This document shows, piece after piece, positions 1 through 64,000 of a stretch of 64,000 bases of DNA (positions are counted from its first letter, which is position 1; every line of letters begins with the position of its first letter). The stretch is taken from the NCBI RefSeq assembly GCF_009914755.1, contig NC_060944.1; one strand, 5' to 3'. The DNA comes from the human T2T-CHM13v2.0 reference genome, Homo sapiens. The position numbers and the translations under genes are program-made. The notes under the pieces were generated by a model. The model did no database searches. It was not told the DNA's origin and saw only the letters and a program-made list of their open reading frames with translations.

Positions 1-334
1 TTCTGACTGACATGTGTGACAGTTGCTCATTCACCAATAACAACTCTAGCCTCGCTTTCATTCTCTCGCCTTTCAGATAGAAATTATAAATATATAGCCA
101 GCCAGTGAACTGCTCCCACTTCTTAACAGCATCCAACCCAGAACTGGTCCCTGCTTCCTTAGAGTCATCTCAGGCACAAGCTCAAATGCAGTGAGAAGCC
201 ACTCCCATCTTCCTGTCACTAAGATGCCCACGGTTCTTCTGCAGTGTCCTCCCTCTCCCATCTCAGCAAGCTAAAGAAACCTAACTCTGAGCACGAGTGT
301 GTTCTGGGTGGTCTTGGATCAGCAGACATTAACA
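1..334 (+). mobile_element. 3' part of an ERV1-class solo LTR (MER34/MER39-like), in SPTLC3 last intron
   Basis: Ends GTGTGTTCTGGGTGGTCTTGG...CATTAACA, resembling the MER34/MER39 3' terminus; truncated by window start. Confidence 0.5.
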
Positions 335-410
335 TAAATTCTTTATAAATGATCTATGCAATACCAATATATTACGTACATTATATAAGAGACACACAAA
401 TAAAAGTTTA

Positions 411-869
<459 letters not shown>

Positions 870-1254
870 CTATCCCAGAGAGGTGTCATTTTAAAGATAA
901 CTTTGGTTACTTTTTCTTAGTACTGAGATTTGATGTAGGAAATTTAGAAAAACAGGGAAGAACATTTTAAATACTCATACTCCTACCACCAAGAAATCAA
1001 TTACTGTTAACAAGTTGGAGGAAATCTTAATTAATGTCAGTTTGAAAGATTTCCCAAAGAGGAAAGTCCATAAGATCTATTAGTCACCCATTCTAACATT
1101 AACAACCCTCACCTTACCTTTTCAAAGCATTAGACCCTAATATTATCTTCCTCCTCATTTGGCAGGTTAAGAAAAACAGGCTCAGAAAGGTTAAAAAGGC
1201 ATGACCAATACCACAGGATTGGTGATATACTAGAATTGAAAATGACCTTTTTTT

Positions 1255-1467
1255 TATTTTATTATTAATATACTTTAAGTTTTAGGGTACATGTGCACAA
1301 CGTGCAGGTTTGTTACATATGTATACATGTGCCATGTTGGTGTGCTGCACCCATTAACTCGTCATTTAGCATTAGGTATATCTCCTAATGCTATCCCTCC
1401 CCACTCCCCCCATCCCACAACAGTCCCTGGTGTGTGATGTTCCCCTTCCTGTGTCCATGTGTTCTCA
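1255..1467 (-). mobile_element. Severely 5'-truncated young L1PA (L1PA3/4-like) 3' end
   Basis: TACTTTAAGTTTTAGGGTACATGTGCACAACGTGCAGG... L1PA 3' UTR; TSD GAAAATGACCTTTTTTT at 1238-1254 and 1468-1484. Confidence 0.93.
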
Positions 1468-2103
1468 GAAAATGACCTTTTTTTACTTCCTGGATCTCAT
1501 TTGTTTCATGTGCAAAATGGGGGATACATGTACCCACCTAAAGTAAGAGAGTTGAAACAGACAAGTTCTCAGTCCCTGTGAGTTAAGTTCTAGTATTTTC
1601 TGGGACACAGAGATGAGTATTTAAAAGCAGGAGGCCTGGGGTAGCATGAGAGGACAGAGGATGATGTTAATCAGCTCCCGCAACATTCCTCTTTGTTCTT
1701 GGCCAGGTGATTTGCTGTGTCATGAAGATATAACTTCAAATGCATTCTGCAACCTTATCTTTTTCTTCCACAAGACTACATATAAGTCACTACATTTTAA
1801 AATAAAACCTTTTAAGGGTAAGCATGGGTCACATGTTTTTATTCTTCTCTTCACACTCTCAAAATAAAATAAACATTCATAGTATGGAGTTAGACCACTA
1901 AATAAAATTAATTAGCATCTAACATTCCTCTAGGGTCTTAAACCACAACCTAATGGTACGGATCTTGCTTCTTTTCTTTAAAATCAAAGAAGCTAGCAAA
2001 CTAAGACTGTGTGTCTTTGTGAGGCTTGCTATTAATCTGGGCTCTGCAAAGCAGGGCTACTTAGGTGTTCAATGATAGCTATTGGAAAGCAATCTCATTG
2101 CAG

Positions 2104-2217
2104 GTTTTAGAAGCTCTTGATGAAATGGGTGATCTCTTGCAACTGAAATATTCCCGGCACAAGAAGTCAGCACGTCCTGAGCTCTATGATGAGACGAGCT
2201 TTGAACTCGAAGATTAA
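2104..2217 (+). CDS. SPTLC3: Serine palmitoyltransferase long chain base subunit 3, terminal coding exon
   Basis: After acceptor TTGCAG|G (AG 2102-2103) reads VLEALDEMGDLLQLKYSRHKKSARPELYDETSFELED* (TAA 2215-2217), the SPTLC3 C-terminus; absent from the ORF track because it is short and spliced. Confidence 0.95.
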   Translation, partial: VLEALDEMGDLLQLKYSRHKKSARPELYDETSFELED

Positions 2218-2448
2218 GTTTCCTGGTCCTGAATGACACATAAAGACTTTGCGAGAAAGACCTCCCTCCTTGCCTCACAAGGAATATAAATGGATTTCTC
2301 CCCCTTCCTCAGGACAATTTTGGTTCCCAGACCAGCTTGATTGAACTGAGGGAGACGTTGTTGTTTTTAATGTCTCCAGCTTGGACTGCAGAGACAAAAA
2401 CATGATTCCAGATTTAAGTCTCTCTTCTTCCAAGTATTCTACTAGAAA

Positions 2449-2470
2449 TACACACACACACACACACACA
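2449..2470 (+). repeat. (AC)n microsatellite
   Basis: Direct reading. Confidence 0.9.
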
Positions 2471-3921
2471 CTTCTGAGAATATTTTTAATGGCAATAAGC
2501 CTGTGTTTTAGCTGCTACTGTGCAGACCCTTTCAGGGATTCCAACCAAATGCAAATGAGAGAATTTAAAATTTTTATTCAGTAAGTTCACTATGTGTTTA
2601 CTTATTCCATCTGCAGATGTAAGTGAGTGTGGTGGACAGTAGCCACCTTCCTTGTTCCACTCATAAAAGCATCAGCTAGATCTCATCTGTATCATGGGAA
2701 GTTCCAGGCAGGAGGGTAAAGAAATGTTGTTTCTACCATTTGTCACATTTGGACGTTTTTCACAGACAAGTGTCAAAAGACATAGTTAATGTTTCGAGGG
2801 GGAAAGCAGAACTGATCAACTGCGACTAGAGACGTCTTTGAAGGAAATTTTCCTTTTCCTCTTGCTGGTCTCCTACAGTTTTACAGCTGAGCTTTTGAGG
2901 TTTGGAAAATTCAAGATGTTTGTTTCATAAGAAAAGGGGCAGAAAGCAAGCACAAGACACTTTTAGGTCTAGACTAAAATGGTAGTTACAACAATTTGAA
3001 CCTTGTTGGTGCAGTGTACGGTGAATGCTTACCCTGCACAGCCTCTATTACCTTAAGGAATTAGTTGTCATTTTCCTATTGAATTTTGAGTAAATGGTGA
3101 AATTCAGTGTCCTTTAGAATCGACTCCCAAGACTATATTTGAAGAATGCATTGATTCAAGAAGGACATTTAAAAGCAAATTCTGACTTTTTCAAGACCAA
3201 CACACTTGTTTAGGCCTATTAAATTGTACTATCACTTGTTACATGCCCTCTGAATTGGGAGAAAGTGGGCTTGCACACTTTGAGGTAACTAACTGTAATT
3301 TACTTGTGTTCTCTCTTTCTTGCTCTCCTTCTCAACATGAACACAAACCTCTATGGAAAAGTAGCCTCTTGTTAATCTGATCTAGTTTGTATGGAAAAAG
3401 CCCATGGAGAACCTTATCTTTAACAAGCTCCCAGAGGGTGCCCAGATTTGGAAATTCTAGAGAGCAGTGGTGACCTTTTAGCAAAGCTTCTGTAACAGTT
3501 CGAATGAGTTGCAGAACATTCCACTCCATCAAATGACACTGTAAACAAATCACTTCAAGAGAGGCTTGGTTTTGTGTGGCACAGATGGACCCAAGCTTTC
3601 ATGCTGTGCACTGAGATAGAAACTCCACCCGCAGCGCCTGCGATGGATGGAGCAGTGTGCCCTGATGCTCAAAGCGTATTAAAGGAAAAAAAGTGATCAG
3701 CATGGAAAGTTTTTATGGGGAAATTATAACTCCAAGTGGGTGCATTGGTTTAAAAATGGATCACAATGATAGAGTTCTTCATGAATGTTTACAAGTTGTA
3801 AGGAATACCGTTAGTGAAAGAGGAAAAGAAGTGGGTTCTGAAAATGCAGTTTCCCATCCAATGATTTTGATAACAAAATTCCAACTTTTCTCAATGAAAC
3901 TGATGCAGTATTATTTGTGCA

Positions 3922-4130
3922 AATAAAATGTGTCATAAATATGCAAAGAAAGGGAGACATACTGTTCTTATCTTGAATATGTGCATTTAAATGAATTGTC
4001 CAAAATGCATAAATGCCTTGCGTTCTATAAAGGAAACAGGAGGTCAAAAAGACAGCGAGATATCTAGTCCTTCCACAAGGTATGGAAAGCAATAAACATC
4101 TTCCTTTCTTTCTGGATCTGTCTGTGATCT
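3922..4130 (+). terminator. Candidate proximal SPTLC3 polyadenylation signals
   Basis: AATAAA at 3922-3927 and 4091-4096; the second is followed by a U/GU-rich tract. Confidence 0.45.
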
Positions 4131-5089
4131 TTACACACACCTTCACATCTACACTTCAAGTTTTAAGCCCCTAGACATGTGTCTTCATGAGCAGGAATGT
4201 CCACTATTATTACTTTCATGGAGGATATTGGGTCTAATTCATTGTGGGAAACTACTTACCTACCCAGCATGGAAGGCAGGGAGGAAGTTAGTCTCTTTTC
4301 ATCAAGATTCAAGAGTACAGGGGCAATTTATTACACTGCAATGTACAAAACAAAAGGACCTGTTTCTGTTAGAGAGTCCATGTTGAATATACAGGTATGA
4401 GAACAACTGTTGATATACAGGTATAATCCAAGTAGAATGCTTCCACAGTGCATTAGAAGGTGCCCAAGCTCCACAGGGCCAATAATATTAGAGTATATGT
4501 CATATAGAATAAGGTTAATTAGGAGGGTGATTGTGAATAATGAGATTTTTAATTTTTTTAAGAAAAAGCTCTCAAATGCTAGGCTAATAAGTTCATGATT
4601 TTAATTCATGATTTTAATTCATGATTAAAATTATTTGATTATTGAGTCTTGATAATTATATCATCAACCATTACCCTCTACATCACCGCCCCGACCTTAG
4701 CTCTAATTATATCAGAGCCAAAAATGTGTCTTTGGTTAGATCTGTTGGAAAAGAGAATTTTCTATAATGTTATGCGCACTCAGCCCTTCTGTTCACATTT
4801 ACACACATGCACACACACATACACATATGCATTTTTCCTTTACGGAGTAAGCAACTATGAAAATCTGGTTGGTTGAGAAATAAATGGAAGATGTTCTTGA
4901 AAATGACCTCAGGAAAGCAGAAGATAAAGGTTCCAGATGATATTTGTAAGGAGGCTATCTCTGTATAATAAGGAAATGGCATAGACTTATTCCTAATCTC
5001 ATTATGAAACGATGGTGTCATGGACGTTTAACCATATTGCCTTTCAGCATGCTTTGATTTTACAGAGACGACAGGCTTTGGAATTTACT

Positions 5090-5228
5090 AGGAAGCTGGC
5101 TAAAATCCATACCCCTAGGCCCTACACCAGACCTTTACTGAAACATAATAGTTGTAGTGCCCAGGAATCTACATTTTTAACCAGCCTTCCTGCGTGATTC
5201 TAATCTATGCCAAAATTTAAGAACATTA
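5090..5228. mobile_element. MER5A-like hAT-Charlie DNA transposon relic
   Basis: GGCCCTACACCAGACC...CCCAGGAATCTACATTTTTAACCAGC...GTGATTCTAAT pattern. Confidence 0.65.
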
Positions 5229-5519
5229 TTCAAACTCTAATTTGATAAACCAATTGACTCTAATAGCAGGAACCTTGTTCTGATTCTCTTGTTCATAATT
5301 AAGTGTATATATACTGGTAAAATTAATTTATTCCACAGTCAACCTTCTCTTCTCATTGGGACATTTTGTTCCCATTTTCCAAGTAACTTCTCTTTCTACA
5401 AAAATTGATCCAATATTGAAGAACCATCTGCGATTCATTTGGGTAAAATTATGCCTTCTTCAGTTTTCTGTATCATTCCCTATAAGATGCCCATTTGCTT
5501 TGAATGTGGTATCTTTCTT

Positions 5520-5896
<377 letters not shown>

Positions 5897-6292
5897 TTAT
5901 TTATTCCAACAACAGCTCTTCAGTAGGGTAAAAGTCTTAACAGTTCTTCAAACGAACAATATTCTTTTGTATTTTTCTTCAGAGATAGCAAATGTTATAA
6001 ATGGCCTACTCTGATTTAAAAACCTAAGTTCCGATGATGATGAAACATTAACTCTTAAATATACATTTTGATTTATAGCAATAATAACAATTGTAACAAC
6101 AGCAATTAAGAACAGCATCTGGTGAATTCTTGGCAATGTTTCCTGGTCTCAAAACAGTAAGAACAATTTGAAGTCTGTTCTTTAGAATGCCCTACTCAGC
6201 TGCATAATGTTTAGAAAATTAAAGAGTCTGTATTTTAAATATTTTTAGGTAATTATTGCGGGACATTGTCTTATGGTGTCCTGATGTACGTG

Positions 6293-6342
6293 GGGTGTGC
6301 ATGTGTGTGTGTGTGTGTGTGCATGTGTCTTTGTGTGTGTGA
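6293..6342 (+). repeat. Interrupted (TG)n
   Basis: Direct reading. Confidence 0.85.
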
Positions 6343-6423
6343 GAAGGACAGAGAGAAATGTTTCACTGAAACATTTGAAACGACCAATTTCACTTTATTG
6401 TGCCTGTAAAATGTTAGTTTTAA

Positions 6424-6480
6424 AATAAATAAAAATAATATGAAAATAATTGATGGTTTTCTGTTGATTTAGTTTAGGTT
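6424..6480 (+). terminator. Candidate distal SPTLC3 polyadenylation signal
   Basis: Overlapping AATAAA at 6424-6429 and 6428-6433, upstream TGTA, downstream GU-rich TGATGGTTTTCTGTTGATTT. Confidence 0.5.
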
Positions 6481-6992
6481 ACCCTGAAAAAAGACTGAGG
6501 TAGAGATTTGTATTTAGGAATTCCACTGGGAAAATTGGTAGGGGTGGCTGGAGCTGGCTTGCACTGTGATAAGAACTAATTGTGCACATTTCTTTCTAAT
6601 TCCTCATTCAGTGACATCAGATTGGTAGCTTGAAATTGGCCACAATGGGAGTATTTACACCATGGAAATTGGCAGACACTACAAGTCAGGGCTCTAGAGA
6701 GCTGTCTGTTAAACATTTACTAGCACACCACTGAGACCACCTACAATGGTACAATACAAACGTAAGAGTAAAGGAACAGGATTGGAAAGAGGAAGAATTT
6801 GAACTATGATGTTATCATAGCAAAGGCCTCAGCCAATTCCATGGAAACTGGGCAACTGAGATGGTCCTTTAGGGTCAAGTCAAAATGACAAGGATGCCAG
6901 ATGCAAGCTATCAGTAGAGGTGTGGGGCCAGGCATTACCTTGGGCAGGTCTGTTGAGCTGACAACAATGCCTGGGAAGGGACTCAGCTGTGA
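6465..6992 (-). mobile_element. Ancient ERVL-type solo LTR interrupted by MER63A
   Basis: TAGGTTACCCTGAAAAAAGACTGAGGTAGAGATTTG... and GGATTGGAAAGAGGAAGAATTTGAACTATGATG...GGCCTCAGCCAAT; exact family uncertain. Confidence 0.55.
6538..6733 (+). mobile_element. MER63A (hAT-Blackjack)
   Basis: GCTGGAGCTGGCTT...TTCAGTGACATCAGATTGGTAGCTTGAAATTGGCC...GTTAAACATTTACTAGCACACCACTG. Confidence 0.85.
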
Positions 6993-7029
6993 TTTATTAT
7001 TTTTTAAATGATTTCTAATTGATCCATTT

Positions 7030-7250
7030 TTTTTAAAGTTTTATATCAGAAAATGTTAAACATACGTAAAATCGAATAGTATAATGAGCCCACATGCACC
7101 TATTACCCAGCTTCAAACATTACCAATTTATGGCCAGTCTTTTCTTCTATTCCCCAACCCATTTCACTCCCTCTCTCACCAGATTGCTTTGAAGCACATC
7201 CCAGAAATCATATTATCAGTAAACATTTTACTGAGTATCTCTAAAAGGAA
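7030..7250 (-). mobile_element. Ancient L1 (L1MC-like) 3' fragment
   Basis: GTATAATGAGCCCACATGCACCTATTACCCAGCTTCAA...TTTGAAGCACATCCCAGA. Confidence 0.6.
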
Positions 7251-8999
7251 GGGGTGTCTTAATTTATTCTTCTTTTCAACCTCATTAAAAGATAAGTCTT
7301 CAGGATAACAAAGGCATCAAAAGGAGTCAAATGTTAACCTTTTCTTTCCCTATTGTATAGCCTGCATGTAAATTCCCTGGATTAAAACTAGAAATTATTT
7401 CTAAAGTCAATACGTGGTGTCTTGAAGGACAATAAAGCAATCATTTTTAGACACTTACCACATGCCAGACACGATATTAAGAACTGCAACATTATCTTCC
7501 AAGTACTCTTGTAGAGATTAATAATGGCTTCATCTTGGAAGGCAAGTATATTCAAGTTATGAGGGGATTAACAGTGCATAAAGAGGACTTCCAAGACTTT
7601 GATGGTAGATTGTTTTTTCTTAGAATGTTTATCCTCTTCCTTATCAAATCAATTTTCTTAAAAAGTTATTTTAGCTAAACGTTATATATTAGCAGGAGTA
7701 ATTCAATCAAGAATAAGGGAACAAGTGAAACCAGTTTCATTTGGAAAAGGTTGATTCCCATGCCAATCTGGGTTTAATGTAGGGACTGGTTATTCTAATT
7801 TTCATTGCATCCTGTGGTCCAAATGGGAGGCTGAATTCTGACATTTGCAAGTCAACTGCTCTGAGAAGTTATCACAGATACAAACCAATAAAATATCCAA
7901 CAACAGAAGTTCAGAATAGGAGCAAAAGGAGACTTTGTTTTGCTGTGGCATATAACAGCGCTCCCTTTTATTCAGCCCAGCTGCTAATTTTTATATCAAA
8001 AGTATTGATTGAAGGGGCTAGTGGTTTTGGCCCTCACCCAAGTTTATTCAAGATCTTTCTTAATTAGGTTTGGGTCGGCTGCAGTGCCCATGGCCAGGGA
8101 TAGGTCTGGCTCCAATCATCACATCGTGCTCTTACTTCATTATGGGCCAAGAACTAAGGCAAGGAAATGGCTGCTGCTTTGTTTCTCCAGCCCAAATGTG
8201 TGGGGTTTTTTCCCAGATCTGAAGCATGCGTGGACTAAAGGCATAAGGAAGACCAAAGGATGTGTAATGGCTTCGCTGTGATGAAATCAATCTACCCTAC
8301 AACTTAACTATGACCCCAGCATGAATAAGGCTCTGTGTGTGAAAAGTGAATGGGTAGCAATGTGGGGTCATGGAAAATGCTCCTGGCATCATTTGAATAA
8401 AAACTTTTCAACAGGCTGATGCAGCCAATCAGTCTATCAGTTTTTTTGCCCTTTTAAGGGCAAAATAATCTCTGCCAACAATACATGATTTCCCCTTAAT
8501 GTGTCTGTTTTGTAAATAATTGTGGTTGTCATACAACTATTTTTATAGTGTCCATCTCAATTTTATATAATTTACACCAGTCTTTTAAAAAAACGTTATA
8601 CATGTAAAGCTTCAATTAATCATAGCCACAAATTATAAGCACCTGTAACAAAATAGGTTTCTTTCATATATAAAAATGTGTTAATATTTTAAAATGAAAT
8701 TCAGTTCCCTCTAAAATATTTTCAACAAAATATCCATGAAGAGTTTTTAACTCTAAAAAAATTATCAAATAAAACTTCAAAATATAGATTTTTAAGCGAT
8801 GTATTAATGAGACAATTCTAAGTGGGACCAATCAAAGTTAAAGATTTCCTATATAGATGAGGCTATAACTGCTATATACAGTCAATGTAACAGGTACATA
8901 ATATAGAAAAATGAAAATATTTTATTAAAGTGGGTCCATTTCTAGTAAGATGAAAACTAACATTTTCAAAAGTTACACTGATTATTTGAGCATCTATTG

Positions 9000-10260
9000 T
9001 TTCTAATAGCGAATTAGAGAGGAAGTATGACTGGTATTGACATCAGTCAACATGGCTCTCGATTGTGAATAGAAATAGAAAGCCAGAGATTACCAGTTAT
9101 TTGATGAAAACCAGCAATACCAAAGTGGGTAGCCAAGGAGAAAAAAATGAGAAATATCTTACTGACTGAAACAGACAATTCCTGGAAAAGTTAACTTTTT
9201 AAAAGTTCTAATTATGATCTTTGTAGGTCAACCTGATTGTATAAAGAAATTACATCCACAAAACAAGAATAGGCTGATATGTAAAGGAACCCAGAGTTTA
9301 TAAAAATTAAAAATATGTAATATTAAAGTGGTGAAAATCAATAGAAAGCAAAGAAGAAAAAATCTTTGAATCTCAGAATATAAAGCAAAGGCCAGAAAAA
9401 AATAGAAAACATGAGAAAAAATGTAAAACGACAAAGAGGATACATACAGGAGGAACAATATCCATCTAATAAAAACTTGAGAAAGCATTATAATCCCTGA
9501 GGCTGAAACAAAATGGAAGATGAAAATGGACTAGCAAGTGCTAAGCGGATGAATATAAAAAGATTTTTATCTAAATACACCTTCATAAAATTTTTACTAT
9601 CCCAAGGATAAAGGGAAGAACTTAAAATTGTTTTCAGCTAGAAAAAAAATTTTCACCTAAAAAGGTAAAAGTAATTGCTTTTACTACTGAATATTATAAA
9701 CATGGAAAGTTCATACCAATTTTCACATCTGTTAACAGTGTATAAGTTATCCATTTCTCCAATCTGCACCAATACTATTATTATTTTTATAACATTTGTC
9801 AATCTTATAGGATAAAAAGGGGTTCTCTTTCATAAATGATGTCCATTTATAGTGATTTCTTTTCATATATATATACTGGCTGCTTGTATTTGTCTTTTGC
9901 ACATTTGTTTGAATCCCCTGCTACTATTTCTATTGTAAATACCTCATCAGCAATACCAGATACTAGAAGACAACAAAGCACTGCCTTCAGAATTCATAGG
10001 GAAAATACTTTTGAATCTAAAATCCTATGTCCAGAAAAGTCTGTCTAATAAAGGGAGAGTAAAACGGGGATTTTTTTAAATGAAAGATTCAGAAAGTTTA
10101 CTTCAGTACCCTTCCTTTAAAAAATTACTTGATGAATACTTCAATAAACACTTCCAAGTAAAAGAAAGACATAGTATCCAGGAAAGAGTGAAATTAATAT
10201 AATAGTATAATGAAAAGAAATTTTGGAATGATAATTAAGGTAGATTAAATCAAAAGGTGA
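9000..10260. mobile_element. Highly decayed L1M fragments (ORF1-like on +, ORF2-end fragment on -)
   Basis: A-rich; TTTGAATCTAAAATCCTATGTCCAG resembles the ORF1 'PRILYP' coding region; boundaries approximate. Confidence 0.45.
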
Positions 10261-11761
10261 TGGGTAATTTTTTGCTCAAGTCCCACTGGGTGTCCCTGGT
10301 TGCCAAGCAATCTCCTCCACATGGTGTTTCAGGGACCCAGGCTATTTCCAGCCTGTGGCTCCACCAACCCCTAGGACTTTGCCATTGCATGTGTGGTTAT
10401 GGCTCCAGGTTTCAGCCTGGGGAAAAGAAAAAGTGATCATGGAAGAGGGCTCCCTTTACCCTGTATGATGATTGACTTAACTCTGACTCTTTAGACACAT
10501 TGAGAGTGCTGGCAAGCCCTATTTCCAAGATCTCAGGGGAGCATCCAGAGATCTATAAAAAGCAGAATTGCTGCAGAGAATGCCCTAATATCTTAGTTCC
10601 TAGAGATGTAACCCTCCTATCCCAAAGCTGCTCCAACACCAACTTCATTTACTCACATCAGACAGATGAAATCTTATAAGCTTCATCCATTCTCCAGCTA
10701 CAGAACCCAGAGTCATGACCACACAGCCAGTTGGTCAGCAGGTTAGACCAGTTACTTCTTGCGTCATGTCTCATTCTTATCAAGTATGGATGCACTCACC
10801 TAGTTCCTCAGGAAAGATATGCTTACTTCTGTTCACAGTGTACAAGGTGGCTGTAAGATGTGAATGCTCTCAGCAAAGGCACCTTTGAAATGGATGGGCT
10901 AGGCTGGAGGAGGGGGCGTTACAGCAGTGGTTGTCCATCTGCTGTCCTGGCCACAAGAACCATGGGCATGCTAAGTCTGGCCCATATGCTCCTCAGGATA
11001 TGAAAACAGAGGTGATAGGTTTCTCACCTCTGTGATCTTTGCTCTGCCTCTCACATTGTCACACCTCACTTCAAGACCCTCCTGGGTTTCATTAGTGATG
11101 GTGAAAGTGAGCCAACTGGGGATTGGTGTAGGTTTGTTTGGAATTGCCTCTTTTAAAATTTCACTTTCACAGGGTAATAGCCTGGAGTCAACTCTTTGGT
11201 GAAATGCTGGAAAAGAAAAAATATGGTGCACTTTATGGCTTGTTTATCCATCTGCACCTTCCCTGATGCATGTTCCTGGAGTCTCTGCCTTCCTGGGTTG
11301 TGACCTTTCAGAATTTTGTAGCTTGTTCAAAGCTATTCTTCTGTGACAGTTTAAGGACTAGAAGAGAGAGCCACTAAAAATAACAGTGTGCACAACAATT
11401 CATTCCTGCCCCATCCCCAGTGCCGTTCTTCATTTCCACGTCCAGCCTTCAATGTGTATATATGTGAATGATGTGAAAATGAAATTTACATATGGTAGGT
11501 TCTCACCTTGTAGAAGTACGAATTTACAGGTCTGATTTTAGAAAATTATTGTTCATCACATCCCATGGGCATGTTCAGGTCTTTTAAATTTATACTTCTG
11601 AAGTTCATGATTAAATAGATGTTATACATTAAAGAAGAAAAGTTCAAAATGAGAGAGAGGCAACTTGAACATACATTTAGTTAACCAAAGCTTAAAAAAT
11701 AATTTGAAAATTGTCTTAGGCTCATTATAATGATCTTGAATTATACTCTTAAGATATTCCA

Positions 11762-12060
11762 GGCAGGGTGTGGTGGCGCATGCCTGTAATTCCAGCACTT
11801 TGGGAGGCTGAGGTGGATAGATCGCTTGAGCCCAGGAGTTCAAGACCAGCCTGGGCAACGTGGTAAAACCCCATATCTACAAAAAATTTAAAAAATTAGC
11901 CAGGCATAGTGGCATGCGCCTCTAGTTTCAGTTCCTCAGAAGACTGAGGCGGTAGAATCACTTGAGCCTGGGAAGTCGAAGCTGCAGTGAGCCGTAATGC
12001 AGCCACTGTACTCCAGCCTGGGTGACAGAGTGAAACCTTGTCACGAAAAAAAAAAAAAAG
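11762..12060 (+). mobile_element. AluJ
   Basis: GATCGCTTGAGCCCAGGAGTTCAAG and GCTGCAGTGAGC J diagnostics; TSD AGATATTCCA at 11752-11761 and 12061-12070. Confidence 0.95.
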
Positions 12061-12142
12061 AGATATTCCATAGAAGATGAACTTCTTTCATTACGTCTCA
12101 AATTTTCATCTACAAGATGCATTAAAAATGTACAGGTCTCTT

Positions 12143-12496
12143 TGATATGGTTTGGCTGTGTCCCTACCCAAATATCACCTTAAACTGTAATAATCCCCAC
12201 ATGTCATGGGCAGGGTCAGGTGGAGATAATTGAATCATGGGGGCAGTACCCCCATATGGTTCTCATAGTAGTGAATAAGTCTCACGAGATCTAATGGTTT
12301 TATAAATGCAAATTCCCCTGCATAAGCTGTCTTGCCTGCCGCCGTGTAATATGTGACTTTGCTCTTCATTCGCTTTCTGCCATGATTATAAGGCCTCCCC
12401 AGTCATGTGGAACTGTGAGTCAATTATACTCTTTCCTTTATAAATTACCCAGTCTCAGGTATGTCTTTATTAGAAGTGTGAGAACAGACTAATACA
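12143..12496 (+). mobile_element. THE1 (THE1A-like) MaLR solo LTR
   Basis: TGATATGGTTTGGCTGTGTCCC...GAGAACAGACTAATACA, 354 bp; 5-bp TSD CTCTT/CTCCT. Confidence 0.92.
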
Positions 12497-12554
12497 CTCC
12501 TAAACTTGCAATTCTACCTCTGAGAATTTACACTAGAGAAATACTTAAGAACTT

Positions 12555-13510
12555 TAGTTTCTGGAAACATGATGATCTCACCAGAAATCCTCTCATTGCA
12601 AAGTGGAAATACTGGATAAAATGTAAGATTCTTTAAATGTAGGACTGAGCCCACAAGAAAGGAAAATCCCCAGGGATAAAATATGAAGAGGAACCTGAAA
12701 TCATAAGCTGTAATAGCTAAGCTGAAATTCTGGAGGTCTTATGGGTATTTTCTGGTCTTAGTAACAGAGGTTTTTCCCTCTTTGTTCCAGTTTCCTTCCC
12801 ACATAGGGAAAAAAGATGAAGACTTAGGCAACAAAGATAAAGACTTAGGCCAGTGAGAGGTGGGAAGTTAGACTACAAAAATCCACCCAAAGGCATAGAG
12901 CAATGACAAAGAAGCTTTTCTGTCTAGGCTCTAGATGAAAAAAAAATTGAAGTACTCTGAGAAATCATAACCACAGGCCTGACCTCACGAGTTTGGCACT
13001 TAGATTTACACTAGAATTTTCATGGGAAGAGATTAACTTAAACATGTTCTGTGCTGGTAATATCCATTGTGTACCTGGCAGAAGCCATTAGAAAATATCT
13101 CTGAAAGGTCATATTCTTCCACTGGGTTCCCCACTGAGATTCTACAGAAGATGAGCTTAGATCCAAAATTATAAAATGCATGGGGAACAAATGCACTATG
13201 AGAAACAGTAGTAGAAGTAGATCCCAGAAACCATAACAATAGATATCCTCTGATAGACATGAGAAAACATCATGTGTTAATGATTAAAGATATAAAGAAT
13301 GAACTGAAAATATAGGAAAAGATGAGACTGGTTTGGAAAACAGAACTTTTAGAAATGTCAAAATATAATAATTAATAGTAAAAATCAATAGATGGGTTAA
13401 ACAGGAACTTAGACTCACCTTAAGAGAAAATTAGTGAACCATATAAAAGAAAATTATTGAGAATGCAGTCTAAAGAAATAAGGAGATAGGAAATATATAG
13501 GAGAGTTTAA
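12555..13510 (+). mobile_element. Ancient L1M 5' region/ORF1 remnant (resumes briefly after 16430)
   Basis: AAAATCAATAGATGGGTTAAACAGG...GAGAAAATTAGTGAAC ORF1 coiled-coil-like sequence. Confidence 0.55.
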
Positions 13511-14049
13511 CTGTACATAAGATCAGGTCATCTGCAAACAGGAAAATTTGACTTCCTCCTTTCCCATTTGGATGCCCTTTATTTCTTTCTCTGGCCTCAT
13601 TACTGTGGTTAAGACTTCCAGAACTGTGTTGAATAAGAGTGGTGAGAGTGGGCATCTTTGCCTTCTTCCAGTTCCATTCAGTAAGATGTTAGCTGGATTT
13701 GTCATATGTGGCCTTTATTATGTTGAGGTTTCCATACCTAATTTATTAAGAGTGTATATCATGAAGGATTGTTGAATTTTATCAAAAGCTTTTTCTGCAT
13801 CTATCAAGGTGATCATATGATTTTGTCCTTCAGTCTATTTATGTGATGTACAATGTTTATTGAATTGCATATGCTGAACCATCTTTGCATTCCTGGGATA
13901 CATTTCACTTGATCATGGTGTATTTTTTTTTGATCTGTTGTTGGATTCAGTTAGCTAGTATTATGTTAAGGATTTTTGCATCTATGTTCAGAGATATTGT
14001 CCTGTAGCTTTTTTGTTGTGTCCTTGTCTGATTTTGATATCAGGGTTTT
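13511..14049 (-). mobile_element. Inverted 5' segment of L1MA (ORF2 RT region)
   Basis: Minus-strand translation includes [15 protein letters not shown] and FADDLIL; contiguous in L1 coordinates with the + segment starting at 14050. Confidence 0.9.
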
Positions 14050-16428
<2,379 letters not shown>

Positions 16429-16747
16429 AGGAAACTGTGAAGGAGTTTAAGAATGAATTGAGGATACTACAAAGATTGAGCAACAGGGATAACAACATTG
16501 TTTCCGAAATCTAAATGTTGGAAATAATGTAACCACTTACAAATAGAATTTTTGTTTAATTTTAGTATTTTTATAATTTTTATTTGACAAGTTTAATTAA
16601 CTCAAGGTAAATACCTGTAAAAATGTATCTATTGACATTGAGAGTATAAATTTGTAAGCCTAAATATTTAAAACATGTATTCGTATAAATGCATAGGAAA
16701 ATATCTTTAAAAAACTATACTAGATTTTCTTTGGATAAGTAGAATTA

Positions 16748-16796
<49 letters not shown>
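16748..16796 (+). repeat. Long (TG)n microsatellite
   Basis: About 22 near-perfect TG units. Confidence 0.95.
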
Positions 16797-16799
<3 letters not shown>

Positions 16800-18331
16800 A
16801 TCTTCCAGAATTAGAAAATAAACAATTTGGAGAAAAAATACCAACATACTGGAATAACTCAGAACATCACTCTTGGATTAATAATTCATTCTTGTTTAAT
16901 GCCTTTATTTGAAGTCCCCACTGCTGGGTACTGGACCCTGAAGATAATGGTCAAGACTGCTTAGAGGTTTGTGGCTTTGTATTCCAAGACAAAAGTGTGA
17001 GAGGCCTCTTGAGAGTCCTCCTGACCCATGCAGAGTGAACCTGGATCTCAGACATGGAGTGCCCGTCACACAGGGTCAATATCTGGATTTTACAGAAACA
17101 CCTGGCCTTATCCTCCACAGCTGTTTACCCCGGAGAGTCTGCTCCATTCAGAGAGCTGTCCACTCTGGAGAGTCTCCAGATACGGTTTTTAGGACACCCA
17201 GCTTCCGTGAGGATAATGAGAGAGCTAGACCCCATGTCATTCTGTAGGATGAATCTGTTGATTTCCCCCAATACCACCCACTCACCAAGCCCCTCCCATA
17301 CTGGAGAGTTTGTAGTCTATGGACACAGCGTTGGCCATTCTGTATTCAGAATAAACAGCCTGCCCTTCTCTGAAGTCATCACTCATCCAGACTGTAGGTT
17401 GGCCTCCCCACCTCATTCTGAATCCTGATTCTAGGGGTCAACAGTCATTCATGAGGACCTGGACACTCATAAGAGAAAAATCTAGTAATGATTTCAAGAA
17501 TAAATTCTGCCTTGGACTGTAAGCTTCCTGCTTCAGGAATCATGACACTCTATTGCAAAAGCAATTACATATCACAAGATACAAACACTGTCAATATGCT
17601 ATTAACACCACATTTCCAAACTGGAGTAATTTCATACACCCCAGCCAGACAATAACACTTAGCTTTGATTAAATGCCTGTAACCTACCAAGCCCTATTCT
17701 AGGTACCTAAGCAACACAGTTGCGGCACAAAAGCCATGTTCTGAGGTCTTCTTTAGCTTCCCCATCATGTCCACCAGCGCTTGCAAAATTAATATTTTCT
17801 TAATCTTCTGGGCAAAAATTAAGGGCAAAATACTGCCCAGCTTCTGCTTTCCCTTCCCTTCAGACTGCTGTCTCCTCTAAGTTCTCCCAATATAGAAAGT
17901 CTAGAGCAGCCACTGAACATTTGTTAATTTGTTTGCTTCTTACCATCATTTTTGAGTCTGGCATAGCTCTTCAATGTTAAAGATGAGGAAGTAGACTAAG
18001 AGGGAAAAGTAACATTGGAATACAAAGGCATAAATCGCCAGGCCGTGAGAAACTGTTCAGTCTGTCCTATCCCAAGGACTAAGCTCTCCCTACTCTCCTA
18101 AACTGCCTCCCTACACAAATACTTAATGAGTAACAAATGTGTCAGGAGATAATAGGGAAGGAAGATAAAAGCCACTTCTGTCCCTACCTGTGAGATGCTC
18201 ATGTTCTGGCAAATGAACCCAATGATCTGGTTAAAAGATCAAGTGTTTATGGAAGGCCAGCTGAGTTCACAGCAAGATTTAATAAAAAGAGTCATGACAT
18301 CCTTGGGCTTACTTTATTCTCTGCATGCTGG

Positions 18332-18805
18332 TGTCTTCTTAGAGCAGATGCTCATATCCTCTTAGCCCACCTTGGAGGTTACCTGTAGGTTAGTGAACAA
18401 ACACTCTGACAGCTCCCTATCCCAAGCACCTGCATCCCTCTGGTTAAAGATTCTCTCTTGACTCAGGAGTCCCTGGTTCACATAGGCAGGAGTGGATGTC
18501 TCAGGAGCAACTCTCTCCCATGAGCCATTGGAACTGGCAGATAAGCACCTTGGCCTCTTTGCCACCAGGGGTGATAATCTGAAAGTATGTTCTGCACAGC
18601 ATCTCAGAATGTCCTTAGCAAGATAGTGCTCCAGCTGCCCACAGGGGCAACAGGCTCATCAATGAACCCTTTACGGCAGTCTTTCCTTCCCTGGCCCCCT
18701 TTTCCACTCTCTCATCATGCTTCTGGAATCTCCTCCCACGTAAACTCCTGGCACCCAAATCCTTGTCCCTGGGTCTGATTTTAGGTGAGCCCAAGCAAGA
18801 AGACA
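18332..18805 (+). mobile_element. LTR16-family ERVL solo LTR
   Basis: Ends CCTCCCACGTAAACTCCTGGCACCCAAATCCTTGTCCCTGGGTCTG...AAGAAGACA. Confidence 0.75.
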
Positions 18806-19027
18806 GCTCTTTTCTTTTCACCCACAAACATCTAATCTTGAGGTCTATGGTCTTATAGGAGTCACGAGAGCTTGCTCAGTAACTATGATAAAGTTATAAC
18901 CTTCTCTAAGGAACCAAATATTGACCTTTCCACTGGAATGTCTTGACAAAGAAACTACTGACTATATGGAAAGTGTCCGGTGTCTTTTAAACGTGATGAC
19001 GATGAGACATATTACCCACTTGCTCTG

Positions 19028-19255
19028 ATGTGGTGGTAAAATGCAAGATCAGAGGTCAAGTAGACCTAGATTAAAACCCCAGCTCCACCTCTTTTTAGAT
19101 GAGTTGCCTCAGAGGAGTTACTCAATATCTCTGAGACGCAGTTCCTTCATCTGTAAAATCAGATCTTAAATTTTACCTTATAATGACTTAATGTGTTAAG
19201 AAATGTAAAATATCAAGCACATTACCAGGCATAGTGTATGTGCTCAATAATGTGA
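19028..19255 (+). mobile_element. MIR
   Basis: Core CTCTGAGACGCAGTTCCTTCATCTGTAAAAT; 3' end GTGCTCAATAA. Confidence 0.75.
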
Positions 19256-20274
19256 AGTAGTATAGAATTCAGAGATTGCAAACACAAAAACCTAAGTAGT
19301 AAGGATAAAAGAGAAGCCAGCTGAGTGCTACATTAGGCTGTAGTGGGAATTGTGGCAAAGAGATGAATTCAAGCTCTTTCCAAAAGCATTAAAGTTCACA
19401 TTTAAAGCCCACATCAACCAAACAAAATACCCCATGAGCCAGATCTCACCTGTGGGCTTCCCTCTTTGTGACTTCTGTTAGGAAACCAGACTAAGCCCTG
19501 CCTTTTCACATGCTGTTTCTTCTTCTTAAAATATTCCGTCTTTCCTTCATTGCCTGTCAAACTCCTATTCATCTTAAAAATCCCCACTTCCATGTAATCA
19601 AATATATAGATATGCTTCCACTTTTCTTTACAAGAGTAATTTCACCATTCTCCAGGCTCCTACCTGGCATGTAGTAATTAATGCATTGCATTTCATTATC
19701 TGCTCTCATATATTTTATTATCATTGTATTTAGTTATCTGCTGTCACATATTTCATCATCTGCTCTCTGATATAGTGTTAGATGCACAGTTGCAACTGAC
19801 CTGATTATTTCCATGAGGGGTAACCAGCCACTGTCCTACATCCTCTGTTTTTACTCTTCTGTCATCCCAATTTCTATCCTGGAATACCCTCAACCTCCTC
19901 ATGATCCAGAAGCCTTAGGACCCTCCTCCTGCCCAAGCTGCTATATATTATGATTGGTGAAATCCAATGCCAATCAATTGTTAAACATGTAAAATTTCTT
20001 CCTGATTCTCTCCACATCTTCCATGAGCTTCTTAAAGGCAAAGACCTTATTCTCTTCCCCTTTTATTCACAGCACCAAGAACAGTCCCTAACCCACAGCA
20101 GAAATTAATAAATGAATGAGTGAAGGAACAAATAAATAATTCAAACAAGTAGCGAATTATCTTTCTTAGGCATTTAGCACTCAGTGTTTCATATCAGTGA
20201 TTTACATGACGATAAAGTAGACATCGATTGACAACAGTTCATTTAAGGAATTTGATTCTTCTTTCAAAATATTT

Positions 20275-20793
20275 CATCTGAGGAACATAGCAAAATAGCT
20301 AAAAATCTCCACGATCCCTGTATCCAAGTTCATATGGACTGTAACTTTGCCACTGTTCCTAACAAGATGTGGAGTTTATTTCTCCATCCTTTGAATCTGG
20401 GTTGGGCCATGTCCCTTGCTTCAGTCCATAGGACAATAGCAAACATGATGCAAGCTGAGGCTTAAAAAATGTTTATACAATAGGGTTTGCCCTCTTGCTA
20501 TTAGCAACCCTGAGACCACCATGTGAAGTCATCCAAGCCAGAAGGCTGGATAATGAGAGACCACACAAAACAGAAGTGGACTGACTCATCTAAGGCTTCC
20601 TAGATTAATCAGCCTGCCAACTGCCTGCCAGACGTGTGGGTGAATCCATCCTAGACCATCCATCCTTAGCTGAGATATTAAGACCAGAAGATCTGCAGCC
20701 AACTTACAGAATTGTAAGAAGGATTAAATGCTTGTTGCTTTAAGCTATTAATGTTTGGGTTGATTTGTTAGGTAGCAAAAGCTAACTGATACA
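20275..20793 (+). mobile_element. MLT1 (G/H-like) MaLR LTR
   Basis: GGAGTTTATTTCTCCATCCTTTGAATCTGGGTTGGGCCATG...TTTAAGCTATTAA...GCTAACTGATACA. Confidence 0.8.
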
Positions 20794-21103
20794 AGTATAT
20801 TTTAATAAGTCTCTAGTCAAAATTTGCATTTACAAAGCAACATAAAAAGTAAATTTCTTGGAAATTAAAGAGAAACACACATGGATTATCTACTAAAAAC
20901 ATATAATATTAAGAATTTTTACCAAAAAATTTAATAGGTTGAGAGTAAAATATTCTTAGATAGGAAATGAGAATTTTACAAATAATTCTCTCCAAATTAT
21001 AAACTTAATAAAAACAAAACTATTTTGAAAAATAACAATGAACAATGGCAGATTATCAAGCAATAGCACAAGCAGTTTTCTTTTATAAGAAAGTAAAATA
21101 GTG

Positions 21104-21407
21104 GACCGGGCGTGGTGGCTCACGCCTGTAATCCCAGCACTTTGGGAGGCTGAGGTGGGCGGATCACGAGGTCAGGAGATTGAGACCAACCTGGCTAACA
21201 TGGTGAAACGCTGTCTCTACTAAAAATACAAAAAATTAGCCGGGCATGGTGGCACATGCCTGTAATCGCAGCTACTCAGGAGGCTGAGGCGGGAGAATGG
21301 TGTGAACCCAGGAGGCAGAGCTTGCAGTGAGTCGAGATCACGCCACTGCACTCCAGCCTAGGTGACAGAGTGAGACTCTGTCTCAAAAAAAAAAAAAAAA
21401 AGAAAGA
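21104..21407 (+). mobile_element. AluY
   Basis: GATCACGAGGTCAGGAGAT, CTGGCTAAC, GAATGGTGTGAACC, GAGCTTGCAG diagnostics; 17-bp TSD AAGAAAGTAAAATAGTG at 21087-21103 and 21408-21424. Confidence 0.96.
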
Positions 21408-21932
21408 AAGAAAGTAAAATAGTGTGGTAGTGTGGTACTGTATAAATTTGTATTCAACATTTATTCAAGAAATATTTATTAAGTATTCACTAGGTGCCAA
21501 GCACTGTTCTAGCTATTAGGATACAGCAATAAATAAGACAGATCAAGTGACAGTAACCTCATAAAGGTTATAAATCAAGCAATAGATTATAGAACAAAAG
21601 AGAAGAATACAAATAAGCCCAGGTACCTATGAAATCTTACATGATGATGAACTAACCAAAACAATGAAGATGTGAAAAGTGATTTAATTGTATTGTAATA
21701 GTACATAAGTACTTTAAGAAATTTAATTTTTTAATATTGCTTATCAGTAGTATAATATATTCATTCTTCAATTGTCCATAAGCTATAAATAATACTATTC
21801 TAAGCCCTTCAGGTTGAATGAATTAATACATTGCACTTCAGGTTTTTATAAGACCTGATTAAAACCTTTAATCTTTCACAATCACAAGCACAAGTAGTAG
21901 ACTTAATTGTTAGTCTTAATTATTTCTGCCAC

Positions 21933-22275
21933 TGTGGTATTATGATAATCCACATTGTTGTCATGGACTTATGGGCATAGTATTCTTTCCCTTCCTTTGA
22001 CTTTGGGCTTGGGTATGTGACATGCTTTGGCCAATAGGAGCAGGGCTTTAAATTCTGCTTGTATGATTGGCCATGTCTTCCCACACTTCTGCTTTTTGCC
22101 ATGAAAAATACATATTTAAGAAGTTTTTGGTCTGAGGAGGATAAGAGACATATGGGGTAAACAATCCACAGCTGGAATCAAGCCCAACTAAGCCCAGTCT
22201 AGGTCAGCTGAACCTAAGCTGACCCACAGACACGAGTGAGAAATAAATGCTTACTGTTATAAGCTACTGAGTTAC
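21933..22275 (+). mobile_element. MLT1 (I/J-like) MaLR LTR
   Basis: TGACTTTGGGCTTGGGTATGTGACATGCTTTGGCCAAT...AAATAAATGCTTACTGTTATAAGCTACTGAG. Confidence 0.7.
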
Positions 22276-24823
22276 CATACCAACACATAGGAAGATCTAT
22301 ACATTTTAAATAACTGAATGCTTAAAAACTAAAAGAAAATATTAGGGAAGATTTTTTTTCCCTCAAATATGGAAGATTAAAAAAATAACATATAATGACT
22401 TTATTTAAAAATCAGTACTATCAAAAAGAACCAATAAATAAATGGGCAAAAGACATGAGAAGACAATAATTTCATATAATAAATACATAAAGAAAAATGT
22501 TAAATTTGAACAGCAATAAAAAATGCAGAGTAAATCCATAATAAAGCACCATTTCCAATGCTCTACTTATTAAAAATATGAATAATATAAGTTGTGTTTT
22601 GGGGAAACTAGGCCACTGCTCTTAAGACAGAGTCCAAGCACTTCACAATGATCACTAAACCCCACTCCAATGTCATCTCCCACCCCTCCCCCAAATCCAG
22701 CTCCACTGCCATCTTTCTGAAATGTTCTTAGGTTCCGCCTTCCTCAGGTACCTCTCATACATTATTCCTGAAGATATTCCTTCTTCCTCCTTGTCACCCT
22801 CACTTCCCAGCTCACCACTACCTCTTTCTCCTAGTTGACAGCATATAATTTTACTATATCATGTTTACCCTAGGAGATATGGTCACTACATGGAATAATG
22901 GCAGAATTGTCCCTATTATTGAAATTGTTTATTTTCTGTATCCTTAATTTTTGTTGCACACCTGTACTTGATTCCATGTGACTCCATTGACTTTATGACA
23001 ATGGAATTCTCTCTAAAATTTCAGTACAGAATCCCACTTTATTGGTGACCTGCTAAGGGCCTTACATTACCTTCTCATAGATTATTGTCTCATAAAAGTC
23101 ATGGCAACAACATTGCAAAGTAACTATAAACATACTCATTTTTATAGAAAAATAAAGTCTCAAAGAGGAGGTTAAGGACACTTCCAATCTCAGCTCTCAC
23201 ATGTAATGAGCTTGGAAGTCATCACTCCCATCCTTATAGCAAGAAATGTCTGAACAAACTGAAAATCCATCACTTTTCTTGGGCTCATCAGAAAACTGAC
23301 ATGGCAGGGCAAACTGTGACTCCAAAATCTGGGCATCCAGGGGCATCCAGGAAGTCACAGTTAAGATCTACTTACCTGGAGCAAAAGCTGTTGAAGCCTA
23401 AAGTAGTAAGAACTCTCAAATAGTAATTTTGGTGAATTTGTGGAGGCTCAGTGTACACTAGCATGATAGTGAGAAACTCCTGGGATCCCCAGTCTTAGAA
23501 GGGGGCCAGATTTTCATAAGGCTTACCTCCAGGAATGCCACAAGGTCTCACAATGAAGATCCAAGAAAGATTCCCTCCTGGCTCTGGCTGGGTATAGGAA
23601 AAGTAATCCTTGTTAAATATGTACATAACACTTTCCATAACAAAGACCTACTTTCCCGGGGGGAAAAATGTTGCCAGAGCCGTATTCTTTCTGGGAAAGG
23701 GATATTTCTCTTACGTTAGTCTCCAGTCTTCTTATTTTACCTAAAGAGGCTGCAGGGGAAGAAAACATAGCCAACAGTGGACATGACCCTAAGGAAATAG
23801 ACTGGGAATGCTGAAACCAGGGAAGAATGTAGGTGGAAGAGGGGAAAATAGCTACATTACCAGTAGAACAGTTGTGAAGGTCACAGCCCAAAGACATAGG
23901 CTAAATAGAACACTGAGATTTAATTGAAAGATTACAAAACACTCCCCTTCCCCAACACCTTATACCAAGAGAGCTCCATTATAATGACAATATATTACAG
24001 CTGACAGAGTCTTTCTAAAGAGGAATCTGCAGGGAAGGCCAAAATCAAGATAAAAACAAGGATACTAGAAGAATTTGAAACTTCTTGCACTTATAGCTAA
24101 GCCTTAAACAAAGTCATATTTCTAGCCAGACTAATAAAAATCCTCACACTAAAGACCTATTTTCAGCCAATACAATGTGTTCAACTTTCAACAAAAAGGT
24201 ACAAGGCATGCCAAAAGAAGAAACAATCTGAAAAATAAACCAATCTTCATAACTAGACTTAGATGTGATACAGATGTTTGAATTATCAGACAGGAAATTA
24301 AAATAACTCTGAAAAATGTGTTAAAGCCTCAAATGTAAAAAGTAACATGCAAGAAGAGATGGGTAATGTAAGAAGAGAGATAAAACTCTAAGAGAATCAA
24401 GTGGAAACTTTAGAAATAAAAAACACTGTAACAGAAATAAAGAATGCCTTTGATGGGGCTCATCAGGAGATTTGATGTGATTGAGAAAAGAATCAGCGCG
24501 CTTGGAGATAAGTTAACAGAAACTTCCCAAACTGAAATGCAAACAGAAAAATAAGTGAAAAATGCAGAAAAGAACATAGAAGTACTTAAGAAAAATTTCA
24601 AAAGGTAGAACATATGAGTAATGGAATACCAGAAGGAAAAGAAATGAAGCAGAAGAAATATTTTAAGTAGTAATGGCTGAGAACTTACCAAAACTAATTA
24701 CAGACACTAAACCATAGATCTAGGAAGCTCAGAGAACACTATAAAGATAAATACAAACAACAACAACAATTAAAAAAAAAACCTGAGGCCAATCACATTC
24801 CAACTGTATAAAAAGACAAAGAA

Positions 24824-25106
24824 GGCCGGGCGCAGTGGCTCACTTCCATAATCCCAGCACTTTGGGAGGCCGAGGTGGGTGGATCACAAGGTCAAGAGAT
24901 CAAGACCATCCTGGCCAATATGATAAAACCCTGTCTCTACTAAAAATACAAAAATTAGCTGGGCGTGGTAGCGCACACCTGTAGTCCCAGCTACTCTGAA
25001 TGCTGAGGCAGGAGAATCACTTCAACCTGGGAGGCGGAGGTTGCAGACCACTGCACTCCAGCCTGGCGACAGAGTGAGACTCCATCTCAAAAAAAAAAAA
25101 AAAAAA
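24824..25106 (+). mobile_element. AluSc with small internal deletion
   Basis: GGTCAAGAGATCAAGACCATCCTGGCCAA and CCTGGCGACAG; TSD about AAAAGACAARGAA. Confidence 0.93.
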
Positions 25107-26110
25107 AAAAAGACAAGGAAAATCTTGAAAGAAACCAAAGGAAAAAGCACCTTACCTAAAGAAGAACAAGGATAAGGATTACAGTGGACTTCTCATCAGA
25201 ACCATAAAAGCAAAAAGAGAATGAAATTGCTATGATTTGAGTATGTCCACTCCAAAATTTATACGTTGCCAGTGTGAGATATGTGTGTGTATATACATAT
25301 ATATATATGAGGGCATTAAGAGTAATTAGGCCACTGAGGGCTGCTCCCTTGTTAATAGGGTTAAGGTCCTTTTAAAAGAGGCTTCCCTCAGGTTCAGCTA
25401 GCTTGCCCTATTTCCTTTTGCCACGTGAAGATGTAGCAAGAAGCTCATCAGATCAAAGGAGGAAAAATTGAAAGCCTTTCCTCTAAGATTAAGAAGAAGA
25501 TAAGGATGCCCACTTTTACCACTTTGCTCAACACAGCACTGGAAGTCCTAGCCAGAGCATTAGTAAGAAAAATTAAAAGCACCCAAATTTGAAAGGAAGA
25601 AGCCAAACTGTTCCTGCTTGCTGATGGCATGATCTTATATTTAGAAAAACACAGTCCACTAAAAAATTCCTAAACTAATAAATAAATTGAGTAAAGTTGC
25701 AGGATACAAAATCAACATACAAAAATCAATAGCATTTCTATATCCCAATAGCAAACAATCTGAAAAAGAAATCAAGAAAGCAATTCCATTTATAATAGCT
25801 ACAAAAATATACTATCAATAAATTTAACCAAAGAGGTGAAATATCTCTACAATAAAAACTATAAAACACAGATGAAAGAAATCAAAGAGGACATAAACAA
25901 ATGGAAAGATATCTCATGTTCATAGATTGAAAGATTATTGTTGTTAAAATAACCATACTATCCAAAGCAATCTACAGATTCAATGTAATCCCCATCAAAT
26001 AACCACCAGTAACATTCTCCACAGAAATAGAAAGAACAATCCTAATATTCATACAGAACCACAAAAGACCCTGAATACCCAAAGCAAGCCTGAGCAAAAA
26101 GAACAAAGCT

Positions 26111-27641
26111 AACTATGTTAAAGCAAACTAAATATGGCTGAGAAAGACTCCATACTTCTGCATTTGAGTCCTCATGGATGAACTGTAACCTAGCTTAACA
26201 GTCAGAAAAATTGAAAACCTAACTTAATAGTATGCACCTGTAACAATAGCTGAGCATTGGCCAATCCCAGCGACCATTCTTCAACCACTCATAGACTGCT
26301 AAATGGTCACTGCATTCAAATAAGGCAAATTCCAGGCTGTAACCAATCTCACTGTTTCTGTACCTCACTTCTGATTCCTGTATGTCACTTTACGTTTTTT
26401 GTCTATAAATTTGTTCTGACCACAAGGCACCCCTGGAGTCTCTGTAAATCTGCTGGGATTCTGGGGACTGCCAGATTTGCGAATCGCTTATTGCTCAATC
26501 AAACTCCTTTAAATTTAATTTGGCTGAAGTTTTTCTTTTATCAACTATAAGAATCCTAAAAGAAAATCTAGAAAATACTCTTCTGAACATTGATCTAGGC
26601 AAAGAATTTATGACTAAGTCCTCAAAAGCAAATGCAACAAAAACAAAAATTGACAATTGGGACCTAATTAAACTAAAGACCTTCTGCATAGCAGAAGAAA
26701 CTGTCAACAGAGTAAACATACAACCTACAGAATAGGAGAAAATATTTGCAAACTGTGCATCTGACAAAGAGCTAATATCCAGCATCTATAAGGAACTTAA
26801 CCAAATTTACAAGAGAAAAACATCACCATTAAAAAGTGGGCGAAGGACATAAATAGACACTTCTCAAAAGAAGACATCTCAAAGTGGCCAACAAACATAT
26901 GAAAAAACGCTCAACATCACTAATCATCAGAGAAATGCAAAACAAAACCACAATGAGATACCATTTCATACCAATCAGAATGGCTATTATTAAATAAAAA
27001 AAATAGCAGATGTTGGCAAGGTTGTAGAGAAAAGGGAATGCTTATACACTGTCAATGGGATTGTAAATTAGTTCAGCCCCTGTGGAAAAGTTTGGACATT
27101 TCTCAAAGAACTAAAAATAGAGTTACCATTCAACTCAGCAATCCCATTATTAGATAGGAACCCAAAGGAAAATAAATCATTGTACCAAAAAGATACCTGC
27201 ACTCACATGTTTATCACAGCACTATTCATAATAGCGAAGACATAAAATCAACATAGGTGCCCATCAGTGGTGGAATGTATAAAGAAAATGTGTTACATAT
27301 ACACCATGCAATACTATGCAGCCATAAATAAGAATAAAATTATGTGCTTTGCAACAACATGGATGCAGCTGGAGGCCATTATTCTACATGAATTAACACA
27401 GAAATAGAAAACCAAATACTGCACATTCTCACTTACAAGTGGGAGCTAAACATTAGGTGCACATGGACATAAAGATAGGAACAATACACAGTGGGGACTC
27501 CAAAAGAGGGTAGGGAGCAAGGGTTGAGAAACTACTTATTGGGTCCTATGGTTACTATTTGGGTGATGGGTTTAATAGAAATCAGCATCACACAATATAT
27601 CCATGTAATAAACCTGCATGTGTATCCCTTGCATGTAAAAG
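26111..27641 (+). mobile_element. 5'-truncated L1PB-like element
   Basis: ORF2 C-terminus ([14 protein letters not shown]) and L1PB-type 3' UTR; TSD AAAAGAACAAAGCT (26097-26110) / AAAAGAACAAAGGT (27642-27655). Confidence 0.85.
26116..26543 (+). mobile_element. MER57 (A-like) ERV1 solo LTR
   Basis: TGTTAAAGCAAACTAAATATGG...TATA box...TTTTTCTTTTATCA; 4-bp TSD ACTA. Confidence 0.88.
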
Positions 27642-29608
27642 AAAAGAACAAAGGTGAAGGCAACAGACCACCTGACTTCAAAATATACTGTAAAGCTATA
27701 GTAACCAAAATACCATGGTACTGGCATAAAAACAGACACATAGACCAATGGAACCAAATCAATAACCCATAAATAAAACCATGTATTAACAGCCAACCAA
27801 TTTCCAACAAAGGTACCAAAAACAAACATTAGGGAAGGGACAGTCTCCTCAGTGAGTGGTGCTGGGAAAACTGAATGTTTCATATACACAAGAATGAAAT
27901 TAGACCGCTATCTTCACCATATACAAAAATCAACTCAAAATGGATTGAAGACTTAAATGTAAGACCTGAAAATGATAAAACTACTAGAAGAAAACATTGG
28001 GTAAACACTTTAGGACACTGGTCTGGGGAAAGATGTTTTGGGTAAGAACTTAAAAGCATAGGCAACAAAAGCAAAAATAGACAAATGGAATTATATCAAA
28101 CTAAAAAACTTCCGCATGGCAAAGGAACCAACCAACAGGGTGAAGCTACAACCTACAGAATAGGAGAAAATACTTGCAATATATCTCTTCTGCAAGGGAT
28201 TAATATTCAGAATATATAAGGAACTCAAATAACAGCTAAAAAAGAAAAAATACAAATAATCAAATTTTAAAATGAGCAAATTATCCAAACAGACTTATCT
28301 CAAAAAAAAGAAAAAATACATACAAATGGCCAAAAGGTGGATGAAAAATGTTCAGTATCACTAATCATCAAGGAAAAGCAAATTAAAACCACAGTGAAAT
28401 ATTATTTTGCCCCTGTTAAATTATGAAAATTACAAAAAATAACAAATGCTTGCAAGGATATGGAGAAAGGCGAACTCTTATATACTGTTAGCGGGAATAT
28501 AAGTTAGTACAGCCATTAAAACAAAACAGTATAAAACTTTCTCAAAAAACTAAAAATAGAAATACCATTTGATCCAGCAATACCATTACTGAGTATAGAT
28601 CCAAAGGAAAGGAAATCAGCTCTCGGACGAGGTATCTGCATTCCCATGTTTATTGCAGCACTATTCACAATAGCAAAACTATGAAACAAACTAAGTGTCC
28701 ATTAACACATGAATGGATGAGGAAAATGTAGTATATATACACAATAGAATAGTATTCATCTATTAAAAATTATAATTTCTGCATTTTGCAGTAACATACA
28801 TGAGTGTGGAGGATATCATGTTAAGTGAAATAAATCAAGCACAGAAAGACAAATACTGCGTGTTCTCATTCATATGTGGAAGCTAAAAACGTTGGTTACA
28901 TAGAAGTAGAGAGTAGAATACTGGTTTCCAGAGGCTGATAAGGACCAGAGGAGAGGAGATAGGCAGAGCTTGGTTAATGGGTACAAAATTACAGTTAGAT
29001 GAGAGGAATAAGTTCTGGGGTTCTATAGTGCAATTAGGTGACTACAGTTAACAACAATTTATTGTATATTTCAAAACAGCTAGAAGAAAGAAATTTGAAT
29101 GTTCCAAATACAAAGAAATGATAAATGTTTGGGGTGATGGATATTTGAATTGCCTTGATTTGATCACCACAGGTTGCATATGTGTATTGAAATATCACCT
29201 GTGCCTCATAAATATGTACAATTATTATGTATCAATTAAAATTGTTAATTATATTTCTAAAAAGAAGCCTAATAAGACCAAATACTGGCACCTTTGTCTT
29301 GGATTTCTCAGCCTCCAGAATTGTGAGAAATAAGTTTCTGTTCTTTGTCAATTACCCAGTCTGTGGTATTCTGTTATAGCAGCATGAAGACAGAAGTAAA
29401 ATGTCTGAAGTGTTGAAAGAAAAAAATCAACAACCTAGAATTCTGTATCCAAAGAAATTATTTCATAAGTGAAAGAAAAATCTTTCTCAGGCAGACAAAA
29501 GCTGAGGGAATTCACTGGGAGCAGATCTGCCCTGTAAGAAATGTTAAAAGTTTTCGAGGCAGAAGGAAAATAACATGGATCTGAAATTTGGAGGTACATA
29601 AAGAACAG

Positions 29609-29892
29609 GGCCGGGAATGGCAGCTCATTCCTGTAATCCCAGCAATTTGGGAGGCCAGAGAGGGTGGATAGCTTGAGCCCAGGAGTTCAAGACCAGCTGG
29701 GGCAATGTGGTAAGACCCCATGTCAAAAGTGTTTTTAAAAAACATTAGCCCAGTACGGTGGCAGGTGCCTGTGGTCCCAGCTACTCAGGAGGCTGAGGTG
29801 GCAGGATCACTTGAACCCAAGTGATCAAGGCTGCAGTGAGCTCTGATCAATGCACTCTACGTTGGGCAACAGAGCAAGACCCTATCTCAAAA
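29609..29892 (+). mobile_element. AluJ with (CA)-degenerated tail
   Basis: GCTTGAGCCCAGGAGTTCAAG; ATCAAGGCTGCAGTGAGC. Confidence 0.92.
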
Positions 29893-29923
29893 CACACAAA
29901 CACACACACACAGGCACACATGA

Positions 29924-30211
<288 letters not shown>

Positions 30212-30904
30212 TAATAACTTTTCAGAAGTAACAAAAGTAACAATGTATTGGAGTGATTATAGCATATGGTTAAGTAAGATAAATGACAGCAATGTCACAA
30301 GGTACAGGAGAGAAAAATTAGAAATATTCTGTTCAATGACACCTGTACTTCATATGAAGTGTGTTATAATGTTATTTAAACACAGACTGAGATTAGCTTT
30401 CCAGAAAATGTATATTGTACACTCTAGGGAAACCACTAATAAAATTTTTTCGGTATAATTAATATGCTAAGTGGGGAGATAAAATGGAATCATAGAAAAT
30501 GCTTAATTAAAACCAAAAAAAGCAAAAGTGCAAGAAGGCAAAGAAGCAAAGAGAAATACACTGAGAAGAAAACAATTACAAACATGACAGCTGTTAATGT
30601 GACTATTATATCAATAATCACTTAAATCAGAATAGTCTAAATACACCAATTAAAAAGCAAAGATTATCAGTGTGGGTGAAAAAAAATCAAAGATGTGGTA
30701 AGTGGAAACACCCAGATATGGTTTCCAGATGGTCTCAATATACAATAAAGGCACAATAGAATGACTGGGCATCTCTTTTACAGAAAAAAAAGGACTAAGT
30801 CACTGACCTGAGTCAAGCTACGTCCATCAAAACATACAAAAACACATAGAGCAAAAACATGAAATAGCTCTAGATATTCAAAGAGTTGTTAAGGTAGTTG
30901 CATA

Positions 30905-31345
30905 TACTAGTTAGAAATGCATTCGGTTGCAAGTAAGAAAATACTGTATAAACACTGGTTTAAACAAATAAGGGTTTAGATTTCTCACCTAAGAGAAAGG
31001 CCAGAGACAGGCAGTTTCTCGTATGGGTTCAGCTGCTCAACAGTGTCATCAAGGAGCCAGACTACCTCTCTCTTTTCATTCCATTTCCTTTGGCATTTGT
31101 CCTTATGTCTGTTGCCTCATTATCCCAAAGTGGCCACCATCGTTTTGGACCTCATGTCCTTATTCAAGACAAGAAAATAGGAAAGCGGCATGCTAATAGT
31201 ATCTGTCCCACCTTAAGAGGAAAGTAGGTGCTTTCCCTGCAATTCCCTCAGAAGACTTCTGTTTACATCTTATTGGCCAGAACTATGTTACATAACCACC
31301 TGTAGATGCAAGGTAGGCTAGGAAAATTTGTATTTTGCTTTTTCA
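30905..31345 (-). mobile_element. MLT1 (K/L-like) LTR
   Basis: TAGTTAGAAATGCATTCGGTTGCAAGTAAG...TCTTATTGGCCAGAACTATGTTACAT. Confidence 0.7.
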
Positions 31346-31769
31346 ATCTATGTAATTTATGTAGGTGATACAGAAAAAGGTAGACCAACTTCCTTTTAGT
31401 GGCTACCGTTGTATATCCAAATGAAAACAGAAAAATGTAATTGTCCAGCTATCATTAGTTTTGTTTTTTCTTCTTTTGTTGTCTAAGTTTTTGATTTCTC
31501 AAAAAACAGCAAAAAATGTTTCTATTGAAGATTATCTAGGTAAGCCATAAATTCACCTAAAACTTGATCTACTTTTTTCCTTCTCTGAGCTATATCTGGA
31601 GTATATGTTTCCATGGATTAGGACAATATGGCTCAAGGGAAAAAACATAATTTAGGTGAATACGTTGTGCAAAAGACATGCAAAATCCCTCTAGGTTTTG
31701 CATACAAGAGGTTTAAGTTATATCATTCTAGGATGACTTAGGGCATTTGGTGTAGAGTACCAAGCCAGG

Positions 31770-31896
31770 AGTCCAGTAGAACATTCTCAATTGCAAATGG
31801 TTGAATATCCAACTCCAGATGGCTTCCTTAAGCAACAAAAGGAGTTTCTTAGTTTGAGCAGAGGTTGATCCAGTGAGTCAATAATGTCACCAAGAA

Positions 31897-31939
<43 letters not shown>

Positions 31940-32340
31940 TTTCCATGTGTCTTTTCTGCCATCTATATCAGTTTCACCCTAAGGTTGGAGAGTGACTCAT
32001 GCTCACATGATGGCTGCCAACAATTACAAAGTTAATCTTTTTCTCATATACATTTAAAATTTGACAAAGAGATAAAGAGATATCTTGTTCTTATCTCAGC
32101 CATTTAGTTTGCTACCATGTTTCACCCTGTTCTGACTGAATCCTAATTGATCGATCACATGCTTACCCTGGAATCAATCACTGTGACAATAAGAGCACAA
32201 TGATCTGACTGGCTTCTACCAACTAAGGCTCATCCCTGTAACCAGTGATGGGATGAATTTCATCTAAAATGTAAAATGCATAGCTACATAGAGAGAGGGG
32301 GTGCGCCTGGGGTGCCTTGCAGCAACCACAATTTCTACTA
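31770..32340 (-). mobile_element. Old MLT1 LTR containing (TG)n at 31898-31940
   Basis: GATCACATGCTTACCCTGGAATCAATCACTGTG motif; family tentative. Confidence 0.55.
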
Positions 32341-32473
32341 GATCAAGATTCCTGCATTGCTTCTCTACCATTTGTGAGGACAGGACCCCATGAAACTTGG
32401 ATTCTTCTTCTATAACATACGAATGGTAAAACCTACTCAATCCATGCCTTGGCGCCCTTAAAAGGATTAAATA

Positions 32474-32529
32474 TTAGGTGACTATTACTTTTAATGGCAA
32501 AAACCACAATTACTTTTGCACCAACTTAA
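32474..32529. mobile_element. MADE1 (Hsmar1-derived MITE), left arm largely deleted, inside a MIR
   Basis: TTAGGT...ATTACTTTTAATGGCAAAAACCACAATTACTTTTGCACCAACTTAA. Confidence 0.85.
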
Positions 32530-32609
32530 CAATATAAATAAAGATACTTTGTAAACTAAAATTTTTGGCAATGAAATTTAAGTTTCTGGATGAATTTCCA
32601 TTATACACA

Positions 32610-33073
32610 CTGGGCAGCTGCTGCATAACCACCTAGATTTACTTGGCCTTCCCATTCCTGTTTGCACCACACAACTTCCAGTGGCAGGCATCTATGTCCC
32701 TTTGCCCTGAGTGTTTTCTCTAGGCACCGGCCCTCTCTGCCCGTGTGGAAGTCAAGTCACAAGGGCGAGGGAATTAGCATCCTTTTCCATAGCCCTCAAT
32801 CAGGCTAGCCTGTGAGTGACAGAATCAAGGAATCATTCCTTGCTTCCGAGATGGGATCATTCTGGCGTGTTTTTCACAGATCACAGAGTGGCACAGCATG
32901 ATTAAACTCTGGGTGCCCACTACGGTAACTGGCTTGCTATCACATCTTATGTTGGCTTCCTTCCCTCCCAGTCTTAGTCCCACCCCTGCTTACTGGGACC
33001 ACCTCCCAGATAAAGTTCTTGCGCTCATATCCTTGTCTCAGGATCAGCTTCTGGAGGAGCCCAAATGAAGACA
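32610..33073 (+). mobile_element. LTR16-family ERVL solo LTR
   Basis: Ends CACCTCCCAGATAAAGTTCTTGCGCTCATATCCTTGTCTCAGGATCAGCTTCTGG...AAGACA. Confidence 0.78.
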
Positions 33074-33869
33074 TAGAACAAACTAGAATCACATGACTAT
33101 GAGAATGCTAATTTGACATGAAAAGTATATTCCAGACATTTTATTTTAAAACACACACAGTGATTCTTTTTAAGTTCTTTCTGTGTGTTTTCATTTTCTA
33201 TGCATAGTATACCTTTGTTTCTAGTTAATTTATCATGCTGCCGGGCTAACTAAGGGGTCAAGCATGGCCTGCCTCCAGAAAAGATAAAACACACGCAATG
33301 ATACCCAAGTGTATTTTTCACAAAGTCCTGCCCTGAGGATATATTATGCTATTAGAATATAGAACCTACAATTAGTATATTTATCAGTAAAATACACACT
33401 AGGCCATGATAAATTTGTGGGTTTGAAAGCAAAAGAAAAGAAACACATTCAAGATGCATTCACTTAGCCATTATCTTTTTTCCTAAGTTTTGTTGTGTAC
33501 TGAGTTCATTTCTATTGCAACCAAGCTATTAAACTGACCATTTCAAGCTAGTAAACTGACCAAGCTATTAAACTAACCATCAAACTGAACTGGCCATTTC
33601 ATCTAGGCCCAGAAGAAATGATGGCCTATTATGCGAGTATTTTAAAAGAATAATTTAGTTTTAAACCATCTAGTAGTGTTGCATACAAATATTTAAAAGT
33701 GAACTGTTAGCTATATTTGTTTTCTTATTTTACAATTAAATTCAAATTTGGTTAATAACAACCCTGCCTCAGGGCCTTTGTACCAGCTGGTCCCTCTATC
33801 TGGAGTGCATATCTCTGCATGGCTGGCTCTTTCTCATTATTTGGGTAGTAGAAAGAACTTCATGTAAAA

Positions 33870-34170
33870 CTGCACTGTCCAGCATAGTAGCCGCCAGCCA
33901 CATAAGGATGTTCAGCACTTCATATGTGCCATCTATGTGAAATATAGGCTGGATTTTGAAGGCTTAATATGAAAAAATATATTTTATTAATCATTTTAAT
34001 ATTGATTATAAGTTGAAGTGATCTTTTGTATACTTTGAGTTAAAACATGTATTATTAAAAGTAATTTTACTTATTTCTTTTTACTTTTCTCAATATACTC
34101 ACAGAAAATTTTAAAATACATACATGGCCCATGTTTATAGCCCACATCATATCTCCATTACTCAGTGTAG
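33870..34170. mobile_element. MER33-like hAT-Charlie element within L2
   Basis: GCACTGTCCAGCATAGTAGCCGCCAGCCACAT...CATCATATCTCCATTACTCAGTG termini. Confidence 0.7.
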
Positions 34171-35518
34171 ACCTAATATAATCCCCATATCAACTTCATA
34201 GCACTGTTTGTCATCAAAGCACTTTGTCACCACTGCAATTGTACAAGTAAATTAGCAATTGTTTACTTGTATATTGTAAGTTCCAGGCATCTTTTCAGCC
34301 AAGTTTACTCTGGCATATAGTAGATTGAAAACATACTTGATGAAATAAATAGATGAAGGAATAAAGGAATGAGGGACTATAAGGTCTGTTTTCCTGAGAG
34401 CTCCCCTGTCTATAGTAACTCCACCTCATTTGAGTGTCACCAGGTTAATGAGCTAGACTACATCCCCCTGGAGGCAGGGGTGCAACACACAAAAGAAACA
34501 GAACTTGTTCACTGGCCATTACTGAATTACGTTTTGTGGTTCTCTTTATGATAGTACCATCAGAAAGGTAAGACTATTTGTTTCATCTGGTAAGAGTGAC
34601 CAACCCACCTAACACAGACCTAGCTCACGAGAGGATTTGCTGGTTATTAGGAAACTAATGACTCAGTAACTAAGGTGATTGACTGGGACCAAAAAGACTC
34701 TAGCTGACCTTCTGCTTAGGCAAGAGTCATTACAGCAATAAAGAAACTAGAGGGACTGTGCTGGGCTAGAAGTCACCTCTAATTGCTGGCCTCTGAATCC
34801 CATAACTGCCACTAAATGGCTAGCAGTGTTATATAAGTGATATAATTAAGCTTCATAGCTAACAACCCCATTAAGATGAATAGGGAAGTTCACTCTTCAC
34901 TCACAACAATTACTTTTAGATTTGCCTGTCTGAATACTCAAAGACTTTGTCCAGACTGAATCAAAACCTACTTATACTTTGCCCTGAATTGACTCTGTCC
35001 TGTACAGAAAGCCAGCAGCCAGGGGTTGGGCAACTGTAGTGCTCTATAAGTTATGAGAGAAATTGTCATTTTCTCCTTTCTTATCTTAGATTTTTTATAT
35101 TCAAGGAACAGAGAAGGTGTAGAATTTTGAACTCACATCCAGATTGCCTAGAGTTCAAATTCTACCCTGGCTAGCGATTTATAAAAAGGCTTTAAATAAT
35201 GGTTTAACCTTTATCTGTTTATGTTTCCTGGTTTTGGATATCCTCACTGCAAAATACTTTGTTAAAATGAATAAAAAAGAAGAGTGTCATTTTTATGTAT
35301 ATACTATAATAATTAGGCCTTTCCTAAGACAGAAATTACTTGTAAGAATACATTTAAAACTTACCATCTATCTTGAATATAAACAGAAAAACCTCTCTAA
35401 AGTTTCCGCCAGTCTTTGTCAAATGCCTGTAAAATTTTAGCCTAATATTTTAATATTACTCTTCATATATAACAAATGTTTTGGAATATCTAGATTTTTT
35501 TTATTGTGATAAGAAATG

Positions 35519-35896
35519 TGTCTTAATTTAGGCTATAATCACAAAGTACCATATAAATAAATAATGGGAATTATTTTTCATCTTCTAAATATTAGGAATT
35601 TATTTTTCACTGTTCTGGAGACTGGAAGTCTGAGATTGAGGTGCCAATGTGGTCGGGTTCTGATGAGGGCCCAGTTCCCAGCTGCAGATGGCTGACTTCT
35701 CGTTGTATCCCAACATGGTAGGGAAAAGAGCAAGGGAGTTCTCTGGGGTCCCTTTTATGAGGGCACTAATCTCATCTTGAGGGCTCCATCTTCATGACCT
35801 AATTACCTGCAAAGTCCCCACCTCCTAATACTATCACATTGAGGGTTAGGATTTCAGCATAAATTTTGAAGGGACACAAACATTCAGTCCACTGCA
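35519..35896 (-). mobile_element. MLT1A MaLR LTR inserted in an L1MA 3' end
   Basis: GTTCTGGAGACTGGAAGTCTGAGAT...GGGCACTAATCTCAT...GGGACACAAACATTCAGTCCACTGCA. Confidence 0.85.
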
Positions 35897-36094
35897 AATA
35901 TTTAACATGAGATCTACCCTCTTAACAAATCTTGAAGTGAACAATACAATATTGTTACTATAGGCAAGGCAATATCTGGATTATTAACTATGTTTTTCAG
36001 TTTTAAATTATGTGGACATGATCTGATAAAGGGTAACTTTGTTTTTCTACCTCATGTCTAAATGCCTGTAACTGGCCCCACTGCTCTGTTCATT

Positions 36095-36138
36095 GTTTTT
36101 TCTGGGCTTTTTTTCTTTTCTTTTTCTTTCTTTCTTTG

Positions 36139-36186
<48 letters not shown>

Positions 36187-36250
36187 TCCTTCCTTCCTTC
36201 CTTCTTTCCTTCCTTCCTTCCTTCCCTCCTTCCTTCCTTCCTTTTTTTAT
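36095..36250 (+). repeat. Compound (TTTC)n(TTCC)n microsatellite derived from an Alu tail
   Basis: Direct reading; about 150-nt polypyrimidine tract. Confidence 0.92.
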
Positions 36251-36533
36251 TTTGAGACAAGATCTTGCTCTGTCACCCAGGCTGCACTGCAGTAGTGAGA
36301 TCACAACTCACTGCAGCCTCCAACTCCTGGGCTCAAACAATCCTCCCCTCTCAGCCTCCCAAGTAGCTAGGACCACAGGCATGTGCCACCATACCTGGCT
36401 AAATTTTTTTTTTTTTGGAGTTGGGGTCTTGCTCCATTGCCCAGGCTGGTCTAGAATTTCTGGGTTCAAACCATTCTCCCACCTCGGTCTCCCAAAGTTC
36501 TGGGATTATAGGCATAAGCCACCACATTTGGCC
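36251..36533 (-). mobile_element. AluJ
   Basis: CTCACTGCAGCCTCCAACTCCTGGGCTCAA J diagnostics. Confidence 0.93.
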
Positions 36534-38399
36534 CTCTTGTTTTCCTTTTTTTTGTTTTGTTTTGCCATTAATTTTTACCTAATTTCACAAAGGCACATGC
36601 TCATTATTCTCCTTATTCTTATTATTTATAACTGGCTTATATTTGAATAATAACATGCATCATTTATTTCATTGCCTGTCTTCCTCCCTTCCTTTCTCCC
36701 TCCTTCCTTTCTCCCTCTTTCCGTCCTCCTTCCCTCCCTCCATGCATTCAAAAAATACACTCTGTGCTTCTACTACCCAACAGTGAGTGAAACATGAGAC
36801 CCACCTCTGGCCCTCATAAAGCTCCTCTAGTGGAAAAGACATACATAAACCTGTTTATCTTGTTTTTACATTTAATTTGCAAGCCTCTTGAAGGAAAGGA
36901 CCACTTTTCATCCTGCGGTACAAGGGAGATTCCCAGGAATGCCTCTTAACATGACCAATGCCCTGTATCTTTATTTATATTTATGTTTAAAACTGACTGT
37001 GTATTTGCTTCTAGGACTCTTAAGATTTTCAGTGAACAGTTGAATCTTAAACCCTTCTTGGGGGATACAAAGGAAATGAAGAGGGTGAAGCCTGTGTTCA
37101 AGAAGCGGCCAGGATGGTGCCCAAATCTAGGGATTTACAGGTCAAGTCATGGCTTGCACTTTATTTCAATTATTCTGTAGAGTCACTCCTTCAACCAGCC
37201 GTGCTGACTTCACACCTTTTGCACTAGTGCCAAGGCCAGACTCAATAACTTTTCCACTTACGTAGCTTTATCTAGCAGTTAACAAACATGGATTTATCCT
37301 TGGAAAATCATTTCAAATGAAAGTTTCTCTGTTTAAAATTATTCCAAATAGATAAAGTCACAAGTTTCTCCTAATACACATAAATATAACTTGATTTCCC
37401 AAAACAAAAAAATAGAACACTTTAAATTCACAAAGGTACTATGGCTACTGCATTGACTTTCCACATCTGATTCCTTCATCATCTCAGAAATCAGGTTAAC
37501 AACAATCCGAGACATAACCCATAGTGATTAATAAATAGTGATGTGAAATTGTCAATGCCAAGTGTCAGTTGTACCATCACCTGCATCAAATGAATGGGTC
37601 TCCCTTTGAGCACCATCAGGTGTTGAGTGCTCACCATTTGGAAAGGGACCTGTCCCTTTGAATTGCAATTATGCTAGAGCAGAGAACCTGCAAAGGGTGT
37701 CATCTCTACTGCAGGTAGCTCAGACTGTGATCCTGGAAGCTGGTCAACCCCACACCTACAAAATAAACCTCAACAGCATTAAAACCATCACTGTAAACCT
37801 CCAACTCACCTTCTAGTGAAGTTTCTCTCTCTCTCTCTCTGAGGCTGAATACCAGTTCCCAACAAAGGAAACAATGGGAATGTGATATCTGTGGTTGGAA
37901 AAAGCACTGCCTTTAAAATATGGTTTATTTTCTCATAAATCCACTTGACTTAATTTATCTAAATCCCATTTGTAATTTAAAAAATGAAATAAAACAAAAT
38001 AAAATAAGACAAAGAGAAATAAAACAAAATTGAAAACACCAACGGAGTGGCCAAAGAAGAAAACTAACATTGGAGGTAAATTTCCACCTAATCTGGATTA
38101 TGTTACCAAAGGCAGCTTCCTGCCTTCCCAGTGAGGGGGAGGAGTTAAGACCAAGCTTCATTAGCCATAATGATAATTACATGCATTTTCAAAGAGGCTA
38201 TTATGCCGAGGCTTGAAGTGCTCTATAAACATTAATTAATTTAAGCTCTGGGTAGCCCAGCACCATTATGTCTTTTGTAAAGAAAAGTAAACAGAAGTGC
38301 TTAGAAGCTAAGTGGCTTCACTAGGCTCATTTAGCCAGCTGGCAGCATAGTTGTGAACAAAACTGAGTCTGAATGACAGTCTCCAATGCCAGTCACAGG

Positions 38400-38772
38400 C
38401 ACAGAGGACTGCAAGGGACAAAGGGAAGGAGGGATACTGCAAAGTGGGATTAGTAAGGAAACGGCACAATCCTAAATGGGTTTCAAAGTGGGAGTGATGT
38501 GGCCTGATTTGCATGTTTAAAAGACCATTCGCACAACTGCGGGGAGAATGGGATTGGAGAAAGGCAAGAGTAAAATTAAGAAGGTCAGGAGTGTTGAAGG
38601 AGCCCTGGAAAAGAGATGATAGAGACCTGGCTGAGAGGGCTAGCCCTGAGGATGAGAAGTGGGTGGATTTCAGATGCGCTTTGGTGGTAGAAAATCAGCA
38701 GGGCTTGCTGTTGGATAGGCTGTGGAGGGGAAGGGAGGGGAGAAATTTGAATAACTGGGTGGATGATGGCAC
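38400..38772. mobile_element. L2 fragment
   Basis: CTGATTTGCATGTTTAAAAGACCATTC...GGATTGGAG...GAGAAGTGGGTGGATTTCAGA. Confidence 0.65.
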
Positions 38773-39057
38773 TTAATTTGCTGCCATTTTGCATTATGCC
38801 TATCATAACTATCTGTATTATCACAAATCTTTAGACATTGTCAATCAACTAAAAAAGAAAGAAAAATAGCACTTAATTATCATAGGAATTTCTATTTAAA
38901 TATTAATGTGCAAAAAAAAAAAGGCAATGAGAAGAGGAAATACATCCAGATTTTTACTCTGGGTGATCAGAACTATCATAAATATAGGTTTAGTTTTCCC
39001 TGATGTAATGGCCTGTGAAAATTTAAAAATGAAGAAAAGTTTGGGATGAAGCAGTAA

Positions 39058-39381
<324 letters not shown>

Positions 39382-39448
39382 AGATGGTAAACTTTTTGAA
39401 GGTATCCACCCCTCCATACGCACTACCCATCTCCAGGCCTAGCACAGT

Positions 39449-39868
39449 CAGTGATGTGATGATAAATATTTAGCAACCAGCTTTGCAGGGAGAAAGGAAT
39501 CAAGTTAGGGGAGCCCTGATTGGTAACATTTGCTGATTTCAATGGCACAAATATTCCCTCCATGGCTGAGTTCAAGCTACCAACATGATGTCATTCAATG
39601 GAGTTGGAAAGCAACGTACAGAAGCACATGGTTATACAGTGCATCCACCACACAGATGCAGCAAATGTGAGTAAATTCAAGGTCATTGTAAAATGTAAAG
39701 AGGAAATAAGTTTTGAGTATTACTTTTGCTTGTAATATCATATCTTTAATTGTACATTTATGTAATTTAATTCTGAATAATGGCCATGATTAAAAGCAGC
39801 TCACAACGTTTCTGAAATTTTAACATTCAGCTCTCACAAGTCACTATGTCCATCTTTAGCACACCATT
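39449..39868. mobile_element. MER63B-like hAT-Blackjack element
   Basis: CAGTGATGTGATGATAAATATTTAGCAACCAG...TTCAAGCTACCAACATGATGTCA...AGCACACCATT; shares sequence, in reverse, with the MER63A at 6538. Confidence 0.75.
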
Positions 39869-39901
39869 CATGATTCACTGTAAGACATGCTAGATACCAA
39901 T

Positions 39902-40327
39902 TGTTAAAAGAAAAACTCTAAACAAATTAAATTTAACAGAGTCTAATTGAACAAAGAACAATTCACCATTAGGGTAGCCTCCCAAACCAGAATAGGTTGA
40001 GAGCAAGGCTGGCTCTGCCGTGTAGTCAAAGAGGATTTATGGATAGAAAGAGGAAAGTGACGTACAGAAAACGGAAGTGAGGTACGGAAACAGCTGAGTT
40101 GGTTACAGCTGGGCATTTGCCTTATTTGAACAGAGTTCGAACAGTTGGCCACCTGTGAGTGGTTGAATTATGGCTGCTGTGATTGGCTGAGAATGAACTA
40201 TTTGTTATGAGAAGATTATAGTCGGCTTCTACATCCAGTTAAGCTATAGTTCACTATGTACACAGAAGCCTGCAAGCAGAACTTAACATATGTAAGGAGG
40301 CAGCTTTAGGCTAAACTTAATTTAACA
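39902..40327 (-). mobile_element. MER57 (B-like) ERV1 solo LTR
   Basis: TGTTAAAAGAAAAACT...TTTAACA termini, homologous to 26116-26543; 4-bp TSD CAAT. Confidence 0.88.
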
Positions 40328-41840
40328 CAATGAATGTTTGTGGAATGAGCTTCACTGGACTCCCTAAACTGATGAAAACATCTGTTTTATCATTCAAATT
40401 CTAGAAGGGTTTTTTTTAACCAAAATAATTAATAAGCAGTTACTAAGCATTAACTACATGCACAAAAGCTGAGTGCTAGGGGTTGGGGAAAATAAGTAAC
40501 ATGTATTAAATGTTACTGTGTGCCAGTCACTATTCTAGATTCTTTAATAAGTGAATTAATGCATGCAACAGCTTTATAAGGAGCTAGTATTATTATTCCC
40601 ATGTTATGAGGGAAATTGCAGCACAGAGAAGATTATAAGCTCGATAATGCCACTACTTGAACTCTCTAATGTCAGGATAAATAAATTAAAATGAAGTAAA
40701 ATCTCTGCTTTCAGCAGTCTCATAAAGAGACATGTACATAGGTATCTATTTCACATGCAAACACTCAATTTAGTTCATGGATCAAACTTTAGGATCTTGT
40801 TCAGATTTTAAACTACTGAAAGATTTTATAGTTTCAACAGTCACAGTGCACTTGAAATTATGGTCTATTTTAATAAAATGTGCCTTTATGGATAAATAAA
40901 TTAATGGATAAATTAATTAATTAAATGACAATTTGGAAAAGCAATTAATTAGTTTGGTTAACATGGCCAATAGCTGCATTTTTAATTAGCAGTGATTTAG
41001 CATACATTTTTTATAGCCACTGCCTATTTCTCTTCATGCCACAACTTGCAGAGAATTAAGTTATAAAACTAGTTTATATGCCTATAAAAACCACAAGCTC
41101 TGCTAAATGGAAAACAAAGAAGGTAATTTGTACTGTCAAATCATCTTTTTAAACTTAGGAGGAGGGATTAGGGGCTGGCTGATTCAGAGTAAGAAATGCA
41201 AAACCTGTAAGGATAAACTCACCCTTTAAAATAATGTCTGACCCAACTTTTTAAATCTATTTTCAAACTACAACAAACTTGTGACTCTGAGGGACAAAAG
41301 TGTTTGTCCAAATGCTTGTCACATTGGTTCACACTGAAAACAGCTTTAAAATCACCTCGCATAAAATGTAGTAATGTCATAAGACTTCTCAGAATCCTAT
41401 GAATATAACTTCAATAATATTACTCAAGCATCTATATGTTTAAAGACAGACTTAATCAGTCTTTTGAGTACTGATTGGTTTTGAATTTCCATACTTTTAT
41501 TTTAATTTTGAGACGTCTTAGTTCCAAGGCTGAAACAACTTAATTGCTTTTGCAACAGAATTCCCTACCTTTGATGGGAAGCCAATGACAGAGACTCCTC
41601 AGAGGGCTGAGTTGTTCTGCCTGTCTGAGCCACTTTTATTCAATTATTTTACATCTAGAGCTCACAATTTTCCTCTGCCATTTCCGGGATCCCTTGTTGG
41701 AGTTGTGTCCACCTTTGTAATAGAATTCTTCCCCTGGGCATGGAAATATTACTGAGGCCTCCTTTAATAATTTTAACAAGGTGTTGTGCAAAAAGACATT
41801 TATTTCATGTGGGCGATGTGTGGGAAAAATATCTTTTTAA

Positions 41841-42071
<231 letters not shown>

Positions 42072-42720
42072 TGAAGTAACTGCCAATTTTAAAGGTCTTA
42101 AGACAGAATTGGGGCCAAGATATATTTTGTAAGTAGTGAGAGTATCTTTATCCAGCTAGGGCCACGTGCACCAGCCCCTTCTGACTGGAAGGAGGAACAC
42201 AACAGACCACGGTGGAAATTGTCTGCAGAGGGCTGGTGGCTCTGCACAATGCATGGAAGCACTGAGTCCCCTCAGGCCCAGACTCCCCTCCAAGAGAGAC
42301 CTCTTGGAGGATACCTAGGACCTTGTGGGGTACCTATGTTGCCTCTTAACAAAAGGGGCTGCCTTGGCTTCTGCATTTTCTGGAAAGGTCTGCTACTGAG
42401 CTCTGGAACCATAAATCAGGTCAAATTGCTCCTCTGCTTGGGACCTTTTGCTGTTTTTCCGTAATTCTCAGAATAAATCCATGCCTCTCCATAGGGATCT
42501 GACCCATGCCCACCTCTCCAAGCACTTCTTCCTCCACTCCCCTCTCACTGTAGCCATACAAGCCCCATTTCTATGCCTTGGAGATGCCAAGCCCTTTCCC
42601 ACCTCCAGGACTGTTTTAAGTGGTGGATCTTTTGCCCGGAAATCTCTTCTAGTATGTCCCTTCTCAAAATCAAGTGTCTGTTCAAATGTCGCCTCCCCAG
42701 AGATGGCCTCCCTCAGACTC

Positions 42721-43088
42721 TGTCATGTTCTACTTGAGCTTCTATGAAGGAATACCACAAACTGGGTGGCTTCAACTACTGACATTTATTTCTTACAGTT
42801 CTAAAAGCCGAAGAGTTCAAGATCAAGACCCTAGCTGATTTAGTGTCTGATGTGGGCCCACTTCGTGGTTTACAAACTTGCAAACAGTCATCTCCTTGTC
42901 TATCCTCACGTGGTGGACAGCAGAGAGAGGAGGCAAGTGCTGTCATGCCTCTTCCTGTAAGAGCACTAATCCCATTCATGAGGGCTTCACCCTCATGACC
43001 CAACTACTTCCCAACAGCCCCACCTCCGAATGCCATCACATTGGGGATTAGGGCTTCAATGCATGAATTTGGAAGGACAGTCCATAAC
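42721..43088 (-). mobile_element. MLT1A MaLR LTR
   Basis: AATACCACAAACTGGGTGGCTT...GCACTAATCCCATTCATGAGGGC...AGTCCATAACA. Confidence 0.85.
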
Positions 43089-43104
43089 ACACTCTCTGCC
43101 TTGT

Positions 43105-43500
43105 CATCAAGTAGGGGAAGTGAGAGTGAGAGGGAAGGAGCCAGGACTGAGAGTGCCAATGAGCAGGTCAGCTCTGCAGGCAACTGGAGCTCATCCCCTC
43201 TGAGGACCCTCTAGATCTGCATAGAACAGTCCCCCAAGTTACACCCACATGGGAAGGAAATCAGAGTATTTACCCTCTCCTCCTGTCTGTCATTGTTTGA
43301 GGACTGCTCTCAGGACCTCCATCACCGGGTGCAGGTCAGACAGAGACGCACTCCTGTGGTCAGAGAACACCCTCAGGCAGAGTTACAAGTCATCAGAGCA
43401 GGGAGTCCTTGGCATCTATCCATATTGCCCAGGTGATACGGGACATTGGCAGTGTCTGCAACAAGCTACTTCAGAATCCTGAGGGGAGCTGGCCCTGTGG
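43105..43500 (-). mobile_element. LTR33-like ERVL LTR
   Basis: GGGAAGGAGCCAGG...GCAGGCAACTGGAGCTCATCCCCTCTG...CTGTCATTGTTTGAGGACTGCT. Confidence 0.6.
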
Positions 43501-43734
43501 GTCTTGGTGGACTGGATGCATGGACAGCATTCCTGGAGGTATTGCCAGCTCCTGCTTTAACTCACTACACACACTTGGTGGCATCTTCCCTCTCTGATGC
43601 TCAGTTTCCCTGACTGTATATCAGGGATCTGGATCACAGTAGTGTTTTTTCTAAGTGTGGCATATGGATCACAGGTGGTACAAAAGCTAAGTTCAGGTAA
43701 TAAGTGGATGGATATATTTTAATTTTAAGGATTA

Positions 43735-44195
43735 CGCTTTTTATTACACAGGGTAACTAAATGCTGACACAAATACCCCCAAGTTCTCAGTGGCTTAACA
43801 TAATAAACATTGATATCTTAAAAATAATAAAATAATAGATAAATTTTTAAAATAACATTAATTTCTTGCTCATGGAGAGTCCAGTGCAGGTTGGTGAGAC
43901 AGGAGGGAGGAAGGCCTGCACAAGGTCATTCAAAACCCAAGATTCCTTCCCTCTATTGAGGCTGCCATTTTCTAGAACTCTGGAGTCCTTAACTATATTC
44001 TTTGCATCCAGACAGTAGACAAGGGGAGAGAGAAAGAAAGGGAAAGAGAGAAAGAATAGTGCAGATTTCAGGAATCAGTTCTAGAAATGAGTGAATCAGT
44101 ACCATTTCTCGGCCAGAATTCGGCCATATGACCCCACCGGGGTGGAAAATGTAATTCTTCTGTGTGCCCAGGGTAAGAACAAATGGGGTTGGTGA
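43735..44195 (-). mobile_element. MLT1 (J-like) LTR
   Basis: CTCAGTGGCTTAACATAATAAA...GGCCAGAATTCGGCCATATGACC...GAAAATGTAATTC. Confidence 0.65.
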
Positions 44196-44409
44196 ATGCA
44201 CACATAGAATTTTCAAATTTGAAATTAGAAAAATATTAGGTTAATAATAATGGAGGGGTTATATAGATGTGGCAAATTGTGAAGGTAGGAGATGAGTGGT
44301 CTCCCAACTGCAAGATTTTATATAGAATTTGTTTATCCAAGCTTTGTGTCAGTAAATAGGAACCTGCATCATGGAGAGACAATTCAGCTCATTTTTCTGG
44401 AAACTTTAG

Positions 44410-45260
44410 GAATCAGTTAACTAGTTACACAATAATGCTGCATAACAATCACTCTATAACTTAGTGGCATATCTGCAGAACAGGTGGGGTTGGTGACCTA
44501 AGCTGGGCTCAGCTGGCCTTGGCTTTAGGCTTCAAGTCAGGTCAAGGTCTGCTCCACATGTCTCTCATTTTTCTTAGAACAGTGGCTGCCCCAGGGCAGA
44601 AGCACAAGAAATATACAAAGTCTCTTAAGGCCTTCCCTCAAAACTGACATACTGTTGCTTTTACCCACAAGCCACTAGCCAAAGTAAGTCACACGGTGTA
44701 TTAATCGGGTCCTCCAGTGAAACAGAACCAATAAGACATAGGTATAGATAGATAGACATAGACAGACACAGTCACAGACACAGACATAGATGTGAAACTT
44801 ATTATAAGGAATTGGCTTATGCAATTATGCAGGCTGGGACGTCCTGCAATCTGCCATGTGCAAGCCAGAGACCAGGAAAGTTGGTGGTGCAGTTCTGAGA
44901 ACTGGAGAGCTGATGGTGTACGTCCCAGTTAAGGGTAGGAGAAGACTGATATCCCAAGTCAATCAATCAGGCAGAGAGAGCAAATTCTTCCTTCGGTTTT
45001 TTGCTCTATTCTGGCCCTCAAGGGATTGGCTGATGCCTACCTACATTGGGGAAGAATCTGTTTTACTCAGTCCACCAATTCAAATGCTAATCTCATAGAG
45101 AAACACCCTCACAGACACATTCAGAATGAATGTTTAATCTGGGCACCCCATATCTCAGTCACGTTGACACATAAAATCAATCATCACATATCACTAAGCC
45201 TAATATCGATATATCAGTTGGGCAGAGAAACACTCCACGGGAAAACAATCCAATTTACCA
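44410..45260 (-). mobile_element. MLT1 LTR interrupted by MLT2B
   Basis: ATAATGCTGCATAACAATCACTC...GCCAAAGTAAGTCAC, continuing after 45188. Confidence 0.6.
44697..45188 (-). mobile_element. MLT2B ERVL solo LTR
   Basis: TGTATTAATCGGGTCCTCCAGTGAAACAGAACCAATA...GTTGACACATAAAATCAATCATCACA. Confidence 0.88.
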
Positions 45261-45786
45261 CAGGATTCCTGGAAGATATCCAAGGCAGAAGTGAGAAATC
45301 TTGAAGGGAAAAAAAAAATCAGGGAAAATGAGAATAAAACTTATACCCTATTTATATAGTTTTATTCATTACCAAAACTTTAGACTATAGTATCATTTTT
45401 CTTTGATCATGCAGTCTCTCACTACGATTAACTGAATGATGCATACTAAAATTATAGAGACAAGTTAGACAAAGTATTATGCGTCAACTTCCTATGCCAT
45501 AAGACGACACTAGTAAACAACTTCCTTATGGGCTCAGGATGAAACTGAGTAATGTATTAAGTAGGCAAAACAGCATCATCTGGTGATGACTTAATGATTT
45601 TAGAAAACACACAGTAGGATCCTAATATAAGATAAACAACCCAGTTTTTCTTTTTTCCTTTAGTAGCATCCCTGTTATAGGAAAACTAAGCTGAAATTGA
45701 ATTAACTAAGTTGAAATTTGTTTAATGCTTTTTAGAATCTAGATGTTGCCTTCCTCACCACACTTACCAAACTATACTGCAGTCAG

Positions 45787-46661
45787 TATGGTAGATTACA
45801 AAACCAGCCACACTTCCCTACTCTTCCCTTTATCTATACCCTCTGCAATGCACCTGTATAAGTCTTCCTATCAGGAGGTGGAATTAGCTCACACTTTAAG
45901 TCTAGGCCAGTTTTGTGACTTGCTTTAGACAGTAGAATTCAGCATAAGTGACATCCTACAACATCTGAGTATAGGCTCGCATCTCACAAACTTCCATTCT
46001 CTCTTGGACCTTGTCATCATTATGAGAACAAGTCCAAGCTAGTCTGCTGGTAAATGAGACACCACATGGAACAGAGCTGTTTTGTCCCAGCTGAGATTAT
46101 CCTTGATGAACCAGGTCCTGGGCCACAGGCCTCCTCACACAGATGCACAACTGGGATTAGCCCAGATTGGCAAAACCACCCAACGAACTCATAGACTTGT
46201 GAGAAATAATAAATTGGTTTTTGCTCTTTTAAGACACTAAGTTTTGGGGTTGTTATGCATCGGTAGTTACTGACACACGTGGAGTGTACTCAGCCCAGTC
46301 TTCTACCTCACCAATGATGTTGGGTATGGCCATGGTGCTTTGGCCAATGGCATGTAAAAGGCTGCAATGTGAACGTAAACCTTATATGTGCTTGTGTGGG
46401 TGGGCTAGGCCTCTTGGAGTGTCCACTGTCTATGAAGCCCCATGAAGTTGTTGTTCTTTCAGCTTGAGTTCTGAAATGCAAACATGAAAACTTGAAATTG
46501 ACCTGAAACCTGTACTCCATCCTAGACCACCCAAGATCGATCAAACCACAGCTGACCTGCAGATTTGTAAGTGTGAATTAAAATGTTTTTTGTTATAATC
46601 CACTGAGATTTTGGTGTTTTTGTTAAGTAGCATTATCACAGCAAAAACCAAGCTAATATAC
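45787..46661 (+). mobile_element. Two abutting MLT1 LTRs (45787-46276 G/H-like; 46277-46661 I/J-like)
   Basis: Two MLT1 3' ends (TTTTAAGACACTAAGTTTTGGGG...CTGACACA and CCACTGAGATTTTGG...CTAATATA). Confidence 0.7.
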
Positions 46662-47184
46662 ACAGTCTTCACATGTAAAGTTAATGTACTGTAGGTTGCA
46701 TATTTCCTTGCTCCATAAACTAGCAGCACCCTTGAAAACATAATGCAATTGTTTATTGATTATATCATAATTGAATTGTACTGGGAAATTTTACAAATTA
46801 AAGAATTCTTTTATGAATTCTTTCTGTAAACCTCAGTTAATGGAGAAAGACCTTCCATTATATTGACTTCTTATTCCAGATTCAATATATTCAGTGCTAG
46901 ATTAAATTGAAATTTATCTGAAGCCCAAAGAAGAAGGCAAGAGTCCTAGTCATGACACCCCCGTGGATTTATTCTCCTTCGACAAATCTAAATATTACTA
47001 ACATTATCTAAAAAAAATCTGCCATTTATCTAGCTTATGAAAGTTCTGTAACAGAAAAGAGATCATAGATGTTTTGAAGATTCAAAATAGCATTTTTTAG
47101 AATGTATGAGATTATGCTAAGGCACTTATAACAAATATAGTCAAACCCTATATTCAAAGATGTATCACAGACTATTATGCTTAT

Positions 47185-47943
47185 TTCTGTTTATTGAAGT
47201 ACAGTTTACATAGAGTGCACAAGTCTGAAATATACAGCTCAATTAACTTTTACATACATGCACAAGCATCCAGATCAAGATGGAGAACACTTGCAGTACT
47301 CTGAAGGAAAGTTTCCTTGCAACCCATCCCTGTCTATACCCTTCCCATAAGCAATATGCCGAACTCTCATCACCTTAGATTAGTTGTGCCTGTTCTTGAA
47401 TTTCATATAAATGGAATGATACAGAATGTATTGTTTTGCATCTAGTTATTTTTTTCCATTAAATATTATGTCTCTGAGAATCATTCACATTGTTACATGT
47501 AGCCGCCAACCATTAATTCTTTTCCATTGGTGATTAGTGTTCCCTTGTATAGATACAGTAAAATTTGTTTATCCATTCTAAAATTGATACACGTTTGGAT
47601 TGTTTCCAGCTGTGAACTATTAGGACTAAGGTTCTATGAATATTTGTACACGTCTTTTTGTTGATATAAGCACTCATTTGGCTGTCTGTATACTTCTTAA
47701 TGGTATTTTAATGAAGGAAATTTTGTATAATGCAAATGTCCAAAAATAGAGCTTAGGCTAATTATTATATATTCATACAGGAACATATGCTGCAGCCATT
47801 AAAAGTGTTCTTTTGGAAGATTTTTTAATGGCCGTATGGTTTCAGTTATATCCCCAAATTATGTACAAATGTCTATATACATAGTGCAGTCTATGTATAT
47901 TTGCATGTGCAGATAAATGGGTTGTTGTGTGTTTACATGTGCA

Positions 47944-47979
<36 letters not shown>

Positions 47980-48120
47980 CAGAAAAGAACTATACCAGAG
48001 GTAAACAATAATCATCTTTAGGTAATATAAATATGTATAAATTCAATTTCATTTTAAATAATTCCCCATATTTTCAAGAGGAAAAATATTGTTTATAATA
48101 ATAAAAATACTTTAAAAATT
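47185..48120. mobile_element. Ancient L1ME-like 3' fragments (- strand to about 47690, then + strand); (TG)n at 47948-47976
   Basis: TTTATTGAAGTACAGTTTACAT...CCAGATCAAGAT...TTTCATATAAATGGAAT. Confidence 0.7.
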
Positions 48121-48196
48121 ATAAGTAACCGAAATCTTCTATTCATCAGTAAAATCTTACATGACAAACCACATTTTTGTAATGCTTTCTTTTATT

Positions 48197-49107
48197 TACT
48201 ATTTTATTTAACCTAAGTAATAGATCAAATCCTACTCCTCTTACCACAGAGCCAATGAGTCAGGATTGGTATAGTTAGGCCAAGCCGACATTCTCCTATG
48301 TGGCTCTGCCTGGACCATTTAATAATTCCAGTTTCTCATTAAGATTATTATCTAATTATACAATATGTAAAACAAGGAGAGAAAGAGGAGCAAGGAGAAA
48401 GGCAACACCTGAGTGCTTAATTGAGATAACAGAAGTACTGAACGAATCTCAGTAATTAGAGCCATCACAAATGAGATGCCTAGAAAATATTAAATAGCAT
48501 GGTCTAACAGTGTATTATATTGCAGGAATGAACCCTGCTATAATGACGTATAGGTTTATCACATTTTGAAACATAACCTAATTTTTGCTGTTTATTTTCA
48601 GTTTACAGTAAACATTTTTATTTTAAATGCAATATTCTGAGACTATAACTTGTTTTATTCTGCATAATCATCATAACCTCAATTAAGACTCTATTTTCAG
48701 ATTTAATTTGCCATAAATGGTCATCTGAAAGTCTCAACCAAAATCAAAGTCATTTTAGGAAGGAGTCTGAGAACAAGGCCATCCTGCAGCACTAAACATT
48801 TCCTTCTAGGATTTCTCTAGTCTAGGGATTAGTAAAATAGGCAAAATTGAAATTATACCATTATTCAATTCACTCAGTACTTCTGTTATCTCAGTTAAGC
48901 ACTCAGATGTTACCGTTATCCCTACTCTTCTTTCTCTCTCTGTTTTAGAATAGTTACTTTTCCTAGATATTGTACGATTAGATAATAATCATAATGAGAG
49001 AGCCACATAGGAGGCTGTTGGCTTGGCCTGACCATACCAATCCTGACTCATTGGCACTATGGTAAGAGATAGGATTTTATATATTGCTCAGGTTAAGTAA
49101 AATAGTA
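48197..49107. repeat. Long inverted repeat: arms about 48197-48447 and 48868-49107, spacer about 420 bp
   Basis: Manual reverse-complement alignment: about 28 substitutions over about 220 aligned nt, plus three indels. Confidence 0.92.
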
Positions 49108-49109
49108 TG

Positions 49110-49312
49110 TCAAGTAAGCAGGCCAAATCCTACCCACAGTTTCTTTTTGTAAGTTCCATGAGCAAAGAATGGTTTTTACATTTTTATATGGTCACATTTT
49201 AAATGGTTATATAAGTACATAAGTAACGCCCTTGATTTTTTCTTCTTGTGGCACGAAGTTGAAAATGGTTACTATCCAGTGCTTAATAGGAAAGAAATTG
49301 CTGACCCTCACT
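49110..49312. mobile_element. MER58 (C-like) hAT-Charlie element
   Basis: GGCCAAATCC...GAGCAAAGAATGGTTTTTACATTTTT...ACTATCCAG...TTGCTGACCCT. Confidence 0.75.
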
Positions 49313-49387
49313 CTAGTCCCCCTATGACACTATGATCTTCATTCATACTAATGAAATGGAGTGGGGTTTTTGGCAGAGATAATTCTA

Positions 49388-49775
49388 TGTGGAAACAGCA
49401 TTGTGCATTCAACATACCCATTTCCTTTGCCTCCTAAGCATTATAGGAATTCTTTATTTCCCAACTGTTCTTGCAGTTGGGTGGGGTCGGTGTAACTAAG
49501 TTCTGGTCAATGGCAAGTGATCTGGCCCTTAAAGCATGCTGAGCCTCCATATACTTTTTCTCTCTTCACTTGTGTGCTATATGAATGTTCTACAAAATGT
49601 ACAGCCACTAATTAGGAGCCTCGGTCCCCTCATCAAAGGAAGACTGCCCTTTGGATACCAAAGTATGAAGAGTATTGCAGCATAAACAAAAAGCAAACTT
49701 TTATTATGCTAAGCCATTGGGCTTTGGAGGGATTGTTTGTTATAGCAACCAATGTTACTTTCCCTGACTACTACA
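49388..49775 (+). mobile_element. MLT1 (J/K-like) LTR
   Basis: TATTTCCCAACTGTTCTTGCAGTTGGG...GTTCTGGTCAATGG...TTTGTTATAGCA...CTGACTACTACA. Confidence 0.65.
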
Positions 49776-51104
49776 AGTATAACTGGTTTTTCAATATTAC
49801 CATGCCTGATATTACCATCACATTGTTAACTCACAGAAACACACACACACACAAAAGTGTGAGAACAGTATATCTTTCAATCTTTGTGAGTAACCAAAAC
49901 ATCCCTTTAAAGTTTTAATTATTTGGCTTTCATGGCCCCGACAAATAAAACCTTTATTCCAAAACACTACTTTTTGTTTATCACTTATTATGGATAAAAG
50001 TTGATGGTTATTTACTAAACTACAATTTCAGAATCAAGTTAGACCCCAGGTAAATAAAGGAAAATCTCAACCTTTATAAAATAACAACCACGCTAAATTT
50101 GCATTCCAAAACGTGTAAACAGCTCTTTCATGCTTATTCCTCTACAAAGCTATTTCTCATTTAACTTTCATCATCCTGTTTAGAGTTTACAAGTGAGAAT
50201 CTTCAGATTTCAGTTTAGACACATCTGGCTCACAAATGAGGCACTACACCCTGAGTCATTGTGAAATCCTCGCCACAAGCATTGATGATGAGATCTTGTG
50301 TTTATTAGTAAAGACGTTAGAACCAGCCAGTCGCAAAGCTATTTTAAGTGGAGACATCTCTGATGTGGCATCTTAGAGGTGTCAGTTTGATCTTTCTCTG
50401 CTGAGGAATGGCTGGATTAAATTCCACTTCTAAATGCAAATTAATCAGTTTTAGCTTTCTTTCAGATATAATCTGAACTGAAGTTGTTGAAAGATTATTT
50501 CAACTACTCTTTAGTTATTAAAAAAAAAAGAGTTAAAACTTCTAGCCTGTTGGATTTTTTCTTTATTTCACTGAGCTCTTTTGACTTCCCTAGGGTATAA
50601 TTATATTCCTTGTGCTTTTTAAAAAATGCATCATAAAGCTAAGGTATTTATTATTTTTAAATCACTAAAAACAATTTTCATTAACAACAAATTTATTTCT
50701 CCTTTGTCTTACACCAAGCCTGACTTGCTCCCCAAAACAAAGTGAACAAAAAAAAGAATTTAAGGCTAAGCTTTTAAGAATGGATTGATAATGACTTTTG
50801 ATTGCAGCAGACAAAATTACTGATTCATAGAGTTCACCCTGAGGACAGCCCTCCTCTAATATGGTCACAGCCCACTGCCCTGAGGGAGTTGGATGATGTT
50901 GACAAACAACTTGGAACAAAGTGAAGTAAATTCCCAGGAAATTAGATGAACTCATGTTTCCCCTTTCTCCACACATAAGAAAAAGATAGCCAACACACCA
51001 ACATATTCTCAATCAAGAATTTTTCCCATTTAACCTCACAAAAATGACTTAGCATCTCCGTATCTTGAAATAGATTTACCCACAATTGGGAAAAATCTCA
51101 TCAG

Positions 51105-51851
51105 GGACTCCCTGATGTGATGCACTGAGAAGAACATAACATTATCCAGGCAGTATCCCTAGCCCAAACACATAATCCGAAATTAATCCTAGAGAAACAA
51201 ACATACAAATACAAACTGAAGGGCATTCTGCAAAATCAGCTGGCCTAGGCTTTCAAAGAATGTTAATGGCACAAAAGACCAAAAGAAAAAGGAGGACTGG
51301 GAGATGTGGACTGTTGAAGACCGAAGGTGATAAACAGACATGACAATGACAATAAAATGCAGAGTGATTCTCACCTGAATCCTGGACAGAAAAGAGTCGC
51401 TGTAAAGAATATTGTAGGGACAATTTGAACCATTTGAATGTGGTTTATAAGTTAGATCATATTATTGTGTTGATGTTAAACGTCCTGAGAATTATGCTGT
51501 GATGATGTAGGAGGATCTCCTTACTCTTAAGAAATACCTACTGTAGTATTTGAGGTGAAAGGTTGTATTTAGCAGGTTTCTCTGTGTGATGAACTACCCT
51601 ATTCACAAGAGCAACCATTTATTTTGCCCCTTATTCTATTTAGGCTCAGCTTACCTGGGTGCTTTCTCTGGTTTCAGCTGTGTTCTCTTAAGCTCTCTTA
51701 TGTGTCTGCGATGAACTGTAGGTCTACTAGGTGGCTCTGCTTCTGAGAATAGGCAGGTGTCAGCTGGGGCAACAGTGGTGACTAGGATCACTCCAGCAGG
51801 CTAGTCCTGGATTACCAACATAGCAGTGGGAAAGTTCCAATACAGAGACAG

Positions 51852-51912
<61 letters not shown>

Positions 51913-52190
51913 AAGACAGAGACAGAGAGAGAGATTGAGAGAGAAAGGAGGCATGTAAAGCTTATTGAAACCTAACCACAGAACTGGTACAACATCACCT
52001 CTGCTGCGTTTTGCTAGTGAAAGTAAATCACAAGGATTCCACGGGTACAAAGCCAGCTTGTAAAAAGCCTGGAGACAATGGGGAGAAAACTGTGGTCATT
52101 TTAAACAGTCTACCACAAGGAACTACAGATGTTCATTCAATTATGCTTGCAACTTTTCTATAGCTTTCCATTTATTTTAAAGCAAAAAGT
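51105..52190 (+). mobile_element. L1MC-like 3' end interrupted by an MLT1 LTR (about 51564-52116, - strand)
   Basis: CCTGATGTGATGCACTGAGAAGAACA...GGGCATTCTGCAAAAT; the LTR carries (CA)n(GA)n at 51853-51945. Confidence 0.65.
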
Positions 52191-53717
52191 AATAGAGGAT
52201 GGCGCAAGGAGCCAGACACAAAAGAGTATATACTGTAAAATTCAATTATATTAATTTTCAAAGGCAAATCAAATGTATGGTGAGAGAAGTCAGAATATTG
52301 GTAACTTTCAGGTAATTGGCTTCTGGGGTACTGGTAACATTCTGTTTCTTGATCGGAGTAGCAAAAATTCCATTTGGATATGCACCCAGGATACATGCTG
52401 TTTTCTATATGTACAGCATACTTTAATTTTTGAAAGTTTACTTTGAGAAATACAAAGCACGTTGGTCTTGGAAGTTAGGAAACCTGGGCTCTTGTCCTGA
52501 TGCTGCTACCAAGTCCCTGTGCAATATTGAGAATGTCTATTTAATTCTCTGGGCCTGTTGCCTCAACTGTAAAGGAAGCTAAATGAACTCTGTGGGCCCT
52601 TCCCAACATGTAGACCCCAAGATTTAATTCTGACCAAATAGTTTGTTCTCTTTTTTGCCTGGAAATTACATAACCTTGTAATTATGATGCACTTTTCTCC
52701 CCCAGTTATAACATGTGCCTGAGATTCTATTTTGCTTTCCAGAATTTGCATGGAAATAATAACAACAAAGCAAATGCAATAAAGGGGTCTCTTTTCAATG
52801 CAGATAGGAACTATAAGGGTTGGCTATTTGCAGAAGAGGTCACTGGAGGAGCAGGTCATTATGTTTTAATATCACACAGAAATGCAGTAAAGGAGTCTGG
52901 CATGTCAGGGAGAATCATCAGGAATGCTTCCAAGAAGCCGGTCCTATTTCACCACCGCTCCAGCCTTGTTCTGGGGAAGAATAGCACTCCCTCTGGAATA
53001 GTTTCTTGACCTCCTCAGAAACTCACCTATTTGGTGGTCTCTTGCATTCTCTGTACAGCTAGGGGCTTTTAGCATGAAGTGAAAAGAGCTACAGGTGAAC
53101 CCCAGTCTTCATAGGTTTTGTGTGTGTTGGAGCATAGGGAAGTGGAATGTTGCTGGCGATCCAGGTGTCCCACAAGCCTGGCAGCTGCTTTCAGGGGTGG
53201 AGACCCTGGGAGCACCTCTGATTGTGGTGATTTTCTCATTTCTGAGCACTGTGACCCCTTCATAGTTCAAAGGAGAGGCTCTAATGGAACAACACTTCAG
53301 GCTTTCTGTTCGTTTGTGTTTCCTTGAGGGCTTCCAGTTTACCTCTAAGGCTCCTTGGAGCTCCAAATTTCAGCAGTTTTCTAAAAGTTTCATTCATTGA
53401 ATAGATATTTATGGAGCATTTACTATGTGAATTCAGAAGTGAATGAGGCAAACAAGCACACTGCCCTCATGGACAGAATGTGGAGTCCTGTATCGATCAG
53501 ACAGAGACCTAGAATGACTTGCTTTTTCCTCCATGTGAGAGTGATAGTTGAACTTCACAACAGCCTGAGAGTAGACATTCTTAGCCCCAACTTACAGATG
53601 AGGCAGACGAGGAAACTGAGACTAGGGAGATAAAATAGTAAGTGAAGTCCATCTGACTAATTCCTTCATATACAGCCTCTAAAACAAGGTGGTGAGGTTG
53701 TGCCCAGTCCCTTAGGA

Positions 53718-53931
53718 CAGCGGTTGACAAACTAAGTCATGTGGTCCAGCTGCCTAGCTGTATACACGAAATTTTATTAAAACACAGCTATACCCATTCC
53801 TTCATGTATTTTCTATGACTGGTTTCCCACTGCAACACCAGAGTTGATTAATTGCCAAAGGGACCTTACAGCCCACAAAGACAAAAAATATTTACCATCT
53901 TGCCCTCTAAAGAAAAAGTTTGCCATCCCTC
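53718..53931. mobile_element. MER58A
   Basis: CAGCGGTTGACAAACT...TTTTATTAAAACACAGC...ATATTTACCATCTTGCCC...AAAAAGTTTGCCATCCCT. Confidence 0.8.
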
Positions 53932-53949
53932 CAGCCTCAGAACATTGCC

Positions 53950-54345
53950 CCCTAGTTAGGGTAATGAAAGTTCCTGGAACAAACCACAAAAGTTTAATGG
54001 CTTCACACATTTTTTAAAAAAGTTTATTTCTCAATTACACAATAGCCCAGCCAGGGTGTTCTTGGGCAAACGTAGGGGTCAGGTAGGGACTCTGCTCCAG
54101 AGACCCAGACTGATCATTGCTCTAAGGTTACCCTGGGCAAAAACATCCAGCCAGCAGACAGGGGTAAAAAAGAAAAGATCATGAACAGGAAGTTTTTATG
54201 GGCTAGATCTGAAAGGGACACACATTAATCCACCCATATTCTATTGGCCAGAATTCAGTCACGAGCATAGGATACTGAGAAATGAAGTGTACTAGAATGC
54301 CCAGGAAGAAACAGGTTTTGGGGAACACAGAACAGCCTCCACCAC
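53950..54345 (-). mobile_element. MLT1 (J-like) LTR
   Basis: CTCTGCTCCAGAGACCCAGACTGA...ATATTCTATTGGCCAGAATTCAGTCAC. Confidence 0.6.
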
Positions 54346-55286
54346 AATCCCTAAATACTAATCATTCTCACACCCAGAAAACGTCTCTGGCTGTGACTTC
54401 TCAAATCTGTTTTAAAGCTCAGATTCAATATGCATGTGTTTAAAAAACATTGCTTAATTGAGCCCTTACCTTTCTGAGATGCATACTGAAATATGTACAT
54501 ATGAAATGACATATCATGAATTTGCTTAAAATAATCTGAAACGGAGGAAATTTTTGAAAATACTGAGAATGCAGGTAAGACAAGATTGGCCATAAGTTTT
54601 GTTGAAGCTGGCTTATGAGTAAGGATTTAGTATATTATTCTCTTTACTTTTGTATATATTAAAAACTTTCCATAGTAAAAAAAATTAAGGATTACATTGA
54701 AACTACTCTTTGCTATGTTGTACCACTCTTTGGCAAAATAAAATAAAAACAATAAAATCCTAGTCATAATAGGCCACAAGGTTCTCTGCAATGATAGTAA
54801 CTACAGGTGTTCTGGCTTATTAATTTCTCTTACTTCCTTAAAATATTCCAGTCAAATAAGCCTGCCTGTAAGATAAATGGGACCAATAATGAAAGACAAA
54901 ATCTACGTGAGAATAGTACAATCAAGAGGCAGAATGGTTATAAAAGTTAATGTCAGACACCTATAGTACAAGCACTCCTAGGAAAGGTAATCTATTACTT
55001 GGGGTATAAACAAATACCAGATTTGTTACATGCATTTTAAAAACACTAATTGAGAATTACTCTGTGCAAGGCATTGTCTCAAAGATTATACTTGTCAGGA
55101 TGTATATACTATTATACCAGCTGCTGTGCAAACATCCCTACATCACAATGTCTATGAACAAAGTTTTATCTCACTTGCTCAAGGTTCAATGCAGATATTC
55201 CTGGTCCAATTTTTCTCTTTTGAGCAGTAACTCAATTTGAGTTCCTTTCACCTCAGAGTCCTTTGCCATGTAGAAAGGAAAGAGAG

Positions 55287-55646
<360 letters not shown>

Positions 55647-57514
55647 TTATGGTCAACCTGGAAGGAAAAAAGCTCTTCACAGCCCAAACCTAGATCCAAG
55701 TATACCTAGAAAATGTCTCATAGCCATGAACCCAGAAAGAAAACTAGATACTGGGATGGAGGTGGGGAGTGGGGCGATGCTCTGAAATGTTCTACCACAA
55801 AGGTGATCCCAATCAAGGTCTAGTGGGAAAACAGACATGCAAACAGACACAAGTGCCCCAAGTGTCATAAAATCAGTAATAACGATATGAATAGGGTGCT
55901 CTGGACGCTCTGCTGAAGGAGGTAGGATTTTAAACATTTTTATCAGCTATTGGTACAATTTCATAAATGTACTTGAAACTTAATTGGTTTAGTCTATTAA
56001 ATTTGTAATTGTTTTTCCACAAAAATTGTAAGCCCGTGTTCCCTAACTCAAAAACAGAGCCCTGCTGGCAAGCCTGGTTCGGCAACTGGAATCAGAGCGT
56101 GGGTGTTTATCAATACTCGTTATATGTGCTTACTGGAACATAAATTCACCTGGAATGGGGATCTCTCAGCGTGAAGGGATTTTAATAGGATTCATTCATA
56201 CATTTGTTCAACATTTTATAAAGACATCTGTCCCCAAAATTCAATTTACAATTTTTACAACATTTTACAAAGACTTTGATCTCCAAATCTCCATTTACAA
56301 ATTATTTTACAAGAATTTACATTCATTGCAAAGGTTTCTTTCCAGAGTTTTTTAAAGGTCATTTTTGCCTTGGGTCCAAAACTGTTACTTTTAGATGAGA
56401 GGAGAAGCAGCTGAGGTTTACATGTGCAGACTGTGTGTGATGAAAGGGCAGGACACAGCGGCCCCTGGATCCTAATTCAGACCAGCCTGCCTCTGGCAAT
56501 AGGAAAGTCATTTGTTCCTGCGAGCCCGTATCATAATCTGGCACAACTGGAGGTTAGAACAATCCTTAAAACTCTTTGGCTGTGGGATTCTAGTTTGCCA
56601 TCTTAATTTATACATTCTATTTCGGCGCTGATTCTCCAGCCCTTTCCCTTTTAAGTGATCCTAATTAGAAAACACACAGGAGGATCCTTCCAGGATTTAA
56701 AAGCTGCTGGGATCCCCTCTTTGATCTCCCATCTGAAATACGGACGGTTATTGTTTCGCGTTTCCCCCCACTCCCCCCGACCCGCACTCCAGTGACAATT
56801 ATTGGCATTTTAGAGCCTAGAGATAGAAATAAGATGTCTGACAGGCCCGGCTGCCTAAAAATCCAAAGCAAGCACCCCTCCAAACATCTCCCCTCCTCCC
56901 TCGCACCGTTCCCCACCCAAAAAAAAATAATGAAAAGGAAAAAATATAGCAGACTCTATAAACAGCTGCCAATTTATTAATAAGATGCTGGAGTTAGTTA
57001 GAATTTTAAAGATGCTTCAGGCATCTTTAAGGAGGCAGCAAGCCCTTCCTCTCCCGGGCACAAATAAGCCCAACCAGCAGACCCTACCTTAACTACCGCT
57101 ATTTAAATTCTGCAAAGTACCGCGGTGACCGGAGGAACCTTCGCAAAGGCGCAAGGGTTTGCCTTAATTTGGTTAATACTTGGTTGAGATGCCTTGCGAG
57201 AACTCGAAAGCAGTTGAATTAAGAATCTTAAATCTTTCTAGGACGCGGAGAAGGAAGGTAGGAAATTGGGGAGGGGGAAAGGGAGGCGTGCCGTCAAGAA
57301 AGAGTTGATTATTTATTTAATTTCATTCACCAAGGGAGAATTCGGAGGCTCCATCCCGGAGGCACTGGGGTCCGGGACGCGGGAAAGGCTTGGAAATGTG
57401 CGACGCGGCTGTGTGCGAACGCGTGGACTAGGTCTTGGCTCGCTGGGAGGGAAGGGCTGGGCCGGCGCTGGGGAGGAGGAAGGGAGGGAACGGGTAGGAG
57501 GAGGGGAAGCGCAG

Positions 57515-57551
57515 TATAAAAGTCCCGGCCGGACTGAGCGTCCGCTACTCC
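57515..57551 (+). promoter_or_regulatory. Candidate TATA box + initiator core promoter
   Basis: TATAAAAG at 57515-57522; YYANWYY match CTACTCC with A at 57547, 32 nt downstream. Confidence 0.5.
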
Positions 57552-58531
57552 GAGTCACTTCGGTAAGGCGGGAGCCCGAGCAAGGTCAAGGAGGGAAGTG
57601 CGCGGTGCCACGGACCGACACAGTTCGCTCTAGCATCTGACGCTCGGACTCCGCGCCCTCAGCCGGATCCCAGAGCCCTTCCATTCGCCAACCGCCCACT
57701 GCAAGGCATGAGCCGCACGCGGGAGCCCGAGGCTGCAGCGCGGTCATGAGGCGGTGGCCCGGGATCGACAGCTGCGCGACGCCAGCCCCCAAATCCCCTC
57801 TGGGCGCGGCACCCCCGGGATGAGCCCCCCACAGAGGCAAGCCCACTAAAGCTGAGATTCACTCCGAGTTCCTGAGCGCCTGAGCCGCGGGCACTGCGTC
57901 TCTGCAGCTCCCAGCCAACACCTGCGCCCGTGACCAGACGAACGCCTAGAGAGTCGGACTCCCCTCCCTTCCCAGGCTCTACGGGGCGCCGCGGATCCGC
58001 GAACAGCCGTGCCCGGCTAGCGGGCGGCCCAGCAAGTGTCAAGACCCTTCGGAACGACACTTTGGCACTCCTCCTCTCCCCCGACTGCTTCAGGCAGGGG
58101 TCGCAGGCAGACGCATGGCTTGTCCGGCGCCCCCTCCGTTTTCCATCACTGCAACTCCAGCTCCAGTTTGCCAATAAAGGTTTCTAAAGCAGCCCAGGCA
58201 CCACCCCACCCACCCACAGCCCCGAGCCTCAGTGTGCACAAGGGCTCTACCCGCGCCCGTCACAGCGACCTCGGCAGCGGGCACTTGGTACAGCCCGGCA
58301 GGCTGACGCTGCCGCCGAGGGCGCCCCGGCTACCGCCAAACCGTGACAACCTCGGTGTGCCCGGGGCCCCCATCTGGAACCGGCCCTCCCCGGGACTCCG
58401 AGTGCGGGGCGGCGCGGCAGGCGGCCCCGAGGAGCGCGGAGAGTAGTGGAGGTGGCTTGCCGGGTGAGTGGCTCGGGGCGGCGAGGGCGGGGGAGCCAAG
58501 CGTGGAGGTAACTCCCGGCCGCAGCTGAAGC

Positions 58532-58593
58532 CCTCCTACTCCTCCTCCTCCTCCTCCTCCTCCTCCTCCTTCTCCTTCTCCTCCTCCTCCTCC
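58532..58593 (+). repeat. (CCT/TCC)n polypyrimidine trinucleotide repeat
   Basis: Direct reading; about 20 units with few interruptions. Confidence 0.92.
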
Positions 58594-58864
58594 CCGCGCT
58601 TCTCTGGCGGCCGCTCCCGCTCCAGCTGCGGCGCCGCGGCCACATCTGGGGCGCCCATGTGCGCTCGGGGGCTCGGCTGCGCCCGCCCCGCCGCCGACCC
58701 CGCAGCCCCCTGCCAGCAGGGTGGCCTCCGGCCCGGCCCGGCCCGGGTCCCGGGCTGCCCCGGGACCCAGTCTCCGTCTCCGCCGCCGCCGCCGCCAGGC
58801 AGCGCCGGGGCTTGCTCCGCAGCCGGCTTGGACACCCCCGGCCTCGCGGTGGCTCCGCCGTGGT

Positions 58865-58888
58865 GCGGCGGCGGCGGCGGCGGCGGCG
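58865..58888 (+). repeat. (GCG)8 repeat upstream of the ISM1 start codon; (CCG)5 tracts near 58780 and 59035
   Basis: Direct reading. Confidence 0.92.
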
Positions 58889-59088
58889 CCGGCAGCTCCT
58901 GCTCCCCCGGCCCCGCACACCCCGCCGCGCCCAGCGCCAGCCCCGCGGGCCCGGGAAGCGGAGCCCTGGCGGGAGCCGACGCGGGAGCCGCGCTGCCGGG
59001 CTCCCGGGCTCCTACTCCTCCTCCCCCGGCGTCACCGCCGCCGCCGCCGGCCGCCGCGCCGGGTCCTAAAGCCGCGCGTCTCAAAAGG

Positions 59089-59226
59089 ATGGTGCGCCTG
59101 GCGGCCGAGCTGCTGCTGCTGCTGGGGCTGCTGCTGCTCACGCTGCACATCACCGTGCTGCGCGGCTCGGGAGCCGCCGACGGGCCCGACGCGGCCGCGG
59201 GCAACGCCAGCCAAGCCCAGCTGCAG
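59089..59226 (+). CDS. ISM1: Isthmin-1, first coding exon (signal peptide)
   Basis: MVRLAAELLLLLGLLLLTLHITVLRGSGAADGPDAAAGNASQAQLQ; strong Kozak AGGATGG; Leu-rich signal peptide; N-A-S sequon at N39; phase-0 donor CAG|GTGAGT at 59227. Confidence 0.96.
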
Positions 59227-60192
59227 GTGAGTGCGCCGCCGGAGAGGGCCGTGCGCGGCTGCGGGGACGGTTTGTGGGGCGGGGGTGCTGAGCTAGTGCC
59301 GGGTGGATGCAGGGAGGCAGGTCCCCTGCCCCACCTAAGAGCAACTGTTTTGGCAGTAGTTTTGCCCGGGCCACTTGACTTAGGCAGAGGCGGAGCGGGG
59401 GCACGTGCCTGGAGGCTGCACCCGGCTTCCAGGTCTGCGGGCTGCGCTCCTTCAGTTCTGTCTGTCACGGGTCAGGTGCGGGGTTGGTGGGGAGGTGGGA
59501 AGGAGCGAGGTTTGGGATGAGCAGAGGAAGTGTGGAGAATGTGCTTGCTTGGGGGTGCTACCAGTCTTTCGTTGCCCTTCGGAGGCTGAGTAATGTTACT
59601 CGAGGCTGGAGGGACGCAAGGAGACTTTATAGGATGATATCCCTGAAGTCTTTGGGAGAAAGAACTCCGGGAGTCTACCCCTTTAGGAAGCAATGCCAAA
59701 GGTCAGGACATAATTTCCCAAGGAGAATAGCCAGGCATCCCCTCCTCACCCTCAGGGTTCCCTTGCTTCCAGTGTTCCTCTTCCTCCGGGAGCCTCGCCT
59801 GAGGTTCCCCCCTCCCCCCTTGTGCCCCCTTGGTCATGGGGAAGGTGCAGAGTGAAGGCACCGGTAGTGATTTGGGCCAGGGTTACCTGGGGCTTTTAAA
59901 CTTGTAGCAAAGTCTTTCTCCCAAGGATCTTCCCCGTTGAAGGTCGCTTTAGCAATGGGATTCTGTTTATCCATTTCAACTTCAGGGCAAGGAGAGGGCG
60001 TAGTGGACGGTCAGACATAATGTGAGTTCTGACTTAGGAATAGAATTGCCCAGCTAGGCATTTCCTGCCGCTATGTTAGCGCCTTTCCTTGAGTCTAGGG
60101 GTGGGACAACTGTAAACTTGGAGCATAGGCAAAAGCAAGCAGGGATTTTCCCAGGAGGCAGAGGGGATTCTCTGGCTCCTAAAATCTGCTCA

Positions 60193-60558
<366 letters not shown>

Positions 60559-60639
60559 TTATATTCATTGTCTTTGATAATTCACTTTTTACATCTTTAT
60601 ACAATTTATTGCGAAAAACTTTACCGTAAAGAGAAAACT

Positions 60640-60830
60640 AATAAAACACTTCCATTGTGTTTACTACGTGCCACCGTTTTAAGTACTTTACAGAATTTAA
60701 CTCACTTAATTTAACCATAATCTTACGAGACATGGTACTGTTAATATAGCCTCATTTACAGATGCAAAAACTGAGGTACAGAGAGGTTAAAAAACTTGTC
60801 AAAGTTCAGACATTCCAAACTCTTGATTAC
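60640..60830 (-). mobile_element. MIR
   Basis: CTCATTTACAGATGCAAAAACTGAGGTACAGAGAGGTTAA core. Confidence 0.8.
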
Positions 60831-62086
60831 ACCAAATTTTGTCTCTACCAGGATAGACTAAAGCAAGGTGATTATTGCACGCAATTACAAAACAGTAGAA
60901 AAGTACACACCCCAAAGCTTAAAGTTGTTTTAACTTTGAGACATTTCTAAAAATGTCCTAACTTTGTGGGATCTCTCACCTTCTCCCGTGGGTAGATAAG
61001 TACAGTGACAGACTGAGGGAATTTCTATGCGGAAGTTGAAGATGCCACCATCCTATAGACTGGGGCACCCACCAATCTAACACTGCGGAGATAATTCTTA
61101 ATATCTTCAAGATTTCTGGAAGTTATATTTTATACATGATGCTTTCTTTCCTCATGGACTCATGAAAAGCCATAAAAATGATGTTCTGTGGAAAAGTAAA
61201 TTTGGCAGATTACTTTATGAGGTGTTTGCTATCATTAGAATAACCCGGGGTTGGCCTTTTCCGCTTGAACAGTAAGGTAATGAGAGAAGCAGCTGGTGGA
61301 AGTGGCAGTTCTAAAAGGGAAGTGGACTGAATTCTCAAAAGGGGCTTTGGCTGAAGAACTGCCCCAAGAGGACACAACAAATGGGGGATTTAGAAAGAGT
61401 TATGCTCCTAGAAATATCTTGAGTCCCAAGTAGCTGCTAATCCACCAGCTTCAGCTTATCTTGTAATAGTGTTCGGTGAGACTGTCCACTCAATGCACAC
61501 ACTTTTCCAAGCAGAATGATGAGTTTAGCAGTTTAGTTCATAATTTTGCTGTTTTGTAATTTGTTATTATAAAAGTTTTATACTCTTCCTGACCAAAGTT
61601 ATTTCTTTGGCCCTCTGACTCTCTGAAGGTATTATAAGTCAAAAGAAGAATGTTCTGCCAAATGAGGAGGTCTGCAAAAGACATTTATTAGTCCATCGTT
61701 TTCAGGCCCCAGAAAGTGAATTTGCTAGTAGCAGGTGTATTTGAAGACAAAACTGTGGACACTGTATTCTTTCTTTTTACCAGACATTTTAAACCCAAGT
61801 CTTAAACATCATCTAAATTTGTTGGTTCTGTGCTATCCTGAGCTACTAAAATCCTTCTTCACAATCAGAAAATTAATCAATCCATATACATCATTTTTAT
61901 TGTTTTTATCTCTGTGTACAACCTTCTAAAATATAAGGTTGTCTTAGTCAGAAATATGCAATGGTGAGTTTATTTACCTGAATTGTAGTATGTTTGTATT
62001 CACTTAAAAAGGGACACATTCTTATTTAAGGATATATCAAGGACGCCCAATAAAGTAGTAGTAAGAAAAGCAACAATAATAGTTAA

Positions 62087-62464
<378 letters not shown>

Positions 62465-63750
62465 CATACTAGCTTTCTTAATCCTCACAAAAATCCCGGG
62501 AATTAGGTGCTATCATTATCCCTGTTTCAAAAGGAGAAACTGAGGTTAGGTAATTTGCCCAAGGTTGCACAGCTAGAAGCTTCTTCATTTATTTTCGTTA
62601 TTTTATAGTGGGGAGCTATTTGAAGCATATTTCTACTGCAAGTTCTTGATAAAGTCATACACTCAAGAGAGAGAAAGGCTTTTAACAATTTACATTTTCA
62701 AATGTATCTTGACAGTCTTACTGTGTTAACTATGACATATATGTATATATACACATACATTATATATACATAATACACATATATGTATAAATGTTATCTA
62801 ACTTTTTTTGTAGTTTCAGCGCACTAGGGGTTACATTTTTGACTCTTTGTATGACTGTCTCCCCTAGTATGCCCTAGTGTGCTCAAAACATTAATAGGTA
62901 CGATGTTACAAGGTGGCAGTAAAAAGTTTTGAGTACACTCTCCATATTGGGTAACTGGCTGATGAAAATAAAAATGTTAGTCTTTGAATGGTTGTCAGTA
63001 TTTTTAAAATATCTAGTAAGAAATGAGAAAACTATCTGCAGTAGCTGCATTAAAATGCATGGAAACATCAACTTTTTCTTGCTTTTGAATCTTAGTTCAT
63101 TAGAATAAGTTTGTCTCATATTAATCAGATACTCAGATTAGTTCTTTCACATATATTTAATTAATGTTAATGATAAAACATACATAGATATGGATATAGA
63201 TATAGATATATAATAAAAGTCATCTGGAAGACAAAATATAGAATCCATAGGCAATAATAGTACTAATAAAGGTATCTCCTTTGTCTGAAATTCAAATGAT
63301 TGCCTTTCCACTAAATCTCAGTCAGTTTTAGAATCATGAATTTCTATATATTTTTAGTAGTAAGTCAGAACTCATTAAGGCAGTGAGATTTAAGCAAGTA
63401 TTATAAAACACCAATTTGATTATTTTTACAATAACATTAAAGCAAACCAAACTCTCGAATGTAGTAAAATGTCTTTGTTCTCTGTTTCCTAACTATCATC
63501 TTTATGAACACTTTCCATCTTTTATCCCTTTATTGCCTTCAGTAAAACAGCTTAGCTTCTTGTATTCACTGCTTTGGATTTAGGAGTTCATCCAAGCCAC
63601 TTATAGCAGTAGAAGCAAAAGCATAATTTATCTGTACTTAATACAAGAAAGTCAATAGCCATTTGTGTTTCTTATTTTGTGACTTACCTGCTCGTTTTCC
63701 AGTCAGGCTGATTACTTTTACTGGAATTTTTTTTTTTAATGATTGACAAT

Positions 63751-64000
63751 TGTTTCACTTAGCTATTGCTGCAGAACAAACCACCCTAAAATTTAGTGGC
63801 TTAACACAACCACCATTTTATTTCTTCATGAATTTGTATGACAGCACCTTGCTTGGGCTCAGCTGAGTGGTTCTTCTGGTGATTTCACCTGATATTACTC
63901 ATGTAGCTGTGGCCATCTGTTGGCTTCATGTGGGCTAGGTGGTCCAAAAATACCTCACTCATTTGTCTGATAGTTGGTGCTTGCTGTCACTTAGGTTTGC
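63751..64000 (-). mobile_element. MLT1 LTR (truncated by window end)
   Basis: AGCTATTGCTGCAGAACAAACCACCCTAAAATTTAGTGGCTTAA...GGGCTCAGCTG. Confidence 0.75.

What the first reader, a model, noticed from the sequence alone, without database searches (positions are those of the whole stretch)
48197..49107. Unexplained ~910-bp fold-back (two ~250-bp inverted arms) about 10 kb upstream of ISM1
Seen: 48197-48307 is the reverse complement of 48999-49107, and after a ~27-nt left-arm insertion the match continues (48335-48447 vs 48868-48998, with an ~18-nt right-arm insertion). By eye the arms are about 87% identical, with mostly transitions and no clear strand bias toward G:U pairs, and the spacer is about 420 bp of AT-rich DNA. 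I cannot match the arms to any Alu, L1, LTR or MER family I recognise. A much more decayed MER58 abuts the right arm, and weak similarity may continue beyond it (TACTAATGAA near 49346 vs the reverse complement near 48145). Inference: this is an unannotated long-TIR DNA transposon or a local inverted duplication. If it predates MER58, its arms have been kept similar by gene conversion or selection. It could act as an inversion substrate or, if transcribed, give a ~220-bp dsRNA for ADAR or Dicer.
Basis: partly seen in the sequence, partly recalled or inferred. Interest (0 to 1): 0.8.

Follow-up and report, generated by a model that had tools for sequence, protein, structure and literature searches.

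The report
Old inverted repair duplication, not transposon
The fold-back is real, but it is most likely a primate-age scar of DNA repair, in which about 250 bases of nearby unique DNA were copied backwards into an older transposon fossil, so it is an ordinary relic of a known process.

Summary
The inverted repeat exists as described. The arms are 48197-48447 and 48868-49107, with 193 of 222 aligned positions identical (86.9%) and a 420-nt spacer.

It is not a transposon family. The whole element, the left arm and the spacer match nothing else in the T2T genome. Six arm motifs allowed up to 3 mismatches hit only the two arms, plus one chance hit. The same tools find 40 and 33 other copies of the neighbouring MER58-like repeat.

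The right arm is an insertion into that MER58-like hAT element:
- The element's missing 5' end lies at 48823-48841, inside the "spacer".
- An exact 8-bp target-site duplication, CTCTAGTC, sits at 48815-48822 and 49311-49318.
- Removing 48842-49113 in silico restores one continuous family alignment.

This fits the "repair-mediated duplications" of Pace et al. 2009 (PMC2671141). The left arm is the donor and the right arm is the inverted copy.

Arm divergence is K2P 0.146, about 33-73 Myr, and younger than the MER58-like copy (K2P about 0.26). I found no gene-conversion patches and no G:U strand bias.

I could not test transcription, orthologues or polymorphism. Interest is low.

The parts
48197..48447 (+). 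Left arm. Inferred donor (template) of the duplication. Unique DNA. May extend weakly outward to 48183.
   Evidence: alignment to the right arm. (its only other genomic copy is the right arm). The possible extension to 48183 comes and by-eye comparison, and is not significant.
48448..48814 (.). Unique DNA between the donor and the old transposon.
   Evidence: the spacer matches only itself in the genome. (no significant similarity to the inner arms).
48815..48822 (+). Left copy of the 8-bp target-site duplication (CTCTAGTC) of the MER58-like hAT element.
   Evidence: exact 8-mer also at 49311-49318. (this 8-mer occurs 4 times on both strands of the 64-kb window, 2 of them here).
48823..48841 (+). 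Detached 5' terminal fragment of the MER58-like element (family model positions about 3-21).
   Evidence: terminus profile scores 14.2 bits over 48822-48843, in the top 1.1% of 4264 tiles of the window. (it joins to the body in one nhmmer alignment once the insert is removed).
48842..48867 (.). 26-nt junction ("filler") sequence between the transposon fragment and the copied arm. Origin unknown.
   Evidence: best in-silico excision is 48842-49113. (nearest match within about 5-6 kb on either side is only an 11-mer).
48868..49107 (-). Right arm. Inverted copy (acceptor) of 48197-48447, inserted into the MER58-like element.
49108..49113 (.). Outer junction nucleotides. The boundary is uncertain by a few bases. 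49108-49120 may be a decayed continuation of the copy, ending in a 3-nt GCA shared with the transposon.
   Evidence: the top ten junction choices resume between 49109 and 49118. (family homology starts at 49116). The GCA microhomology is inferred by eye.
49114..49310 (+). Body and 3' end of the MER58-like hAT element (family model position about 22 onward).
   Evidence: 40 non-self hits at 71-90% identity on many chromosomes..
49311..49318 (+). Right copy of the 8-bp target-site duplication (CTCTAGTC).

Best explanation
**What it is.** The fold-back is a fossil of one repair or replication accident. It is not a mobile element.

**Starting state.** An old MER58-like hAT transposon already sat at 48823-49310 in today's coordinates (about 216 bp before the insertion), flanked by its 8-bp target-site duplication.

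**The event (inferred).**
- About 33-73 Myr ago the element was broken about 20 bases from its 5' end.
- The break was healed by copying a unique stretch lying about 375 bp upstream (48197-48447, possibly from 48183).
- The copy went in backwards, with 26 nt of filler on one side and a few bases of microhomology or deletion on the other.
- The mechanism would be synthesis-dependent strand annealing or a replicative template switch.

**Result.** Donor and copy now face each other as 251- and 240-nt inverted arms, 420 nt apart.

**Since then.** Both arms have drifted neutrally to 87% identity.

**Consequences.** The locus has no demonstrated function. If the region is transcribed, the RNA would fold into a long imperfect hairpin. 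As DNA it should be stable.

**Shown versus inferred.** Shown: the anatomy, the single-locus status, the interrupted transposon with its target-site duplication, and the relative ages. Inferred: the repair pathway, the absolute date, neutrality and the lack of function.
For: 1. **Single locus.**
   - DNA searches with the whole element, the left arm and the spacer found only this locus in the 3.1-Gb genome.
   - Six arm motifs of 25-35 nt, built from positions where the arms agree and allowed up to 3 mismatches, hit only the two arms. Reversed-pattern controls gave 0.
   - One extra 3-mismatch hit on C3 did not extend beyond about 26 nt.
2. **Positive controls.**
   - The adjoining 238 nt gave 75 first-look candidates. 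Of these, 40 were scored, yielding 40 non-self matches (one locus matched twice) at 71-90% identity.
   - A 33-mer from it gave 34 sites, 33 of them non-self, with a control of 0.
3. **Interrupted transposon.**
   - A profile of 15 family copies aligns to the window only from model position 23, at 49116.
   - The missing terminus scores 14.2 bits at 48822-48843, on the same strand and just left of the right arm. That is in the top 1.1% of 4264 window tiles.
   - Deleting 48842-49113 in silico gives one ungapped alignment of model positions 3-91 and raises the score from 58.5 to 68.3 bits.
4. **Target-site duplication.** An exact 8-mer sits directly before the recovered 5' end and directly after the 3' end. 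Eight bp is the hAT target-site duplication length (recalled). The 8-mer occurs only 4 times on both strands of the window.
5. **Fit to the published class** (PMC2671141; abstract and sections 6-8 read).
   - The class is a TE interrupted by an insert of at least 50 bp whose only other genomic copy lies within 5 kb.
   - There were 824 proximal cases, with mean length 162 bp and maximum 619 bp.
   - Junctions carry microhomology of 2-9 nt, deletions of 1-15 nt and filler of 1-68 nt, and have no poly-A.
   - Here the insert is 272 nt, the donor is 420 nt away, the filler is 26 nt, and the longest A/T run at the insert ends is 4.
6. **Age order.** Arm K2P is 0.146, or 0.073 per arm. The MER58-like copy is 119 of 151 columns identical to a rough consensus, K2P 0.26.
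7. **Neutral pattern.**
   - Differences are evenly spread. The longest identical run is 22 nt, with permutation P = 0.79.
   - G:U-compatible changes number 9 on one strand and 12 on the other.
   - There is no ORF of 40 aa or more.
Against: - No orthologous "empty site" could be examined, so the insertion and its direction rest on one genome.
- The recovered 5' fragment is only about 19 nt. Its profile score alone is modest (P about 0.011) and it was the fourth place I tested.
- An exact 8/8 target-site duplication is better preserved than expected for an element about 21% diverged from its consensus.
- The outer 35-45 nt of both arms resemble the stretch just left of the insertion site. P is about 0.001-0.002 in a post-hoc junction test, but 0.12 and 0.03 against whole-region shuffles. 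A simple one-step model does not predict this.
- The family name MER58 and the collinearity in its consensus were judged from my own 15-copy profile, not from Dfam or RepeatMasker.
- The genome DNA search scores only the best candidates, so a very small and very old related family cannot be excluded. Such a family would not, however, explain 87% arm identity.
Confidence: 0.78

Rival explanations
1. Same kind of event but in the opposite direction. The right arm, with the transposon's true 5' end inside its outer tip, is original flank. The left arm is the inverted copy, inserted into unique DNA 420 nt upstream.
For: - The right arm is physically contiguous with the transposon body.
- By eye its outer tip loosely resembles the family terminus.
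- Its outer tip also resembles 48807-48840.
- Nothing shows that the left arm is not an insertion, because its flanks are unique.
Against: - The family terminus is not detectable in the right arm's tip (P = 0.22) or in the left arm's tip (P = 0.91).
- nhmmer on the intact sequence starts only at model position 23.
- The terminus at 48822-48843 and the exact 8-bp duplication next to it would both have to be coincidences.
Confidence: 0.1
2. A non-autonomous long-TIR (fold-back type) DNA transposon present as a single surviving or very low-copy insertion.
For: - It has two long terminal inverted arms around an AT-rich, non-coding core.
- The per-arm divergence of about 7% falls in the period when, from my recollection of Pace and Feschotte 2007, the last primate DNA transposons were active. 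I did not read that paper here.
Against: - There are no other copies at any of six motifs or by BLAST, although the controls work.
- There is no flanking target-site duplication. The only symmetric candidate is a palindromic TTAA 15 nt inside both arms, and the arm similarity runs on past it.
- One fragment of the interrupted MER58-like element, with its target-site duplication, lies inside the supposed element and the other lies outside.
Confidence: 0.03
3. An older inverted repeat whose arms are kept similar by gene conversion, or by selection for a hairpin RNA (an hpRNA, endo-siRNA or ADAR-substrate locus).
For: - Either strand is predicted to fold into a long hairpin, with free energies of -370 and -388 kcal/mol and z-scores of -27 and -21.
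- A published survey reports that 7.8% of human intergenic inverted duplicates are expressed (PMC5398296, abstract).
- The hub's gene table places the window inside the span of long TASP1 transcript models.
Against: - The hairpin follows automatically from the repeat.
- Differences are evenly spread, with no conversion tracts.
- Transitions show no bias toward G:U on either strand (9 versus 12).
- The insertion is demonstrably younger than the MER58-like copy.
- The arms match no other genomic sequence that could serve as a target.
- No Rfam family matches.
Confidence: 0.05

Closest known systems
[quoted passage not shown]
   Same: - A TE is interrupted by an insert of at least 50 bp.
- The insert's only other genomic copy lies within 5 kb.
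- The insert length of 272 nt is within the reported range (mean 162, maximum 619).
- There is filler, a possible 3-nt microhomology and a small deletion at the junctions, and no poly-A.
- It is of primate age. The paper also reports an opposite-orientation case, an ACSBG2 exon.
   Different: - It could not be confirmed with an orthologous empty site.
- One TE fragment is only about 19 nt, so I infer that their RepeatMasker-based pipeline probably could not have listed it.
- Their Table S1 could not be opened, so I cannot say whether it is already listed.
- It shows an extra, unexplained similarity between the copy's outer end and the target site.
Template-switch mutations (four-point model, Löytynoja and Goldman 2017, PMC5453318) and small inverted triplications (PMC13334657, abstract)
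   Same: - A nearby stretch is copied in reverse complement during DNA synthesis and creates a new inverted repeat or hairpin.
- The small inverted triplications have units of about 150 bp, similar in scale to these arms.
   Different: - The passages of the four-point paper that I read concern short events (they mention a 14-bp filter on the copied fragment).
- Here about 250 nt were copied from 420 nt away.
- There is no third, direct copy as in a triplication.
Long-TIR or fold-back non-autonomous DNA transposons
   Same: Long inverted terminal arms around a short non-coding core.
   Different: It is a single locus, has no target-site duplication, and straddles one half of an older transposon.
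Large human palindromes and inverted repeats kept near-identical by gene conversion, such as those on the X and Y (recalled: Warburton et al. 2004)
   Same: Inverted arms with a spacer in non-repetitive DNA.
   Different: The arms are about 250 nt rather than kilobases, are 87% rather than over 99% identical, and show no conversion signal.

Membership tests
Repair-mediated proximal duplication (Pace et al. 2009) | The insert interrupts a TE whose two fragments are collinear in the family consensus (within ±30 bp). | tested here: met
   Model positions 3-21 lie at 48823-48841 and positions from about 22 lie at 49114 onward. After in-silico excision there is one ungapped nhmmer alignment of positions 3-91, and the score rises from 58.5 to 68.3 bits. 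An exact 8-bp target-site duplication sits at both element ends. The profile was my own 15-copy model, not RepeatMasker.
Repair-mediated proximal duplication (Pace et al. 2009) | The inserted sequence is at least 50 bp and is found at exactly one other place in the genome. | tested here: met
   The insert is 272 nt, of which 240 nt are clearly copied. Only the partner arm is found by BLAST and by six motifs with up to 3 mismatches. The controls are positive.
Repair-mediated proximal duplication (Pace et al. 2009) | The donor is on the same chromosome, more than 50 bp and less than 5 kb from the acceptor. | tested here: met
   There are 420 nt between donor and acceptor.
Repair-mediated proximal duplication (Pace et al. 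2009) | Junctions show repair hallmarks (microhomology, filler, small deletion) and no poly-A/T tail. | tested here: inconclusive
   There is a 26-nt filler and no A/T run longer than 4 at the insert ends. The 3-nt GCA microhomology and the roughly 3-nt deletion are read by eye and are blurred by about 7% divergence per arm.
Repair-mediated proximal duplication (Pace et al. 2009) | An empty (pre-insertion) site exists in outgroup species. | not testable with these tools
Long-TIR DNA transposon family | Multiple dispersed copies share the termini. | tested here: not met
   There are 0 copies outside this locus. The terminal 35-mer motif was tested specifically.
Long-TIR DNA transposon family | A target-site duplication directly flanks the two TIR ends. 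| tested here: not met
   I scanned 40 x 40 boundary combinations and found 3 short matches, against a null mean of 17.7. None lies at the arm ends. The only symmetric one is a palindromic TTAA inside the arms.
Long-TIR DNA transposon family | It inserted as one unit, so the host sequence is continuous across it. | tested here: not met
   The interrupted MER58-like element has one half inside the fold-back and one half outside it.
MER58 (hAT superfamily MITE) for the neighbouring repeat | A match to the curated consensus and an 8-bp target-site duplication. | tested here: inconclusive
   It is a dispersed family with conserved termini and has an 8-bp target-site duplication. MER58A-D are listed under hAT in PMC5753468 Table 5. 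No Dfam or Repbase consensus was available, so the name itself is recalled.

The most novel reading that the evidence does not exclude
The repair accident created a primate-specific long hairpin gene "from nothing". Under this reading the 911-nt unit is transcribed, for example within long TASP1 transcript models or as an upstream ISM1 regulatory RNA. It folds into a duplex of about 220 bp and is used as an ADAR or Dicer substrate. In addition, the similarity of about 40 nt between the donor's outer end and the break site would mean that homology steered the choice of template.
Probability: 0.05. Interest if true: 0.45.

Novelty: new member of a known kind. Interest (0 to 1): 0.15.

Why it matters
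It matters mainly as a clean negative. A striking 911-bp fold-back that looks like an unclassified transposon turns out to be a templated repair insertion. The split older transposon supplies both the direction and the relative date of the event.

It also illustrates that proximal repair duplications in inverted orientation can create long hairpin-capable loci in unique DNA. Pipelines that depend on TE annotation would probably miss cases like this one, where one TE fragment is only about 19 nt.

There is no evidence that it affects ISM1, TASP1 or genome stability.

Tried and rejected
- **Larger palindrome beyond the arms.** Rejected. Only a (TG)n/(CA)n pair exceeds the shuffles.
- **Transposon's 5' terminus hidden in the right arm's tip, the left flank or the left arm's tip.** Not supported (P = 0.22, 0.84 and 0.91).
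- **piggyBac-like TTAA boundaries.** Rejected. TTAA is its own reverse complement, and arm similarity continues beyond it for 11 more nt (15 counting the TTAA).
- **C3 motif hit as a second copy.** Rejected. It does not extend.
- **Arms as copies of the spacer.** Rejected for the inner 200 nt (P = 0.47 and 0.08).
- **Rfam.** Only sub-threshold chance hits. One is a mir-297 hit on the GT microsatellite.
- **Origin of the filler and of the arm-specific 27-nt and 18-nt stretches.** No convincing template within about 5-6 kb on either side.
- **Literature on this locus.** A search for ISM1 + "inverted repeat" + "chromosome 20" returned 0 papers. I made no other search for the locus.

Full report

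Yes. The repeat finder reports four collinear inverted blocks. A gapped local alignment joins them into one pair of arms, 48197-48447 and 48868-49107.
- 193 of 222 aligned positions are identical (86.9%).
- There is a 2-nt indel, a 27-nt left-only stretch (48307-48333) and an 18-nt right-only stretch (48950-48967).
- The spacer is 420 nt.
- The 29 substitutions are 21 transitions and 8 transversions, and 5 are CpG-associated.
- They would give G:U pairs 9 times on the + transcript and 12 times on the - transcript.

Between 47000-48196 and the reverse complement of 49108-50600, only a (TG)n/(CA)n pair exceeds 30 shuffles.

Within the 64-kb window this is the only long inverted pair that I do not read as Alu against Alu. 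That reading is by eye.

**2. Is it a transposon family?**

The window's genome (T2T, 3.1 Gb) could be searched.
- The whole element, the left arm and the spacer each found only this locus.
- A family active when the arms diverged would have left copies about as similar to the arms as the arms are to each other. I therefore searched six motifs of 25-35 nt, taken from positions where the arms agree, allowing 3 mismatches.
- Each motif hit exactly the two arms, and the reversed-pattern controls gave 0.
- One extra 3-mismatch hit on C3 does not extend beyond about 26 nt.

The tools are able to see old repeats.
- The 238 nt that abut the right arm gave 75 first-look candidates, of which 40 were scored. 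They yielded 40 non-self matches at 71-90% identity on many chromosomes.
- A 33-mer from that repeat gave 34 sites (33 non-self) against 0 in the control.

Other evidence points the same way.
- No target-site duplication flanks the arms. The only symmetric candidate is a palindromic TTAA 15 nt inside both arms, and the similarity runs on past it.
- There is no ORF of 40 aa or more.
- No Rfam family matches.

**3. What the neighbouring repeat reveals**

I collected 15 copies of the neighbouring family that carry 5' ends and built a profile from them.
- In the intact window the profile aligns only from model position 23, at 49116. The local copy therefore appears to lack its first 22 or so bases, right where the right arm ends.
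- The missing terminus is not detectable in the right arm's tip, the left flank or the left arm's tip (P = 0.22, 0.84 and 0.91).
- It is found at 48822-48843, on the same strand and 25 nt left of the right arm. The score is 14.2 bits, in the top 1.1% of 4264 tiles of the window.
- Directly before it lies CTCTAGTC (48815-48822). The identical 8-mer lies directly after the element's 3' end (49311-49318).
- That 8-mer occurs only 4 times on both strands of the window.
- Eight bp is the target-site duplication length of hAT elements (recalled). MER58A-D are listed as hAT in PMC5753468 Table 5 (passages read).
- Removing 48842-49113 in silico gives a single ungapped alignment of model positions 3-91 and raises the score from 58.5 to 68.3 bits.

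The right arm, together with 26 nt on its inner side and about 6 nt on its outer side, is therefore an insertion into a pre-existing transposon. The "spacer" of the fold-back contains that transposon's detached 5' end. No model in which the 911 bp moved as one unit is compatible with this layout.

**4. Mechanism**

The anatomy matches the "repair-mediated duplications" of Pace, Sen, Batzer and Feschotte (PMC2671141). I read the abstract and sections 6, 7 and 8, and ran a term search.

The paper describes:
- TEs interrupted by at least 50 bp of sequence whose only other genomic copy lies within 5 kb;
- 824 such proximal cases in human, with mean length 162 bp and maximum 619 bp;
- junctions with microhomology (2-9 nt), deletions (1-15 nt) and filler (1-68 nt), and no poly-A tail;
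- attribution to synthesis-dependent strand annealing;
- mostly primate-age events;
- at least one opposite-orientation example.

This locus shows:
- a donor, 48197-48447, lying 375 nt upstream of the element;
- an inverted copy 420 nt from the donor;
- 26 nt of filler;
- no A/T run longer than 4 at the insert ends.

By eye, the copy may run on weakly to 49120 and end in a GCA shared with the transposon at the point where it resumes. That would be a 3-nt microhomology with a loss of about 3 nt. This last point is inference.

A replicative template switch would give the same product, and I cannot tell the two pathways apart. I read passages of the four-point model paper (PMC5453318) and the abstract of the paper on small inverted triplications of about 150 bp (PMC13334657).

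**5. Age and constraint**

- Arm divergence is K2P 0.146. That gives about 33 Myr at 2.2e-9 per site per year, the rate used in PMC2671141. It gives 61-73 Myr at 1.2-1.0e-9.
- The interrupted transposon copy is identical to a rough majority consensus at 119 of 151 columns, K2P 0.26. It is roughly 3.5 times older per lineage than each arm.
- The fold-back does not predate the MER58-like element.
- The longest identical run is 22 nt (permutation P = 0.79) and the differences are evenly spread. There is no sign of gene-conversion tracts.
- There is no G:U strand bias.
- The predicted hairpins, at -370 and -388 kcal/mol with z-scores of -27 and -21, follow automatically from the repeat.

On DNA stability, a review that I read in passages (PMC7999016) states that risk rises with arm length and similarity and with short spacers. 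It also states that inverted Alus stall eukaryotic forks with a 12-bp spacer but not with a 52-bp spacer. With 87% identity and a 420-bp spacer, this locus should be stable.

**6. What remains odd**

The outer 35-45 nt of both arms resemble 48807-48852, which comprises the old flank, the target-site duplication and the transposon's 5' end. The similarity includes a 10-nt exact word.
- A junction-limited test gives P of about 0.001-0.002, but that test was post hoc.
- Shuffles over the whole spacer-versus-arm comparison give P = 0.12 and 0.03.

It may be chance in AT-rich DNA. It may be homology that guided the choice of template or the final annealing. It may be a long duplication of the target made during repair. 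I leave it unexplained.

The reverse direction, with the right arm original and the left arm the copy, keeps about 10%. It would make both the recovered terminus and the exact 8-bp duplication coincidences.

**7. Comparison and verdict**

This is a new example of a known kind, a proximal templated repair duplication that happens to be inverted and so forms a fold-back.
- Millions of mostly short inverted duplicates are catalogued in the human genome, and 7.8% of the intergenic ones are reported as expressed (PMC5398296; abstract and sections 6 and 12 read).
- I could not test transcription, editing, orthologues or population variation.
- I could not open Table S1 of PMC2671141, so I cannot say whether the locus is already listed.
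- A search for ISM1 + "inverted repeat" + "chromosome 20" found 0 papers.

Interest is low at 0.15. The bolder reading, a repair-born primate hairpin RNA locus, keeps about 5%.

Noticed in passing
window 47947-47976 and 49824-49867: A perfect (GT)15 microsatellite lies on the left and an imperfect CA-rich stretch lies on the right. Together they mimic an outer inverted pair. The left one also draws a sub-threshold mir-297 Rfam hit. I read this as a low-complexity artefact.
   Followed up: partly
window about 49680-49805: Another old dispersed repeat lies to the right of the MER58-like element, with 7 non-self genomic hits at 75-85% identity. The family was not identified.
   Followed up: no
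window 26547-27252 and 27975-28691: Four collinear direct-repeat blocks of 62-205 nt at 74-80% identity, spaced 1428-1441 nt apart. By eye the sequences look like L1 3' ORF2 region. They are either two L1 fragments or an old tandem duplication of about 1.43 kb.
   Followed up: no
window 565-700/5569-5704, 29757-29847/29952-30042, 60195-60498/62146-62462: The other long inverted pairs in the window look like Alu-against-Alu pairs (my reading by eye), at 73-91% complementarity. The pair at 29757/29952 has only a 104-nt spacer.
   Followed up: no
window about 36110-36245: A long (CTTT)n/(CCTT)n microsatellite sits directly beside an antisense Alu. It is one of three antisense Alu copies spaced about 2.8 kb apart (family D4).
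   Followed up: partly
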